From Patescibacteria group bacterium (GTDB lineage Bacteria; Patescibacteriota; Minisyncoccia; Phycocordibacterales; UBA918), in NCBI GenBank assembly GCA_039188945.1, contig JBCCYW010000004.1, forward strand, positions 2,313 through 66,312: DNA of 64,000 nucleotides, written 5' to 3'. How positions within the stretch are numbered: position 1 is the first letter of the stretch; each line of letters starts with the position of its first letter. The notes under the pieces were generated by a model that was not told where the DNA came from, searched no databases, and saw nothing but the letters and a program-made list of their open reading frames with translations. The translations under genes were made by a program, and so were the position numbers. This document shows positions 1-64,000 of this stretch, piece after piece.

Positions 1-197
1 GGCACTTCGTGCTTGGCGAATATACCATCAGTCGACAGCATTGCCACAAGCATAAATGGGAAACCGCAAACAAACAGTATGATCCCAATTGCATACTGTA
101 ACAAAACCATATTTTCGAAAGGGATAATGAACGGTGTCATCCCCAATACCATAAGCGTAATTCCAATCCAGATGCACCAGAATACAGACAGTTTCAT
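1..197 (-). CDS. Partial (N-terminal 65 aa) membrane protein running off window start; MKLSVFWCIWIGITLMVLGMTPFIIPFENMVLLQYAIGIILFVCGFPFML...
   Basis: Open frame from ATG at 197 to position 3 with no stop, GGGAGA RBS 8 nt upstream, two predicted TM helices; not in ORF track because truncated by window edge. The track ORF 28..210(-) is in another frame and looks less protein-like. Confidence 0.4.
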   Translation of the reverse strand, partial: MKLSVFWCIWIGITLMVLGMTPFIIPFENMVLLQYAIGIILFVCGFPFMLVAMLSTDGIFAKHEV

Positions 198-425
198 TGG
201 TTTCTCCCAAGCTGAAGTTACATTTTATCTAAATAAATTATAACACATTATTAATATAAAGCAAATTTAATCAGTGACACCCACACTCACCTCCTGTAAC
301 ATCAGAATACTCGATTTAACATATTCCCTCTCTCTATACAGTTCTGCACCACAAGAGTATTTCCATTTTCACAGTCGCTGCCACTCCTTGAAAATTAGGT
401 CAAAGTCAGGTTTCTTGCTCGAGCA

Positions 426-1376
426 TTACAACGAACACGCACCGTTTGTAACAGAAATGTCCCAATGAGTAGCTTCACGCACATATTCATTGCCACAACT
501 ATCAACATATCGTGGACCACCATGCGATCCTTCTCGAGTCCCAGATCTTGTCAGAGTAGTCTGGAGATAGTTATCAAGCGCCGGATTGTCGTCAAGATCA
601 ATCTTATATCCATTTGCATGACTAAAGTCTCCTCCAGCATGCCCACCTTCGGTCGCTCCAGTCACCACAATATTGCAGGTTGGGCAGGCGTTTCTAATAT
701 TTAGCGTTTGATTTACCGTATCTTCATTGATGCCACCCAAGGTCGTGCAACGATCGATTCCTGTGCAGTCAGTTCGAACTCCTGATGGGCCTTGGGTACT
801 GGTTACAACAATTCCAGCATTTTGCAGCTGACTCAGAGCTTCATCATGCTGTAGCTGCCCTTCACTCACCTCACCTGGCACAAAATCAGTCGGAGCTTCA
901 GTGGGGTCATCAAGAAAACTTTGCTCATCAACACCAGCTCCCACGAAGAACTGCACAGAGACTGTTTGTGTTTGGCACTGCACCTGTTGCCATGGTCCAT
1001 AGCCCGTAATTGTCCCTTGGTCACCAGGCAACAAGACTCGGAACAAAGTGTCGACCACAAGCCAAGCTGCCAAGACGATAATGAGGCCGATGATGGCGCT
1101 TGCAAAACGATCTTTGGCATATTCGCGCGCACTCACATCTCCAGCAGATATAACTAACTTAATACCAGCCACTGCCATCACAACTGCCACAAGCAGGAAT
1201 AAAATACCGATCAACCACGAAACAAACACATTCCCCATCGAAACCAAATTACAGAAGCTACAATTTGTTCCTTCGCAGGTGAGAAAATTTTGCGCCGTAA
1301 CCGACTCTGGGAGCGCTAGTCCAATGAAGAGAATCGTGATTGTGACAATAAGTGAAAATTTCATACTATAAATCAA
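426..1376 (-). CDS. Secreted VirB2/TrbC-like pilin N-terminal domain (signal peptide, CxxxxCxxC motif, TM-loop-TM) fused to C-terminal domain tentatively peptidase M15/VanY-like (SH-x-G...D, E-x-x-HW motifs) cell-wall hydrolase
   Basis: N-terminal ~110 aa paralogous to small pilins at 15540-17191 and to 1912..2829 (motif AIIGLII.LA.WL.VDT); C-terminal domain assignment is by weak motif recognition only. Confidence 0.6.
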   Translation of the reverse strand: MIYSMKFSLIVTITILFIGLALPESVTAQNFLTCEGTNCSFCNLVSMGNVFVSWLIGILFLLVAVVMAVAGIKLVISAGDVSAREYAKDRFASAIIGLIIVLAAWLVVDTLFRVLLPGDQGTITGYGPWQQVQCQTQTVSVQFFVGAGVDEQSFLDDPTEAPTDFVPGEVSEGQLQHDEALSQLQNAGIVVTSTQGPSGVRTDCTGIDRCTTLGGINEDTVNQTLNIRNACPTCNIVVTGATEGGHAGGDFSHANGYKIDLDDNPALDNYLQTTLTRSGTREGSHGGPRYVDSCGNEYVREATHWDISVTNGACSL

Positions 1377-1902
1377 TACTACCAGGACAAAAACTAAGCC
1401 CTAATTCTTTTGCTCCGAAGGTCTCGCTTACCCTTAAACTTGTAGCGACTCGAATGGTGAGCTGACATGCATCTGTCTCAGAAATACCTAGTTTTTCTAG
1501 CAGCTCTGCTTCAGCAGCTATCCTGGCTTGTTTAAGTGGTGGTGATTCAAGAGAGATAAGAAAACTCTCGTCAGGTGCGTGAAACAAGATTTCGTAGCCA
1601 GCTTCATTTAAGCTATTATCAGCAAATTTATAATTCTCTCCATCAAAAGTTACTGTTTCATGGAGTTTTTGTATGTTGTTAACGGTAACTGATCTACCCT
1701 GAGTACCTGACACTGAGATTCGATTTAATCCAGTTGTTACAGGAGGTGTCAAATTTGCCGACACCCCAAAGTCTTCACCAACCGGATCGTTATTAATAAA
1801 CTCATCGCTCTGCTCAGAGTCTCTGACTGACTCAACAGCCAAGAATATAATTCCGACGGCGAGTGCACTGATTATAATAATTGTTGCAAAGACTGTTTTC
1901 AT
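1366..1902 (-). CDS. Membrane-anchored secreted hypothetical protein (178 aa)
   Basis: ORF with N-terminal hydrophobic anchor; overlaps the start of the downstream gene by 11 nt and lies between the two pilin-fusion genes (operon on minus strand). Confidence 0.5.
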   Translation of the reverse strand: MKTVFATIIIISALAVGIIFLAVESVRDSEQSDEFINNDPVGEDFGVSANLTPPVTTGLNRISVSGTQGRSVTVNNIQKLHETVTFDGENYKFADNSLNEAGYEILFHAPDESFLISLESPPLKQARIAAEAELLEKLGISETDACQLTIRVATSLRVSETFGAKELGLSFCPGSIDL

Positions 1903-1911
1903 AATTGAAAA

Positions 1912-2829
1912 TTATGTTGCTAACCCACACACTCTCGCCGCAGACCAATCTGCCCATGGATTTGAAGGCTGACGGTTCGCTCTTCCATCATAAATTCTGC
2001 GAGCATTTGCTAAGTTACAACTCGGGGTTTTGGCAGCAGCAGCACACTGTTGGTAGAGACTCTGATTAACAATTGTTGCATTGTAGTTTCTGCCAGAAAA
2101 CGCTTCTGGGCAATTAAGAGTCCCTCCACCAGGACCACAGCCTCGAAGTTCATGAACGGAAATATTAATTTGAAATAATCCGAACGAAAAGGCTTCCCCG
2201 GTTGAAATACGGTCGGTTAAACTTTCGCTCTGTACGTTACCAGCACTCTCACCATTGCAAACCTGAGAAGCTTGTGACGCAAGTGTAGCGTCACCGAAAG
2301 TTGATTGTAAGCTATTTGCTGAACAAGGACCGCTCGAAATGACACTACAGCTACCATTTCCAGTTGGAGCACCAGAGCTTGATGGATCAATAGAAACACC
2401 TCCCCCGACAGTATTGAACGCTCTTGATTGCGGTTGGTCGACACACTGAATTTGATTCCAAGGGCCAAAACCACCAGTATTAAACAACAGTCGAACGACA
2501 GTATCTACAATCAGCCAACCAGCTAGCAATATGATTAAGCCGATAATTGCATTAGAGAGCATCTGTCGAGCTTTTTTATACTCAGTCACATTTCCACCAG
2601 ACATCACTAAGCGAAAGCCCGAGACAACAATAACAATTCCTGCTATTACTGAAACTATCGCGACAAAAAAGTTAACAATATTATTAACGAGCTGTACAAG
2701 GCGACAACTTTGACACTCATCGCCTGGCACGCCACTACACGGCACTAAGCCAGCTTGCGCAAATAGCTCGGCATTGGGTATAAGTAAAAAAGTAAAAACA
2801 ATAAGGCCGCCGATCAAAAGGCTTTTCAT
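1912..2829 (-). CDS. VirB2/TrbC-like pilin N-terminal domain fused to lysozyme-like / lytic transglycosylase (SLT)-like C-terminal domain
   Basis: Signal peptide, CSGVPGDECQSC motif, two TM helices with KARQMLSNAIIGLIILLAGWLIVDT (paralogous to other pilins in window); C-terminus has E-x-FSFGLFQIN and NYNAT resembling SLT motifs ES/GLMQ/AYNAG. Confidence 0.6.
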   Translation of the reverse strand: MKSLLIGGLIVFTFLLIPNAELFAQAGLVPCSGVPGDECQSCRLVQLVNNIVNFFVAIVSVIAGIVIVVSGFRLVMSGGNVTEYKKARQMLSNAIIGLIILLAGWLIVDTVVRLLFNTGGFGPWNQIQCVDQPQSRAFNTVGGGVSIDPSSSGAPTGNGSCSVISSGPCSANSLQSTFGDATLASQASQVCNGESAGNVQSESLTDRISTGEAFSFGLFQINISVHELRGCGPGGGTLNCPEAFSGRNYNATIVNQSLYQQCAAAAKTPSCNLANARRIYDGRANRQPSNPWADWSAARVCGLAT

Positions 2830-2934
2830 TACCCTTCATTGTACTATGGTGCCGAGTTGCCAAGCTAGTTTACTGTGATAATCTAGTGGCCACGTTGGGC
2901 CGCGCCTGCGGCGCGGCCCACAGAACTTGAAGAT

Positions 2935-2980
2935 GCGTCGGTGGCAGAGTGGATAAGAAATGAACTGCTTCATTTCTTAT
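2935..2980 (+). repeat. 18-nt exact copy of tRNA-Tyr 5' end (GCGTCGGTGGCAGAGTGG) followed by perfect hairpin ATAAGAAATGAA-CTGC-TTCATTTCTTAT, 160 nt upstream of the intact tRNA-Tyr
   Basis: Direct sequence identity with 3114-3131; hairpin seen in sequence. Confidence 0.7.
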
Positions 2981-3113
2981 CTGGTCTTCGAACGACAGTG
3001 AGAAGATTGACCGTTGTGAGCAAAGCGAGCCGGTCAAAGGAGGACAATGTAATTAATCACGGAGCTACCGTGCAAGATTTAGTTGTCTTCCGAATGAGTA
3101 CAATTAAATTTTT

Positions 3114-3196
3114 GCGTCGGTGGCAGAGTGGTCAATTGCAACGGACTGTAAATCCGTCGGATTTATCCTACGCTGGTTCGAATCCAGCCCGGCGCA
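3114..3196 (+). tRNA. tRNA-Tyr (anticodon GTA), long variable arm
   Basis: GCGTCGG acceptor pairing with CCGGCGC, anticodon loop CTGTAAA, T-arm GCTGG-TTCGAAT-CCAGC, 3' end CCGGCGCA (no encoded CCA). Confidence 0.85.
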
Positions 3197-3418
3197 CTAT
3201 GAAAATAAATATCAGCATCTTGCTGGTATTTATTTTTATCTTAGTGAGCCCTGGATTCGAGGTTTATGCCCGGGAGCGGTAGCGTACGGGTAAATCCAGC
3301 CTTATTTTACTTAGTAATACTTGACATAACATAAACTTCATGATAACATATGGTTGGCATTGCATTTCACTTACCAGATTGGCTGGTAACGTGGTAATGC
3401 ACCAGAAGGAGATTTGCC

Positions 3419-3865
3419 ATGACCACAATATCCCTGACCGGCGATCGTGACCTGCAAATCAGTGAGCTCAAGACGTTTCCAGAAAACAGGTGGCGGGAAG
3501 CAATCCTTCACTACCTGTTCGGGATATGGGCTGATAAAGAGAGCGTGACGTATCGTCCGAAGATCCACTTCGGCACGATGTGTCTGCGTCTCAATCAGGC
3601 CAGTCGTGAATACTTCGCCTACGGCTCCTCGCCGAATTGGGAAGTTCATCAGTCCTTTAGGGGAGAAGAGATTCTCATCACCGAGGGTTGCGGTCAAGAT
3701 GAAGTCGAGGGGGCGCTGATTAGGTTCGTGAAGAACGACCGCATCAGAATCCTTGCGATCACGCTTGGCAACGACCAGTTCCTGCGGCTCTGGAAGACAG
3801 ACAAGCGTAGTGAATATGGTTGTCACGGTGATGTCCCTTCCACGATGGAAGAGATGTCCTCGTAA
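3419..3865 (+). CDS. Hypothetical protein (148 aa), possible island cargo next to tRNA-Tyr
   Basis: AGGAGA RBS 7 nt upstream, protein-like composition; the fully overlapping antisense ORF 3371..3874 is Arg-rich and judged spurious; TTGACA-N17-TAACAT promoter-like at about 3320-3350. Confidence 0.5.
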   Translation: MTTISLTGDRDLQISELKTFPENRWREAILHYLFGIWADKESVTYRPKIHFGTMCLRLNQASREYFAYGSSPNWEVHQSFRGEEILITEGCGQDEVEGALIRFVKNDRIRILAITLGNDQFLRLWKTDKRSEYGCHGDVPSTMEEMSS

Positions 3866-4123
3866 GAGCCGCAACGGGCGACAGGTTTCAGAACAGCTAC
3901 CTTTGAATGCTGTTCATTCGGCCGCCACACCAGGAGGATGTGGTGGCTTTCACTTTTATGCAAACACCTCTTCTCTTCTAACAAAACTAGGTAAGAAACA
4001 GTACTCACTTTCTATAATTACAGTTCTAACCTTGAGCATCTCAGTGCACCACACAACAAACTTGCATTTGATTGAGGGTGTGGCAAGGTGAGGAGAGATA
4101 GAGAGGAGGAGGCTACATTGTCA

Positions 4124-4471
4124 CTTGTTATTGGGCTGGCCAACTTCTTGGCATTGAGAGTTGGTATCGTACTTGTAATTTTTGGCTTATTCCCGGCACT
4201 AAAAAACCGCCTGCTCTCTTTTGTTCCAAACCTAGTGCGCTTAAGTAGGGTCGTTATTGGAACAGGATTTATTGCAGTAGCGATCAGTATTATATGGCTC
4301 GGTAAAGAAGGCTGGGAGGAAACGGTCGAACACCACATTATCTGCTTTGCCTTAACACAAGATCCGGAAATAGTACGAGATATCTTGTCAGTACTTCCAA
4401 CCGAGACCAGGGACCCAACAGAGCAAGTCGATAGTAGGCCGAGTACGGTGAAAAAGAGACTATGTGAATAG
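4124..4471 (+). CDS. Small membrane protein (about 115 aa; track gives 4088 GTG start)
   Basis: Two or three TM helices; GAGGAGG SD 8 nt before TTG at 4124. Confidence 0.4.
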   Translation, partial: LVIGLANFLALRVGIVLVIFGLFPALKNRLLSFVPNLVRLSRVVIGTGFIAVAISIIWLGKEGWEETVEHHIICFALTQDPEIVRDILSVLPTETRDPTEQVDSRPSTVKKRLCE

Positions 4472-4508
4472 CAACCGGCCGCCCCTTGATGTGGGCGGCC
4501 GTTGATCG

Positions 4509-7217
4509 TTATACCTCTACCGAATCTTTGGTTTTCTTAGCGCTCGGTTTTTTAGTGGAGACGGTTTTTCGAGCTCTCTTCTTGATGTCGAACACCAGCT
4601 CATCATTCCCCTTTTTCATACTAACCTTCACGGTACCACCTTCAAGCATTCCCTCTCCTACCATCATGTTTGCTACTGGAGTGAGAATTTTACTCTGAAT
4701 GACGCGCTTGAGTGGTCGTGCACCCATCTTCGGGTCATAGCCTTCGCGAGCCAAGTAGTCCATTACATCTTTCGTCACCGTGAGCATAATTTCCTTATTC
4801 GCCAGGCGACGCTGTACTTCCCCTACCTGCATTTCAACAATACTGCGAATCGTTGAGGTACCGAGAATATCGAAGATAATTGTCTCATCGAGTCGGTTCA
4901 AGAATTCTGGTCGGAAAAAGCCTTTAAGCGTTTCCATTACCTTATCCTTCGCTTGGCCGTATTGCGCTTCTTCGCCATGGTCATGAGTAAAGCCAAAGTT
5001 CGACATTCGGTCGATATGCTCTGCTCCGATGTTTGAAGTCATAATAATGACGGTGTTTTTGAAGTTGACCTTCCGCCCCTTAGCGTCGGTAAGGTGACCA
5101 GAATCAAGGACCTGCAAGAGAATGTTAAACACTTCAGGATGCGCCTTCTCGATCTCATCAAGCAAGATCACTGAATACGGGCGATGGCGTACCTTCTCAG
5201 TAAAGCCACCACCCTCTTCATGACCAACGTACCCAGGCGGCGAACCAATCAATTTAGAAACTGAGTGCTTCTCCATAAACTCAGACATATCAATACGCAC
5301 CAACGCTTCAGTATCGTCAAACATGAATTCAGCCAGCGCTCGAGACAACTCAGTCTTTCCTACTCCGGTCGGACCAAGGAATAAGAACGAGCCGATCGGT
5401 CGATTCGGGTCAGCAATACCAGCGCGTGAGCGCTTGATAGCATCTGACACCAGCTTTACCGCATTATCTTGACCAACCACCTTCTCTTTTAGCTCTTCTT
5501 CCATACGCGCCAACTTGTTGGCCTCCGCCTCAAGCATGCGAGCTACCGGTACTCCAGTCCAGCGAGATACCACTGAGGCAATATCTTCTTCAGTAATTTC
5601 TTCTTTCAAGAGACGGCGGCTGCGCTGCAGTTTCTTGAGACGCTTCATCTTATCTGCAAGCTCTTTCTCCACGGCCGGGATCGTATCGTAGCGAATTTCA
5701 GCCGCACGAGTGAGGTCGGCAATTGCTTCAGCATTTTCAGCCTCAACCCGCAGCTCTTCGAGTTCTTTCTTAAGCGTACTCATTTCAGTGAGAGCCTCTT
5801 TTTCATTATTCCATTTCGTCTCCAAGGCTGAGGTCTTCTCACGCAATTCACCGACTTCCTTATCAATTTCCTTCAAGCGCGCTTTGAGCTTTCGTTTATT
5901 TTCGGATGTCTCCTCCTCTTTCTTCAAAGCTTCCTTTTCAATTTCCAAACGGCGAACCTGTCGATCAGCTACCACCAATTCCTCTGGCTTATTCTCGAGT
6001 GAGATTCGCAGCGCCGAAGCAGCTTCATCAATCAGGTCGACCGCCTTATCAGGCAAAAATCGATCGGTGATGTAGCGACTAGAGAGATTTACCGCTGAGA
6101 CTATGGCGTCGTCGGTAATGCGCACTCCGTGAAAGAGTTCATACTTCTCCGCAATACCACGCAAGATCGCGATCGCGTCTTCAGTGGATGGTTCATTAAC
6201 AAAGACTGGCTGGAAACGACGCGTCAGAGCTGGGTCGCGCTCGATGTGCTTCTGGTATTCCTTGAGTGTTGTAGCGCCAATCACGCGCATCTCACCCCGA
6301 GCGAGCGCCGGCTTGAGCATATTGCTGGCATCCATCGAGCCTTCGGCTTGGCCGGCGCCAACAATGGTATGTAATTCATCGATAAAGAGAATGACGCTAC
6401 CAGCTGAAGTTTCAACTTCTTTCATCACCGCCTTGAGGCGCTCTTCAAATTCGCCACGGAACTTGGTTCCAGCCACGAGGAGTCCGAGGTCGAGGGAGAG
6501 GATTTCTTTTTCTTTGACTGATTCTGGTACCTGAGAAAGAGCAATCTGTTGTGCGAGTCCTTCAGCAATCGCTGTCTTACCTACCCCAGCTTCGCCAATG
6601 AGAACTGGGTTGTTCTTCGTGCGACGCGAGAGAATTTGGATGACACGCTGCACTTCAACATCACGCCCAATTACTGGGTCGAGTTTATTCTCTTGCGCCA
6701 GTTTAGTGAGATTACGAGTGTACTTAGCGAGCGCCCGAAATTTCTTTGGTGCTTCTGCATCAGTGACATTATTCTCACGCAGCTCTTTGATGGTCTCAAT
6801 CACTCGACCCTTTTCAATTGAGACACGTTGCAAGACCTCAATCGCCGGACCGGGGAATTCAAGTGCTGCGATAAAAAGGTGTTCGACTCCTACATATGAG
6901 TCACCAAACTGCTCTGCCACCTGTCCTGAATGTTCTAGGGCTTTCGCGAGCTCAGGTGTGAGGTACAGCTGGTATGACTGTGAGATTGAGGAGCCCATGT
7001 CAGGACTTTCCAGCGCTTCAAGGAGTAGGTCGGTCAAGGCAATAACGTCGATATCGAGTCGGTCGAGCACCGAAATAACCGCACTCTCATCCTGCATGGT
7101 AAGAGCGGTCAAGAGATGAACCGGGCTGACGTGATTCTGGCCACGCTCAATCGCTAGTTCATGGGCTTTTCTAATGGCTTCTTTAGCTTTCGAGGTAAAG
7201 TTGTGAAAATTTGGCAT
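4509..7217 (-). CDS. clpB: ATP-dependent chaperone ClpB (two AAA+ modules with long middle coiled-coil)
   Basis: 902 aa; N-domain, Walker A GEAGVGKT and GPTGVGKT, coiled-coil M-domain, C-terminal GARPLKR motif. Confidence 0.95.
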
Positions 7218-7329
7218 AACGTTCTTAACTTCAGCTTACAAATTCAGTGAGGCGGTCGTTACAGTCGATGACGGTCGTACTAGTAGTACGGTTACAGTAA
7301 CCTTATATTACAACGTATTTTTAGGAGAG

Positions 7330-8538
7330 TCAAATACTGGTTGCCTTAGTTACGTGCTCCTTCAGCGTCTTCACCACGTAATCAATATCGGACTTCGAAA
7401 GTTCGGAACCGAGAGTGAAGCGGATGGTGGAGGTGGCGCGGGCGGCATCACCCGTAATGGTTTTTACTACTACGCTCTCACCGCCGCCCGCGCCACTACA
7501 CGCCGACTTTGTGCTCGCCGCAACCCCCTTACTATCAAGCACCACCACCGCGTACTCAGTGTCTAAACCAGGAATCGAAATATTTACATTATTTGCGACT
7601 CTATCCAGCCCAACCGGACCATTAAGCACCACTTCAGGAATTGCTTGCTGTAGCTCTGAAATAAAATAATCGCGCAGCTCTTTTGTTTCGCTCGCTCGCA
7701 TCTCATAATTTCCTTGTGCCAGTGAAAACGCTTCGACCCCTCCTACAATCAACGCAGTATTCTCGGTACCAGCTCGTACTCCGGTTTCTTGGCCGCCACC
7801 AAGAATCACCCCTTTGACCGACACACCGCGACGCAGCGCCAGCACGCCCATACCTTTTGGCCCAAAACACTTACCCGCATCGAGCGTCATCATATCTACC
7901 CCGAGCTGATCCATATCACACGAGAGCCATAGTGGAGCTTGTGCAGCATCGGCATGCAACAAGATATTCATATCTTGTTCCTGATTATATTTCTTAATCG
8001 CGCGAGCAATTCGTCGCACCGGCTGAACCACACCAACCTCACTATTTACGTACGCTAGCGATACCAGTACCACCTTCTCGTCAAGCAATTCCGATAGATG
8101 CTTTTCATCCACCTTTCCGGCTTCATCAACATTCACCCACGCCACCGTCACTCCCTGGTCCTCCAAATGCTTCAAAACTTCAATCACCGATGGATGCTCG
8201 AGCTTGGTTGAGATAATGGTGAGATCGCTAAACGACTTACCCTCTTCTTCTAGTAAATGTCGCACGTAGCCATAAATAGCTGTGTTATTAGCTTCAGTAC
8301 CACTACCGGTGAAGTAGACTCCTTCTGGACGAATATGCAGCAATCGGGCGAGTTTTTCTCGTGCTTCAGAAATTGCCACTTTAGCTTGCCTACCCTCAGC
8401 GTGAATCGCGCTCGGATTGCCAAACTGCTCTGCAAAGTACGGTTGCATAGCCTCGAGCACGCCTTTTCGCACCGGCGTAGCCGCCGCCATATCGAGGTAG
8501 AGTCGTTTTTTCTTCGGAACAAGAAACTTTCTAAACAT
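7330..8538 (-). CDS. Cysteine desulfurase (class V aminotransferase, NifS/IscS family)
   Basis: LYLDMAAATPV...SGTEANN...; start placed at MFRKFLVPKKKRLYLD (track ORF extends to 8604). Confidence 0.85.
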   Translation of the reverse strand: MFRKFLVPKKKRLYLDMAAATPVRKGVLEAMQPYFAEQFGNPSAIHAEGRQAKVAISEAREKLARLLHIRPEGVYFTGSGTEANNTAIYGYVRHLLEEEGKSFSDLTIISTKLEHPSVIEVLKHLEDQGVTVAWVNVDEAGKVDEKHLSELLDEKVVLVSLAYVNSEVGVVQPVRRIARAIKKYNQEQDMNILLHADAAQAPLWLSCDMDQLGVDMMTLDAGKCFGPKGMGVLALRRGVSVKGVILGGGQETGVRAGTENTALIVGGVEAFSLAQGNYEMRASETKELRDYFISELQQAIPEVVLNGPVGLDRVANNVNISIPGLDTEYAVVVLDSKGVAASTKSACSGAGGGESVVVKTITGDAARATSTIRFTLGSELSKSDIDYVVKTLKEHVTKATSI

Positions 8539-8646
8539 AGTAAAACTATCGTCGCATACCGTGCCAAATAAGCAAATATCTGCTATACTCGGCCCCGATT
8601 GCATCTACCGCCCGTATTGGTGCGGTTTATTGCTCTACAACCCTCT

Positions 8647-10152
8647 ATGGCGAAAAAAGGTAAGGCAACAACAGAAAACATCATCAAGCGACCACCGGTC
8701 GTGGTAGTTATGGGTCATATTGACCACGGTAAATCGACCCTCTTGGATTTCATTCGTAAAAGTAACGTGGTTGATGGTGAGGCTGGTGGCATTACTCAGC
8801 ACCTCTCAGCCTACGTGGTTCCTCATAAGACCAAAGAAGGCGCTGAGGAAACCATCACCTTCCTCGATACTCCCGGTCACGAAGCGTTCCAGAAAATGCG
8901 GCTTCGTGGCGCCGATGTAGCAGACGTAGCAATTTTAGTGGTGTCAGCTGAAGACGGTGTAAAGCCGCAGACCTTGGAGGCGCTTAAATCGATCCAAAAA
9001 GCAGAAATTCCGTTTATCGTTGCTATCAACAAAATTGATAAGCCAGGAGCAGATATCAACAAAACCCAGGCCAGCTTGATCGAGAACGAAATTTACATCG
9101 AAGGTATGGGTGGTGATATCCCATGGGCGCCAATTTCAGCCAAGACCGGTGAGGGGATCCCCGAACTCCTCGACTTAGTTATTCTAGCAGCCGACCTCGC
9201 TGAGCTTTCCGGGGACACCAACGCTCCAGCTGAAGGACAAGTGATTGAAGGTCACCTCGATAGTAAGCGCGGCAATACCGCTACTCTCATTGTGAAAAAC
9301 GGAACACTCAAAGGTGGTTTCTTTGTGGTTGCTGGTGCCAGTTTTGCGCCAGTTCGTATTATGGAAGACTTCAATGGCAAGCCGCTCAAGGAAGCCGGTC
9401 TTTCTACCCCAGCTGGTATTGTCGGTTTCAACGAAGTGCCAGAGGCTGGCCAGAGCTTTACAGTGGTGAAAAATAAGAAAGAAGCTGAAGCAGCGGTAGC
9501 CGCTTTCAATGAAGAAAGTGATACGGTGCGTAACTTTGCTGAGAGCAATCTGCCAATCGTACCAATTTTAATCAAAACTGATGTTTTGGGAACACTCGAT
9601 GCGATTCAGCACGAACTCGATAAATTTGAATCAGACCGAATTGCTATCCGCGTCATTGATAAAAGAGTCGGTGATGTTACTGCTACCGATGTTCAAAACG
9701 TCAGTGCCACTGAAAACGCCATTATCGTTGGGTTTAATGTAAAAGTAGAGCGAGCCGCTACCGACCTCGCTGAACGCTTGGGAGTAGAAATTGACACGTT
9801 CGACATCATTTACGAACTCGCCGAGTGGCTCAACACTGCCCTCAAGAATCGCACCCCAAAGATGGAAGAAGAGAAAGTAACCGGTAAAGCAAAGATCCTC
9901 AAACACTTTAGTACGCAAAAGTATACGCACGTTATGGGTGGTCGCGTTGAGGAAGGTGAACTAAAACTGGGACAGAACGTCCGCGTGATGCGTCGAGATA
10001 TTTTGGTTGGAAAAGGTGTGGTGAAAAACCTCCAGCAGATGAAGTCTGATGTTGACGTCGTAAAAGATGATGAGTTCGGTATGCAAATTGAATCACGCGA
10101 CGATATTGCACCCGGAGATATTATCGAAGCCTACGACATTGTTGTCACCTAA
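8647..10152 (+). CDS. infB: Translation initiation factor IF-2 (short form lacking N-terminal domains)
   Basis: VVVMGHIDHGKSTLLD G-domain, DTPGHEAF, NKIDK; start at MAKKGK chosen, track start 8599. Confidence 0.9.
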   Translation: MAKKGKATTENIIKRPPVVVVMGHIDHGKSTLLDFIRKSNVVDGEAGGITQHLSAYVVPHKTKEGAEETITFLDTPGHEAFQKMRLRGADVADVAILVVSAEDGVKPQTLEALKSIQKAEIPFIVAINKIDKPGADINKTQASLIENEIYIEGMGGDIPWAPISAKTGEGIPELLDLVILAADLAELSGDTNAPAEGQVIEGHLDSKRGNTATLIVKNGTLKGGFFVVAGASFAPVRIMEDFNGKPLKEAGLSTPAGIVGFNEVPEAGQSFTVVKNKKEAEAAVAAFNEESDTVRNFAESNLPIVPILIKTDVLGTLDAIQHELDKFESDRIAIRVIDKRVGDVTATDVQNVSATENAIIVGFNVKVERAATDLAERLGVEIDTFDIIYELAEWLNTALKNRTPKMEEEKVTGKAKILKHFSTQKYTHVMGGRVEEGELKLGQNVRVMRRDILVGKGVVKNLQQMKSDVDVVKDDEFGMQIESRDDIAPGDIIEAYDIVVT

Positions 10153-10153
10153 C

Positions 10154-10501
10154 ATGAACGATCGACACGACCGCGTTGCGAACCTTATCAAAGAGCTCTC
10201 CGCTCAGTTTATTCAACACGAAGCCAACACCGACCCGCTGATTACCGTGACCAAAGCCACTACCTCGCCCGACTATCGTAAGGTGACGATCTTTGTTACC
10301 ACCATCCCTGACGATCGAGAGGAGGACGCAATTATTTTTTTAAAACGCAGCGCCACTGAGCTGAGACGATTCCTCAAACAAAAAAGCAACCTGAAGATTA
10401 TCCCCCACCTCGAATTCTCGATCGACTACGGTGAGCGTCACCGCCAACACACTGACGAAGTATTTCGAGAAATCGATGATGAAAAGAAAACTGACTCCTA
10501 G
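10154..10501 (+). CDS. rbfA: Ribosome-binding factor A
   Basis: MNDRHDRVANLIKELSAQFIQHE... typical RbfA; follows infB as in many bacteria; in-frame internal ATG of track ORF 10067..10501. Confidence 0.8.
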   Translation: MNDRHDRVANLIKELSAQFIQHEANTDPLITVTKATTSPDYRKVTIFVTTIPDDREEDAIIFLKRSATELRRFLKQKSNLKIIPHLEFSIDYGERHRQHTDEVFREIDDEKKTDS

Positions 10502-10519
10502 GAGTCAGTTTTCTTTTCA
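10490..10519 (+). terminator. Intrinsic terminator of rbfA (ACTGACTCC-TA-GGAGTCAGT + TTTCTTTTC; stop codon inside loop)
   Basis: Perfect 9-bp stem plus T-tract. Confidence 0.7.
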
Positions 10520-10531
10520 CCGAATACACTA

Positions 10532-10584
10532 TGCGGGCGAGAGGACTTGAGCCTTTGAAACAGTTTGGGGAACTGTTTCAAAGT
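10532..10584 (+). repeat. 22-nt near-exact copy of the 3' end of tRNA-Leu(TAG) (TGCGGGCGAGAGGACTTGAgCC) plus perfect hairpin TTTGAAACAGTT-TGGGG-AACTGTTTCAAA, about 60 nt from the intact gene
   Basis: Direct repeat with 10615-10636 (1 mismatch); hairpin seen in sequence. Confidence 0.65.
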
Positions 10585-10614
10585 TGCCCTAGTGCCTCTG
10601 GAAACTTTGCATTG

Positions 10615-10697
10615 TGCGGGCGAGAGGACTTGAACCTCCACGAGTTACCTCACTAGTGCCTAAAACTAGCGCGTCTACCAATTCCGCCACACCCGCA
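10615..10697 (-). tRNA. tRNA-Leu (anticodon TAG), long variable arm
   Basis: Reverse complement TGCGGGTGTGGCGGAATTGGTAGACGCGCTAGTTTTAGGCACTAGTGAGGTAACTCGTGGAGGTTCAAGTCCTCTCGCCCGCA. Confidence 0.85.
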
Positions 10698-10729
10698 TTT
10701 GTAACTGCACAAGTATACACTTGTACGTG

Positions 10730-10802
10730 TCCACCCACTAGGGCTCGAACCTAGGACCGTCTGCTTAAGAGGCAGCTGCTCTACCAACTGAGCTATGGGT
10801 GG
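10730..10802 (-). tRNA. tRNA-Lys (anticodon CTT)
   Basis: Reverse complement CCACCCATAGCTCAGTTGGTAGAGCAGCTGCCTCTTAAGCAGACGGTCCTAGGTTCGAGCCCTAGTGGGTGGA; C1-G72 acceptor. Confidence 0.8.
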
Positions 10803-10860
10803 ATATATAAATTGTGCGCCCGAGTTTACCGTAAAGCCTGTTGTAAAACAAGACGCATTG

Positions 10861-10947
10861 TGCCGGGAGCGGGACTTGAACCCGCACGCCGTTTGAAAGG
10901 CAGGGGATTTTAAGTCCCCCGTGTCTACCGATTCCACCATCCCGGCA
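10861..10947 (-). tRNA. tRNA-Leu (anticodon TAA), long variable arm
   Basis: Reverse complement TGCCGGGATGGTGGAATCGGTAGACACGGGGGACTTAAAATCCCC...GGGTTCAAGTCCCGCTCCCGGCA. Confidence 0.85.
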
Positions 10948-10969
10948 AAGGATGACTGGTGTATTTTGT

Positions 10970-11044
10970 CTCGACACAGGAGACTTACAGTCCCCGCAGT
11001 TTGTGTCCCACACAATCCTGCCTACCGATTCCACCATCCCGGCA
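10970..11044 (-). repeat. tRNA-like fragment: 22-23 nt exact copy of tRNA-Leu(TAA) 5' end (TGCCGGGATGGTGGAATCGGTAG), then hairpin GCAG-GATTGTGTGGGACACAAA-CTGC and an anticodon-arm-like GGGGACTGTAAGTCTCC; no T-arm
   Basis: Direct repeat of 10925-10947 located about 75 nt upstream (on minus strand) of the intact gene. Confidence 0.65.
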
Positions 11045-11114
11045 TGGAAGTGTGCGCAGCATAATAGCATAATTACTTGGTGAAAAAAGGCTCAAATGCT
11101 ACAGTATCGCTTAC

Positions 11115-11161
11115 GGCCAGGTGGCGAAGTAGATAGAGTGTGCTGGGAGCAGACTCTATCT
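11115..11161 (+). repeat. 16-nt exact copy of tRNA-Cys 5' end (GGCCAGGTGGCGAAGT) followed by hairpin AGATAGAGT-GTGCTGGGAGCAG-ACTCTATCT, 83 nt upstream of intact tRNA-Cys
   Basis: Direct repeat with 11198-11213. Confidence 0.7.
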
Positions 11162-11197
11162 GAGGTCTTAGACCGAATCGTTATCTGGCTGAAAGTT

Positions 11198-11269
11198 GGC
11201 CAGGTGGCGAAGTGGTAACGCTTCGGTCTGCAAAACCGACATGCACGGGTTCGATTCCCGTCCTGGCCT
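11198..11269 (+). tRNA. tRNA-Cys (anticodon GCA)
   Basis: GGCCAGGTGGCGAAGTGGTAACGCTTCGGTCTGCAAAACCGACATGCACGGGTTCGATTCCCGTCCTGGCCT. Confidence 0.9.
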
Positions 11270-11273
11270 CAGA

Positions 11274-11691
11274 CTAATTAATCAAATCTGCCTGCTTGAG
11301 GTCCTCAAGCACTTCTCGATACACATAGGCAATATCTTCTTTCATAGCCTGCTCATAGGTAAACCACCCATAGTCCTGGATCTCAGATTCTTGCAGCGCT
11401 ACTTCTCCAGACCATGAACCAAGAAACACTAATGCAAACGCTCGCTTGTTAGCAGACTTGCTTTCATAAAAATAAAACTTCTTTCTCGGAACAAAATCTA
11501 AGCCAGCCTCTTCTTTCACTTCCCTAATGACAGCCGCTTCGACCGACTCATCAGTCTCTTCTATCCCTCCAGCGGGAAATGTCCAGTGGTTGGGATAATT
11601 TTAGAATCTGCTGAGCGCTTAAGCAGCAGTATCTTGCTCTCACCATTAGTAATCACTGCAGAAGCAGCGACTCGTGATAATTTATAGTTCA
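11274..11691 (-). pseudogene. Nudix hydrolase disrupted by a 1-nt frameshift (or sequencing error) near 11570-11575
   Basis: N-terminal frame MNYKLSRVAASAVITNGESKILLLKRSADSKIIPTTGHFPLEG* stops; shifting by -1 restores the Nudix box GIEETDESVEAAVIREVKEEAGL, which continues into track ORF 11274..11519. Confidence 0.7.
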
Positions 11692-11711
11692 TTCAACAAT
11701 TCTACTTGATA

Positions 11712-12764
11712 TTACGACAGCTTCGGGCGGAGTCTCCCCTTCTTAAACTGCGTGGGCCGGAAGTAGCGGTTGTAGTAGCGCGCGTAGGTTTTCTTAACTG
11801 GTTCAGGCAGCTGATCAAAGTAGTAGCAGTAGGTTGAACAATAACCTTTCTTTTTTGCCATACACTCGTCGCAACCAATGAAGAGCGTGTGGCAGACTTC
11901 GTTTTTGCAGTGATAGTGTGTGTCCGCTTTATTCTTATTACAGAGGTGACAAGTCGCAATCACTTCATTGCCAATCCGCTCACCTAAGCGCTCATCAAAT
12001 ACAAAGTTTTTGCCTTTAAATTTGTTTTCTAGTCCTTGTTCTTCTACCTGGTGTTTGTAGTCGATGATACCGCCTTTGAGGTGCCGCACGTCTTTAAAAC
12101 CATTGTGCTTCAGCCACGCACTGGCTTTCTCGCAGCGAATCCCGCCAGTGCAGTAGAGAGCTACTTTTTTATTTTTATGTTCTTCTAGCAGCTGTGGCGC
12201 TACGGCTAATTCTTCTTTAAAAGTATCTACCTCAGGAGTGACGGCTCCTTCAAACCGCCCTACTTCGCTCTCGTAAGCATTACGCATATCAACCACAACA
12301 GCGTCTGGATCGTCGACATAGTCGTTCATCTCCTGAGCGGTTAGATATTCCCCAGTGTTTGTGACATCAAAGGAATCATCATCAAGACCGTCAGCAACAA
12401 TTTTATCTTTCACTTTGATAGTGAGTTTGTAGAATGATGGTGCCCCGCCTTCTTCCACCGCGATTTTGTATGGCACACCTGACAATTCTGGTTGCGCTTG
12501 TACCCACATATCAAACTGCTCCCAGTTATCGGTCGGGACGTTCATTTGGGCGTTAATACCCTCTGCAGCAACGTAGATCCGACCGAGACAACCCAAATCA
12601 CCCCAGGTCTTTAGGAGACGATTTCTAAAAGCGGCTGGGTCACTGAGCTTTACATAGCGATAAAACGACACTGTGGTGCGTTTGATACCATCGGTAGCTA
12701 TTTCGACTCGTTTTTCTTCCCGACTGCGTAAGTCTCGTTTCATACTTTTTGTGAGCAAAATCAT
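11712..12764 (-). CDS. trhO: tRNA uridine(34) hydroxylase TrhO (rhodanese-like, YceA family) with Cys-rich C-terminal tail
   Basis: TTVSFYRY, GRIYVAAEGINAQ, YCTGGIRCEKASAWLKHNGF, FKGKNFVFDERLGERI, CHLC...CKNEVCH closely resemble E. coli YceA. Confidence 0.85.
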   Translation of the reverse strand: MILLTKSMKRDLRSREEKRVEIATDGIKRTTVSFYRYVKLSDPAAFRNRLLKTWGDLGCLGRIYVAAEGINAQMNVPTDNWEQFDMWVQAQPELSGVPYKIAVEEGGAPSFYKLTIKVKDKIVADGLDDDSFDVTNTGEYLTAQEMNDYVDDPDAVVVDMRNAYESEVGRFEGAVTPEVDTFKEELAVAPQLLEEHKNKKVALYCTGGIRCEKASAWLKHNGFKDVRHLKGGIIDYKHQVEEQGLENKFKGKNFVFDERLGERIGNEVIATCHLCNKNKADTHYHCKNEVCHTLFIGCDECMAKKKGYCSTYCYYFDQLPEPVKKTYARYYNRYFRPTQFKKGRLRPKLS

Positions 12765-12861
12765 ACCAGCTGGGCGCTGGCTACGCCAGCGCCCAGACAC
12801 ACTCTCATCCTATTTCAGCCATATTTACAAAGCCAGATTAGAGGGTTAAAACTTGACTTTT

Positions 12862-12890
12862 AATTGATTTTGTGATATTATTAAAAGTGG
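12862..12890 (+). promoter_or_regulatory. Sigma70-like promoter TTGACT-N17-TATTAT, upstream of the SPFH gene (long 5' leader with three small hairpins)
   Basis: Near-consensus hexamers seen in sequence. Confidence 0.45.
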
Positions 12891-13154
12891 GATGGGGGTA
12901 CTATACCCCGACCGTGCGGTCGGGCAATGGTGCCCACCATAAATAGTTCGCGGCTCGGGCTTTCATCCTCGCCGCCTTGAAAATAGAAAGGAAAACGCAT
13001 GCAGCGGTTTCTTGATCTACTCAAAACAATCGGAGAAAATTTCGGACCCTCCATTGTGAGGGCCTGGAGTCTTCTATCTTCGTTCGTTTCAAGTGCTTGG
13101 GCAGGTGTCACCTCCCAGTATAAAAACCTCGAACAGATCAAAATGGAGGTGTTG

Positions 13155-14612
13155 ATGAAATATCTCAAATTTACCCTCTTTGCAGGGCTGCTGGTAGCGC
13201 TCGCGTTCGTCGTTGGCACCTACCATGTACTGATCCTGGAATGGATTCAAGAGAACCCAGAACTCGCAATCGCACTATCTATTGCAATGGCAACAATCCT
13301 TGGTGTCTGGTTCTTGTGGTTCCGAAAAGAAAACGGACCAGATACACCTCAACAAGAAGATTCGGTTACAAAACCTGAGGAGAAAATCATGAAACTTCCC
13401 ATAACGGGTGGCGTCATGATTGTCGCCCTTGAACTACTGATCACCAGTGTTGGGACAATTGCTATTTCTCTCTATGAGACTGGCAAACTTCTCCCTCCAG
13501 CAATGGAGTGGTCTGCAGAGCTTAGCTTGGCAAACGTCTGGCTGATTCTGGGACTAGTCTACACTGGAGCGAGCTTTCGTTTCGACCAACTGATCCAAGC
13601 TGACCAACTCGCGGTTCGTACTATCTTTGGTCGTCCGACTGACGTCATGAGTTCTGGTGTTCCGATTCTGCCGCCAGGCATCGGAGATCAAATCGTACTT
13701 CCCACTGACGTGATCCAGGATGAACATCCTGGAGAACCTGAAAAGATCTTTAGAAATGAAGATCAGCAAGCGGTCCCTGACGGTATGGTGCCCCCGTTTC
13801 GAGTCACCTTCGGAGCTGCTATCAGTGAAGATGCAGCAAGGAATATGTTCAAAGACGAGTTCTCTGTTACTGACAGATACGGTAGAGAGATCGAGTTTAA
13901 AGCGGAGGTTGAAGAGGATCTGTTGTCCAAACGGGTAACTGGTGAAGTCGTGACAGTTTCACGCTACAGAATCGTGGAAGCGATTCCGTTTGTGAAATTT
14001 ATCGGAGGCACCAAACAGGCGAGTGGGCAAATTGAAGACGAAATCTTTGGAGTGGTTCAACGAATCTATCCGAAGATTAGTCTGGCGCAAGCTCTGCAAA
14101 ATATTGATTGGATGAATGCCATTCTTTATGAAGCAGCGAAACGGCGAGTAAGTGCTGTTGATGGTCGTCAAGCATGGGGTATTGATATTGAGGACGCGTT
14201 TGTCAAATCACTACCTCAGAGCCACAGCCTCAACAACTCTATCCAGAGTATTGCTGAAACCGAAGCTGATGCCGTAAACCGAGAAAGACTTGCCGAAACC
14301 GATCGTGTTGAGCGGGAAAAGGCCGGTCAAGGTGACGCAGCTGCAGAACAAGCACTGCTGGAAGCACGTGGTGATGGGTACCATTACATTGCTATAAAAA
14401 CTCGTGTTAAGGGTGCAGAACTTGCTCAACGGACTGATGCGGCACGTCAACTTGCTGAGGCAGGTAATGTTATTGTAACGGACGGAAACGGTGCCACCGG
14501 GTCACTTTTGGGTCTGATCACTGCGGGCGCAGCTGTTGCTAACCGAGAAAAGATCTCGGGCAACAGTCAGTTGCCCGAGGGAGAAACAAACCTAAACGAA
14601 AGTGAGAACTGA
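13155..14612 (+). CDS. SPFH/band-7 domain membrane protein (flotillin/HflK-like) with N-terminal TM helices
   Basis: GGAGGTG SD before MKYLKF start; SPFH-like core (VRTIFGR...VSRYRIVEAIPFVKF) and Ala/Glu/Arg-rich flotillin-like tail; family call by eye. Confidence 0.55.
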   Translation: MKYLKFTLFAGLLVALAFVVGTYHVLILEWIQENPELAIALSIAMATILGVWFLWFRKENGPDTPQQEDSVTKPEEKIMKLPITGGVMIVALELLITSVGTIAISLYETGKLLPPAMEWSAELSLANVWLILGLVYTGASFRFDQLIQADQLAVRTIFGRPTDVMSSGVPILPPGIGDQIVLPTDVIQDEHPGEPEKIFRNEDQQAVPDGMVPPFRVTFGAAISEDAARNMFKDEFSVTDRYGREIEFKAEVEEDLLSKRVTGEVVTVSRYRIVEAIPFVKFIGGTKQASGQIEDEIFGVVQRIYPKISLAQALQNIDWMNAILYEAAKRRVSAVDGRQAWGIDIEDAFVKSLPQSHSLNNSIQSIAETEADAVNRERLAETDRVEREKAGQGDAAAEQALLEARGDGYHYIAIKTRVKGAELAQRTDAARQLAEAGNVIVTDGNGATGSLLGLITAGAAVANREKISGNSQLPEGETNLNESEN

Positions 14613-15448
14613 TGTACACACTTCTTGTTGTAGTAGCTATAGTTGGTGGAATATGGCTACTACGGAGACCTCAAGCTGAACCAGCCGCGGCTCCAAAGCG
14701 CACCACTGAGAGTGCTGGCGAGAAAAGAACTGTCGAAGGTTACTTTCCTAGCAACATCATGAGTTCCATATTACCTGGTCAGGTGATTATTGGAGTAGCG
14801 ATACTTGTCCTTGCTTTAGCGCTTTTCTTCGGTGACCAGAACACTGGCATCTTTGAAAAGATTAGCGATTGGAAGATCTGGGAGGATCCTATTTTTCTCC
14901 TGATCAGCCTCATAGCTACTCTAGGCTTTGTTGGAGCTCATACAACAGCCGGACAAGGAACTGAGCTTGTAAAGGTGGCTCGCTGGGTATATCGGGTTTC
15001 GCTCGGTGTTCTGCTTCTGTATAGCGTCACTTGGTTCTTCGAGTCTAAAAAAGTTGAAGACCCAGTGAAACTAACTCTCGAAGCTGTCACTGCCTGCGCT
15101 CAAGATCGGAACCAATGTCCTAGTATCAATCTATTCGGAACTGATCAGTCAAACAAGACCACCAATCATGTTGTTTCGGCCAATCGAGTACCCACTCTGG
15201 CCGACTACGACCGTAGGGTCACAATCGGTGCCGATCCGGTTGGGTTCCGGATCGCCAACTCAGGTGGATGCGTGTTCGCACAGAAGGTCAGCGGTGGCAA
15301 CATCTTTGCCGAAGCGCTGTACCTCAACGAGACGCAGCGGGCAGCTGGGAAGCCGAATGGCTTTGCCTACAGTAGCCCAGATGGTGCTGTAATCAATGTC
15401 AATCGCCATGTCCACAAAGGACAAACCTGGCGGGGTACGACATGCTGA
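14612..15448 (+). CDS. Integral membrane protein with Cys-containing C-terminal extracytoplasmic domain, translationally coupled (ATGA overlap) to the SPFH gene
   Basis: 4 predicted TM helices; 4-nt start/stop overlap. Confidence 0.55.
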   Translation: MYTLLVVVAIVGGIWLLRRPQAEPAAAPKRTTESAGEKRTVEGYFPSNIMSSILPGQVIIGVAILVLALALFFGDQNTGIFEKISDWKIWEDPIFLLISLIATLGFVGAHTTAGQGTELVKVARWVYRVSLGVLLLYSVTWFFESKKVEDPVKLTLEAVTACAQDRNQCPSINLFGTDQSNKTTNHVVSANRVPTLADYDRRVTIGADPVGFRIANSGGCVFAQKVSGGNIFAEALYLNETQRAAGKPNGFAYSSPDGAVINVNRHVHKGQTWRGTTC

Positions 15449-15539
15449 TCCTTTCGAACTTACGGTGGGCCCCGAAGGGCCCACCCGTGAACTACCGCCC
15501 GCGTGCTACGTGCATGGGGCGGTTTCTTTTTATATAAAT

Positions 15540-15854
15540 CTATCGGTCGAGATTAATACAAGGCGAGCCTGTATTGGTTGTACAATTCTGGAGATTACCT
15601 CCCAACCCAAAGGTGCCCGCAAACACACTCAAGAGTGCATAGGCCGATACCATCACCAAGAGGCCAATAATCCCCCACAACATACGCCGTCTCCCCTCTT
15701 CCCGGGCTGTTTCATTGTTAGCGTTAGCGACAAATAAAAACCCACCCCACAAAAACACAAACAAAGCGACTGTGCTCAAGAGAAAAATAATCGGAAACAG
15801 AATAATTTCATTAAAACGAGCAACAAACTGAAATGCTAAATCCTGACCTGGCAT
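15540..15854 (-). CDS. VirB2/TrbC-like pilin family protein (104 aa, TM-loop-TM)
   Basis: Two hydrophobic helices separated by a charged loop, similar architecture to neighbouring pilins. Confidence 0.55.
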   Translation of the reverse strand: MPGQDLAFQFVARFNEIILFPIIFLLSTVALFVFLWGGFLFVANANNETAREEGRRRMLWGIIGLLVMVSAYALLSVFAGTFGLGGNLQNCTTNTGSPCINLDR

Positions 15855-15877
15855 TACTACTAAGTGTACCGTAGCTC

Positions 15878-15918
15878 ACCCAAAAACAAACAAACCCCGG
15901 TGGATGCCGGGGTTTGTT
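15878..15918 (-). terminator. Intrinsic terminator after pilin gene 15933..16340 (CAAACCCCGG-hairpin followed by TTTGTTTGTTTTT on minus strand)
   Basis: GC stem plus T-tract. Confidence 0.65.
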
Positions 15919-15932
15919 TGCTGGACGTGTGG

Positions 15933-16340
15933 TTAATTACCAACGTCAGGTCCTTGTGGAGCGTCAAGTGGACCAGTACCCACTTCAACACCGAAGGCGC
16001 CAGCGATAATGTTGACGAGGCTCCAGAGAGCAACAATCGCCACAAAACCAATGATGGCGTAGAGCATCAGGTTACGACCTTGTGCGCGCTTCTCATCGTC
16101 ACCACCACCAAGGATGAAGTACTGGATAACACCCCAGATAAACACCAATACCGCAAAAGCAATCGCCAATGGGATAAGGAAGTTATTTACGAGGTTAACG
16201 AGAGCTTCAATAAGCTGACCAAAGGTTCCAGTTTCACCTTGTAGCAAACCACTCTGCGCAAACACCAATACAGGTAGGAAAGCAAACAGACTTACCGCAC
16301 CTTTTACAATATTAATTTTAGACATAAATACGTTATACAT
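15933..16340 (-). CDS. VirB2/TrbC-like pilin (signal peptide, TM-loop-TM; 135 aa)
   Basis: LVNLVNNFLIPLAIAFAVLVFIWG...RAQGRNLMLYAIIGFVAIVALWSL paralogous to the N-termini of 426..1376 and 1912..2829. Confidence 0.7.
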   Translation of the reverse strand: MYNVFMSKINIVKGAVSLFAFLPVLVFAQSGLLQGETGTFGQLIEALVNLVNNFLIPLAIAFAVLVFIWGVIQYFILGGGDDEKRAQGRNLMLYAIIGFVAIVALWSLVNIIAGAFGVEVGTGPLDAPQGPDVGN

Positions 16341-16417
16341 TACTAATCAGTAACTTCCTGTGATTATACAAGAAAAAGCTGATTTTACCAGAGCATCTCT
16401 CCCCTCTGTGCATAACT

Positions 16418-16666
16418 CTAGCCAAATAAGCTGCGGCGCAAAAAGCCGATAATTGCCCACACACTCAGCATAATGACAATCACAATAATGCCTACCAGAG
16501 CGGTGTTTTGTCCCTCCTGGACCTTCGTAGCGTCTCCACCATTAAGGATCCACGCATCGATTAAGCGCCATATGAAATAGATTATGGTGAGGGTGATGAG
16601 TACCGGAATAGCGGTATTGATAAGGTTGATGAAAATTTGGATCAGCTCAGCAAATGTAGTAGGCAT
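16418..16666 (-). CDS. VirB2/TrbC-like pilin (82 aa)
   Basis: TM-loop(GGDATKVQEGQN)-TM, same family pattern. Confidence 0.6.
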   Translation of the reverse strand: MPTTFAELIQIFINLINTAIPVLITLTIIYFIWRLIDAWILNGGDATKVQEGQNTALVGIIVIVIMLSVWAIIGFLRRSLFG

Positions 16667-16678
16667 ACTAAAAATTAA

Positions 16679-17191
16679 CTAGCGTTGAAACTCAGTAACG
16701 ACATTCTCGATAATAGCTATAATCGCCTCAGCGCCGAGAATAATCACTCCACCAATCACGGCGTAGAGGAGGGCTCGCTGGGCTTCTTCAATCTGGCTGG
16801 AATTACCTTGGGCCATAACATATTTGAAGCCAGCATAAATAATGAAGAAGACGATGATCGGCACCATCAGAATCACTACAATATTGAGGATAGCGACCAA
16901 CAGACCTTCGAGCGAGCCGACGGTGAGGGGGTTACAGAGACGACTTGTGGTATCGCAGGGAGCAGTACCTCCGCCTCCACCAACAACGGGATTGTCTCCG
17001 CCTCCGCCTCCCAAGACTGGATTATCGCCCCCACCTCCTCCTAGAACTGGATTGTCGCCAGGACATGCAACCTCGTCTCCAAAAGGATCGAAACAGACTG
17101 CTGCCGCAGGTTCGGGCGTTATTAAGTAGAAACCAATACTTACTACTATGGTTACTGCGAGTACTATGACCTGACGAAACGTAACTGACAT
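16679..17191 (-). CDS. VirB2/TrbC-like pilin with N-terminal extension containing 3 tandem DNPVLGGGGG repeats and Cys motif
   Basis: C-terminal pilin core (LEGLLVAILNIVVILMVPIIV...EEAQRALLYAVIGGVIILGAEA); start moved to MSVTFRQ to avoid 47-nt overlap with upstream gene. Confidence 0.65.
   Translation of the reverse strand: MSVTFRQVIVLAVTIVVSIGFYLITPEPAAAVCFDPFGDEVACPGDNPVLGGGGGDNPVLGGGGGDNPVVGGGGGTAPCDTTSRLCNPLTVGSLEGLLVAILNIVVILMVPIIVFFIIYAGFKYVMAQGNSSQIEEAQRALLYAVIGGVIILGAEAIIAIIENVVTEFQR
16969..17059 (-). repeat. 3 x 30-bp tandem repeat encoding GDNPV(L/V)GGGGG within a pilin gene
   Basis: Seen directly: repeated ggattgtctccgcctccgcctccc / ggattatcgcccccacctcctcc units on plus strand. 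Confidence 0.8.
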
Positions 17192-17192
17192 A

Positions 17193-18518
17193 CTAGTATC
17201 CATTGCTAATACTAAACATAATAGCACGCACCGCCTCACTCACGCTGCTGCGGTTAGAAAGAATATCCTCTACCCCATCCGCAAAAGCTTCTGTCGCCAC
17301 AATTGGCTCTGGTGAAAGCCACCCAAACGCCGCAATCGCTGCACGATAGCGAATCTGCTCAATTGGGTTAAATGAGCCAGCAGTGAGCAGATCGCGGCGC
17401 GCTGGTGCCATAGACAAACTACTTGAGAAAAGTGAGAGCTGCTGTGGGCGACTAGCGATAGTTCTAATCGCTGCCAGCGCGCCGTTTTGATTCTGTGAAG
17501 CACGTAAGATTGCCAATCCATAGTAATCACCATAGGTACGCCGAACACTTGTACCCGCGGCCTGCGGAACTTCAGCAATATCAAAGTTAAGGTTTGGATT
17601 CAAGCGAGCAAGGTTGTCGTACTCACTTCCCAACCCCAAGTAGACAGCGAGATCACCAGCCGCAAAGGCGTTGGTATCTTGTGCCTGAACCCGATTCCAT
17701 GAATAGAGCGGGTTATTTACGGTCGAGAAGCTGGTAAAAAACTCTAGCGCACTGGTGAGCGGCCGCTGGACATTGGCGTTAACTGAACGATCAAGACTTA
17801 CCTGATAGGTACGACCATCTTCAAGCACCATCTGACTACCGCCCTGCAGTAAGAGCGTGCTCACAATCGCAAACGCGTTGGTAATATTACTGAATTCACC
17901 CAGCGCAATCGGACTCAATAAAATATTTCGATTAAAATCACGAACAACGACAGTTGGTACTACATCACCAACAATTTCTTCCCAGGTCCGCGGTGCAGCC
18001 GCGAAGTTATTGGCTGAAAAAATATCTCGATTCCAATACATAACCAAAGGATCAACCGCCAGCGGGGTGGCGTAAATACCATCTGAAAGTGTGAATATTT
18101 CTGCACCGTCAGCGTAGGTATCGAGATGGGTTCGTTGGTCGTACCCTGGAATTTGGCTATCGTACGGAATCGGAGTGATTTTCGTGCGTAGGTTCGCTAA
18201 CTCAGTATGTGGAATCAAAACTACATCTGGCGATCGCCCTTCAGCAATAGCATCGACCAACTCAGCCACAAAGGTTCGTTCGTCTAGCTGGCGATAGCTC
18301 ACCACCTGAAAATCTTCGACTTCAGCCCGAATATCTTGAATCATCTTATTGACAACCTGACGATCAAGCGTGCCCCAAATCTGTACCTGGTTGCCAAACA
18401 CTGGCGCATCAGTTTGCGATGATGGCTGGTAGGTTACAAACAGCACACCGCCAACAAACATCAGCACCACAAAAATGGCTATGAGGGCTATTTGAAATGG
18501 TCGAGGGCCGCTTTGCAT
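17193..18518 (-). CDS. Membrane-anchored extracytoplasmic protein, tentatively solute-binding-protein-like (441 aa)
   Basis: N-terminal TM anchor then large soluble domain; family assignment weak. Confidence 0.5.
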   Translation of the reverse strand: MQSGPRPFQIALIAIFVVLMFVGGVLFVTYQPSSQTDAPVFGNQVQIWGTLDRQVVNKMIQDIRAEVEDFQVVSYRQLDERTFVAELVDAIAEGRSPDVVLIPHTELANLRTKITPIPYDSQIPGYDQRTHLDTYADGAEIFTLSDGIYATPLAVDPLVMYWNRDIFSANNFAAAPRTWEEIVGDVVPTVVVRDFNRNILLSPIALGEFSNITNAFAIVSTLLLQGGSQMVLEDGRTYQVSLDRSVNANVQRPLTSALEFFTSFSTVNNPLYSWNRVQAQDTNAFAAGDLAVYLGLGSEYDNLARLNPNLNFDIAEVPQAAGTSVRRTYGDYYGLAILRASQNQNGALAAIRTIASRPQQLSLFSSSLSMAPARRDLLTAGSFNPIEQIRYRAAIAAFGWLSPEPIVATEAFADGVEDILSNRSSVSEAVRAIMFSISNGY

Positions 18519-18521
18519 AGA

Positions 18522-19073
18522 TTATAGTTTTCGATAGGCGTGCGCGAAGTGATGATCGCCAGCATCATAACCGCGTTCAAACAAAAAGCCGTGTGACTCA
18601 AAATGTGCCTTTGTAGTCTCAGGATCAACCACCTGCTCTGGATGCGGGCCAAGACCACCAAACGATTCCGTCCAGTCAACGACATGAAGGATGCCACCTG
18701 GCCGCAGCGTACGATGAATTTCCTTAATAGCTACTTCTTTATTTTCAAACTGAAAAAATGTATTGATCAGTAACCCAACGTCTAGAGTATTGTCTGAAAT
18801 CCTAATGCCGCCCGCTGCTTCCAAGTCGCACCAAAGAGGGTCAATGTTCATTAAACCCTGACTCCGGGCCACATCACCGAGTTTCTCAACCAGCTGTTTT
18901 TGGATCTCACAGGCGTACACCCGGCCACTTGCACCAACACCAGCCGAGAGCACTCTCAAAAAGTAGCCACTGCCGGCGCCGAAATCAGCCGCCACGTCAC
19001 CTTCTTTAAGATGAAAATGTGTAACAATTTTTTCTGGAATCACAAAGCGTCCCGTCGGCATTGGGATATTCAT
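18522..19073 (-). CDS. Class I SAM-dependent methyltransferase
   Basis: DFGAGSGYF motif I. Confidence 0.75.
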   Translation of the reverse strand: MNIPMPTGRFVIPEKIVTHFHLKEGDVAADFGAGSGYFLRVLSAGVGASGRVYACEIQKQLVEKLGDVARSQGLMNIDPLWCDLEAAGGIRISDNTLDVGLLINTFFQFENKEVAIKEIHRTLRPGGILHVVDWTESFGGLGPHPEQVVDPETTKAHFESHGFLFERGYDAGDHHFAHAYRKL

Positions 19074-19179
19074 ATATATAAAGTATACCTCTCAGTCTAG
19101 TTTGGAGTTATTGACGAGGTGGATAGAAAGCGGCCCGGATCATAAAATGATCCGGGCCGCTTTCTCCTAGTGTGTCTTT

Positions 19180-21651
19180 CTATACAAACACAATACTCGC
19201 AATCGCGTCACCCGAGCGCATTTTCATCACCCGCACCCCTTGCGTATCGCGACCAAGTGATGGCACGTCTTTAATCGGCAACTTAATCACCTGTCCCTTC
19301 TTACTCATGATCACCAACTCACCTTCCTTGCGATCTTCGCCTGAGATCACGATGCCGCCCACAATCTTGCCGGTCTTATCGGTCACTTTAGCGGTCTTGA
19401 TACCAGACCCACCTCGTTTCTGTACTTTATATTCTTTAGCCGGCGTGGTCTTCCCGTAGCCATGTTCAGTCACCACCAGAATCTCTCGATCCTTCTCGCC
19501 CTTCTTAAAGACTTCGGCTGAAACCACTCCGTCGCCCTTCACGAGCTTCATGGCTGCGACTCCAGCAGCCGTGCGGCCCATTTGACGCACATCACCTTCT
19601 GCAAATCGGATAGCCTGACCACCTCGTGAGACCAAGCTCACCTCGTCACCCTTACCAACAAACTGCGCGGCAATCAGTGAGTCGCCACCCTTAAGGGTAA
19701 TTGCGATTAAGCCTGAACGACGAACGTCCTTAAACGCACTGGCGTCTGACTTTTTCGCCACGCCATTTTTGGTCACCATCATCAAGCCCCAATCACCTTC
19801 CCAATCATCCTTACGGACCGCCAACACTGAGGTCACTCGCTCTTCGCTCGTGAGCGCCAAGAAGTTAGCAATTGATTTACCCTTAGTTGCGCGACGGCCT
19901 TCCGGAATTTCGTACATCTTCGTGCTGTACACCTTGCCTTGATCAGTGAAGAACAGAAGATCGCTATGGGTAGAGGTCGTCAGAAGTGTCGTGACCACAT
20001 CTTCCTCTTTGGTATTCAAATCAACCACTCCAACGCCACCGCGCTTTTGCGTGCGGTATTCACTTGGGTTAGTGCGTTTCACATACCCACCTTGGGTTAG
20101 CACAAGCACCGATTCCTCATCTGGCACCAAGTCTTCCGGATTAATCTGCTTCACGCCACCTTTCACAATTTTGGTGCGACGATCATCACCGTATTTTTCT
20201 GCCACTTCAGCCAGTTCTTTCTTGATGAGCGTCAGCATTTTCTTCTTGCTCTTGAGGATTGATTCGAGTTCTTTAATGAGCGCCTGCACTTCTTTCAATT
20301 CATCCTCAATCTTCTTGCGCTCCAAGCCAGCGAGCTTCTGCAAGCGCATATCAAGAATTGCCTGCGCCTGGACGTCAGAGAACTTAAATTCCTTCATCAA
20401 CTTGGCGTGCGCTGTTGGCACATCTTTGGCAGCCCGAATCAGCTTGATGATTTTATCGATATGATCGAGCGCTTTCTTCAAACCAAGCAAGATATGCTCG
20501 CGATCTTTGGCCTTACCAAGATCGTACTCAGTGCGACGACGAACCACTTCTTGACGATGTTTGATGTATTCCTCAAGAATCGCCTTCAGCGATAACGTCT
20601 GAGGTACGCCGTCTACCAGCGCCACCATGTTGTAGTGGAAGGTTTCTTCCAACTGGGTGTGTTTGTAGAGTTTATTTAAAACCGTCTGCGGGTTCGCAGC
20701 CGACTTGAGGTCAATCACCACGCGAATATCAGCAGTTGATTCGTCTCGCATCTCCTTGATACCTTCAATTTTCTTATCGCGCACCAACATAGCGATCTTC
20801 TCCTGCATATCAGCTTTATTCACGCGGAACGGAATTGAGGTAATCACAATTGAGAACGCTCCTTTCTTGTCTTCCACAATCTCAGCTTCTCCGCGCACCT
20901 TCACACCACCCTTGCCGTTGGCGTAGGCATGCGCGATATCTTTTTGATTAAACGCAATCGCACCCATTGGAAAATCAGGGCCTTTCACAAATTTCAAAAG
21001 ATCATCGGTTGAGGCATCTGGATTATCAATGAGGTGATCAACTGCTTCGGCTACTTCTCGTAAGTTGTGCGGTGGGATGTTGGTCGCCATACCAACGGCG
21101 ATTCCAAGCTCTCCTTTCAAGAGTAAGTTGGGTACCGCTGCCGGCAACACGGTCGGCTCTTTCTTAGTGCCGTCAAAGTTTGGCCGCCAATCGACGGTAT
21201 CCTTCTCAAGGTCTCGCAACATCTCCTCAGCAATGCGAGACATCTTTGCTTCAGTATATCGATATGCCGCCGCTCCATCACCATCGATAGAACCAAAATT
21301 ACCTTGCCCAATCACCAGTGGGTAGCGAGTCGTAAATGGCTGAGCCAACTTCACCATCGATTCGTACACTGCGACATCACCATGCGGATGAAAGCTACCA
21401 AGTACGTCACCGACGACCGTCGCCGACTTTTTGAATTTCGCTGAAGCAGTGAGACCGTTTAAACGCATTGAGTATAAAATTCGGCGATGCACTGGCTTGA
21501 GGCCATCGCGCACGTCAGGCAACGCTCGTGAGGTGATCACGCTCATGGCGTAATCAAGGTATGCCGTCTCCATTTCTGAGGTGATATTTTGAGTCACAAT
21601 GCCTCGTTCTGGCTCAATTGAGGCGTCTTCTTTGACGGTCTTTTTAGGCAT
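19180..21651 (-). CDS. gyrA: DNA gyrase subunit A
   Basis: [27 protein letters not shown], active-site region [13 protein letters not shown]-terminal beta-pinwheel repeats. Confidence 0.95.
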
Positions 21652-21696
21652 GGCTGATGAGGATAATAGTCTTAAAGTAGGCGCTAGTATAGCACA

Positions 21697-22113
21697 TTAT
21701 TGCCCAGTTGTGGTGGCTTGGGACGTCGTACCGATCAGCACTGTTCGCACGGTTACAGAACTGGTGGATCGCTCAGTAACCTGTTCGATCGTTTCTGGTG
21801 CTAGCTCCAAATCACTCGCGTCGGGCAATGGCTCTCGGATGGGCTCAGGCAACTCTTGGATGGTGGTCGTTGGCTCAGATCCTACCCACAGATCACCAAA
21901 TTCTTCTTTGGCCTGCTTCCACATATTTGAAAAAGCAGGCGCTGCCTCTATCACCTCGGCCGTCTGGGTTGCAGTATTGTTACTAAAGCTGGCAGCGGTT
22001 GCTACAAACCATACAAGTGCTACTAACGCAGTAACACTACCCGCCCCAATCAGCGCAATGCGACTTTTTTGTTCTTTAGGTTTTTGACGCAACCGGTCAA
22101 GCGTCTTCCACAT
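21697..22113 (-). CDS. Membrane-anchored hypothetical protein (138 aa)
   Basis: ORF with TM anchor. Confidence 0.45.
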   Translation of the reverse strand: MWKTLDRLRQKPKEQKSRIALIGAGSVTALVALVWFVATAASFSNNTATQTAEVIEAAPAFSNMWKQAKEEFGDLWVGSEPTTTIQELPEPIREPLPDASDLELAPETIEQVTERSTSSVTVRTVLIGTTSQATTTGQ

Positions 22114-22116
22114 ACG

Positions 22117-22737
22117 CTAGCTCTTAAGTACTACTAACTCACCAGTCATCACACTGACATCCTTTTTCTTGATGGTGAGTTTCTCTTGCGGTTTGGTACT
22201 CTCGGCACCCTCTTCTTTAAGAAACGCCTTGAGTGCTTTATCGTCGTAGTGCATTGGGATGACTAGTTTTGCTTCGAGTTTAACAGCCAACTTGGATGCC
22301 TGTGGCACCTCAAGCACATCGCCACCACCGATTGGTACAAAGAGGACGTCGATATCTCCGAGCTCACCAAGAATCTTAGCGTCAATATCTGGTTCACTGA
22401 GCGCACCCAGGAAGACCAGATTCATCCCTTCGAGGTTGATTTGGTAGATCGTATTGAACCGTTCCTCTTTGTCGTAGGTGGTTTTTACCCCAAAACCTCG
22501 TCCGGTTACTTCACCAATTTCGTATTCGCCAGGACCATCAATCACAAATGGCTGCTTGTTGCCATGCGCTACTTGTTCAGCGCCGGCAAAATTTGGGTGT
22601 CGGAGCGAGATAAACGCCACATCAGCCCCAAATTTTGCCGGTGTGAGCTTACTTTTCTTAGAAATCGGGTCAAACGCCACTGTAGTATCGCCATATACCA
22701 CCTTAAAACACTGACCGCCGTGATACGTAATTATCAT
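22117..22737 (-). CDS. Metallo-beta-lactamase-fold metal-dependent hydrolase (UPF0173-like)
   Basis: MIITYHGGQCFKV...VAFDP... pattern typical of UPF0173/MBL fold. Confidence 0.6.
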   Translation of the reverse strand: MIITYHGGQCFKVVYGDTTVAFDPISKKSKLTPAKFGADVAFISLRHPNFAGAEQVAHGNKQPFVIDGPGEYEIGEVTGRGFGVKTTYDKEERFNTIYQINLEGMNLVFLGALSEPDIDAKILGELGDIDVLFVPIGGGDVLEVPQASKLAVKLEAKLVIPMHYDDKALKAFLKEEGAESTKPQEKLTIKKKDVSVMTGELVVLKS

Positions 22738-23085
22738 AGTGGCGTCATGATAACAGAAAGACCAGTCTGTGCGAAGCGGCTCTAATCATGTAAGAACCTC
22801 GACAAAGTTAGAAGTACGTGTAATGATCCTACTAGTAAAGCGAATACATAGTAGCTGTGAGTCAGTCGATGGTTGAGCTCCAACATACGATGCGATCGTG
22901 TATGTGATAGCGTCGTGGACGCTCTCACGCTAACAAGTATCAGCTACTACCATCTGGCAGCTTGCCGCGGGAGCTGCAAAGTCAAACATGCCAGATGAAG
23001 AGAGAGGTATCGTTTCAGGGTCTCCGGAATAGGTACAAGGCCTGAATAAAATAGGGCGTCGGGACATGAAACCTTCCTCTCTGCA

Positions 23086-23126
23086 CTGGACTCGGTGGTA
23101 TTGCCACCGAGTCCAGATCTATTTTA
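23086..23126 (+). terminator. Strong intrinsic terminator (CTGGACTCGGTGG-TATT-GCCACCGAGTCCAG + TCTATTTTAG) ending an ORF-less plus-strand transcript
   Basis: 13-bp perfect stem plus T-rich tail. Confidence 0.6.
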
Positions 23127-23205
23127 GATTGAGAAATAAGTTTTTAATACCAATTAAATTGTCATACCAAAATACTTGACAAAATTTTTATATATGATAA
23201 TATGT

Positions 23206-23233
23206 TGATAGTTACAAGTCCTTCGTCGTCGGC
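23206..23233 (+). promoter_or_regulatory. Near-consensus sigma70 promoter TTGACA-N16-TAATAT driving the rpsA leader
   Basis: Seen in sequence. Confidence 0.6.
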
Positions 23234-23335
23234 AACTGGGCAGTATTTCTCCGCCCAACCGCCGTCGACTTAGAATTCTGCGTCTTAGCGTTCATCGCCT
23301 GAGACGCAACCCCTCGCTGCGGCGAGGAACACCCG

Positions 23336-23386
23336 GGCTCCGAAGTGAAATGCTGTCCCTCCCTCTGACAGCGTCACTTCGGGGCC
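23336..23386 (+). promoter_or_regulatory. Long hairpin in rpsA 5' leader (GGCTCCGAAGTG...CACTTCGGGGCC enclosing GCTGTC-CCTCCCTCT-GACAGC), loop is anti-SD-like
   Basis: Nested perfect stems seen in sequence. Confidence 0.5.
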
Positions 23387-23551
23387 ATTATGTATTTACA
23401 CTATCGACAAATCAACCTTTTTATACTAGTATTGCGCCACCTTTACGGAGGTTTATCAATTTCTAGCGGCACACGATTAGCCCCGCGCTCACGGACATGG
23501 CCATGAGCAACAGTTGCGCGGACCCGTGTCGTCGGAATTAACAGTAATCAT

Positions 23552-24712
23552 ATGAGCAATGAATCTAGCGCGGTACTTGACCGTGCAGAGCTAGCGACCG
23601 ACGTCGCTCCAACTACGCCCGAAGTGGCCGTAGCACCAACTCCTACCATGGGAGACATGCAGCACATTCTCACTGAAGCGCCTATGGCACCACAGCCAGG
23701 TCAGCTGATTGAGGGTACCGTATCTGCAATCGGGCGCGCCCGCGTCTACATCGACCTACCACCTTTTGGTACTGGTCTGATTTTTGGTCGTGAATACATG
23801 AACGCGCGTGATATTTTGCGCAAAGTATCAGTTGGCGACACCATTGCCGCCAAGGTAGTGGAAACCGAAAACAAAGACGGTTACGTAGAACTATCCCTCA
23901 AGGAAGCTCGTCAGGCACTGATCTGGGCTGACGCTGAAGCAGCGGTGAAGAGTCAGGCAGTGATGAGTCTTGAAGTGAAGGAAGCCAACAAAGGTGGTCT
24001 TATCCTCGATTGGCAGGGTATTTCTGGCTTCTTGCCGGCCTCACAGCTCTCAGCTGAGAATTACCCTCGCGTGGCTGATGGTGATAAGGACAAGATTCTC
24101 ACGGAGCTCAATAACCTCATTGGTCAGCAGCTCAATGTGATCATCATCACGGCCGATCAGAAAGAACACAAGCTCATCTTCTCTGAAAAGGGACCACAGG
24201 AAAAAGAAGAGAAGGAGCAGAAAGTTGGTAAGTACGAAGTTGGTGATGTCCTCTCAGGAGAAGTTACCGGTGCTGTCGACTTTGGTGTCTTTGTAAAGAT
24301 TGAATCAGGCTTAGAAGGTTTGGTGCACATCTCTGAGCTCGACTGGGGCTTGGTGGAAGACACCCGTAGCCTCTACAAAGTTGGCGATAGCGTCCAGGTT
24401 AAGGTGATTGAAGTGAAAGACGACAAGATTTCTCTCTCTATCAAGCAACTCAAGGAGAACCCGTGGGAGCTAGCGGCCAAGAAGTACAAGAAAGATCAGA
24501 CTGTCAATGGTGTCGTGATTAAGTTCAACAAGCACGGTGCCTTGGCCTCAATCGAGGAGGGGGTCGCTGGTTTGGTCCATATCTCTGAATTTGAAAGTGA
24601 GGAAGCAATGAAGAATGAACTCTCACTTGGTAGCGTGAAGTCATTTAAGATTACGCTCTTCGAGCCAAATGAGCAGCGCATGACGCTCTCATATAAAGAA
24701 GCGCAGTCGTAA
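23552..24712 (+). CDS. rpsA: 30S ribosomal protein S1 (four S1 domains)
   Basis: Repeated S1-domain pattern (G..V.G.V...GVFV...EGLVHISE). Confidence 0.85.
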   Translation: MSNESSAVLDRAELATDVAPTTPEVAVAPTPTMGDMQHILTEAPMAPQPGQLIEGTVSAIGRARVYIDLPPFGTGLIFGREYMNARDILRKVSVGDTIAAKVVETENKDGYVELSLKEARQALIWADAEAAVKSQAVMSLEVKEANKGGLILDWQGISGFLPASQLSAENYPRVADGDKDKILTELNNLIGQQLNVIIITADQKEHKLIFSEKGPQEKEEKEQKVGKYEVGDVLSGEVTGAVDFGVFVKIESGLEGLVHISELDWGLVEDTRSLYKVGDSVQVKVIEVKDDKISLSIKQLKENPWELAAKKYKKDQTVNGVVIKFNKHGALASIEEGVAGLVHISEFESEEAMKNELSLGSVKSFKITLFEPNEQRMTLSYKEAQS

Positions 24713-24730
24713 TCGCTCTAGCAATTACGA

Positions 24731-24770
24731 AGCACGAAAAAATCCGGCACCAGCCGGATTTTTTCGTGCT
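24731..24770 (+). terminator. Bidirectional intrinsic terminator after rpsA (AGCACGAAAAAATCCGGC-ACCA-GCCGGATTTTTTCGTGCT)
   Basis: Perfect long palindrome with T-tracts. Confidence 0.75.
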
Positions 24771-24869
24771 TATACGTACATATAAAACTAGAGACATTGA
24801 CAAAATAATTATTTGTTTTATTTTAATAAAGGCAATTTTGCCGAGAGCACCACCCAAAAGGAGATAGAG

Positions 24870-25253
24870 ATGCTCAAGTACCTAAACAAAAACCGCATTA
24901 GCCCGCAACGCCGCTGCCTGGTGTTCGGCCAAACGCATGTAGTCGTGTACATCCCTAAGCCTGAGGATCAGGATGGCGGTCTGGAGACACATCTCATGTT
25001 CACCATTACACGTGACCGCAAGGACACGAGTAAGTTCTTCATCTGCACCCACGAGTCCATGCCAAGATCTTCTGGTGGCGGGAACAGCTATGTGGTTCAC
25101 GCTGGCGATTGGACGATGATCGACTTCTCGGATCCAGGCTATGAGGAGCACTCTGTGGTCGTCATGATCGATTCTGACGGGACCGATTATTTCCTGACCT
25201 ACCAGGACGCCGCTGCTTGGGACCAGAAGAACGGCCAAAGCTTCGCGGTCTGA
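24870..25253 (+). CDS. Hypothetical protein (about 127 aa)
   Basis: AAGGAG RBS then ATG (MLKYLNK...); TTGACA-containing promoter-like sequence about 70 nt upstream. Confidence 0.5.
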   Translation: MLKYLNKNRISPQRRCLVFGQTHVVVYIPKPEDQDGGLETHLMFTITRDRKDTSKFFICTHESMPRSSGGGNSYVVHAGDWTMIDFSDPGYEEHSVVVMIDSDGTDYFLTYQDAAAWDQKNGQSFAV

Positions 25254-25345
25254 GCAGCACGAAACGTTGGCGGGTATACTACAGAGAAATGTCTCGTCGC
25301 TGAAACCTTTTGCCGCCCCTCGTATTGCACGAGCGGGCGGCGTAA

Positions 25346-25933
25346 CTAATTATATTTGTTCATCGCGGCCTCAGGGCCGTTTTTTAGTACTTCCTCGATC
25401 GCTAGACGAGCAGTTTCATAGACTTCTGGCAATTTCCCTCGCTCCAACATGCCAAATGGTTTTAAGACAAACCGCTCCAACGCTCCCCCGCCCGCTGGCC
25501 GTTGCTGCTCACCAGTCCAAAAACTCTTTGGCGCAATCCCAATCCGAATCCGCACAAAGTCTTTACTACCCAGCTTCTCAATAATTGATTTGATGCCGTT
25601 GTTCCCCCCGGCTCCGCGACCCTTTCCCACCTTCACCTGCCCAAGCGGCAAATCGATATCATCATGCACGACAATTAGCTTAGAAACTTCGCCTTTTGGC
25701 ACCATCTTTATGACCGCTGAGCCAGAATTATTCATATAGGTATCTGGGTACAGTACTTGTACGTACTCCTCCCCCACTTTTCCTTCAGTTGTGCGACCAC
25801 TAGACGATTTTTCTTCAATCAAACTCGGCAGATTCCACGCCTGCAGCGCCAAATCAAGCGCCTGCCATCCAACATTGTGCCGCGTGTTGGCGTACTTATC
25901 TCCTGGATTACCGAGTCCTACTATATAAAACAT
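25346..25933 (-). CDS. pth: Peptidyl-tRNA hydrolase
   Basis: MFYIVGLGNPGDKYANTRHNVGW... classic Pth N-terminus. Confidence 0.9.
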   Translation of the reverse strand: MFYIVGLGNPGDKYANTRHNVGWQALDLALQAWNLPSLIEEKSSSGRTTEGKVGEEYVQVLYPDTYMNNSGSAVIKMVPKGEVSKLIVVHDDIDLPLGQVKVGKGRGAGGNNGIKSIIEKLGSKDFVRIRIGIAPKSFWTGEQQRPAGGGALERFVLKPFGMLERGKLPEVYETARLAIEEVLKNGPEAAMNKYN

Positions 25934-26063
25934 ATTACAGAGTATAGTACATTCGTTTCTTACGAGATTTCAATATTCGTTGCACAAAGTGACATGGTAC
26001 ATACTCAGCCCCTCCTATTGGCTCATAAACATCGCCAATTATCGACTATCGTCGATACCAGAG

Positions 26064-26121
26064 AAAAAGTAAAGCAGTTTACTTTTTCTCCTGGATTACC
26101 AAGTCCGACTATGTAATGCAT
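26064..26121 (-). repeat. Diverged copy of the first 13 codons of pth (MHYIVGLGNPGEK) followed by hairpin AAAAAGTAAA-CTGC-TTTACTTTTT, about 150 nt upstream of the real pth start
   Basis: 31/39 nt identity to pth 5' end; hairpin seen in sequence. Confidence 0.65.
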
Positions 26122-26345
26122 ATCTAGTACGACTATCTTACCTTACGTGAGTAACGTCGAGCAATTTTGTAACCTTGCGCAGACGTAAATGTATACACTG
26201 TTTTATGGACTGCATGAATGATTTTCGGAGGGCGGTGTTGGGGCGGTGGGCGTAGAAAATTATTTATGCAGTCCATTTATAAAACTTTAAACGAAAATTT
26301 GTGCGTGCCTTTCATTTCGATTATACTAGTGGAAATTGTACGACT

Positions 26346-27005
26346 ATGAGCACTCCTCACGACAACCACTCGACTGAATTCAACACTCCCCTTCAGTCAC
26401 CAGAGTCTGTCGCAGTAACTACTCCACAACCCGAAGAAAAAGAAGAGCATCCACTTGTCGAAATCATTCGTTTCTCAATTATCGCACTCATTATTGTGAT
26501 TCCGATTCGCATGTTTGTCGCGCAACCCTTCATTGTCTCGGGAGCTTCGATGGACGACACCTTTCATAGTGGCGAATATCTCATTGTCGACCAAGTTACC
26601 TATCAATTTGAGGAGCCGCAACGTGGAGATGTGGTAATTTTCCGCTTCCCGAAGGATCCTTCAAAGTTCTTTATTAAGCGGGTGATCGCCATTCCTGGTG
26701 ATACGATTGAAATCAGTGGTACAGAAGTAAAACTCATCAATGAAACGTACCCGGGTGGGCTGGTTTTGGACGAACCATACATAAAGAGTATGCGTCCAGG
26801 ACCAGCCACCTCGGAAACCCTTGGTGAGCGAGAGTATTTTGTGATGGGAGATAACCGTGACGAGAGTTCAGATTCTCGAGCTTGGGGACTGGTGCAAGAA
26901 GACCAAATTATTGGTCGCGCCTTTTTGCGCCTCTTCCCACCAACCGAGCTTGATTATCTACCTGGCGAAGCGATGATTACTGGTGAAGAAGTTATTCGTA
27001 ATTAG
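26346..27005 (+). CDS. lepB: Signal peptidase I
   Basis: GASMDDTF (Ser nucleophile), RGDVVIF, GDNRDESSDSRAWG. Confidence 0.85.
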   Translation: MSTPHDNHSTEFNTPLQSPESVAVTTPQPEEKEEHPLVEIIRFSIIALIIVIPIRMFVAQPFIVSGASMDDTFHSGEYLIVDQVTYQFEEPQRGDVVIFRFPKDPSKFFIKRVIAIPGDTIEISGTEVKLINETYPGGLVLDEPYIKSMRPGPATSETLGEREYFVMGDNRDESSDSRAWGLVQEDQIIGRAFLRLFPPTELDYLPGEAMITGEEVIRN

Positions 27006-27014
27006 TTCTACGTT

Positions 27015-28187
27015 ATGAGCACCACCCCAACAGAGTTCCTTAAGTTAGCCGCTGAAACCGCAGAGCATTTTGGTTTTCGGAGTGTCGATGAGTTAAAGAA
27101 GAATCCAGCCTGTAAGGGGTGTCAAACCTCCCTCACCCACAACGCCGGAGCAATCGATCGTCGTATCGACTCTCTGCATGGCCTCCTGACTGCCGGCATC
27201 AATAACTATTGCGATTCAAAACTTAATGGCTTTGAGGGTCCAGTTCTCTTTTATAACGTTGAACAAGTTCCTCGCTCAGGTGAAGCCGCTATTGGGCTCC
27301 AGATTTTTAATGTTGAGAAAAGTATCGCTGAAGCACTACTCATTCAGGCTACTCGCGCCCTTATGAATGACCTAGGACACACGAATCACTACGTACGAGT
27401 AAATACGGTTGGTGACAGCGATTCTGCTACTCGCTACAATCGAGAACTCACCAACTTCCTAAAAAAGCGCCTCGATCTTATGCCACCAACCGCTCGGGAG
27501 CTGATGAAAGAGCATCCGTATGAAGTACTTTCGCATTTAGTAGAAAAGGAACACGAGCTAGCTCTCAAGAGTCCGAACTCACTTGAATACCTCAGCGACC
27601 CGAGTCGTAAGCACTTCCGCGAGATCATTGAATATCTCGACATGAGCGAGACACCTTATGAAATTGATCCGAAGATGCTTGGGCACTACGATTGTTACTC
27701 TGAAGCCCTGTTCTCAATCGAGCTTATGGACGAGGAAGAGAATCGGCTCACCAACGCTCCTGTAGTAGCACGTGGTGGTCGCTATGACACCTTTGTGCAT
27801 CGTAATACCCGCCGCAAAATCCCGGCGGCTGGTGCAGTGGTGATCTTGCGTGAGAAAAAAGCCCCGTCGCGAGCTCCGAAAGTAAAGCTCGGCACCCCTT
27901 CTGTGTATGTAGTACAACTCGGCTTTGGCCCCAAAATCCGTTCCCTGATGATTATTGATGAATTGCGTCGCGCTGGTATTCCGGTGCTGCAAGATCTCGC
28001 CAGCGACTCACTCTCAGCCCAGCTACGAGATGCTGAAGCACGAGGTGTGAGACATACCATAATTGTTGGCCAAAAAGAATTTGTGGAGAACAATGTTATC
28101 TTGCGAGACATGAACGAACGCAACCAGGAACAGATTCCCGTTGACGCACTGGTACGAAGATTGAAGCGACAAGCAGTGGTCGCGTAG
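27015..28187 (+). CDS. Histidyl-tRNA synthetase-like protein with degenerate catalytic motif 2 and intact anticodon-binding domain
   Basis: GGRYD motif and HGTP-type anticodon-binding domain (VYVVQLG...); motif 2 arginines replaced (LFYNVEQVPRSGEAAIGLQ versus FRHERPQKGRYRQFHQ). Confidence 0.55.
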   Translation: MSTTPTEFLKLAAETAEHFGFRSVDELKKNPACKGCQTSLTHNAGAIDRRIDSLHGLLTAGINNYCDSKLNGFEGPVLFYNVEQVPRSGEAAIGLQIFNVEKSIAEALLIQATRALMNDLGHTNHYVRVNTVGDSDSATRYNRELTNFLKKRLDLMPPTARELMKEHPYEVLSHLVEKEHELALKSPNSLEYLSDPSRKHFREIIEYLDMSETPYEIDPKMLGHYDCYSEALFSIELMDEEENRLTNAPVVARGGRYDTFVHRNTRRKIPAAGAVVILREKKAPSRAPKVKLGTPSVYVVQLGFGPKIRSLMIIDELRRAGIPVLQDLASDSLSAQLRDAEARGVRHTIIVGQKEFVENNVILRDMNERNQEQIPVDALVRRLKRQAVVA

Positions 28188-28231
28188 TAGCTTGCGGTTT
28201 TGCGCCTAGAATGCTATATTTTTGCCCACTT

Positions 28232-28471
28232 ATGGCAAGAAATGTAGAAGTAACGAAGAACCAAAACGAAAGCACAGCTAATGTGATTCGCCGGTTCACA
28301 AAGCGAATGCAAGGTTCGGGCATTGTTCCGCGTATGCGGGGCGCTCGCTACTTCTCGCGCACCAAGAGTCGCAATGTCCAAAAGGACGCCCGGCTAAAAA
28401 AGCTAGAGAAGAAAGAGCGATACGAAACTCTCCTCAAGCTCGGTAAAGTCCAGGATCATCGACGACGATAA
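28232..28471 (+). CDS. rpsU: 30S ribosomal protein S21
   Basis: MARNVEVTKNQNESTANVIRRFTKR... matches bS21 pattern. Confidence 0.75.
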   Translation: MARNVEVTKNQNESTANVIRRFTKRMQGSGIVPRMRGARYFSRTKSRNVQKDARLKKLEKKERYETLLKLGKVQDHRRR

Positions 28472-28526
28472 ACATCCATCCATCTGCGGATGGTGTTTTT
28501 CGTTTACCCCATGCTAAGCTCTACTT

Positions 28527-28904
28527 ATGTCTGTATCTATCGCTAGCAGCGTCAAGTCGTACCCTCGCCACAACTACGCAATAATGGCTGAAGATATTCT
28601 CGGTAAGCGCTATGACGTCTCGCTCGTGTTTGTTGGCACCAAGCGAGCCCAATCACTTAATATTCAGTACCGAAACAAGTCGTATACACCAAACGTCCTA
28701 TCCTTTCCGCTGAGTAACGAACAGGGAGAGATCTATATCTGTCCATCGGCCGCTAAAGCGCAAGCTAAGGACTTCACGATGAGCGAACGCGAATATATAG
28801 CGTTTCTATTTATCCACGGGTGCCTCCATTTGAAAGGACATACTCACGGGGCTACAATGGAGAAAGCGGAGCAACGGTATTTCAAGAAATATTTCCGCCG
28901 CTAA
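28527..28904 (+). CDS. ybeY: rRNA maturation RNase YbeY
   Basis: HGCLHLKGHTH zinc-binding motif. Confidence 0.8.
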   Translation: MSVSIASSVKSYPRHNYAIMAEDILGKRYDVSLVFVGTKRAQSLNIQYRNKSYTPNVLSFPLSNEQGEIYICPSAAKAQAKDFTMSEREYIAFLFIHGCLHLKGHTHGATMEKAEQRYFKKYFRR

Positions 28905-28930
28905 AGCGCAAGACCCGCGTTACGTTTTTT

Positions 28931-30100
28931 ATGGCTGAACAAATCATCACTGGTATCGACGTAGGCACCTACCAAGTTAAGGTGGCGATTGTTCGTGTGC
29001 CAAAAAATAAAAAGGATCGGTCCTTGCCGCAGATTATCGGCACTGGTTATGCTGAGAGCCGTGGCTTGCGCAATGGCTATATCATCAACGAATCTGATGT
29101 GCTTCGCAGTGTGCGAAGTGCAGTTTCGCAAGCTGAAAAAGCCGCTGGCGTAACCGTGAAGAAAGCATATATCTCTATTGGCAGTATTGGCGTAGATGAA
29201 ATCCGCTCACGGGGCGAGGTAATCACCTCACGAGCTGATTCTGAAATTACGGCCGTTGATACTGATAAAGCGATGCAAGATAGTGAGGAGCGGATTATGG
29301 ACCAACTACCAAATCGAAAGATTCTGCATGGCATCCCCCTCACCTACTATGTTGATGGTGAGGAGGTACTAGGAAAGCCACATGGCATGAGAGGTACCAA
29401 GCTTGAGGTTGAGTCATTGTTTATTACCACTTTTGAGCAGCACCTCAATGACTTGATTACAGCAATTGAAAGCACTGGTGTCTATGTTGAAGACGTCATG
29501 GCGTCACAGCTAGCTGCCAGCTTTGTCATGCTCACCAAGGCACAAAAGCGTGCCGGTTGTATTCTAGCGAATATTGGCGCTGAAACCGTCTCGATAGTTG
29601 TGTTTGAAGATGGTATTCCAGTTTCTCTCAAGGTGTTCCCCATTGGCTCAAATGACATCACTAACGACATTGCCCTCGGCCTGAAGATTCCGCTCGAAGA
29701 GGCCGAGAAGATTAAGCGTGGCACGATTTCAAGTGCCTCATATTCTAAGAAGAAGCTGGAAGAAATTGTGGCTGCTCGATTGACTGACATCTTCGAACTC
29801 ATAGATGTTCATTTAAAAAATATTAAAAAAGACGGCCTCCTGCCAGCCGGGATTATTTTAACTGGCGGTGGTTCAGGCCTCGCTACTATTCAAGATCTTG
29901 CCAAGGGTGTGCTACATCTACCCTCACGGATTGCAACGCTTGAGATTGGTAAAAATGCCAAAGTAAAAGATTCTTCATGGGCGGTTGCGTACGGACTCTG
30001 TATGTGGGGAGCCAGTGATGAAGAAGAGACCGGCGGTATTGGGATTGTTAAACAAACCAAATCTACACTGCTCGATTGGGTAAGCCAATTCCTCCCTTGA
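28931..30100 (+). CDS. ftsA: Cell division protein FtsA
   Basis: MAEQIITGIDVGT... actin-like ATPase, GGGSGLA motif, adjacent ftsZ. Confidence 0.85.
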   Translation: MAEQIITGIDVGTYQVKVAIVRVPKNKKDRSLPQIIGTGYAESRGLRNGYIINESDVLRSVRSAVSQAEKAAGVTVKKAYISIGSIGVDEIRSRGEVITSRADSEITAVDTDKAMQDSEERIMDQLPNRKILHGIPLTYYVDGEEVLGKPHGMRGTKLEVESLFITTFEQHLNDLITAIESTGVYVEDVMASQLAASFVMLTKAQKRAGCILANIGAETVSIVVFEDGIPVSLKVFPIGSNDITNDIALGLKIPLEEAEKIKRGTISSASYSKKKLEEIVAARLTDIFELIDVHLKNIKKDGLLPAGIILTGGGSGLATIQDLAKGVLHLPSRIATLEIGKNAKVKDSSWAVAYGLCMWGASDEEETGGIGIVKQTKSTLLDWVSQFLP

Positions 30101-30260
30101 CCCTTCCTTGAACACCATCTTTTGAATACTACGTCAATCACACAAAAGTCAGTTTCGTCAATATAGTGACAGACCAAAACCAGGCATGTATGATACCCCT
30201 ACTTACAAGGAATGTACTCAGGGGTGGGTGCAGTAATGCTTGGAGCAAATATTCAAACGT

Positions 30261-31505
30261 ATGGAACAGATCAAAACAGACGTTGAGTCATTTGCGCGAA
30301 TCCGTGTGATTGGTGTTGGTGGCTCTGGCAGTAATGCCGTAAACCACATGGTGTCCTCAAAGGTGAAGGGAGTGGAGTTCATTGCCGTCAATAGCGACGC
30401 GCAGGACTTACACCACTCACTTGCTAAGAAAAAGATTCATATCGGTAAAAACCTCACTCGAGGTCTTGGTGCTGGTGGTAACCCTGACATGGGGCGTCGG
30501 GCTGCCGAAGAGACACGTGAAGAAATCGCGAACGCCATTAAAGGTTCTGACATGATCTTTATCACTGGTGGTATGGGCGGTGGAACCGGAACTGGTGCTG
30601 CACCAGTGGTCGCCAAGATCGCTCGCGAGAGTGGCGCCCTCACCGTTGGGGTAGTGACAAAGCCGTTCCTCTTTGAAGGTCAGGAGCGAATGCGAATGGC
30701 GATGTCTGGTATTGAGGAGCTAAAGAAAGAAGTTGATGCTCTTATTACGATCCCTAACGATCGTCTCCTTGCGATTGTCGACAAAGAAACGACTGTTAAG
30801 AGTGCTTTCGAACAAGCTGACAATGTCCTCAAGCAAGCTGTTGAGGGGATCTCCGACCTTATTACTATGCCAGGTATTATTAACGTCGACTTCGCGGATA
30901 TCCGTAGTGTTATGGAGAATGCCGGTTCAGCTCTCATGGGCGTCGGTATTTCTACCGGTGAGAAGCGTTCAGAAGAAGCGGCTAATGGTGCGATCAACTC
31001 ACCCCTCCTTGAAGTCTCAATCACTGGAGCGAAAGGTGTCCTCTTTGCCATCGCGGGAGGCGACGACCTTGGTATGCTTGAAATTCAAGACGCAGCCCGT
31101 GTGATCACTGAATCAATTGACCCGCAGGCCAAGGTAATCTTCGGTGCGATTCGAGATGAAAAACTTAAGAAGAATGAAGTAAAGGTCACCGTAATCGCGA
31201 CTGGTTTCCCAGAGGAAGCTGGCCTAAACAATACGGTTACCCGACAAGCTCCGGTATCGGAACGGACTGAAGAATCGGAAGCTCCAGAAGAAAAAGCTGA
31301 TACACGTGGTCGTATTTTTAACTCCCTCAGCCCACGCAAAGAAGAGCCAGAGGAAGCGCCAGTAGCGGTAGCAGCCAAAGACGAGCCAGTAGAAAAAGCC
31401 ACGCTACCGAAGCGCGACCCAAAGCCTGTTGATCCGATTGATGAAGAAGACGAGGATGACTGGGGCGCCGTACCGGCATTTTTGCGAAGAAGTAAATTAA
31501 AATAA
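30261..31505 (+). CDS. ftsZ: Cell division protein FtsZ
   Basis: [30 protein letters not shown] tubulin signature; start at second Met, track start is TTG at 30240. Confidence 0.9.
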
Positions 31506-31558
31506 TTTACTTGCAAAAATACCAACGGCGACCCAATCATCGTAGATGAGTGTGGGCT

Positions 31559-31582
31559 AAAAAGTGCTGGAGCACTTTTTAG
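31559..31582 (+). terminator. Intrinsic terminator after ftsZ (AAAAGTGCT-GGA-GCACTTTTT)
   Basis: Hairpin plus T-tract; a second hairpin AACAAACACTG...CAGTGTTTGTT follows at about 31622-31652. Confidence 0.6.
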
Positions 31583-31690
31583 GATGGTACGTAACCTGAA
31601 ATAATCCTCTCTTTCATGAGTAACAAACACTGTCCGTTGGGCAGTGTTTGTTGATATACTTCCCTTGTCTTCATATCTTACATTTTATTT

Positions 31691-32614
31691 ATGCTTTACG
31701 ACTTAGTAATAATCGGTGGTGGTCCAGCAGGTATTGCTGCTGGCGTGTATGCATCGAGAAAACAACTCAAAACACTTTTTCTTACCAAAGACTGGGGTGG
31801 GCAAAGTACTGTCTCCCCTGGTATCCAGAATTGGATAGGCACCCCTTCTATTAGCGGAACCGATTTAGCGAAAGAGCTTAAAGAACATCTTGACGCATAC
31901 GCTGGGGATGTGGTCCATATACACGAAAACGCCGAGGTCACACAGATAGAACAACAGCCTGATCACTTTTTGGTGTATCGCAGTGAGGGTGAGGCTGTGA
32001 CTGCAAGAGCTATTCTTGTTACAACTGGCTCTGAGCGTCGACGACTCCAAATCCCGGGCGCTGAGCAGTTTGAGCACAAAGGACTTACCTATTGTGCTAG
32101 CTGTGACGGTCCTTTGTTTGCCGGGCAAGACGTGGCTGTAATTGGAGGCGGCAACGCTGGCTTTGAAACCGCCGCTCAGCTACTGGCCTATACAAAAAGC
32201 GTTACGCTCTTACAACGTAGTGACACCTATAAAGCTGATCCAGCCACTGTCGAGACCGTCCTCGCTCATGAAAATATGACTGGTATTCTGAATGCTGAGA
32301 TTACTGAGATACAGGGGGAAAATTTTGTACACAACATTACCTACAAGGATGCTGTTGGTGGTCTGCAATCACTCGCCGTAACCGGAGTGTTTGCCGAAAT
32401 CGGTCTTATTCCAAACACAGGTTTTTTGGGAGAATTGCTTGAGCTTGATGACTATGGACGCATTATTATTGATCCCTGGACCCAACAAACCTCCGTGCCT
32501 GGTATTTGGGCAGCCGGCGACTGTACTAATATCAAATACCACCAAAACAATATTTCTGCCGGTGATGGCGTGCGAGCACTCGAAGATATCTACGTCAATC
32601 TCAAAGCGAAGTAA
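31691..32614 (+). CDS. trxB: Thioredoxin reductase (FAD/NADPH-dependent)
   Basis: VIIGGGPAG, CASCDGP redox motif, GGGNAG. Confidence 0.85.
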   Translation: MLYDLVIIGGGPAGIAAGVYASRKQLKTLFLTKDWGGQSTVSPGIQNWIGTPSISGTDLAKELKEHLDAYAGDVVHIHENAEVTQIEQQPDHFLVYRSEGEAVTARAILVTTGSERRRLQIPGAEQFEHKGLTYCASCDGPLFAGQDVAVIGGGNAGFETAAQLLAYTKSVTLLQRSDTYKADPATVETVLAHENMTGILNAEITEIQGENFVHNITYKDAVGGLQSLAVTGVFAEIGLIPNTGFLGELLELDDYGRIIIDPWTQQTSVPGIWAAGDCTNIKYHQNNISAGDGVRALEDIYVNLKAK

Positions 32615-32640
32615 CAGCCATCTTCTTATCTCTCAATGAC

Positions 32641-32670
32641 AAAAGCGCCCTTGCGGGCGCTTTTGTCTGT
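32641..32670 (+). terminator. Intrinsic terminator after trxB (AAAAGCGCCC-TTGC-GGGCGCTTTT)
   Basis: Seen in sequence. Confidence 0.75.
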
Positions 32671-32952
32671 ACAACGTAGAGCTTCGGTATACGTCCTTAT
32701 ATCTCTTAGCCGAGAGATATAGTATGGAGAAAGCCACCACAACGCATACCTGTAGTAAGGATCTCACGCCCAGATAAAGTGTCAAGATCATACTAAAACC
32801 CTTATTTCTAGTCGTTTCTGTGGAAAACTGGTGGATAAGTAGTGTATAGACCTGTAGAAAACTGCGTGTAAAACCCTGCTGATAAGTCCGTTGACATATA
32901 TTGCTCAAAAAGATGTACTTAATTGATAGAAGTTTGACAGTTCGTCAAACCG

Positions 32953-33414
32953 GTGACGGACGTCATCAGCAATCGGCACCCCCCGCTCGTGCCACCGGAG
33001 CTTATAAGTAACTGCGCCCTTGGCGCTGTGTGTATGGAAAAGTTTTATACCCTTTTCTGTGCAACCGATGAGCTTCATACCAGCCCGGCGATTCAAATGT
33101 ATAGTCGCCTTCACGATATCACCCTCTCACTTGGCGAGGAGCAGGTTATGTCATTCCTACTCCCCTCATACATTCACTCGTATCAACACGATGAGGTGTG
33201 TGTGTTATACGACCCCGATATGGTTGACCTCAACTCGGCAACCGTAACTGAGCAACGTCGTGGCAGCCGTGTGTTTACCAATATATCAATTAGCCTTACT
33301 CCTCGTGACATCGGTAGTAGCACCCTTGGGTTTGTGAGTCCTGAGAGTGCTGAGATTTATAGCCTCTTAGCCAGCTATGAACCAAGATTTATTAGTACTA
33401 AGAACATCCTATAA
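32953..33414 (+). CDS. Hypothetical protein (153 aa)
   Basis: ORF only. Confidence 0.4.
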   Translation: MTDVISNRHPPLVPPELISNCALGAVCMEKFYTLFCATDELHTSPAIQMYSRLHDITLSLGEEQVMSFLLPSYIHSYQHDEVCVLYDPDMVDLNSATVTEQRRGSRVFTNISISLTPRDIGSSTLGFVSPESAEIYSLLASYEPRFISTKNIL

Positions 33415-34125
33415 TGCGAAAAACGTTCCAACAAAATAGGCCAAAAGAGCGGCGGTACCGCCGACGGCAACTACTTCAAAGAGCGATGGTAAAATTTTGG
33501 TCCCAACCGCGCGCCACTTCAATAGGCCGAGTAAAATAAGCGCGGTAGCGGTGCCAAGGGAAGAATACAAGAAAGCAGCTCCAGCGTCTCCTTCATTCTG
33601 AAGCATGAAGGGTAGTAGTGGAATTGCTCCAAACACCATAAATGAGACGAAAGTAGCGAGCCCAGTGAAGATTTCATTTTCCCCTCGAGGGTCTGGCATT
33701 TCACGCTGGTGTTGCATCATAAAATCAACCCAGTAGTCTTCGTTGTGTCGATAGATGTTTGCTAGCGTTCTCGCATCGGCCTCTGAGAAACCTTGGTTTA
33801 TGATAACTGTCACAGTTTCTTCGATCTGCTGTTCAGGATCAGTCTCTGCTTGTAGGCGTTCTTTGTTTCGATATGAAGTATACAAATCTTTCTCAGACCG
33901 AACCGAAAGAAAATTCCCTAGACCCATCGAAGCCGCGTCAGCAAATAAGTTTGCTAATCCAAACAAAAGCACCACCATAAATGAGAGTTGGGTGGTGGCT
34001 TCGTTACTCAACGCCGCTCCAGCAAACCCGGCCACTACCGCAAAGGTAGTAATAATGCCGTCAATCCCACCGTAAATAATTTCTTTAAAATGGTCGGCCA
34101 GGGCTGAGGGTTTTTCTTTTTCCAT
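33409..34125 (-). CDS. VIT1/CCC1-family membrane protein (iron/manganese transporter-like)
   Basis: GGIDGIITTFAVVAGFAGA... and five TM helices; start at MEKEKPS (track start 34251). Confidence 0.65.
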   Translation of the reverse strand: MEKEKPSALADHFKEIIYGGIDGIITTFAVVAGFAGAALSNEATTQLSFMVVLLFGLANLFADAASMGLGNFLSVRSEKDLYTSYRNKERLQAETDPEQQIEETVTVIINQGFSEADARTLANIYRHNEDYWVDFMMQHQREMPDPRGENEIFTGLATFVSFMVFGAIPLLPFMLQNEGDAGAAFLYSSLGTATALILLGLLKWRAVGTKILPSLFEVVAVGGTAALLAYFVGTFFAL

Positions 34126-34169
34126 GGGTTTGAGTGTAGCATGGTAACCAGAGTGTAGGTGAAAAAAAT

Positions 34170-34796
34170 TTGCTAGGATGTCTATTAATGCAAAATACTT
34201 ACTCGCTTTGTTACTCAGATGTAGCACCTGATGTATGGGCTGCGTTAGCAAAGATCGAAAGGACAGGTTGGGTAATGAGGGGAATATCAGATCCTGAGAC
34301 CGTCCAGGAACACACCCTCGCTCTCATAAGACTAGCTGAAGAAATACACACTATTGGAGAGTATAAAGCGAATGGATTGTTTCAGATTTTGGAGGTTCAC
34401 GACTGGCCAGAGGCGATTGTTGGCGATGAAGTAATAATCGAATACGACGAAGAAAAAAGAAGACGACTAAAGGTGTTGAAGAACCGGAAAGAAGTTGAAG
34501 CGATGAAAGAAATTACTAGACCACTTGGAGAAGTTGGTAAAGAAATAAACGCACTGTGGCTAAGGTATGAAAATAGTAGTGATGAAACTGCTCAATTTGC
34601 AAAAGAACTTGATAAATATCAAGCAGTCGAACAGGCTCTTACTTATGAAATAGAACAAAATAAAAATGGCATTTATTACGAATTTTTAGACTATCTCCAG
34701 AACTCAATAACTAGCGAAGTATTGAAAGAAAAACTATATTTACTTGAGCAAAAAGCACATGATCACGGGATTGAGAGAAAATGCGTTGAAAAATAA
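34170..34796 (+). CDS. HD-domain phosphohydrolase (YfbR-like)
   Basis: H...HD...D motif: HTLALI...EVHDWPEAIVGD. Confidence 0.65.
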   Translation: MLGCLLMQNTYSLCYSDVAPDVWAALAKIERTGWVMRGISDPETVQEHTLALIRLAEEIHTIGEYKANGLFQILEVHDWPEAIVGDEVIIEYDEEKRRRLKVLKNRKEVEAMKEITRPLGEVGKEINALWLRYENSSDETAQFAKELDKYQAVEQALTYEIEQNKNGIYYEFLDYLQNSITSEVLKEKLYLLEQKAHDHGIERKCVEK

Positions 34797-35045
34797 GCTT
34801 CAAAATTGGTGGACCCACGGGGATCGGTCAGGAGTCGGTTATTTTCTGTGGTCACGAGTTACTAACCATAATCTTTACTTCGCAAAGATTCAGCTAAGTA
34901 CTCTCGACCCCGGCTCACTCCTTTTCTGCTCAAAGTAGGGAGCAGAAAAGATCGCTCCGCCTATCACTGAAACACGTGAGTGAAATTATTCACTCACTAA
35001 AGTAAAGACCACTGGATAGTATCCAGTGGTCTTTACTTTATCTCA

Positions 35046-35117
35046 GTGATCCCACGGGGAATCGAACCCCGATTTCCAGGATGAAAACCTGGCGTCCTAA
35101 CCATTAGACGATGGGAC
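35046..35117 (-). tRNA. tRNA-Glu (anticodon TTC)
   Basis: Reverse complement GGTCCCATCGTCTAATGGTTAGGACGCCAGGTTTTCATCCTGGAAATCGGGGTTCGATTCCCCGTGGGATCA; followed by 20-bp perfect hairpin at 35000-35042. Confidence 0.85.
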
Positions 35118-35344
35118 CGGACAAAATCTACGATTTAGTTCGGTGCCATCGTCGTAGGCGATGGGTGAGAAAGCCTGGGAGGCTTTCGCAAGACCTTGCC
35201 TAGTATTTCATGACGCTAGGAAATGAAATGCTGACAAGGTATACAGCCCCTGTAAGGGGCGGACTGGCTTAAAATAAAAAGCTCGGTCCCCGAACGTGGC
35301 CAAAATCATACCAAAAAAATATAAAAAAGCTAGAGTTTTAATAG

Positions 35345-35380
35345 CAAAAGGCCGGCGATCTCTGATCGCCGGCCTTTTGC
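35345..35380 (-). terminator. Intrinsic terminator (GGCCGGCGATC-TCT-GATCGCCGGCC + T-tract on minus strand)
   Basis: Seen in sequence, downstream of 35390..36208. Confidence 0.75.
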
Positions 35381-35389
35381 ACAGATTCC

Positions 35390-36208
35390 CTACCGATACT
35401 TTCTCATAAACTGTGGCGTCAAAATGTCATCACGAACATTTGAGGCGAACAGAATAATTACGCCAACCAGGAAGGCTAGTTCTCGCTTGGTGCTATCGAA
35501 GGCTTTAAAGACAGAATCTTTCGCCAGCATGGTGTCACCAATCGCAAACACCAGAAACAGCACCGACAATCCGGCGACATATTTCACTTGCACGTTAGCC
35601 ATCAGCATTACCCCCAGTACAAACACAATCGCCAGTGGCACTGAGCTATTGAGCGGGTTACTCATCACCCCAGTTGAGAAGAGGGCTGAAACCACGAAGG
35701 TGAAGCCAATTCCAAACCGAAGGGCAAAAGAAAGAATTTCTTCTCTTCCCTCTCTGGTGAGGTGTCGAAAGTAGCGATCAATACTGTACTTGCCAGGACC
35801 GTAGTACGCCAAGCCAAAGCTCATCGCCATCAGTGTTAAGTCGCGACTTAAGCGGATCTCCCCCACCACAGGGTTTGCCGCCACAAACGCCCAATACAAG
35901 AGACCCATTGAGACAGCGGTGATGGTAGTGAAGAACCCAAGGATAAGGAGTGTTCCAAGGAGCATTTCAAGCAAGCCCTGCAAGAACAGGTATGTACTTA
36001 CCTCGATCCCAAGCGTCGCATTAATCCACTCCACAAAATATGGAGCGATCCAACCATTATCGGGGTTGGCATAGGAAACCGCGAGTGCAGCTGGGTCGGC
36101 TGGAAAAGCGATCTTATAACCAGAAATAAAGAAGACAAATCCCAGTACGAGCCGCAGGGCTAGTTTTTGATAATCTGGGTTTTGTAGATAAGAAATGAGT
36201 TGTTGCAT
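35390..36208 (-). CDS. DoxX-like polytopic membrane protein
   Basis: Multiple TM helices; family call tentative. Confidence 0.5.
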   Translation of the reverse strand: MQQLISYLQNPDYQKLALRLVLGFVFFISGYKIAFPADPAALAVSYANPDNGWIAPYFVEWINATLGIEVSTYLFLQGLLEMLLGTLLILGFFTTITAVSMGLLYWAFVAANPVVGEIRLSRDLTLMAMSFGLAYYGPGKYSIDRYFRHLTREGREEILSFALRFGIGFTFVVSALFSTGVMSNPLNSSVPLAIVFVLGVMLMANVQVKYVAGLSVLFLVFAIGDTMLAKDSVFKAFDSTKRELAFLVGVIILFASNVRDDILTPQFMRKYR

Positions 36209-36245
36209 ACATCAACAAAGTTACTCTAGTAAACTTCGAGATGTA

Positions 36246-36614
36246 CTACGAGAGATGCGATCGTGCGAGCTTCACTGGCCAATCTAAATCTGGTGGCGGC
36301 GCGTGTATGTCTGGCGGAACAAAAGTTTGCCGATCAATCGAACCGGCTTCCTTGATCACCACCTCAGCCACTCGTGGCAAAACTGCGACTTGCAGAACTC
36401 TTGTCTGAACATCGCCTGCTACCAATCCTAGATTATCGATCTCCGCCTTAAGATGACAATTACAAAATTCATCTTCACCAACCTCCGCTTCTGCCACCGC
36501 TGGGACACTTGGTTCTTCAGCAAGAACATCAACACCACAGCTGCTGGTGACAACTGCCGCTAGAAGCAATAAGGAGAATGTGGCTATTGAAAATTGCTTA
36601 AGCAACGACGTCAT
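36246..36614 (-). CDS. Small secreted protein / putative lipoprotein (signal peptide ...VVTSSC)
   Basis: Internal Met of track ORF 36246..36968; the longer version overlaps the Nudix gene and is low-complexity. Confidence 0.35.
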   Translation of the reverse strand: MTSLLKQFSIATFSLLLLAAVVTSSCGVDVLAEEPSVPAVAEAEVGEDEFCNCHLKAEIDNLGLVAGDVQTRVLQVAVLPRVAEVVIKEAGSIDRQTFVPPDIHAPPPDLDWPVKLARSHLS

Positions 36615-36681
36615 AAATCTAGATAACTGTATCAAAATACTGATGAGCGGCAAGGGTGATAATTTTGCTATACTCAGGCAC

Positions 36682-37107
36682 ATGAAAACACACGCAGCTT
36701 TTGTACTAAAAGACGAAGACGGAAACTTATTATTTGTTAAACGATCAGAGAGTAAATCAACCCTCCCCGGCGCCTGGTCATTCCCTTCTGGAACAAAGGA
36801 GGAAGAAGAAACTATCGAAGAAACTGCCGTGAGAGAAGCTAAAGAGGAGCTAGACCTAACGGTTACCTTTGAACATATTGCTGGTAAAACCGATCTTGAG
36901 AGTTTTGGCGTTGAGCTGCACTTTGTCGTCTGCTCTGTTTCGAATGAAGAAAAAGAGACATTAACCATTATGGATTATGAAGAAATTGCTGATGTGCAGT
37001 GGATGAAACTCGAGGAATTTTTCAGGACATACCAAGACGACACCATTGGCCACGGCCTGGTATGGCTGCGAACTCACCCGGAAATTGCTAGTAAACTCAC
37101 CTCATAA
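36682..37107 (+). CDS. Nudix hydrolase
   Basis: Nudix box GTKEEEETIEETAVREAKEELDL; start could be 36643. Confidence 0.75.
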   Translation: MKTHAAFVLKDEDGNLLFVKRSESKSTLPGAWSFPSGTKEEEETIEETAVREAKEELDLTVTFEHIAGKTDLESFGVELHFVVCSVSNEEKETLTIMDYEEIADVQWMKLEEFFRTYQDDTIGHGLVWLRTHPEIASKLTS

Positions 37108-37562
37108 TGGAATACCTACACACCATGGTCCGGATTACGGACATCGAAGCGTCGCTCGACTTTTACGTTACCAAGTTAGGAATGGTTGAAACGAATCGAA
37201 TTGAAAATGAAGCCGGGAGATTTACCCTCATCTTTTTGGCCGCACCAGAGCAGGCCGCCTCGGCCAAGGAGACCAAAACTCCCCTCCTCGAGCTTACCTA
37301 CAACTGGCCAGACGAAAATGGTGAAACCGAATCGTATACTTCAGGACGCAACTTTGGTCACCTAGCTTTTCGAGTAAACAATATCTACGAAACCTGTCAG
37401 AAACTACAAGATGCTGGTGTAATCATCAACCGACCACCTCGTGATGGTTACATGGCTTTCATTAAATCACCCGACAACATTTCAATTGAACTCTTACAGG
37501 CTGGCGAGAAGCTGCCGCCCCAAGAACCATGGGCAAGCATGGAAAATATTGGTAGCTGGTAA
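37107..37562 (+). CDS. Glyoxalase I / VOC-family lyase
   Basis: MVRITDIEASLDFYVTKLGM...GHLAFRV pattern. Confidence 0.7.
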   Translation: MEYLHTMVRITDIEASLDFYVTKLGMVETNRIENEAGRFTLIFLAAPEQAASAKETKTPLLELTYNWPDENGETESYTSGRNFGHLAFRVNNIYETCQKLQDAGVIINRPPRDGYMAFIKSPDNISIELLQAGEKLPPQEPWASMENIGSW

Positions 37563-37597
37563 AAGCGAGAGGCGCGGATGTGCCCCGCGCCTTTGTC

Positions 37598-37867
37598 TTA
37601 ATCCATAATTTCCCACCATGGTCCTACTCTATCAATCCCAGCTCGACCGCGTAATTTCTTTCGATCGCTATCTGAGTCACAGTGAGCATCCTCAATAAAC
37701 GTTAGAGCAGTTATCACTAAAAGTTTTGCTCGTTGAGGATTTTTGGATTTTGATACTCTATGGAGTCGAGCCACCCAATCCATATACTGTCCAAAGAGTA
37801 CTTCTTTGGTTTGCCGACGATATCGATAGAGTATTGGGTGTACAGACTTTATGTCATAACCATACAT
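37598..37867 (-). CDS. Hypothetical protein (89 aa)
   Basis: AAGGAGG RBS 7 nt upstream of ATG. Confidence 0.5.
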   Translation of the reverse strand: MYGYDIKSVHPILYRYRRQTKEVLFGQYMDWVARLHRVSKSKNPQRAKLLVITALTFIEDAHCDSDSDRKKLRGRAGIDRVGPWWEIMD

Positions 37868-37897
37868 CTACTTCCTCCTTATTAAACTCAATCGACT

Positions 37898-39712
37898 TTA
37901 CTCTACCGTCACTGATTTCGCAAGATTGCGTGGTCGGTCAACATTAAAGCCTTTGGCTACCCCGACATAATAGGAAAAAAGATGCAGCGGCATAGTCGAG
38001 ACGATAGGCTGCAGGATAGGATGTACTTTTGGAACATAAAACACTTCATCAGCGATGCCAGCAATCTTTGTATCGCCTTCTGTCGCGATAGCAATAACTG
38101 GTGCACTCCTTGCTTTTACTTCTTCAATATTTGAAATCATTTTTTCGTAGACATTATCTTGTGGCGCAATTGCAATGACCGGGAACTCCTCATCGAGCAT
38201 TGCAATTGAACCATGCTTTAATTCCCCACCAGCATACGCCTCAGCGTGAATATAGGTAATTTCTTTCAGCTTCATGGAGCCCTCGAATGCAATCGGCGCG
38301 TGAAACTTACGGCCAATAAACATAGCATCTCGGTACTTGGTAAAATCTTTAGCTACTCGCTCGATGTTACTAGTATCTTTAAGCATTGTACGGACCACAT
38401 CAGGCAGCTTTGTAAGACCTTCTGCGATCTCCCTCCCTTCTGCTTGCGATAAATGTTTCTCTCGACCAATCAGAAGTGTGAGGAGTACAAAGGCCACCAG
38501 TTGCGAGATGACCACCTTGGTTGAAGCCACTGCAATTTCTGGACCAGCATGGTTGTACATTCCAGCATCGGTCTCGCGGGCAATGGTTGAACCCACCACA
38601 TTGACCATGCCAAGTGTTGAAAGACCAAGCTCTTTAGCAAGCCGAACAGCGGCTAGTGTATCGGCCGTTTCCCCCGATTGGGTAACTGCCAAGAGTGCAC
38701 TTTGTTTATCAGGGATATTTGTTTTGTAGCGATACTCGCTCGCCAACTCAATATCAACCGGCAAGCCAGCGTACTCTTCTAAAATGTACTTCCCTACATG
38801 CCCCGCTAAGTATGCCGAGCCACAACCGGCAATAGAGAGTCGGTTCAGGTTCACAAGTTGTGACAACACGGCCTCAAGTCCACCAAGCTTGGCCCGACCT
38901 TTCTCGACCAACAGTCGGCCCCGAATCGTATTTTCAATCACCTCAGGCGCTTCCATGATCTCTTTTAGCATGAAGTGTTCGTAGCCTTGCTTCTGCACCT
39001 GCTCAACATCCCATTCAACCTTTTCTGGCGCTCGATCTTGTTTCTCACCTTTGATGGTTGTGAGTTCGTAGTCATCCTTCGTAACCACCGCCATCTCACC
39101 ATCATTGAGATACACTACGTCTTTGGTGTGCACCAAAAGCGCCGATGGATCTGACGAGACAAAGTTTCCATCGGCGCCAATTCCTAGCACTATCGGACTA
39201 CCCATTCGAGCGACCACAATCTTGCTCGGATCTTTCTCACTCACTACCGCCAGACCATAGGTGCCGCGCACCATGCCGAGCGCTCCACGTACTGCTTGTT
39301 CGAGATTACCCGCATAGTGTGAGCCAATCAGCTTGGCTAAGACTTCGGTATCGGTATCACTTGTGAATGCAATCCCTTGCATGGCCAGTCCCTCTTTGAG
39401 CTCTTGATAGTTTTCAATAATCCCGTTATGGACGATCCATACAGTCTCGGCCATATCAGCGTGCGGATGGGCATTAGCTTCGGTCGGTGCACCATGAGTG
39501 GCCCAACGCGTGTGAGCAATACCACATGTACCAGGAACAGTATCGGTAATTTTTAGAGCCAGGTTATCAATGGGACCGACAGCCTTAATTGCTCCATACC
39601 CAGGCACAAATATTCCAGCTGAGTCATACCCTCGATACTCTAAAGTCCGAAGTCCTTCCGTTAAAATTGGTTCGGCAGTATGCGAACCGATATAGCCAAA
39701 AATACCGCACAT
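37898..39712 (-). CDS. glmS: Glutamine--fructose-6-phosphate aminotransferase
   Basis: MCGIFGY N-terminal nucleophile, two SIS domains, 604 aa. Confidence 0.95.
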   Translation of the reverse strand: MCGIFGYIGSHTAEPILTEGLRTLEYRGYDSAGIFVPGYGAIKAVGPIDNLALKITDTVPGTCGIAHTRWATHGAPTEANAHPHADMAETVWIVHNGIIENYQELKEGLAMQGIAFTSDTDTEVLAKLIGSHYAGNLEQAVRGALGMVRGTYGLAVVSEKDPSKIVVARMGSPIVLGIGADGNFVSSDPSALLVHTKDVVYLNDGEMAVVTKDDYELTTIKGEKQDRAPEKVEWDVEQVQKQGYEHFMLKEIMEAPEVIENTIRGRLLVEKGRAKLGGLEAVLSQLVNLNRLSIAGCGSAYLAGHVGKYILEEYAGLPVDIELASEYRYKTNIPDKQSALLAVTQSGETADTLAAVRLAKELGLSTLGMVNVVGSTIARETDAGMYNHAGPEIAVASTKVVISQLVAFVLLTLLIGREKHLSQAEGREIAEGLTKLPDVVRTMLKDTSNIERVAKDFTKYRDAMFIGRKFHAPIAFEGSMKLKEITYIHAEAYAGGELKHGSIAMLDEEFPVIAIAPQDNVYEKMISNIEEVKARSAPVIAIATEGDTKIAGIADEVFYVPKVHPILQPIVSTMPLHLFSYYVGVAKGFNVDRPRNLAKSVTVE

Positions 39713-39745
39713 ATACCTAATGATACGGCATTTCCTGGGAAATAG

Positions 39746-41530
39746 TTACTCCTGTAGAAATCCTCCTGCCTGATGTTCCCAGAGGCGCTGGTAGGTGCCC
39801 CCAGCTTGGGTGAGGGTTTGATGGTTTCCATCTTCAACAACTTGGCCTGATTCTAAAACGATAATGCGATCCATTTCGCGGAGCGTTGAGAGACGGTGTG
39901 CGATTGCTACCACCGTTTTTCCAGCCATCAGTTCATGCAAGGCTTTTTGAATCGAGACCTCACTCTCACTATCGAGCGCCGAGGTAGCTTCGTCGAGAAT
40001 CAGTATCGGAGCGTCTTTGAGCATCGCCCGCGCAATCGCCACCCGCTGCTTTTGTCCACCTGAAAGTTTTACGCCGCGCTCTCCCACCAATGTATCGTAG
40101 CTATCTGGAAGCTCAGAAATAAAATCGTGGGCCTGGGCTTTTTTAGCAACCTCGATAATCTCCGCTTCGGTAGCATCTGGCTTTCCGTACGCAATATTTT
40201 CCCGAATCGTGCGATGGAACAACAGAGGCTCTTGCGGCACCACCGCAATATTTTGCCGCAGTGAATCCTGTGTCACTTCAGCAATATTCTGACCATCGAT
40301 CATGATCGCACCACCTGCCAGGTCATGTTGTCGGAGCAAGAGCGACACAAACGTCGTCTTCCCCGCCCCAGATGGACCAACCAACCCGACTCGCTGTCCA
40401 GGGGTGATAGTGAGGTTGAAGTCCTTAAAGACTTTGTTCTCTCCAAACTCAAATTGAACATCCTGCCACTCCATTTTTCCGTTTTGCACATTAAGAATCA
40501 TTGCGTCTGAGGAATCAGAAATCTCAAATGGTCTAATAATCTCTTTCAAACCTTCATCCATATTGCCAAAGAACCGAGCCCAATTAGTGAATGCTCTACC
40601 TATCCAAGTCAGCGTAAATGAAATTTGCAGAATTAGAGAAACAACCAAAACCATATCGCCTGTACCCACCAATCCAGCACGCCAATCAGTATAGAGCAGA
40701 TACATAACAGCGATGAGAAACAATCCTAAAATAACGATATTAACAATTTGAGTTCGATCACTAAACATCCAATTTCTCCGCTGAGCATTACGGTATGTGG
40801 TACTGAGCCTATCTACAGTTTCATTTTCGTTATTACTAGCAGTGTACTGACGTACAGAAACATTGTTTGTGAAAATATCAGTGACATGACCCTGTAGTTT
40901 TGAGGATGCCTCAGCTCCCTTTCTAGACAACTCTCGTTTTTTTGGCACAAACCTAAGATTGATCAGAATCAAAAATAATACGAGTGCAGCAAACAAACCG
41001 GCGATTTTTACATCGACAATGTACATAATTGCAAATGTAGTTATAAAACTCGCAACAACACTTACATATGTCCAAACAATCTCTGTAATTAACTGTTCTA
41101 GAGAATTGGCAACGTTAGATACTTTTCCAGTGAGGGTGCCAGCAAATCTGTCAGTAAAGTAGCTGTGGCTATGCTTAAGCGCATAATTAGTCAACTGATC
41201 ACAGGTATCCTTTTTACCGCTGGTCACCCAGAACATTGTGAGCCAACTACTCGCACGATGAGACAGCTGCACGAGCATGACAACTATCGGTAATCCAATA
41301 ACACTTAGCAGTACAATCTGCTGATCTCCTGCTTCAACACCATCGATGATGAACTTGTAGAAAAATGGAACTGACTGGTTTAGAACAGCGGAAACAACTT
41401 CAACCGAAATACCGCCAATCACAAAAACGAAGTGTGGCTGTGAAATATAAGCTAGAAATCCTAATGGTGTATCAGGTATCGACGGAATATGAGCCGCTCC
41501 GGGAGCGGTTGTAGAAACGTCTTTATGCAT
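39746..41530 (-). CDS. ABC transporter permease/ATPase fusion (MsbA-like exporter)
   Basis: 6 TM + Walker A GPSGAGKTT, LSGGQKQRVAIARA, ILDEATSALD. Confidence 0.9.
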   Translation of the reverse strand: MHKDVSTTAPGAAHIPSIPDTPLGFLAYISQPHFVFVIGGISVEVVSAVLNQSVPFFYKFIIDGVEAGDQQIVLLSVIGLPIVVMLVQLSHRASSWLTMFWVTSGKKDTCDQLTNYALKHSHSYFTDRFAGTLTGKVSNVANSLEQLITEIVWTYVSVVASFITTFAIMYIVDVKIAGLFAALVLFLILINLRFVPKKRELSRKGAEASSKLQGHVTDIFTNNVSVRQYTASNNENETVDRLSTTYRNAQRRNWMFSDRTQIVNIVILGLFLIAVMYLLYTDWRAGLVGTGDMVLVVSLILQISFTLTWIGRAFTNWARFFGNMDEGLKEIIRPFEISDSSDAMILNVQNGKMEWQDVQFEFGENKVFKDFNLTITPGQRVGLVGPSGAGKTTFVSLLLRQHDLAGGAIMIDGQNIAEVTQDSLRQNIAVVPQEPLLFHRTIRENIAYGKPDATEAEIIEVAKKAQAHDFISELPDSYDTLVGERGVKLSGGQKQRVAIARAMLKDAPILILDEATSALDSESEVSIQKALHELMAGKTVVAIAHRLSTLREMDRIIVLESGQVVEDGNHQTLTQAGGTYQRLWEHQAGGFLQE

Positions 41531-41615
41531 ATGTAAAGGTGGCTTAGAGAGTAAGCAGGTAGTTATGTAGACGGATGAAACCGTGCTTTCTTACCAGAAG
41601 GGCTTGATTAAGCCA

Positions 41616-42179
41616 CTAGTGCGACAAACCTAGTATAGCATGAGCAGAGATTGCTCCTTCGCGGATGATTTCGATATCATCATCCACTACTTTTATTACC
41701 GTCGACGGTTGGCCAGAACGAGGACCGTCGTCGACCACTTTGTCGATAAGCGAAGCCTTATCACCAAACTGCTTCAGGATTGCTTCGGGAGTTTGTTCGG
41801 TTGCCAAGCCAGAAACATTGGCGCTGGTGCAAGTAAGCGGGGCATTGTGTTGTTCCATGAACTCTGCAATCACCTGTTGCGCGATTGGGTCGGGAGAGAT
41901 TCGAAAACTCACTGTGTTGTCTGGACCCCTAAGATCTGGCGGAATATTTTCTTTAGCTGGCAACACTAAGGTGAGCGGGCCGGGTAGAAATTGCGAAGCA
42001 ATTTCTGCCGCTTTTGATGAAAGCTCACCATACTGCGCGATATCTTCGATATCGCGCACCAGCCACGACAAAAACTTCTCTTCTCCCCTCCCCTTTAGGA
42101 AATTTAATGATTCTATAGCAGCATCATCAAGCGCATTCGCTCCCAGCGCATAGATTGTTTCGGTTGGGTAGAGGATCAT
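41616..42179 (-). CDS. tsaC: L-threonylcarbamoyladenylate synthase (YrdC/Sua5 family)
   Basis: ILYPTETIYALGANALD... YrdC fold signature. Confidence 0.8.
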   Translation of the reverse strand: MILYPTETIYALGANALDDAAIESLNFLKGRGEEKFLSWLVRDIEDIAQYGELSSKAAEIASQFLPGPLTLVLPAKENIPPDLRGPDNTVSFRISPDPIAQQVIAEFMEQHNAPLTCTSANVSGLATEQTPEAILKQFGDKASLIDKVVDDGPRSGQPSTVIKVVDDDIEIIREGAISAHAILGLSH

Positions 42180-42185
42180 TTTAGA

Positions 42186-43064
42186 TTACTTATTTTCGAG
42201 GTAATCTATTAGTTTCTGCTTAATTAAATTTACACCTCCAATATCTGTAGATTTATAGTAATCACCCTCTGGTGTTATCTGATAAAAATCTGGGTCATCA
42301 GTGGCAAAGGATTTAATCGCCGAACCAAAGTCAATAAGGTACGGTGTCCCGTCTTCTCCAACATATACATTTCCAGTATTACCACTTATATCTCTATGGT
42401 GATATCCGTGTTCGTTCAAGAAAATTATTCCGGCTTTTAATTTTTCAAAGAAAACATCTATGTCTACACCCTCTGGCCAAGTTGCGTTGTTTCGCTCATA
42501 AATGATGTCTGAAATACTGCACCCATACAACCGTTGCATCTTGATTGCCAAAACTTCATGAGTATTAACGAAACCCTCAACAGAGGGACACAGTAAGCCT
42601 GTATTCGAATCTTCTAGCAACTTCCCACACTGGTGTTGCAACAACGCTTCTCTGGATATGTTGGCACCAATCTTTTTTGCTCTCTCCAAAAATAAGGACT
42701 TGTAGCAAATGTCTTTTTGTCTGGTACTCGCAATAACCTCACCGTTTTCTCCTTTTCCTAAAAAAAAGTCCGCGCCTTGCTCATGAGCCCGATCAAGACT
42801 CTCTTGTATCGCTTCAGGATTGTTGGTAATAACCTCCATAGTGTCTGGTATCTCAGTCCATTCACTCGGCAGCAAGGCCCGCTTTCTTAAGATCAACTTT
42901 TCAGTAAGATAATCAACAGCATCTTTGTCACTAAAATCCTCAACCTCACCCCACAACATTTCTTGCAACTCATTCGGAAACTCTGAAATCAAGACATCTA
43001 CAGCATCTGAGCCATCCTCTTGTTCAAGTTTACGTTCTATTGTTGACTTGATTCTGTCTAGCAT
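42186..43064 (-). CDS. Protein-kinase-fold protein (Gly-rich loop LGKGENGEV, ICYK lysine, HRD catalytic loop, DFG), 7 nt upstream of tsaC
   Basis: Motifs seen in translation: HGYHHRDISGNTGNVYV...LIDFGSA. Confidence 0.55.
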   Translation of the reverse strand: MLDRIKSTIERKLEQEDGSDAVDVLISEFPNELQEMLWGEVEDFSDKDAVDYLTEKLILRKRALLPSEWTEIPDTMEVITNNPEAIQESLDRAHEQGADFFLGKGENGEVIASTRQKDICYKSLFLERAKKIGANISREALLQHQCGKLLEDSNTGLLCPSVEGFVNTHEVLAIKMQRLYGCSISDIIYERNNATWPEGVDIDVFFEKLKAGIIFLNEHGYHHRDISGNTGNVYVGEDGTPYLIDFGSAIKSFATDDPDFYQITPEGDYYKSTDIGGVNLIKQKLIDYLENK

Positions 43065-43156
43065 TACAAAATAGTACCACTTACACCTCTGCTTTCAACT
43101 CATAGAAAATAAGGTTTTTTGTGTATATTTTTTGTGTATACTACTCCAACACTTTT

Positions 43157-43207
43157 GCGCATGTAGCTCAGCTGGTTAGTGGTTTGAATAAATCCCATTT
43201 ATTCAAA
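43157..43207 (+). repeat. Orphan tRNA 5' fragment (GCGCATGTAGCTCAGCTGGTTAGTGG; no anticodon/T arm) followed by perfect hairpin TTTGAATAAAT-CCC-ATTTATTCAAA, upstream of tRNA-Val
   Basis: Seen in sequence; resembles tRNA-Ile/Ala 5' halves. Confidence 0.55.
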
Positions 43208-43250
43208 CCATTTCCATTTTGAGGTCGGGCTAGAAGTTACAAATCAATAT

Positions 43251-43323
43251 GTCCGGTTAGCTCAGCTGGTAGAGCGCTACATTGACATTGTAGAGGTCAC
43301 AAGTTCAAGTCTTGTACCGGACA
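43251..43323 (+). tRNA. tRNA-Val (anticodon GAC)
   Basis: GTCCGGTTAGCTCAGCTGGTAGAGCGCTACATTGACATTGTAGAGGTCACAAGTTCAAGTCTTGTACCGGACA. Confidence 0.85.
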
Positions 43324-43406
43324 CAACACCTGGGAGGTGTTGTGTCGATGTATCACCACTGAACGCGGCCGACAAACACCTGCGACAGCTGTGTTTGTTG
43401 AGTAAT

Positions 43407-44585
43407 ATGAACATCCTCTCAATTGAAACCTCAGCCGATGAAACTGGCGTAACCATCGTGGAAGCGTTGGGTGATTTCCCGACAGCAACATACAACGTGC
43501 TTGGTAACGCTGTACGAACGCAGATTGAAATGCACCGTGAATACGGCGGCATTTTCCCGGCCATGGCCAAGCGTGAACACGCCCTCGCCTTAGTTCCCCT
43601 TTTAGAAGCGGCGGTCGCTGAACATGGTTACAAGAAGGAATCTATTTCAGACATCGAGCCTGAGTTGGAAGAAAAAATTCGCACCATTCTCGAACGCGAA
43701 CCAAGCCTGGCAGACAACCTCCTCACCTTCCACAAAGAGCATGGCCCACTTCCAATTGAACTGGTTGCCGTCACCTCTGGCCCTGGGCTTGAACCCGCTC
43801 TATGGGTCGGCGTGAACTTTGCTCGGGCTCTGTCGCTTTTGTGGAACGTTCCAATGGTGCCAGTGAACCATATGGAGGGGCATATCCTAGCCAGTATTTT
43901 TGATGTTGAAGAGGACGATGAACTAACCCGGATCGAGTTCCCAGCGCTTTCCCTTCTGATTTCTGGCGGCCACACCGAACTCGTGCGAATGGATGACTGG
44001 GCACAATATGAAAAAATTGGTCAGACTCGCGATGACGCCGTCGGTGAAGCATTTGATAAAGTCGCGCGGATGATGGGGTTGCCGTATCCGGGAGGGCCCG
44101 AGATTGGCGCGCGAGCGAAGCGAGCGCGCCTAAAGAACTTGCCGCAGTTTACTGAACTCCCGCTGCCAATGCTCCACTCGGGTGATTTAGATATGTCGTT
44201 CTCAGGCCTCAAGACCGCCGTGCGATACGCCATTGAAGGCAAAGAACTGACGGAAGAGCAAAAAGAAGCATTGTCACGAGATTTTGAAGATGTGGTTACT
44301 GAAATATTGTTGAAGAAAACTAGCGCCGCAATCGAAGATTGCGGCGCCCACACCCTCATCGTTGGCGGCGGTGTTTCAGCGAGCCCACACCTGCGGCACG
44401 AGTTCAACAAGTATTTTCTGGAGCACTATCCTGACATCTCTGTCTACTTCCCTGTCCCCGGTCTTTCTACCGACAATAGTCTTATGATTGCGCTGGCTGG
44501 CCACGCCCGCCTCTCAGAAGCTCTCGCCCCTCGCGCCACTGATTTAATACGCGCTGACGGCAACCGCTCCCTTTCAAACGAATAG
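43407..44585 (+). CDS. tsaD: tRNA N6-adenosine threonylcarbamoyltransferase (Kae1/TsaD family)
   Basis: ILSIETSADETGV, VPVNHMEGH metal-binding motif, GGGVSAS. Confidence 0.8.
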   Translation: MNILSIETSADETGVTIVEALGDFPTATYNVLGNAVRTQIEMHREYGGIFPAMAKREHALALVPLLEAAVAEHGYKKESISDIEPELEEKIRTILEREPSLADNLLTFHKEHGPLPIELVAVTSGPGLEPALWVGVNFARALSLLWNVPMVPVNHMEGHILASIFDVEEDDELTRIEFPALSLLISGGHTELVRMDDWAQYEKIGQTRDDAVGEAFDKVARMMGLPYPGGPEIGARAKRARLKNLPQFTELPLPMLHSGDLDMSFSGLKTAVRYAIEGKELTEEQKEALSRDFEDVVTEILLKKTSAAIEDCGAHTLIVGGGVSASPHLRHEFNKYFLEHYPDISVYFPVPGLSTDNSLMIALAGHARLSEALAPRATDLIRADGNRSLSNE

Positions 44586-44624
44586 TGTTGTCTTATAAGG
44601 TTCCTTGCGGTATCGTAGGATTCT

Positions 44625-46787
44625 ATGAAACAAGAGGTGCCAGAAATTTTCTTAAAGCCCTACGACTCAAAAGAGCACGAGGAAAAGCTCTACCAGATGT
44701 GGGAAGCATCAGGTTTTTTTAATCCTGATATTTGCGTAGAGAAAGGTGTAACTAAACCTGATGCTGAAGCATTTAGCATAATCATGCCTCCACCAAATGC
44801 CAATGGGCGGCTACACGCTGGACACGGCACAGATATGACGCTCAAAGACATCATGACTCGTTTTCACCGAATGCAAGGCAAGAAGACGCTGTTTCTTCCA
44901 GGTTCAGATCACGCTGGTTTTGAAACCCAAGGAGTATTTGAGAAAAAACTGCAAAAAGAAGGCCGGTCTCGCTTCGGTATGGACCGAGAGGAGCTCTACC
45001 AAGAAATCTGGGATTTTGTTCAGGAGAACAAAGGAGCTATGGAGAGCGACCTGCGAGCTTTGGGTGTTTCTTGTGACTGGTCGCGCAACACCTTTACCCT
45101 CGATCCCGAGATAGTCACCAAAGTTCAGGAAACATTCGTAAAAATGTATGAAGACGGACTTATCTATCGAGGCCGCCGAAGTATCCACTGGAATCCAAAA
45201 TTCCAAACCTCTCTCTCAGACATTGAGACAATGTTTGAAGACCGCAAGACACCTTTCTACTACTTCAAGTACGGACCGTTTACGATTGGTACCGTGCGCC
45301 CTGAGACGAAATTCTCAGATAAATATGTTGTGGTACACCCCAACGACAAGCGTTATGTAGAGTACGAGCATATGCAGGAGCTTGAAGTAGAGTGGATCAA
45401 TGGACCAATTAAGGCCACTGTCATCAAAGATGAAGCAGCTGACATGGAGAAAGGGTCTGGAGCGATGACAATTACCCCTTGGCATTCAGCGGTCGACTTT
45501 GAGCTAGCACAAAAATACAACCTTCCGATGGAGCAGATCATTGATTGGAACGGCAAGCTGCTCCCAGTTGCTGGAGAGTTTGCCGGCATGAATATTACCG
45601 TCGCCAGAGAAAAAATTGTTGAGAAACTTAAAGAGAAAGGTTTGCTGGTTGAAGTAGACGAAGACTACGTGAATGCTGTGAGGCTCTGTGAGCGAACTGG
45701 TGTCGTCGTTGAACCTCAAGTAAAAGATCAGTGGTTTGTGAAAATGGACAGCTTTGCCCAGTCTGTGCTCGACCAGCTCGCCAGTGGCGAAACAAATATC
45801 CTGACTACCACCCACGAGAAAACTCTGCGCCATTGGATGAACAACTCCCAAGACTGGAATATTTCAAGACAGATTGTCTGGGGCATCCGTATCCCGGCCT
45901 GGTTCCGCACTATAGATGGCAAAGAAGAAATGACGGCCAGTCTTACCGAACCAGCTGGTGAAGGTTGGATGCAAGACGAAGACACCTTCGACACTTGGTT
46001 TTCATCAGGCCAATGGCCAGTGCTGACGCTGCGCTATCCAGATCATCAAGACTTTAAAACCTTCTACCCTACTTCAGTGATGGAAACTGGGGCTGACTTA
46101 GTATTCAAATGGGTGCCGCGAATGATGATGTTCGGCAAATACCTGACTGGTAAGGCGCCATTCAAAACCATCTATTTCCACGGTATGGTGCTTGATAAGC
46201 ATGGTAAAAAAATGAGTAAGAGTAAAGGTAATGTGCTTTCACCGATTAAGCTAGGAGAAGAATTTGGTACTGACGCTACCCGTATGGCGTTTGTGGTGGC
46301 CAACCCTCCTGGGGCAGACATGCCGCTTTCAGAAGATAAAGTACGAGCCTACAAGAAGTTTGCTAATAAGATTTGGAACATCTCTCGCTTCACACTAGAT
46401 AGCGTTTCAGATATGTCTCACGACAGCGAACCTTCATATAGTCAGCGCGACACAGAAATTCTGGCATCGTTGGCTGATAATACTAAAGAGATCACCGAAG
46501 ACATCGAAAAATTCCGGTTACACTTAGCGGCTGAAAAGATTTATCACTATATATGGCACGAACTGGCAGACAAGATTCTTGAGGAATCGAAAGAAGTTAT
46601 TAATGGCGAAGACGTAGCAGCGAAACTAGCTCGCCAGCATGTTCTCAAGGAATGTCTCGTCACTTCTCTGAAGCTCCTCCACCCTTTCATGCCATACGTG
46701 ACCGAGGCTGTCTGGCAAGAACTACCGAAAGAAATACGTGATCGAGACATTTTGATGGTGGCGCAGTGGCCAAAATCTTCTTCTTAA
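44625..46787 (+). CDS. valS: Valyl-tRNA synthetase (compact, 720 aa)
   Basis: PPPNANGRLHAGH (HIGH), KMSKSKGNV, DTFDTWFSSGQWP. Confidence 0.8.
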   Translation: MKQEVPEIFLKPYDSKEHEEKLYQMWEASGFFNPDICVEKGVTKPDAEAFSIIMPPPNANGRLHAGHGTDMTLKDIMTRFHRMQGKKTLFLPGSDHAGFETQGVFEKKLQKEGRSRFGMDREELYQEIWDFVQENKGAMESDLRALGVSCDWSRNTFTLDPEIVTKVQETFVKMYEDGLIYRGRRSIHWNPKFQTSLSDIETMFEDRKTPFYYFKYGPFTIGTVRPETKFSDKYVVVHPNDKRYVEYEHMQELEVEWINGPIKATVIKDEAADMEKGSGAMTITPWHSAVDFELAQKYNLPMEQIIDWNGKLLPVAGEFAGMNITVAREKIVEKLKEKGLLVEVDEDYVNAVRLCERTGVVVEPQVKDQWFVKMDSFAQSVLDQLASGETNILTTTHEKTLRHWMNNSQDWNISRQIVWGIRIPAWFRTIDGKEEMTASLTEPAGEGWMQDEDTFDTWFSSGQWPVLTLRYPDHQDFKTFYPTSVMETGADLVFKWVPRMMMFGKYLTGKAPFKTIYFHGMVLDKHGKKMSKSKGNVLSPIKLGEEFGTDATRMAFVVANPPGADMPLSEDKVRAYKKFANKIWNISRFTLDSVSDMSHDSEPSYSQRDTEILASLADNTKEITEDIEKFRLHLAAEKIYHYIWHELADKILEESKEVINGEDVAAKLARQHVLKECLVTSLKLLHPFMPYVTEAVWQELPKEIRDRDILMVAQWPKSSS

Positions 46788-46829
46788 GGTAGTATCGATT
46801 AAGAAACCAATTGCGACAGAGAGGTTGAA

Positions 46830-47069
46830 ATGGGCTTGATTGTTGCTGCCACACTGACACACCCAGGTAGTCTTGCAGGTGAAGACTGGAGTGCTTGGTT
46901 GAGAGATCTTGTCGAAAAAGAGTCTGGGTATGAGGCGCACATTCATTCGACAGGTGGTCGTGCCCCAGTCTCTGCCGGCCAAAGGATCTCTCTCAGAGTC
47001 ATGCCTCAACCAGAAGACAGACCGAGAGGATTAAGAGACCCAGTATCAGCTGAAATGCAGATACTGTGA
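46830..47069 (+). CDS. Small hypothetical protein (79 aa)
   Basis: GAGAGG RBS before ATG. Confidence 0.45.
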   Translation: MGLIVAATLTHPGSLAGEDWSAWLRDLVEKESGYEAHIHSTGGRAPVSAGQRISLRVMPQPEDRPRGLRDPVSAEMQIL

Positions 47070-47095
47070 GTCAAGACAGTACCTGATCCCCGACG

Positions 47096-47121
47096 GGCCG
47101 CGCGATAGCGCGGCCTTTTTG
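47096..47121 (+). terminator. Intrinsic terminator GGCCGCGC-GATA-GCGCGGCC + TTTTT
   Basis: Seen in sequence. Confidence 0.7.
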
Positions 47122-47159
47122 ATTTACACCTCCAGATTATTCTGCTATCAATAACACAT

Positions 47160-47396
47160 ATGGAATCACCTGAACAAAAGACACATTCTGAAGTCGAGAA
47201 ACAATATATCGCTATCATCAAGCGCCTGCATGAAATACCAACTGACACAGAAGATGAGGCTTTGACTGAAGAAAAAATCAATCTATACGAACAGCTGAAA
47301 GATATCAGGGACAACCACCCTGATATCACAAAAGAGATTGATATGCGTGAGCAATTTGGTTATCCAGAATACGAAAACAAACCTGCCGACAACTAG
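47160..47396 (+). CDS. Small acidic hypothetical protein (78 aa)
   Basis: ORF only. Confidence 0.35.
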   Translation: MESPEQKTHSEVEKQYIAIIKRLHEIPTDTEDEALTEEKINLYEQLKDIRDNHPDITKEIDMREQFGYPEYENKPADN

Positions 47397-47431
47397 TATC
47401 ACGTCGGTAGATTACTGCTACAATACTACTC

Positions 47432-48160
47432 ATGACACCAACGCTCTTTGCGATTGCGTTTTTGGGTGGCCTCATCCCGGCGCTTTTTTGGTTGTGGTTC
47501 TGGCTCCGTGAAGATCGGAAGAATCCAGAACCATTTCTCCTTATTGCCATTACCTTCATCGCTGGCATGGCGGTGGTACCGCTCGCTCTTCCGCTGCAGC
47601 AACTGGCTTGTGAAATCTTTCAAAACGGCGTTTGTCAGCCAGCCAGCGACAACCTGTTGTATACCTGGGTCATTATTGAAGAAGTCCTCAAATACGCAGC
47701 CGCATTGGTGGTAATTTTTTGGAATAAAGCCGTCGATGAGCCGATCGACATGATTATTTACATGATTACCATCGCGCTCGGGTTTGCTGCTCTCGAGAAC
47801 GCGCTCTTCATTGCCAATCCCCTAATGGCAGGCGATTATCTCAATACCGCGCTCACCGGGTCGTTCCGCTTCTTAGGCGCTACGCTCCTGCACGTACTGG
47901 CCTCAGGTACCATCGGCGTCCTGTTAGCTTTCTCGTTCTATAAGAGTAACCGGGTAAAATTATCGTTTGGTATGCTAGGGTTGTTCATTGCTATTGTATT
48001 GCACGCATTATTTAACTTTTTTATAATGGATGCAAGTGGCGAAACAATTCTAGGAGTATTTCTCTTCGTCTGGATGGGCATTATCGTACTCTTTCTACTC
48101 TTTGAGAAAGTAAAATTAGCTGAAGCCCAACATTACGCACGTCAACAAAATAATTTATGA
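47432..48160 (+). CDS. PrsW-family intramembrane metalloprotease
   Basis: EEVLKYAA (EExxK), FAALEN, HxxxSG motifs across 7 TM helices. Confidence 0.65.
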   Translation: MTPTLFAIAFLGGLIPALFWLWFWLREDRKNPEPFLLIAITFIAGMAVVPLALPLQQLACEIFQNGVCQPASDNLLYTWVIIEEVLKYAAALVVIFWNKAVDEPIDMIIYMITIALGFAALENALFIANPLMAGDYLNTALTGSFRFLGATLLHVLASGTIGVLLAFSFYKSNRVKLSFGMLGLFIAIVLHALFNFFIMDASGETILGVFLFVWMGIIVLFLLFEKVKLAEAQHYARQQNNL

Positions 48161-48163
48161 ATC

Positions 48164-48285
48164 ACGTTAGAGATAAAAACGTTACAATGAGTCGAACCAG
48201 TTTCTGTTGCTGTGGTAAAATGTTTACTAATTACTCGCCAATTAACTAACGGAAATGTCTTCCATTTCCTATCTCTAACGCGATG
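48164..48285 (+). promoter_or_regulatory. Inverted-repeat element CACGTTAGAGAT ...(about 96 nt)... ATCTCTAACGCG abutting the hsp20 ATG
   Basis: Arms are reverse complements; same motif pair recurs at 53388-53507. Confidence 0.6.
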
Positions 48286-48795
48286 AAAAAACCATCATTT
48301 CTCGAACGACTAACCGGCTCAGTCAATGCTGACGAGTACGATACTATTCTCGATGAAGAACATGAGTTTGGTGAAGCGGTAGAAGAAGGAGAGATGTATG
48401 AAGAAGAATCTGAGTGGCACGATGATGGCGCTGCAGCTGACGATACTGACCCACAAGAAGGAGAGCTTCCGGTAGACATGTATCAGACTAGTGACGACAT
48501 TGTGATTCGCGCCCTCGTAGCTGGTGTCAGCCCAGCTGATTTAGATATTGCGATTACCAGAGACATGGTAACACTCAAGGGTATGCGCGAAGAATACCAA
48601 GAGTCAGATGACGATAACTATTATCACCGCGAACTTTTCTGGGGCTCATTCTCTCGTACCCTCCTCCTCCCTGAGGAAGTGGTGATCGATGAAGCCGAAG
48701 CCCAAGAAAAGCATGGCATGCTCGAGATCCGCCTACCTAAGCTCGACAAGAACCGCAGTACCCAACTCAAGGTTAAGACCAATGCAGCGAAGTAG
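48283..48795 (+). CDS. Small heat-shock protein Hsp20/alpha-crystallin family
   Basis: Acidic N-terminus then alpha-crystallin domain (VDMYQTSDDIVIRALVAGV...GSFSRTLLLPEEV). Confidence 0.8.
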   Translation: MKKPSFLERLTGSVNADEYDTILDEEHEFGEAVEEGEMYEEESEWHDDGAAADDTDPQEGELPVDMYQTSDDIVIRALVAGVSPADLDIAITRDMVTLKGMREEYQESDDDNYYHRELFWGSFSRTLLLPEEVVIDEAEAQEKHGMLEIRLPKLDKNRSTQLKVKTNAAK

Positions 48796-48851
48796 AAAGA
48801 GACTCCTGTTTGTGATACTAATGTAGCAGATCAAAATATGGAGGACCAGAA

Positions 48852-49991
48852 ATGGCTTTAGGTGAAAGTGCAGTGAGTCCAGAGGTAATTACCAGTTGGA
48901 CTTATGAGAACGTCGTAACAAACCGAGGAGCACCTTTCGTGATAGAGGTGAAGAGTGGTAAGGCAGGCCTCGTTGCAAAGCTTTTTGCTCGTTACATCGT
49001 AGACGTTAATATCACTCCAGCGTATCGAACAAATGTTGAGCATGGTTGCTTTGGCCAATACACCCGCTACGACATCGTCAAGCACGAATATGCAGCTTCG
49101 ATGGTAAGTTACGTAGAGCTTATCGAGATCAGAGACGCTCCTGAGGGCCGAAACCCGATCGTTATCCATTATCATGGCTCTGACGAAGGTGACTTCTTCA
49201 TGGAATGGGAAGATCTCGAAAGTGCACAAACGGCGTTTAAGAGCCGCTTGGGCTTTCAAATTTACAATCTGGGAAGTCATCCAGGACACGTGAGAACAAT
49301 CAGACTGGGTGCACTGCAGCCCTGGTTCTACGCTGTTGGTGACCAAGAACTAGTCGGAGACTACGCTGTTCCCTTGGGTGTGCAAGACGACCCTGAGTTC
49401 AGGCTTGGAGAGCAATACGTTGTGTTTGAAGACGGCCTACCTCGGGCGGCAGTCTGTCTTGGCACCCGCTTTATCGCCAAGCACTATCAAGAACACCGAA
49501 GTTCTTGGAGCTTTCGTCGTGACGAGACGGTGGAAACCTTTCGTCTTGTGCACTTCTCAGATGGCTATATCTGGGATGAGCGTAAGGCTAGCGAAAAGAC
49601 TCCTCGCCCTATGAAGGCTGAAGAAGCCTGGATCGCTGAAGTAGTTGCTCAATTCCGCGCCTGTTTGGCCGGAGAAAGAACAGACGTCAACATCCAGTTT
49701 ACCGACGGCACAGCTTTCACTGGTTGTGTCAAGGGCTCTCGTATAACCAAACACTCCAAAGCTGGTGATTACGAAGTGCGAGCCATGATATCTCGTGACG
49801 GAAAGCCTGCAGAGCTCAAAGAAGGTTGGTTCAATGGCTTCGTTCCAAGCGTAGAACATCCTGACGTCATCTCCTTTGCTAAGGCTGAAGCGTTGAAAAA
49901 AGGTTCTGAAATCAAAACTATAGAGATTATTGGCTTCAAACCACCTGATGGTAAACGTAGGGCGTGGTCAGGGGTATTCTATTCCCACTAA
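48852..49991 (+). CDS. Hypothetical protein (379 aa), no recognisable domain
   Basis: Long ORF followed by two tandem intrinsic terminators (50013-50046, 50102-50133). Confidence 0.5.
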   Translation: MALGESAVSPEVITSWTYENVVTNRGAPFVIEVKSGKAGLVAKLFARYIVDVNITPAYRTNVEHGCFGQYTRYDIVKHEYAASMVSYVELIEIRDAPEGRNPIVIHYHGSDEGDFFMEWEDLESAQTAFKSRLGFQIYNLGSHPGHVRTIRLGALQPWFYAVGDQELVGDYAVPLGVQDDPEFRLGEQYVVFEDGLPRAAVCLGTRFIAKHYQEHRSSWSFRRDETVETFRLVHFSDGYIWDERKASEKTPRPMKAEEAWIAEVVAQFRACLAGERTDVNIQFTDGTAFTGCVKGSRITKHSKAGDYEVRAMISRDGKPAELKEGWFNGFVPSVEHPDVISFAKAEALKKGSEIKTIEIIGFKPPDGKRRAWSGVFYSH

Positions 49992-50012
49992 CGGTTCCTT
50001 TTTAACAACTTC

Positions 50013-50046
50013 GAGCGGCGCACCAGTGTGCCGCTCGTTTTCATTT
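50013..50046 (+). terminator. Intrinsic terminator GAGCGGCGCAC-CAGT-GTGCCGCTC + T-rich
   Basis: Seen in sequence. Confidence 0.65.
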
Positions 50047-50101
50047 TAGTAAGTTAAATTAAAGTAAAAACTCTGCGAAGTCATAAATTTTGAATGAATT
50101 A

Positions 50102-50133
50102 GGCCGGTCCCTAATCGGGACCGGCCTTTTTTT
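50102..50133 (+). terminator. Intrinsic terminator GGCCGGTCCC-TAAT-CGGGACCGGCC + TTTTTTT
   Basis: Seen in sequence. Confidence 0.7.
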
Positions 50134-50326
50134 GGATTGAGATCCACCGTGGATCAACCTCACCACATACTCGCACAGACATATGACCATGAGCTGGTGG
50201 ATTAATTGAGCAGATAGTAATCTGCTCATTCCTACTTGCTTCCATGATCACAGCACCTATTTCCTGTAATGTTGCGTCGGGATGATTAGTAAGATGCGCT
50301 TGCACAGCGTCAGTCAGCATGCACAT
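50111..50326 (-). CDS. Small hypothetical protein (71 aa)
   Basis: GGGAGG RBS 7 nt upstream of ATG; C-terminus overlaps the 50102 hairpin. Confidence 0.4.
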   Translation of the reverse strand: MCMLTDAVQAHLTNHPDATLQEIGAVIMEASRNEQITICSINPPAHGHMSVRVCGEVDPRWISIQKKAGPD

Positions 50327-50571
50327 AGTAGCCTCCCTTCTAAAGAACCATCATCTGAAACGAAAAATCCGCCTCAGATGGCGGGTTTCAAATTAATTGG
50401 AGAAGAGCTCAAAAACCACCACCTATTGCGGATTACTTACCAGCGACGAGCAGAACATGCTCCAGGTAGTAATGGTCTTAGTGAGCTTCATTACTTTGAG
50501 TATACAGCTTGATTAAAGTTCTGCAAACAAAGATACCGACACTCCAAATAGTGGAATGCCGGTATTGTCAC

Positions 50572-50790
50572 CTAAGTGGTCTTAACGAAGGCTGTGATGC
50601 TGCATACTCCATCAATATGTGGAGAGAGAGCAATATCAGCAAGCCTTAAACCTTTTGGTATCCGGTCGGGATTACCCCCGCGGAGACGGACTCTTCCGGT
50701 CACCTCTGGCTTGTCCAGAGTCACCTGACCAACCTCTACTCGAGGATGACCATCACGGTCGAAAATTTGAACAGTTGTAATATCAGCCAT
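50572..50790 (-). CDS. Small hypothetical protein (72 aa)
   Basis: AAAGGAGA RBS 6 nt upstream of ATG. Confidence 0.45.
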   Translation of the reverse strand: MADITTVQIFDRDGHPRVEVGQVTLDKPEVTGRVRLRGGNPDRIPKGLRLADIALSPHIDGVCSITAFVKTT

Positions 50791-50931
50791 CTTGTTCTCC
50801 TTTGGTTGTACTGCAGTGATAATGCTTTAAATATTCCGTAATGTCAATATTTTCTACATATTGATACATTGACTACAGGTCAAGTACCTACCCTTCTTGT
50901 AACCGCTTGAACCATATGATTGCTGTTCAAA

Positions 50932-51300
50932 CTATCTACACTTTACTGAAATTGAGTAATTCGTACCATCATCTTCAAATTTTGTTACATGTGCTTTTTC
51001 ATTAACTTCAGTACACTTAAGGGTATCAAACCTCATATTACGCAGCACATTTGGAGCATTTTTGTATGCCTCTAAAATTCTCATTTTGACGTCTTCTTCC
51101 GCAACAACTTCTTCATTTAAAAATCTTTCAAATTCTTCTACAGGTGGCGCCGCTTCTGCCTCTTCAGAGTCAAATCCTACCTTCATTGCTAAAGCGCCAC
51201 CACCCAACCGTGCACTCTTTCTCAAAAATTCTCTTCTGCTTAATTCTGGCTGTCCTTCCACATTTAGATTATAGCATGCATCAAGGGCAGATTCGGTCAC
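50932..51300 (-). CDS. Small protein with twin-arginine (Tat)-like signal SRREFLRKSARLGGGALA
   Basis: RRxFLK motif followed by hydrophobic stretch. Confidence 0.45.
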   Translation of the reverse strand: MTESALDACYNLNVEGQPELSRREFLRKSARLGGGALAMKVGFDSEEAEAAPPVEEFERFLNEEVVAEEDVKMRILEAYKNAPNVLRNMRFDTLKCTEVNEKAHVTKFEDDGTNYSISVKCR

Positions 51301-51391
51301 AAGTCAAAATCAAAGATTTTGCTCGCGACCCTGGCTCGCTTGTAAACATCGTTCCGCCTTTCTCGTCTGCTAACACAAAAAGCAGTTTTTG

Positions 51392-51465
51392 TGCTCAGGG
51401 GCAGATTCGAACTGCCGACACCTGGTTCTTCAGACCAGTGCTCTAACCAACTGAGCTACCTGAGC
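51392..51465 (-). tRNA. tRNA-Phe (anticodon GAA)
   Basis: Reverse complement GCTCAGGTAGCTCAGTTGGTTAGAGCACTGGTCTGAAGAACCAGGTGTCGGCAGTTCGAATCTGCCCCTGAGCA; followed by terminator hairpin CACAAAAA-CTGC-TTTTTGTG. Confidence 0.85.
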
Positions 51466-51513
51466 AGGTAGATAGTGAGGAGTATTGTACTGATTTTTAA
51501 GCTTTTTTCAACG

Positions 51514-51831
51514 CTATTCCCCACCATTAAACGAAGAGTGGAATAATTCGTTTACTTGCTTCCAACCAGGGATTTCTTGGATACCAGCACTAAACACTTC
51601 ATAATTTGAGCCCAAAGCGGTGAAATACGGCTCGAGTACATAGAAATAAAGTGCAAACGGCAAACCGATCAATAGTCCGTACCAGACAATCCGCAACCAA
51701 AAGCCCAACATCATATTGCGATGCATACGACGGACTAGCTCGTTATTCTCAGTTAATAATCGCTGATTTTCACGCAACAATTCTTCCAACCGCGCATGCT
51801 GTTTCGCGCTCTCGTTATGTTCAGGTGGCAT
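51514..51831 (-). CDS. Hypothetical membrane protein with N-terminal coiled-coil (105 aa)
   Basis: ORF, one or two TM helices. Confidence 0.4.
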   Translation of the reverse strand: MPPEHNESAKQHARLEELLRENQRLLTENNELVRRMHRNMMLGFWLRIVWYGLLIGLPFALYFYVLEPYFTALGSNYEVFSAGIQEIPGWKQVNELFHSSFNGGE

Positions 51832-51874
51832 AGTGAGTTCATTATAGCAAAGTTATGCTACAGTATCGCGACTT

Positions 51875-51946
51875 GCCCCTGTAGTTTAATGGATAGAACA
51901 ACTCCGTCCTAAGGAGAAGATCTGGGTTCGACTCCTAGTGGGGGCA
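51875..51946 (+). tRNA. tRNA-Arg (anticodon CCT)
   Basis: GCCCCTGTAGTTTAATGGATAGAACAACTCCGTCCTAAGGAGAAGATCTGGGTTCGACTCCTAGTGGGGGCA. Confidence 0.75.
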
Positions 51947-52015
51947 CTAGTTGACTTTTTATATTTTTATGTTATTCTAATTGCTAGCAAATGGTCTCAA
52001 ATAGGAGGAATCTTG

Positions 52016-52504
52016 ATGATCACTTTCACCGGCACTGTCAAATTCTTCAATGAAGAAAAAGGCTACGGTTTCATCGTTCCCGATGGCGGCGGCAAGGATG
52101 TGTTCCTACACATCTCCAACTTCACCGGTAGCGGCGTGGGCGATATTCCCTCTGCCGGTATCGCAGTCACCTATCAGGTGGGTCGTGGCAAGGGAGAAAA
52201 AGACGAAGCTTGGAATGTTGAACTGGCGGTCGCTCCATTGAATATTGGTGACAAGACCTTCGGCACAATCACGTGGTTCAACTGGGATGAGGGCAAGCTG
52301 TATGGTTTTGTTGCAGTTCCCGGCCTGTCGGAAAAGGTGTTCCTGCACGTGAACGATCTCACAGGCCTCACGGACAAGGAGAAGGTGTGGGTCGACAAGG
52401 GTACCGAGTTGGTCTTCACGTTGCAGCAAGGCAGGAAAGGCTACCGCGCCCATTGTGCCTCGCTTGCCAAGACTTCGAAGGTCGTACCGATCAAGTGTGC
52501 CTAA
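52016..52504 (+). CDS. Tandem cold-shock-domain protein (two CSDs)
   Basis: GTVKFFNEEKGYGFI and GTITWFNWDEGKLYGFV; GGAGG RBS before internal ATG of track ORF 51938..52504. Confidence 0.75.
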   Translation: MITFTGTVKFFNEEKGYGFIVPDGGGKDVFLHISNFTGSGVGDIPSAGIAVTYQVGRGKGEKDEAWNVELAVAPLNIGDKTFGTITWFNWDEGKLYGFVAVPGLSEKVFLHVNDLTGLTDKEKVWVDKGTELVFTLQQGRKGYRAHCASLAKTSKVVPIKCA

Positions 52505-52661
52505 AGAAGATAGACGCCCCGAAGATTGGAAGTCCCGGTCTTCGGGACTTTCTTTTATTTACATTCCCCACCCACTACCAAATTCGTTTCTAGTGACGAT
52601 TGATAAATGGTAGGGAAGAGCGGCGCCGGTAGGCGCCGCTCGTTGTGCAAGTGATTGCTCT

Positions 52662-52892
52662 CTACTTCCCTAGCAATTCTCGTAGTTTTGGTTCATCAAA
52701 ACCAACAATCACGTCTTCGCCAACTCTAATCACTGGTACGCCCATTTGGCCAGTCATTTCGATCATTTCCTGGCGCTTTTCTGCATCTGCTGCAACATCA
52801 TGCTCCATAAACGCCACTTCGTGTTCCTTAAAAAAATCCTTCGCTGCTACACAAAACTGACAAACTGGAGTGCTATATATAGTTACTTCCAT
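52662..52892 (-). CDS. Glutaredoxin / NrdH-like redoxin
   Basis: CQFC active site, 76 aa thioredoxin fold. Confidence 0.75.
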   Translation of the reverse strand: MEVTIYSTPVCQFCVAAKDFFKEHEVAFMEHDVAADAEKRQEMIEMTGQMGVPVIRVGEDVIVGFDEPKLRELLGK

Positions 52893-52979
52893 AAGTATTG
52901 ATTTACGCGAATAGTCGCTACTTTGATACGTCTACGTTGGACCTATCTTTCACAATTTTAGTATACCAACTCTCACCTA

Positions 52980-53357
52980 CTACCAAAAGCGGTACCAAGG
53001 TCGTTCTGGAGTGGTGGTCGTTGCTGCTCCCGCAATTTCAGGCAGCGGTTCAGTATCATCAAGAATAATTACGACCTGTTCGCCTTCTCGAGCAACATCA
53101 AACTGTCGTCTCACTTCGGCCTCAATGCCTCGCTCATTACTCAAATAGTCAACTCGCTCAGAAAGCGCTGCTCGACGAGCTTCTAATTCAGAAAGTTCTG
53201 CCTCTATCGCAGCACGCCTGGCTGCCATGTCGCGCTCAACCGTATATCGTTCATACACACTGCGGACTGAAAAAATAGTCAGCAATACCAATACAGCTAA
53301 AAGGATTTTTGAGCGTGTAAAGTTACGCCATTGTTGTTTTTGTCGCAGTTTGGACAT
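52980..53357 (-). CDS. Septum formation initiator (FtsB/DivIC-like): TM + coiled coil
   Basis: N-terminal TM then heptad-rich AAIEAELSELEARRAALSER. Confidence 0.6.
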   Translation of the reverse strand: MSKLRQKQQWRNFTRSKILLAVLVLLTIFSVRSVYERYTVERDMAARRAAIEAELSELEARRAALSERVDYLSNERGIEAEVRRQFDVAREGEQVVIILDDTEPLPEIAGAATTTTPERPWYRFW

Positions 53358-53387
53358 GTGGTAGTATTATACCAACATATTTATGAG

Positions 53388-53507
53388 TCCCGTTAGAGAT
53401 CACGAAAGTTTGTATTTTTATACTTATTCTTTAAAACCAACCGGTCGAATTGGTTTTGTCAGGCACACACTATTTGGGAAGTGTAACTTCCTATCTCTAA
53501 CGGGATG
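53388..53507 (+). promoter_or_regulatory. Second copy of inverted-repeat element TCCCGTTAGAGAT ...(about 92 nt)... ATCTCTAACGGGA; right arm abuts ATG of a 40-aa membrane ORF, left arm lies 33 nt upstream of divergent ftsB-like start
   Basis: Perfect 13-nt reverse-complement arms; same motif as 48164-48285. Confidence 0.6.
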
Positions 53508-53627
53508 AGTTTTCTCTACGACAAGCGAACCAAAGCCGCCATTAAATGGGTCTGGGTAGTGATTGCGGTGCTCATTATCCTCAGCATGGTCCTGACTTTC
53601 TTTGCTGGTACTGGTCACGTTATTTAG
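53505..53627 (+). CDS. Putative 40-aa single-TM protein (MSFLYDKRTKAAIKWVWVVIAVLIILSMVLTFFAGTGHVI)
   Basis: Short ORF immediately after conserved IR arm; not in ORF track (<60 aa). Confidence 0.3.
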   Translation: MSFLYDKRTKAAIKWVWVVIAVLIILSMVLTFFAGTGHVI

Positions 53628-53864
53628 CTTAAAGGCCTCTTTCTTGTATATGAGGCGAAGATTTAGATTACTGCAGATACGAGGCGCTGGAGGAAAATAA
53701 GTCGAATGCGGCTATAGCCGAGTGAGACTTATTTTACCGAACAGCAACAAAGTAGCTGTGGTGATATTAATCTTCGCCCTTCATCCTTACAGGATCAGTA
53801 CACCTTTTGGCTATTCCTGCTCGCAAACTCACAGACTAGCTCAAAAGCTCATGAAAGATGACAT

Positions 53865-55658
53865 TTAGTCATCTTTCATCATCTTCATGAACACGTCCGG
53901 CGGAATATGCACATTCCCCGTCCCCCGCTCAAGCATTTTCTTCTTTCCTTTCTTTTGATTCTCACGCAACTTCATCTTTCGGGTGATATCACCGCCATAC
54001 AGCTTGGCGGTCACATCTTTCCGGAGGGCAGAGAGTTTTTTCGTAGCGGTGATCTTTCCGAGTACACGAGCTTGGATCTTGGTCGCAAACTGTTGCCGCG
54101 GCAATGTTTTATAGAGCTTCTCGGTAATGGCATTAGCCTCAGTATCTGCTCTGGTGACACCCACTACTCGCGAAAACGCCGGCACCTCTTCTTCAGCTAC
54201 CAACACATCAAGGCGAGTCACTGAGGCGGGGCGTAATTCCGCAATTTCATAGGAAAGTGAGGCATAGCCACTAGAAGCGTTCTTGAGCTTATCGAAGAAG
54301 CCGCGCATTAGTTCGCGAAGTGGCATCTCAATTGCTAGCAGGGTGCGTCCATCTCCAAATACCTCAGTATCAAGCACGCTGGCCTCATGTTCGTAGAGCA
54401 AGGTCATGATATTGCCCATGTAATCACCGGGCAAAATAATCTGCCCGAGAATCCAGGGCTCCCGGATGTCTGCTTTAGCACCATGATCGGGAAAGCGCGT
54501 GGCGGCGTAGATTTCTTCCACCTTGCCATCAGACCAAGTCACTTCGTAAGAAATCGATGGTGAGGTAATGATAATTTCAATATTAAATTCGCGACGTAGT
54601 CGCTCGGTCACAATCTCCATATGGAGCATACCCAAGAAACCACACCGAAAACCACGCCCCAAAATACCTGACGATTCTTCTTCGTAGGAGAGTGAGGAAT
54701 CAGACAAGCGCAAGCGGTCGAGAGCTTGGCGCAAAATAGTGAAATCATCCTGACTTTCCGGAAAGACCGATGACCATACCACTGGTGGAGCCTCCTGATA
54801 GCCCGCCAAAGGCTCAGCAGCGGTCTTCTCCGGACGCACCGTATCACCCACATTAGCGACGCCTGGCTCTTTAATGCCCGTTACGATGTAGCCAATCTCA
54901 CCAGAAGACAGGGTTCCAGTTGGCACCTCCTGCGGAGCAAGAATACCCACCTCAAGTGCCTGGAACCGTTTACCGCTGGCGGCAAATTCTAAGTTGTCTC
55001 CTTTCTTAATCTGACCATCAACTACTCGCTGATACACAATAATCCCACGGTGATTTGAGTATTGAAAGTCAAAGATAAGCCCGCGGTAGGTATCAGCTGG
55101 CTTTTGCTCAGGTGCTGGGATCCTCTCACAAATGGCATTTAAAAGCCCTTGCACTCCTTCTCCGGTCTTTCCTGAAGCCAAAACAATATCTTCCCGTTGG
55201 CACTCGAGAAGATTAATAATCTCATTCCCCACCTCTTCTACTCGGGCGTGTGGCACATCGATTTTTGAGAGCACGGGAATAATGGTAAGTCCCTGATCTT
55301 TAGCCATTTGAAGTGTGGTGAGGGTCTGGGCCTGCACGCCCTGCGTGCTATCAACCAACAAGAGCACCCCTTCCACCGCGTTAAGTGCTCGCGAGACTTC
55401 GTAGGAAAAGTCAATGTGACCAGGCGTGTCAATGAGATTTAATATGTATTCCTCACCCTGATACTGATAGCTCATGCGTGCCGGCTGCATCTTGATCGTA
55501 ATCCCTCTCTCCCGCTCAAGCTCCATAGAGTCCAGTACCTGATCTTTCATCAGGCGAGCTTCGACCGTTTTGGTGACCTCGAGCATACGATCAGCCAGAG
55601 TCGACTTGCCGTGATCGATGTGCGCGATAATACTAAAATTCCTAATATTCTGAGCCAT
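53865..55658 (-). CDS. lepA: Elongation factor 4
   Basis: IRNFSIIAHIDHGKSTLADR, 597 aa, LepA-specific C-terminal domain. Confidence 0.95.
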   Translation of the reverse strand: MAQNIRNFSIIAHIDHGKSTLADRMLEVTKTVEARLMKDQVLDSMELERERGITIKMQPARMSYQYQGEEYILNLIDTPGHIDFSYEVSRALNAVEGVLLLVDSTQGVQAQTLTTLQMAKDQGLTIIPVLSKIDVPHARVEEVGNEIINLLECQREDIVLASGKTGEGVQGLLNAICERIPAPEQKPADTYRGLIFDFQYSNHRGIIVYQRVVDGQIKKGDNLEFAASGKRFQALEVGILAPQEVPTGTLSSGEIGYIVTGIKEPGVANVGDTVRPEKTAAEPLAGYQEAPPVVWSSVFPESQDDFTILRQALDRLRLSDSSLSYEEESSGILGRGFRCGFLGMLHMEIVTERLRREFNIEIIITSPSISYEVTWSDGKVEEIYAATRFPDHGAKADIREPWILGQIILPGDYMGNIMTLLYEHEASVLDTEVFGDGRTLLAIEMPLRELMRGFFDKLKNASSGYASLSYEIAELRPASVTRLDVLVAEEEVPAFSRVVGVTRADTEANAITEKLYKTLPRQQFATKIQARVLGKITATKKLSALRKDVTAKLYGGDITRKMKLRENQKKGKKKMLERGTGNVHIPPDVFMKMMKDD

Positions 55659-55702
55659 AATTTAGTTCCGATACTCTACCCTACTGAAGCAAAAAAGCCA
55701 GC

Positions 55703-57379
55703 TTATAACACTTCTTCTTGGGGAGCGACTACATCAGTCTTAAATATTTTTCCTTCCAGTGACGTTGCTACTTCAAACAGTTCCGGTGACCGAACAACAT
55801 AATACGCCAACACAGTACCCGCTACTCCAGCGATGCCACCAATAAGTCCTTGGATGGAAATACCAACAAACGTGTCAGGATTGATTCCGTCAACCACAAA
55901 GTTGAGCGCAACGTAGGCCATAAAGCCTCCGACCGCAGCAGCAAACCCTGCTCGAGCCACATGCGGTAGCAGCCAGCGCAATGGCAGCGAAAACGCTCGT
56001 CGAGCAAACAGCAGCAACAAGATCGACTGGATAATCATCCCAATTGAATACCCAAGCGGCAGCATCAGCACCTCAGTACCTGGTACACCACTGACTCGCA
56101 TAATTTCCTCGAAGAAAGCCAGAAAGCCATCACTTAGACGAGCATTAACGTACAACCAACCTGCAAAAAAGATTGCGCCGACACTAGAGAAGAGTGTAAT
56201 GAGCAATGGCACTTTTGTTTTACCAGCTGCGTAAAAAGCCCGAATGATAAGCAAATTGACTGCCTGAGCGGCTAAAGAAATTACAAACAACGCTAGTACA
56301 GCAGCTGTTAAGCGCGTAGCGTCCCAATCGAATTCACCACTACCAAGCAAGACTCGTACAATATGTGCTCGCAAAACAATCATCAGTACGATTATTGGTA
56401 ATGACCAAAAGATAATATGTCTCAGTGCGGTAATGATATGCATACTAAATTCACGCATCCGCTGCTTCGCTAGCATTTCCGCCAAAGCCGGGAAAGCCGC
56501 TACCGAATAACTCACCCCGACAATGGCTAGTGGGACTGACTGAAGATTAAATGCAAATTGAAAGACCGATACCGAACCAACTGCCATCACGCTGGCTACA
56601 CTCACCAGAACAAGGAGTACGATTTGATTAAGCGAGAGTGTGAGTGCTCGAGGAATAGCTACCGCACATACTTCACGAAGAAAACTTCGCGAGATAGTAG
56701 TGGTAAAGCCAAACCGTAAATTCGTGCTACGTACGAGCGGCAGCTGCACCAACATGTGAGCAGCCGAACCGAGCACCACACCCCACACCAAGCCCGACAA
56801 CCCCATAAGTGGGTAGAAAACAACTACACCAATAATAATTCCAATGTTGTAGAAAAGTGGACTGATGGCATATACCACAAAACGGTGGTGCAGCTGAGTA
56901 ATGACCCCAAAGAGACTCGAGATACCGAGCAGGAGCGGTTGCAGGAGCAGTATGCGCATAAGTGTAGCCAACTCAGTAGTATGCTCGGAAAGACCAGGAA
57001 ACAAAATACCGACAGCTGCTGGCGCAAGCACAAACAAGACAGCAGCAATCGCGACATACGTTACTAAAAACAAAGAAAAAATCTGACTCAGTAGCTGTGC
57101 CCCCGCTTGCTCTCCAGCTGTTTCTGTAGTTCTACTAACAAACGGAATTAGTACATACACTGATAGCACCGAAGCAAACAAAACGAACAAGAGATCAGGA
57201 ATACGAAACGCACTGTAGTAGAGATCAAGCTCAATTCCGGTGCCAAAAGTACTCGCCAGCGATCGATCACGGATCAGGGCAAGCATTTGCGATCCAAACG
57301 CAAACAGTGCCAGCACATATGCAGCCTGGTGCAAGCCTCGCACCTCAGAGTAGAAAATATCTAGTACCCGGCGAACCAT
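55703..57379 (-). CDS. murJ: Lipid II flippase MurJ/MviN
   Basis: 14 TM, N-terminal SQMLALIRDR...YYSAFRIPDLLF motif. Confidence 0.8.
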   Translation of the reverse strand: MVRRVLDIFYSEVRGLHQAAYVLALFAFGSQMLALIRDRSLASTFGTGIELDLYYSAFRIPDLLFVLFASVLSVYVLIPFVSRTTETAGEQAGAQLLSQIFSLFLVTYVAIAAVLFVLAPAAVGILFPGLSEHTTELATLMRILLLQPLLLGISSLFGVITQLHHRFVVYAISPLFYNIGIIIGVVVFYPLMGLSGLVWGVVLGSAAHMLVQLPLVRSTNLRFGFTTTISRSFLREVCAVAIPRALTLSLNQIVLLVLVSVASVMAVGSVSVFQFAFNLQSVPLAIVGVSYSVAAFPALAEMLAKQRMREFSMHIITALRHIIFWSLPIIVLMIVLRAHIVRVLLGSGEFDWDATRLTAAVLALFVISLAAQAVNLLIIRAFYAAGKTKVPLLITLFSSVGAIFFAGWLYVNARLSDGFLAFFEEIMRVSGVPGTEVLMLPLGYSIGMIIQSILLLLFARRAFSLPLRWLLPHVARAGFAAAVGGFMAYVALNFVVDGINPDTFVGISIQGLIGGIAGVAGTVLAYYVVRSPELFEVATSLEGKIFKTDVVAPQEEVL

Positions 57380-57388
57380 GCCCAGCTA

Positions 57389-59977
57389 TTACCCTGCTTC
57401 TTCTGTTTCAGTTACAGTTTCTTCATCAACTTCACTTGCTTCTGGTGTTTCAATCTCGGCAGTAGCGTCTTCATCAGCTAGGGGTGGCACATTTACTGGC
57501 GTTAGGAGATCAGTATCTGGAACTGTGTCTGGGCTGGTACTGACCGTCGCATCTTCAGTGGTTGGAGCTGGTTCGCTAATGAGTCCTGGCTGACTTGGAG
57601 TCGGTAGTCCCTCGCCACTCTCAAGTTGTGCAATCAAACTATCAACAACCGTGTTATCAGGATTGAGATCGCGAACGATCTGCAGCTGCGCAATGGCATC
57701 AGCATCTCGTCCTTGCTCGGCATAGGCGAGCGCCAGGAGGTAGCGTGCGTTGGCGTAGTTCTGATCGAGCGAAATAGCGGCTTCAAACGCCTGAATAGCA
57801 GCAGCGATATCAGCATTGGCTGAATGCAACACACCAAGCTGATAGTAGCGGGCTGGATTCTGTGGCTCAAGAGAGATAACTGCCTGAGTCGTGCTGATGG
57901 CTCCTGTCGTATTGCCGGCAGCGATATCAAGCTGGGTGAGGAACAACAGCGCATCGGTGTAGTCTTGCTTGAGACGAACCGCCTCGGCGGTCTTGGTACG
58001 AGCGGCTTCGAGATCACCAGTTCGCGAATCGATCTGCGCTTCGATTAAGAGGTATTCTGGATTTTGTGGGTCAAGACGACGCGCCTCAGCAATAGCCTCT
58101 CGCGCCCGTTCAGCCGAACCCTCGATGTTTGCAACCGTCAGAACACTGTACACACTACCGAGCGTCGCCCAGTTGAGTGCATCAGTGCCATCGATATCAA
58201 CCGCTACCTGGGCGGAGCGGATACCGTTGGCAATAGCATCTCGAAATTGCTGCTGCTGGGTTTCGGTTGGCTCTGGAAGGTTGAGTAGCGTATTTATGCG
58301 AGCTAGTTGGTAGCCAGCGATCTGGCGGGCATACGTATCACTTTCGTAGAGCGTGAACGCTTCGGCAATTTGTTGCTCAACAGCTTCGAGTTGCGTGCCC
58401 GCTTGGATACTACCAATTGCATCATTGAAGCTGTATAGCGCAACATAGTGACGGCCCGAGAAGTAAAGCGTCGCCACCGAAGCCACAATAACCACCATCA
58501 CACCAGCAACGAGTGCAAAACCAGCTCGACGATCGGTCGAAATCGAAATGGTGAGAGCTTTCCCTGGCATCAGGGCTGAATTGGCCACAAATGTGACGCC
58601 AGTAAAAATTGCTGCTAAGAGCAAAATACTACTACCCGGCACATAGACAATACTCATGCCCCACAAAAAGACTGCCGCCACAAAGCTTGATGAACCAATA
58701 AAGTACCAGAACTTATCTGATTGTCTGGTGTAAAACAACATCCTAAACCCGGTGTAGAGCAGTAGCCCGAGAAATGCTATCCAAGCGACAATACCGACGA
58801 TACCGGTAGTCACCAGAAAGGTTGGAATGTAACCACTACCAGCGTTGAAGGACGTGTTCCAAAAGATAGTGCTGTTTATGGCTGGGTCTTTGTAGAGTCG
58901 CCAAGCGTCACTGAATTTGTTAGGACCAATACCTAAAAAGGCATTTTCGCCGAATGTGGCAGCGGCAACATCGACAGTAGCCTCGAAAGAGGGACGAACT
59001 TCAACAAATGAGATGCTAGTGACATTACTCACCGCATTCCCAAGGAGCGACCCACCAATCACAAAAATAAGTGAGACCACAAACACTAGCATTGTTGAAA
59101 GGGTCGCAGTCAACGACGTGCTGCCCTTGGCTGTGGTCGGCATCAGTTCTGATTGCGGACGAAACCGATCTTTTGTGAGAGCGTACATCAGTACTACCAA
59201 ACTCACGAGACCAAGTACAAGCCAGATCGTGAAAAAATTGATAACCGCCAACATCGCGAGTGACACAACAACTACAGCCGCGAATAGGCCCTGACCAAGT
59301 TTCGGCAACGGCAGCTGCTCAAGAGCGACGATAGAGAGCAAGATGGAGAGTCCGAAGAAGATTGCTAGGTCGTTCCAGCCCCCTAGTGGTGAACTGACGT
59401 TTGAAGTAAATAGACCGAGCGATAGAAAATCAGCGCCAAAAAAGACCCGAAAGAGATGGAAGAGTCCGAGCAACACGGTGCTGGCCGCTAATAAGGTGTA
59501 CAAGCGCATTAACTGCACCTTGTTATCAATAAACATGCCAGCTGAGGTCGCCACCAGTGCCATCAGGACCAAGAATAAAGCTGACTGCGTTTCAAAAGCT
59601 TCGCCAACAAGCGCATCTCCACTGTCACCAGAAAACAACGCTGAGAGTAGTGCTACACCCGCCACACCCCAAAGCGCAACCAGAGCTCGCGAAGCAGCGA
59701 GATTAATGGTTCCCGAGCGTAGTACCGACAGACTAAAGAAGATAAGTGCCACAAAGATGCCGAATAGGACAAACAGGGTTTTTGAGTAACCGAATGGCGC
59801 TAGAGCCGAAGGAATAAAAAATATTGGTGTCAAACCAAACACGATGGTCAAAACGTACTGCGAGATAGTGCGCAGGGTTACAGCCATCGCATCAGAAGAC
59901 TGAGATTGTGATTGCATAAAATTACTACCTAGAAATAAAACCTCCAAACGCTTGGTGGATTCTTGTAAGAATACCAT
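57389..59977 (-). CDS. O-antigen ligase/polymerase-like polytopic membrane protein fused to C-terminal TPR repeats
   Basis: About 12 TM helices then repeated TPR-like A..Y/A..L motifs. Confidence 0.6.
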   Translation of the reverse strand: MVFLQESTKRLEVLFLGSNFMQSQSQSSDAMAVTLRTISQYVLTIVFGLTPIFFIPSALAPFGYSKTLFVLFGIFVALIFFSLSVLRSGTINLAASRALVALWGVAGVALLSALFSGDSGDALVGEAFETQSALFLVLMALVATSAGMFIDNKVQLMRLYTLLAASTVLLGLFHLFRVFFGADFLSLGLFTSNVSSPLGGWNDLAIFFGLSILLSIVALEQLPLPKLGQGLFAAVVVVSLAMLAVINFFTIWLVLGLVSLVVLMYALTKDRFRPQSELMPTTAKGSTSLTATLSTMLVFVVSLIFVIGGSLLGNAVSNVTSISFVEVRPSFEATVDVAAATFGENAFLGIGPNKFSDAWRLYKDPAINSTIFWNTSFNAGSGYIPTFLVTTGIVGIVAWIAFLGLLLYTGFRMLFYTRQSDKFWYFIGSSSFVAAVFLWGMSIVYVPGSSILLLAAIFTGVTFVANSALMPGKALTISISTDRRAGFALVAGVMVVIVASVATLYFSGRHYVALYSFNDAIGSIQAGTQLEAVEQQIAEAFTLYESDTYARQIAGYQLARINTLLNLPEPTETQQQQFRDAIANGIRSAQVAVDIDGTDALNWATLGSVYSVLTVANIEGSAERAREAIAEARRLDPQNPEYLLIEAQIDSRTGDLEAARTKTAEAVRLKQDYTDALLFLTQLDIAAGNTTGAISTTQAVISLEPQNPARYYQLGVLHSANADIAAAIQAFEAAISLDQNYANARYLLALAYAEQGRDADAIAQLQIVRDLNPDNTVVDSLIAQLESGEGLPTPSQPGLISEPAPTTEDATVSTSPDTVPDTDLLTPVNVPPLADEDATAEIETPEASEVDEETVTETEEAG

Positions 59978-60017
59978 ATAAGAAAAACCACCAGTCGGTG
60001 AACTAGTGGTTTTTCAG

Positions 60018-60368
60018 GTCCAGCACATATAAGCCGAATTCTGTCGAGGCAAGCCTCGGATGATCATATACCTGGGATAGTTGTTGCCAACTACCTCGTG
60101 CGGCTCTTCCGGCCGAAATTTCAGGCAAGTGCCTGAAATTTCGGCCGGACACGGCCTTGCATACAGGTAAGGATTTTGCCGTTTCACCCTCTGTGTTACC
60201 ACAGAAGCTATTCCCAGAAGGAATTCCTTCACTTTCGATCCGGACGTCTCTGCTCGCACCTCTACGTAGTTACCTACGCGACGGGCGTTACCCGCTACCC
60301 TGCTCCACCAAAAAGGTGGGTATGTTCGGACTTTCCTCTGCACCAAAGTACAGCGATCATCATGTGCG
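60018..60368 (-). ncRNA. rnpB: RNase P RNA, bacterial type A
   Basis: On minus strand: GAGGAAAGTCCGAAC (P4 5' strand), GCAGGGTAGCGGGTAACGCCCG, GGGTGAAA, ACAGAATTCGGCTTATA (P4 3' strand), P1 pairing CGCACAT/ATGTGC. Confidence 0.85.
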
Positions 60369-60390
60369 GTAGCAGCTATTATGCAACAAA

Positions 60391-60951
60391 TTAATTTTTC
60401 TGCAACTGTTCTGGGAGTATCACCTGTTCCCCTTTTGTGATGCCATGTTTTTCTGAAAACCCTGCCACTGTTTCCACTACGTAGCGCGCTGGCGAATCTG
60501 GCTTAAATGACGTTGGATAGGTCTCAGGCGAAACACTCTCTTCTATATGTACGATCGTGCCTGTTGCCGATACCCAGATCATATCGATCGAGAACAACAT
60601 GTCTTTCATCCAAAAACTCCAGGTGTCGTCGCGCGGAAATACAAATAGCTTCACTTCATCCTCTTGCATACCCGGTACGCCTGAGAGACCTAGGATTCTC
60701 TCTTCACGGTCATCTGCTACTGATGCCAGAACAGGTACAGAACCAACTGTCATGGGCACAGTGCCAAATGGTGTCTCCTCAGGATCAGCTTTAGGAACTG
60801 GGACTTCAACGACCGTTAGGGATTCTTCTGTAGGACTTGCAGTAGTGTCATCAACTGACTCTGGCCGATCTATCTGCTGAGAAACTGCAACGCCCACAAT
60901 GGTTCCGAGTAAAAGTGCAATCACAACCCCAACGACAAGCGGTCGATTCAT
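60391..60951 (-). CDS. DUF192-family secreted protein
   Basis: Signal anchor then FWMKDMLFSIDMIWV...YVVETVAG pattern typical of DUF192/COG1430. Confidence 0.55.
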   Translation of the reverse strand: MNRPLVVGVVIALLLGTIVGVAVSQQIDRPESVDDTTASPTEESLTVVEVPVPKADPEETPFGTVPMTVGSVPVLASVADDREERILGLSGVPGMQEDEVKLFVFPRDDTWSFWMKDMLFSIDMIWVSATGTIVHIEESVSPETYPTSFKPDSPARYVVETVAGFSEKHGITKGEQVILPEQLQKN

Positions 60952-60956
60952 GGCAA

Positions 60957-61361
60957 CTAGCTAAAGAGACTAAAGAGGTACACTGCCCCGGCTGCCACAC
61001 TCGCTCCCAGCACCGTACCCCAAAGCATGTCGACAATAACCACTTGTAGTGGCCAGTCACGGAGCGTAGCTAAATTAGTAAGATCGTAGGTGGCATAGGT
61101 AAAAAAGCCATAAAGTGCCCCAAGAGTCAGCGCGGTAATAACCGAGCTTTTCTCAGCCGCTGGATACAGCGCAAAAAAAGTAAGGCCAAGGAGAAATACC
61201 AAGTAAAAGATGATAGCCGCTGGCCAATTGATATCTCCCATCAAGTGGTCAAGGCGCGTGCGATAAAAACTCTTTGCAATAACACCCAACCAGAGTAAAT
61301 CAATGATAAAAAAGAGAGGTACGCTAAGGGCGTAGAGAGTTACAAATGTTACTAGATTCAT
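60957..61361 (-). CDS. Small polytopic membrane protein (134 aa)
   Basis: 4 TM helices. Confidence 0.45.
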   Translation of the reverse strand: MNLVTFVTLYALSVPLFFIIDLLWLGVIAKSFYRTRLDHLMGDINWPAAIIFYLVFLLGLTFFALYPAAEKSSVITALTLGALYGFFTYATYDLTNLATLRDWPLQVVIVDMLWGTVLGASVAAGAVYLFSLFS

Positions 61362-61382
61362 AACTGCAGTATAGCAAATACC

Positions 61383-62159
61383 CTACCCAAGAGCGCCTGG
61401 GTGTTGCTGACTCCATTGCGAGAACACCGTACCAGCTGAGACAGAAGCATTAAGGGACTCAACTCGATCAGAAATCGGGATAGTGATCAGCTGATCACAG
61501 GCTTCGCGGGTTTTTTCACGTAACCCATCAGCTTCGTTTCCAAGCACAAAGACAGTTGGCTTCGAAAACGTTTCTTCATACAAAGAACTTTCTCCTTCCC
61601 CGGCCAAGCCATATACCCAGAACCCCTTATCTTTGAGATCCTTGAGGGTAGTATTTACATTCCCAATCGAAACCAACGGAACCGAAAATGCCGCTCCCGC
61701 AGAAACCTTAATGACAGTTCCAGTGACTGGCGCTTGGCGGTGTTCAGGAATCAGTACCGCGCTCAAGCCAAACGCTGCGGCTGAGCGAATGACCGCACCA
61801 ACATTGTGAGGGTCTTGCACTTCACCCAAGACCACCAGAGCGGTTGCTTCGGTTGGCTCGAGCTCAGCAATGAAATCTTTGTAGGGAGTAATCATGGTTG
61901 CCGTAAGTACCCGCGCGATCACACCTTGGTGAGTTGCATCATTCGATACGCCACCCGGCAACTTCTTCCCGGTAATCGGGAGGATTTTAATCCCTAAACT
62001 TCGCGCCCGATCGCGCACCCAAGCATCTTCAAAACTATGTGAAAGATAAAGGGTCGTAAACGCCTCCGGGCGTTTTTCCAACGCTTCTTTGACAGCATGT
62101 TTTCCGTAGATGAAAGTTTCTGAACGTTTCATGCCCACTACTCTAGCACGAATGGCCAT
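61383..62159 (-). CDS. SpoU/TrmH-family RNA 2'-O-methyltransferase (RlmB-like)
   Basis: VLGEVQDPHNVGAVIRSAAAFG, VLGNEADGL, ESLNASVSA motifs. Confidence 0.8.
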   Translation of the reverse strand: MAIRARVVGMKRSETFIYGKHAVKEALEKRPEAFTTLYLSHSFEDAWVRDRARSLGIKILPITGKKLPGGVSNDATHQGVIARVLTATMITPYKDFIAELEPTEATALVVLGEVQDPHNVGAVIRSAAAFGLSAVLIPEHRQAPVTGTVIKVSAGAAFSVPLVSIGNVNTTLKDLKDKGFWVYGLAGEGESSLYEETFSKPTVFVLGNEADGLREKTREACDQLITIPISDRVESLNASVSAGTVFSQWSQQHPGALG

Positions 62160-62284
62160 GTTTTTAAGGTTTGTCTATTGCAGAATATACAGAATGTGTT
62201 TTAATCCTTGCACGACCTAACTCCTAGAGGCCAGTCGACCAAGAGGTGTAAGGGTTATTTACAAAGTTTAATCGCAAACAATCC

Positions 62285-62533
62285 ATGACCGGAACAATTG
62301 CGCGTGTCACTGACAAGGGATTCGGATTCATCAAGCCTGATGAAGGTGATAAGGATGTATTCTTTCACGCCGCTTCTCTCAACGGAATCGCATACGACGA
62401 CCTCCGTGAAGGTGACGCTGTAACCTTCGACCTCGAAGAGGGACCAAAGGGACCAGCTGCAGCCAATGTAACAAGGGCTGAGGGTGGTGCAGCTCCAGAA
62501 GCTGCTGACGAAGCAACCGACGAAGCTGCGTAA
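62285..62533 (+). CDS. Cold-shock protein CspA family with Ala/Glu-rich tail
   Basis: GTIARVTDKGFGFIKPDEGDKDVFFH. Confidence 0.85.
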   Translation: MTGTIARVTDKGFGFIKPDEGDKDVFFHAASLNGIAYDDLREGDAVTFDLEEGPKGPAAANVTRAEGGAAPEAADEATDEAA

Positions 62534-62544
62534 GCAGCAACACA

Positions 62545-62582
62545 AAAAGACGCGCCGGCTCCCGCCGGCGCGTCTTTTTTGT
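62545..62582 (+). terminator. Intrinsic terminator AAAAGACGCGCCGGC-TCCC-GCCGGCGCGTCTTTTTT
   Basis: Seen in sequence; a second hairpin at 62594-62611 serves the minus-strand gene. Confidence 0.75.
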
Positions 62583-62635
62583 ATAAAAAGAAAAGGGCCG
62601 CGGACGGCCCTTTGGTTCTTCGCACAGCTCACGAC

Positions 62636-63127
62636 CTAAGTTGCTTTTGGCCACATCGTCATCACAAGACCAACTGAAATTACGATGACACCCACAAAGT
62701 TTATCCACCCAAAGTCAGACTCTGGAAATCCTTGAGGATGTTTTTTACCCAACCAGTACAACGCCAGATATGATATCGGCGCATTAGCACCGATGATGGC
62801 CCACACCATTCCAGGATTTGGTGCCGCCGCCAAAGATTGCGCCATCCAGGCATTAGCGACTCCACCAAAAACGAGTCCCAAACCAACTACAACGACGAAA
62901 ACCCACCCCGGTTGAAACAGGCCAACGACAGTAGCTTGTGGTGACATCCACGTAAATGCAGTAAACGCCAAGACGATGCCAATATACCAGCTCATTAAGA
63001 ACTTTTCTGCTGTAAAGCTAGGTATCCGATGGGCCGTCCACACCATAGCGACAGTAAAACCAGCCAAAATAATCGTTGAGGCCAGTGACTTAAGCTGCCA
63101 TGGCCAGGCAGCTGTCTGTTCAAGCAT
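62636..63127 (-). CDS. Polytopic membrane protein (163 aa), possibly small transporter
   Basis: 5 TM helices. Confidence 0.45.
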   Translation of the reverse strand: MLEQTAAWPWQLKSLASTIILAGFTVAMVWTAHRIPSFTAEKFLMSWYIGIVLAFTAFTWMSPQATVVGLFQPGWVFVVVVGLGLVFGGVANAWMAQSLAAAPNPGMVWAIIGANAPISYLALYWLGKKHPQGFPESDFGWINFVGVIVISVGLVMTMWPKAT

Positions 63128-63504
63128 GATTTTCTCCTGTTCTGAACTGTCGCAACTATATGAAAAACAGAATAATTTGCAACACTAAAACCCACGACTT
63201 AGGAAAGTGCGGGCTTTAGCGATAACGTATTGTATTCATTTTGTAGTGATTACCAATTAAATATTGGAACACGTACCCTTGCCGAAATTGAGTTGTAGCT
63301 GACTGCCGGTCAGTTGACCAGGACCACCACGGCAGATGTTCGGCATAGTAGTGAGTCTAAAATGATCGTTTAGGCGCCTGCGTAAAGCAATTGCTCTAAG
63401 AACTAGGTGACTCGGGCGACGGACCATCTGCTGCCCTGCTCGCTACTTATTACTACTACCCAGCGGGAAAATTATTTCATTCCAAATATAGCTTTTAAGG
63501 CAAT

Positions 63505-63533
63505 TGACAATAAGTAAAAATATGCTATTATAT
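63505..63533 (+). promoter_or_regulatory. Sigma70-like promoter TTGACA-N16-TATTAT upstream of DEAD-box helicase gene
   Basis: Seen in sequence. Confidence 0.5.
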
Positions 63534-63650
63534 AAAGGCTTTTGATCTATTGTGTGGAATGTCAGAGGCGCGGAAACTTGGTTTACCTCTTGCTTCTGGA
63601 TTTATACTCCGCACCCTGAAACACGCAGTGTTTCCTAACTCAACAACCTA

Positions 63651-64000
63651 ATGCAAACTACTCGTAGCCGAGGTCCTCGACGCCATGGCAGTGCGTCTGC
63701 CCGTCCGAACAAACGTCGACGTTTTTCTTCGCAGCGACCAAACAATCGTCGGTCATTTCATGGTGGTTCTCAGCCATCGCGAGGTCGTCGTCGCGTGATG
63801 CCAAGCTTCGACCCATCACAATTTATTAACAAAAACCCAACTGAATATACCGAGGAGGTGTATCAGGCACAGCACAAGTTTAAAGACTTTGGGATAGATG
63901 GTCGGATGCTCAAAACCCTAGCAGCTATGAACATCGATACCCCTTCCCCGATTCAAGATCAGGTGATTCCGCATATTCTTGAAGGAAAGGATGTGGTTGG
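63651..64000 (+). CDS. DEAD-box RNA helicase, partial (N-terminus with Arg-rich extension; runs off window end)
   Basis: ...FKDFGIDGRMLKTLAAMNIDTPSPIQDQVIPHILEGKDVV (Q-motif and motif I approach). Confidence 0.7.
   Translation, partial: MQTTRSRGPRRHGSASARPNKRRRFSSQRPNNRRSFHGGSQPSRGRRRVMPSFDPSQFINKNPTEYTEEVYQAQHKFKDFGIDGRMLKTLAAMNIDTPSPIQDQVIPHILEGKDVV

Follow-up and report, generated by a model that had tools for sequence, protein, structure and literature searches.

Does a small kinase-like protein take part in t6A synthesis in Patescibacteria? This question is raised by a locus in a Patescibacteria MAG, from which we analysed a stretch of 64,000 nt (the window). Few tRNA modifications are universal, and t6A is one of them. 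TsaC makes TC-AMP; transfer of the threonylcarbamoyl group to A37 is the work of TsaD, together with TsaE in lineages that have it. In the window, a gene for a kinase-like protein is positioned among tsaC and tsaD. An earlier sequence-only reading took this as a KEOPS/Bud32-like arrangement in a bacterium, in which the kinase would replace TsaB and TsaE.

The kinase gene and its t6A neighbours

The kinase-like ORF (42186-43064, minus strand) starts with ATG and encodes 292 aa, a minimal protein-kinase-like protein of an unnamed Patescibacteria family. Directly downstream lies tsaC (type 1, YrdC-like; 41616-42179, minus strand; 187 aa). Between the kinase stop codon and the tsaC ATG there are 6 nt (42180-42185), and the 7 nt given earlier is the same spacing counted another way. 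A tRNA-Val (GAC) found by ARAGORN (43251-43324, plus strand) separates the kinase from the divergent tsaD (43395-44585, plus strand), which is followed by valS (44625-46787, plus strand; NF004349 valine--tRNA ligase, 773.7 bits, cut-off 704). The ORF and ARAGORN coordinates thus bear out the operon of kinase and tsaC, with tRNA-Val and tsaD on the opposite strand, that had been proposed. Just upstream of the kinase start we observed a sigma-70-like promoter match (TTGAAA-16-TACTAT with extended TG; 43071-43098, minus strand). It is a weak indication only, promoter-like sites in the region being no more numerous than in shuffled controls.

Equivalogs of the bacterial TsaBCDE system, TsaC and TsaD, are both present in the window. 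TsaC matched Pfam Sua5_yciO_yrdC (6.4e-41) and TIGR00057 (139.8 bits, cut-off 123.2); the match begins at model position 24 and the usual N-terminal helix is missing. TsaD reached 320 bits with TIGR03723 (cut-off 296.1), whereas the archaeal Kae1 model gave 152 against a cut-off of 375. Among PDB sequences, E. coli/Salmonella TsaD scored 222 bits, Qri7 97 and Kae1 about 89-98. Judged by its sequence, the neighbour is a bacterial-type TsaD and not Kae1. E. coli and Salmonella TsaD align with it from residue 5 ('MNIL') onwards, and so the true tsaD start is probably the ATG at 43407. The window TsaD also carries an insertion of ~40 aa (residues 81-121; the alignment is broken at query 81/121, chain 70/73), which in the TsaD of the window's clade sits after helix alpha1. 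In established structures, helix alpha1 of E. coli TsaD contributes to the TsaB interface.

Neither tsaB nor tsaE had been noticed in the window, and our searches agree. Pfam found neither of them in 30 ORFs of 110-280 aa, and when every window ORF of 40 aa or more was searched, the TsaE HMM had no match and the TsaD HMM matched tsaD only.

A family of minimal kinases with a small partner

The window protein is identical to the NCBI entry 'MAG: hypothetical protein AAGA35_01850 [Patescibacteria group bacterium]'. An exhaustive family search returned 170 representative clusters at E<=1e-10. With the family HMM, 53 loci (proteins of 228-335 aa) scored 130 bits or more, whereas generic multidomain kinases did not exceed 66 bits. 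By their GTDB titles the members belong to Paceibacterota, Kaiser-, Parcu-, Moranii-, Magasanikii-, Nomura- and Uhrbacteria, and the family appears to be restricted to Patescibacteria.

The Gly-rich loop, beta3 Lys, HRD and DFG pointed out previously are all present and are conserved across 60 aligned family sequences, whose identity to the window protein is only 19-45%. The window motifs are G103-x-G105-x-x-G108, K122, E139, H223-R224-D225, N232, D245-F246-G247 and D274. No variation occurs at G105, K122, E139, H223, D225, N232, D245 and F246 and next to none at G103, R224, G247 and D274, while the position of G108 is usually Ala. The Hanks-type catalytic core (Gly loop, beta3 Lys, alphaC Glu, HRD, Asn, DFG) is therefore complete. 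An AlphaFold2 model built from the 60-sequence alignment has a kinase fold (pLDDT 91, pTM 0.81), and this confident model, together with the conserved motifs, supports the fold originally assigned.

The model divides the protein into two parts. The N-terminal helical domain (aa 1-99; 42768-43064, minus strand) has helices at 2-14, 18-26, 31-40, 46-64 and 84-99, and F29, P30, L53, R60 and P83 are conserved among close relatives. It is specific to the long-form subfamily and is absent or shortened in the short forms of 228-248 aa. The kinase core (aa 100-292; 42189-42767, minus strand) comprises the N-lobe, the hinge, the catalytic loop, which has a two-residue insertion (HRDISGNTGN), and DFG, followed by a beta-hairpin (strands 260-262 and 269-271) and one helix only. 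The full Hanks-type C-lobe with activation loop, APE and helices alphaF-alphaI is missing; the single helix 274-291 ends the protein ~45 residues past DFG. All alignments to known kinases, by sequence or by profile, end 5-18 residues past DFG. The sequence and the model are best explained by an intact, cytoplasmic minimal protein-kinase-like ATPase or kinase that is predicted to be catalytically competent.

The truncated C-lobe implies the need for a protein partner. In most relatives the kinase is followed by an ORF of ~70 aa, with stop and start codons overlapping, and this ORF, not a t6A gene, is the most constant neighbour of the family kinases. It is poorly conserved, without an invariant column, and its profile had no PDB match. 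The window's lineage lacks it, although its kinase keeps all catalytic residues. The members form a distinct family of minimal kinases that has no name yet and, in most lineages, comes with a conserved small partner.

Such a two-gene module with overlapping codons and a variable small partner could also be a toxin-antitoxin-like or defence module, with the kinase as toxin and the small protein neutralising it; the window would then hold a solitary remnant. Two copies in one MAG (WJJZ01: L042 and L051) and weak matches to the defence kinase components PD-T4-6, mad6 and MkoA would agree with this. However, the PADLOC matches are low (15-46 bits) and do not extend beyond the generic catalytic core, as for any kinase, the small ORFs had no PADLOC match, and HipA-type families were not among the Pfam matches. 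The neighbours across orders are housekeeping genes (valS, tsaD, glmS, polA, ftsAZ) without mobile-element genes, so that the family kinases occupy conserved housekeeping rather than mobile contexts. We found neither the model match nor the mobile or defence-island surroundings that mark HipA or defence systems. The retention of all catalytic residues in a lineage that has no partner also argues against a remnant, and we consider a module of this kind quite improbable.

Relation to Hanks-type kinases and Bud32

The best overall sequence match of the family is to Hanks-type kinases such as PknB/Stk1 (PF00069), with which the N-lobe, HRD, N and DFG align well. Pfam Pkinase was the best family for 60/60 members. 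The window protein itself stayed under the gathering score (23.3 bits, E 4.8e-5, against 31.7), and other members matched more strongly (best E 4e-18). The top PDB matches by sequence and by Foldseek were canonical kinases (IRAK4, PAK1, OSR1, CIPK, Chk1, PknB), and hhalign to PknB gave a probability of 98.9 and a score of 114.6. The protein could therefore be a Ser/Thr (or small-molecule) kinase of Hanks-type descent that stands alone, has a cellular role unrelated to t6A and lies next to t6A genes through core synteny. The public labels of the members, 'serine/threonine protein kinase' or 'hypothetical', are in line with this. On the other hand, the activation segment, the APE motif and helices alphaG-alphaI, all used by protein-substrate kinases, are missing from the protein. 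His or Ser stands where HRDLKxxN has its catalytic-loop Lys, and the family proteins, only 228-335 aa long, have no sensor or PASTA domains.

Sub-threshold matches to other kinase families were frequent among the 60 members (ABC1 58, APH 51, Kdo 43, RIO1 32, OspG 21). RIO, Kdo/WaaP, UbiB/ABC1 and OspG/NleH have the reduced C-lobe in common with the family and their weak matches are of similar strength, but none reached threshold for the window protein. The family differs from them in its own N-terminal domain and its conserved small-ORF partner.

We also considered whether the kinase is a true bacterial orthologue of Bud32 (PRPK, TP53RK), which would form a KEOPS-like complex with TsaD and replace TsaB and TsaE. 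Like the family, Bud32 is small, with intact ATP-binding and catalytic residues, and has a minimal architecture without activation segment and with a shortened C-lobe. Its gene lies next to that of Kae1, as the window kinase lies next to tsaD, here also linked to tsaC, and archaea even fuse Kae1 and Bud32. The remote profile similarity is significant. The arch_bud32 model matched 56/60 members, more than other NCBIfam models did (best E 6e-13), and was the top match of a tsaD-adjacent short form (L028). A. thaliana BUD32 (8K20_B) was 10th of 2744 PDB matches to the family profile, and hhalign to a 4-sequence Bud32 profile gave a probability of 98.7.

However, all scores with Bud32 models (TIGR03724 arch_bud32, cut-off 125 bits; PRK14879 models) are far under their cut-offs. 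The window protein had 13.7 bits (E 0.032), and L028 was the higher of two relatives scored individually, with 37.7 bits. Kdo kinase, PknB and UbiB models matched equally well. The profile comparison that had been suggested as a check showed no preference for Bud32, its hhalign score (109.5) being about equal to that of PknB. The motifs of Bud32, taken from verified PDB sequences, are GAEA and H(G/N)DLTxSN. The family has instead a P-loop of the form GxGxx(G/A), and a catalytic loop reading HRDLHxGN or HRDISGNTGN and not HGDLTxSN (family consensus LGxGxxAxV and HRDLHxGN; window GKGENG and HRDISGNTGN). The post-DFG part of Bud32 is longer than the hairpin and single helix of the window kinase, and an RGRKRxMxG tail is kept in the yeast, human and 9X4G_B chains. 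This basic C-terminal tail reaches the Kae1 active site (PMC11077089; PMC9654439). In the family the C-termini are variable, ending in the last helix, and no basic tail is conserved. The family's own N-terminal helical domain is a further difference.

The partners differ as well. Bud32 works with Kae1, Pcc1 and Cgi121, whereas the family kinase is accompanied by a bacterial TsaD and, in some lineages, by TsaE. Neither Pcc1 nor Cgi121 was found among the window ORFs scanned with Pfam, and the small-ORF profile offered no PDB counterpart to them. In 8 loci of other Patescibacteria, tsaE is located beside the kinase, and the TsaE equivalogs of kinase-bearing Patescibacteria score 73.7-102.7 bits (cut-off 60.1). 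With TsaE encoded directly beside family kinases, the suggested replacement of TsaE does not hold in those lineages. The KEOPS/Bud32-like reading is not supported, given the Bud32 model scores, the absent motifs and the bacterial type of TsaD. Bud32 orthology and TsaE replacement are thus largely refuted, and we regard a true orthologue as very unlikely. At most, the kinase family is an analogue of Bud32.

Gene neighbourhoods and a possible role in t6A synthesis

A t6A gene was present within 8 kb of the kinase in 20/53 family loci, distributed over 7/15 kinase sequence clusters. In the other 33/53 loci none was found in the locus DNA examined, which would suit a kinase unrelated to t6A. With three single-copy genes, a distance of +/-8 kb and a genome of ~0.7 Mb, the rough expectation is ~7%. 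The loci are phylogenetically non-independent, so enrichment figures are only rough. The linkage first noticed in the window recurs in relatives, with tsaC and/or tsaD as the neighbour in the window's clade and tsaE in other clades; the TsaC, TsaD and TsaE identities in family loci clear the NCBIfam equivalog cut-offs. The gene tsaC follows the kinase directly or past the small ORF in the window, L001, L002, L004, L015 and L020/21, while L026 has the order tsaC-kinase-small ORF. We observed tsaD adjacent or at <=6 kb in the window, L001, L015, L019, L022, L024, L025 and L028. Immediately upstream of the kinase in L005 and L036, tsaE lies within one or a few genes of it in L038, L039, L052, L054, L055 and L060. 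In kinase cluster 12, some members adjoin tsaD and others tsaE. None of the 53 loci showed TsaB in the DNA examined.

Could core synteny produce this picture? Small Patescibacteria genomes keep core gene order and pack unrelated genes into operons, which would bring tsaC, tsaD and tsaE close to an unrelated kinase. The whole neighbourhood of the window kinase is syntenic with that of L015 and L022, which share the block glmS-ABC-tsaC-kinase / tsaD-valS-PrsW-HSP20. valS belongs to this block, and the tsaD-valS pair also recurs in L015, L019, L022, L024 and L025. Moreover, the unrelated housekeeping genes ftsA (7 loci), polA (7), ftsZ (6) and thrS (5) recur in the neighbourhoods at about the frequency of any one t6A gene. 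The adjacency to tsaC is lost in fairly close relatives, the P0012 contigs having the order kinase-small ORF-glmS; in L022 and L023 the kinase and small ORF are followed by unrelated genes. Conserved core synteny explains the neighbourhoods in part, and this counts against a t6A role.

However, the most recurrent neighbour families include tsaE and tsaD, with tsaC close behind. Three genes of one four-gene pathway are thus among the neighbours that recur most, and they do so in different kinase clades. The arrangements also vary (kinase-tsaC, tsaC-kinase, divergent tsaD, tsaE-kinase, tsaE-polA-kinase), and such differences across clades are hard to derive from the drift of a single ancestral block. 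A stand-alone kinase is the main rival to a t6A accessory factor, and we consider it possible but doubtful.

The repeated proximity to tsaC, tsaD and tsaE suggests an extra ATP-using component of t6A synthesis. Our best reading, which we hold tentatively, is that the kinase family assists the Patescibacterial t6A machinery as an ATP-dependent accessory factor. The analysis establishes the fold, the conservation of the catalytic residues and the gene neighbourhoods; any contact of the kinase with TsaD, TsaC or TsaE, and any effect on t6A, is inferred. [quoted passage not shown] In Bacillus-type operons tsaB comes after tsaE, whereas in several Patescibacteria loci the kinase and the small ORF take that place. 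The kinase fold itself is unrelated to TsaB (ASKHA fold) and to TsaE (P-loop).

A mechanism for the accessory factor can be drawn by analogy with Bud32 and TsaE. Both are ATPases which bind the active-site face of Kae1/TsaD and drive turnover. In most lineages the kinase would act together with its co-translated partner of ~70 aa. The window's lineage would have lost this partner, and its kinase would now be joined with tsaC in a single transcription unit. By binding and hydrolysing ATP, or by phosphorylating a component of the pathway, the kinase may regulate or reset TsaD. An ATPase regulating a threonylcarbamoyl transferase would be a plausible logic shared with Bud32/PRPK.

A bolder version, which we consider unlikely, is a third kind of t6A transfer machinery. 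Here the kinase-fold ATPase, with its ~70-aa partner in most lineages, would be a genuine subunit docking on bacterial TsaD; it might stand in for TsaB as the scaffold and might act side by side with TsaE. If true, Patescibacteria would possess a bacterial counterpart to the Kae1-Bud32 pair of KEOPS, either arisen by convergence or distantly related to it.

If the kinase does serve t6A synthesis, it would represent a new variant of the t6A machinery in the huge radiation of reduced-genome Patescibacteria. It would also bear on the origin of the Kae1-Bud32 partnership and offer two small proteins that lend themselves to testing. Should only synteny link these genes, the analysis still defines a discrete family of minimal kinases which is now labelled 'hypothetical' or generic 'serine/threonine kinase'.

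The window locus and its kinase family

The kinase ORF (42186-43064, minus strand, 292 aa) lies just before tsaC (41616-42179, minus strand), as had been read from the sequence alone, and its stop is 6 nt from the tsaC start. The interval contains no terminator-like element and a sigma-70-like match is positioned directly 5' of the kinase start. The tsaC product scored 139.8 bits with TIGR00057, the L-threonylcarbamoyladenylate synthase equivalog model (cut-off 123.2). The neighbours described on the opposite strand were also found, namely tRNA-Val(GAC) (43251-43324, plus) and tsaD (43395-44585, plus; 320 bits with the bacterial TsaD equivalog TIGR03723, cut-off 296.1). valS follows at 44625-46787 on the plus strand, and its identity was confirmed together with those of glmS and an MsbA-like ABC gene. 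Neither tsaB nor tsaE was found in the 64-kb window, in agreement with the first reading.

Several other features of the window were recorded. The terminator scan of the plus strand gave an inverted repeat, AT-rich and with a stem of 16 pairs, at 43178-43212, between the kinase start and tRNA-Val. Two small ORFs (15933-16340 and 16679-17239) have matches at 9e-12 and 6e-7 to PF18895, a pilin family of type IV secretion systems, and a four-tRNA cluster at 10614-11270 has minus-strand genes for Leu-TAG, Lys-CTT and Leu-TAA and a plus-strand gene for Cys-GCA.

The window kinase is 100% identical to the NCBI entry 'MAG: hypothetical protein AAGA35_01850 [Patescibacteria group bacterium]', and its Pfam Pkinase score of 23.3 bits is under the gathering score of 31.7. 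Word-indexed protein searches returned only the query and one homologue for the single sequence, and only 5-10 proteins with alignments, so the family was brought to light only by an exhaustive search of 1.84 billion representatives. This search gave 660 relatives at E<=1e-3, of which 170 reached E<=1e-10; with few exceptions their length is 220-335 aa. Public records name the members 'hypothetical' or 'serine/threonine protein kinase'. In GTDB almost all of them belong to Patescibacteria (Paceibacterota, Kaiser-, Parcu-, Moranii-, Magasanikii-, Nomura- and Uhrbacteria), with a few MAGs under doubtful other labels.

We aligned 60 sequences with 19-45% identity to the window kinase. G105, K122, E139, P160, H223, D225, N232, D245 and F246 are invariant, while G103, R224, G247 and D274 are nearly so; judged from the alignment, this is the full set of residues for ATP binding and phosphotransfer. 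The lysine of the catalytic loop HRDLKxxN is replaced, giving the consensus HRDLHxGN, and the subclade of the window carries a 2-residue insertion in this loop (HRDISGNTGN). The AlphaFold2 model built on the 60-sequence alignment reached pLDDT 91.1 and pTM 0.81, and replaced a poor model from a 2-sequence alignment (pLDDT 50), which was discarded. In the 60-sequence model, residues 1-99 form a helical N-terminal domain. The N-lobe and hinge that follow are normal, and alphaE, the catalytic loop and DFG are all in place, after which there is just a beta-hairpin and one helix (274-291); an activation segment, an APE motif and helices alphaG-alphaI are absent from the model. Alignments to known kinases, whether of sequences or of profiles, likewise all end shortly past DFG. 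The window ORF is thus a real, minimal kinase-fold protein which defines a family. At the level of sequence scores, the family HMM cleanly separates members from generic kinases: the 53 family loci score 130 bits or more, generic multidomain kinases 66 bits or less. MAG WJJZ01 (Magasanikiibacteriota Bin_289) encodes two paralogues of 312 aa and 229 aa (loci L042 and L051), so the family is not single-copy in every genome.

Relation to Bud32

The sequence-only reading had proposed a Bud32-like kinase in a KEOPS-like arrangement. Profile comparison pointed to protein kinases in general, not to a specific match with Bud32. Among the 60 members, Pfam matches were found to Pkinase (60), ABC1 (58), APH (51), Kdo (43) and RIO1 (32). 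NCBIfam arch_bud32 matched 56 of the 60 (best E 6e-13), next to Kdo kinase (56), PknB (55) and UbiB (55), and all of these scores are far under the respective cut-offs. The family profile scored 55.9 bits with A. thaliana BUD32 (8K20_B; PMC11077089), rank 10 of 2744 and inside the range of canonical kinases. Using hhalign, we obtained probability 98.7 and score 109.5 with a Bud32 profile of four sequences checked against the PDB, and 98.9 and 114.6 with PknB alone; the similar scores indicate no special affinity for Bud32. The score of 47 with a single yeast Bud32 sequence is an artefact, since that sequence is divergent and the four-sequence profile scores far higher. Foldseek against the PDB returned generic kinases only (IRAK4, PAK1; TM about 0.5) and so does not discriminate among kinase families. 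By sequence, the family is generic protein-kinase-like, about equally distant from several families.

The basic C-terminal tail of Bud32 reaches into the Kae1 active site (PMC9654439, PMC11077089). This tail (RGRKRxMxG in eukaryotes) is absent from the family, as are the Bud32 P-loop GAEA and catalytic loop HGDLTxSN, and the family has an N-terminal domain of its own. What the two share is a reduced-kinase architecture rather than orthology. A true Bud32 orthologue that replaces both TsaB and TsaE is therefore very improbable, despite the frequent arch_bud32 matches.

Gene neighbourhoods of the kinase

Scanning genome contigs with a sister-clade motif gave 80 loci; a narrow motif gave no loci. 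The analysis of neighbourhoods rests on the 53 family loci (numbered loci such as L001) and covered at most 8 kb on each side of the kinase. Linkage to tsaC and tsaD is a feature of the clade of the window and of its sister clade. The gene tsaC follows the kinase or a small ORF in the window, L001, L002, L004, L015 and L020/21, and the order in L026 is tsaC-kinase-small ORF. A divergent, adjacent tsaD, or one within 6 kb, is present in the window, L001, L015, L019, L022, L024, L025 and L028. Searching with verified TsaE sequences (phmmer), we found tsaE close to the kinase in 8 loci, in clades other than that of the window. In L005 and L036 it directly precedes the kinase; in L038, L052, L054, L055 and L060 a single gene (polA, PPIase or one other ORF) intervenes, and in L039 the distance is about 5 kb. 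The TsaE, TsaC and TsaD identifications exceed the NCBIfam equivalog cut-offs.

The linkage to t6A genes thus recurs in 20 of the 53 loci, with a chance expectation of about 7% (our rough estimate, which assumes three single-copy genes and a genome size of about 0.7 Mb), and 33 have no t6A gene in the DNA examined. Grouped by kinase sequence, the t6A-bearing loci are spread over 7 of 15 clusters; in cluster 12, some members are tsaD-adjacent and others tsaE-adjacent. When all genes within 6 kb were clustered against one another, tsaE, tsaD, polA, ftsA and an ABC-type group each recurred in 7 loci. A DHH protein, ftsZ and an S1-domain protein recurred in 6 loci each, and thrS and tsaC in 5 each, with partial copies of tsaC in addition.

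These data leave conserved core synteny as a serious rival, in which an unrelated minimal kinase simply keeps its position. The family loci are not independent of one another, and the block glmS-ABC-tsaC-kinase / tsaD-valS-PrsW-HSP20 is common to the window, L015 and L022. Unrelated housekeeping genes are as frequent near the kinase as any single t6A gene, the tsaC adjacency is gone in L022, L023 and the contigs of the family kinase P0012, and most loci are without a t6A gene in the range covered. On the other hand, the kinase has three genes of one four-gene pathway as neighbours, in separate clades and in varied arrangements. We regard this rival as only a little less likely than a role in the t6A pathway. 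The housekeeping gene contexts also make a toxin-antitoxin-like or defence module quite improbable, and no system-specific match was found for one.

The most constant partner of the kinase is a small ORF, not a t6A gene. It encodes 64-99 aa and lies directly 3' of the kinase gene, whose stop codon it often overlaps; an iterated HMM placed it there in 29 loci (for example L015:8918-9112, L026:1619-1828, L028:8634-8849 and L036:8672-8881). The copies first noticed, in the contigs of kinases P0003, P0004, P0005, P0010, P0012, P0015, P0017 and P0022, are mutually homologous. The protein is poorly conserved, has no invariant residue and is predicted to form a helix and three strands. We considered a Pcc1-like identity; it is unsupported, since the protein has no match in Pfam, PDB sequences or PADLOC. 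The window, L001 and L004 have lost the small ORF, and the kinase there is followed directly by tsaC.

Other neighbours were seen as well. A 285-aa DHH/DHHA1 protein is operonic with tsaD and faces the kinase (L001:743-1603, L015:6653-7510, L019:2197-3054), and another DHH protein, about 380 aa long, is encoded divergently from tsaE (L036:5013-6152, L054:2990-4126, L060:4999-6213). Orthology of the two was rejected, as BLAST detected no similarity, and the window has neither type of this phosphoesterase family at the corresponding position. The thrS gene (TIGR00418, 648 bits, at L030:509-2269) also occurs near kinases in L041, L045, L046 and L056; in all five loci it lies within 6 kb of the kinase with no t6A gene nearby. 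ThrRS is another enzyme of threonine and tRNA, and this may be a coincidence. A tRNA-guanine transglycosylase gene (L003:270-1421) lies two genes upstream of the distant kinase P0048, with which it does not share an operon.

The t6A proteins and the role of the kinase

The window TsaD is of the bacterial type. It scored 152 bits with the archaeal Kae1 model, under the cut-off of 375, and its nearest solved structures are E. coli/Salmonella TsaD (222 bits; Qri7 and Kae1 about 89-98 bits). Compared with TsaD of E. coli and T. maritima, the proteins of the window clade (390-446 aa) have about 40 residues inserted (81-121, window 43635-43757) immediately after helix alpha1, a helix which, in established structures, contributes to the TsaB interface in E. 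coli. The TsaD of L028 (369 aa, 38% identical to that of the window), from a genome with a 229-aa short-form kinase, is without this insertion. TsaC of the window, L001 and L015 begins at 'MILYPTETIYALG', which aligns to position 24 of TIGR00057, and so is without the usual N-terminal helix; L026 TsaC (206 aa) has it.

Patescibacteria have TsaE, and in several lineages its gene neighbours that of the kinase, which therefore does not stand in for TsaE there, contrary to what the KEOPS-like interpretation implied. The observation itself stood, as did the neighbourhood link to t6A. Our search of the literature on Patescibacteria or CPR lineages and t6A, TsaB, TsaD or TsaE gave no paper linking Patescibacteria to t6A genes. 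New here is a kinase-like family without a name, which its gene neighbourhoods connect with the bacterial t6A pathway. We tentatively favour a role in which the kinase would assist or regulate the Patescibacterial t6A machinery in an ATP-dependent manner, the small partner protein would usually act alongside it, and any likeness to Bud32 would be one of analogy. The gene tsaB was not found in any family locus within the neighbourhoods covered. It is unlikely that the kinase, alone or together with the small protein, takes the place of TsaB as a genuine subunit; if it did, t6A transfer complexes would include a third type.
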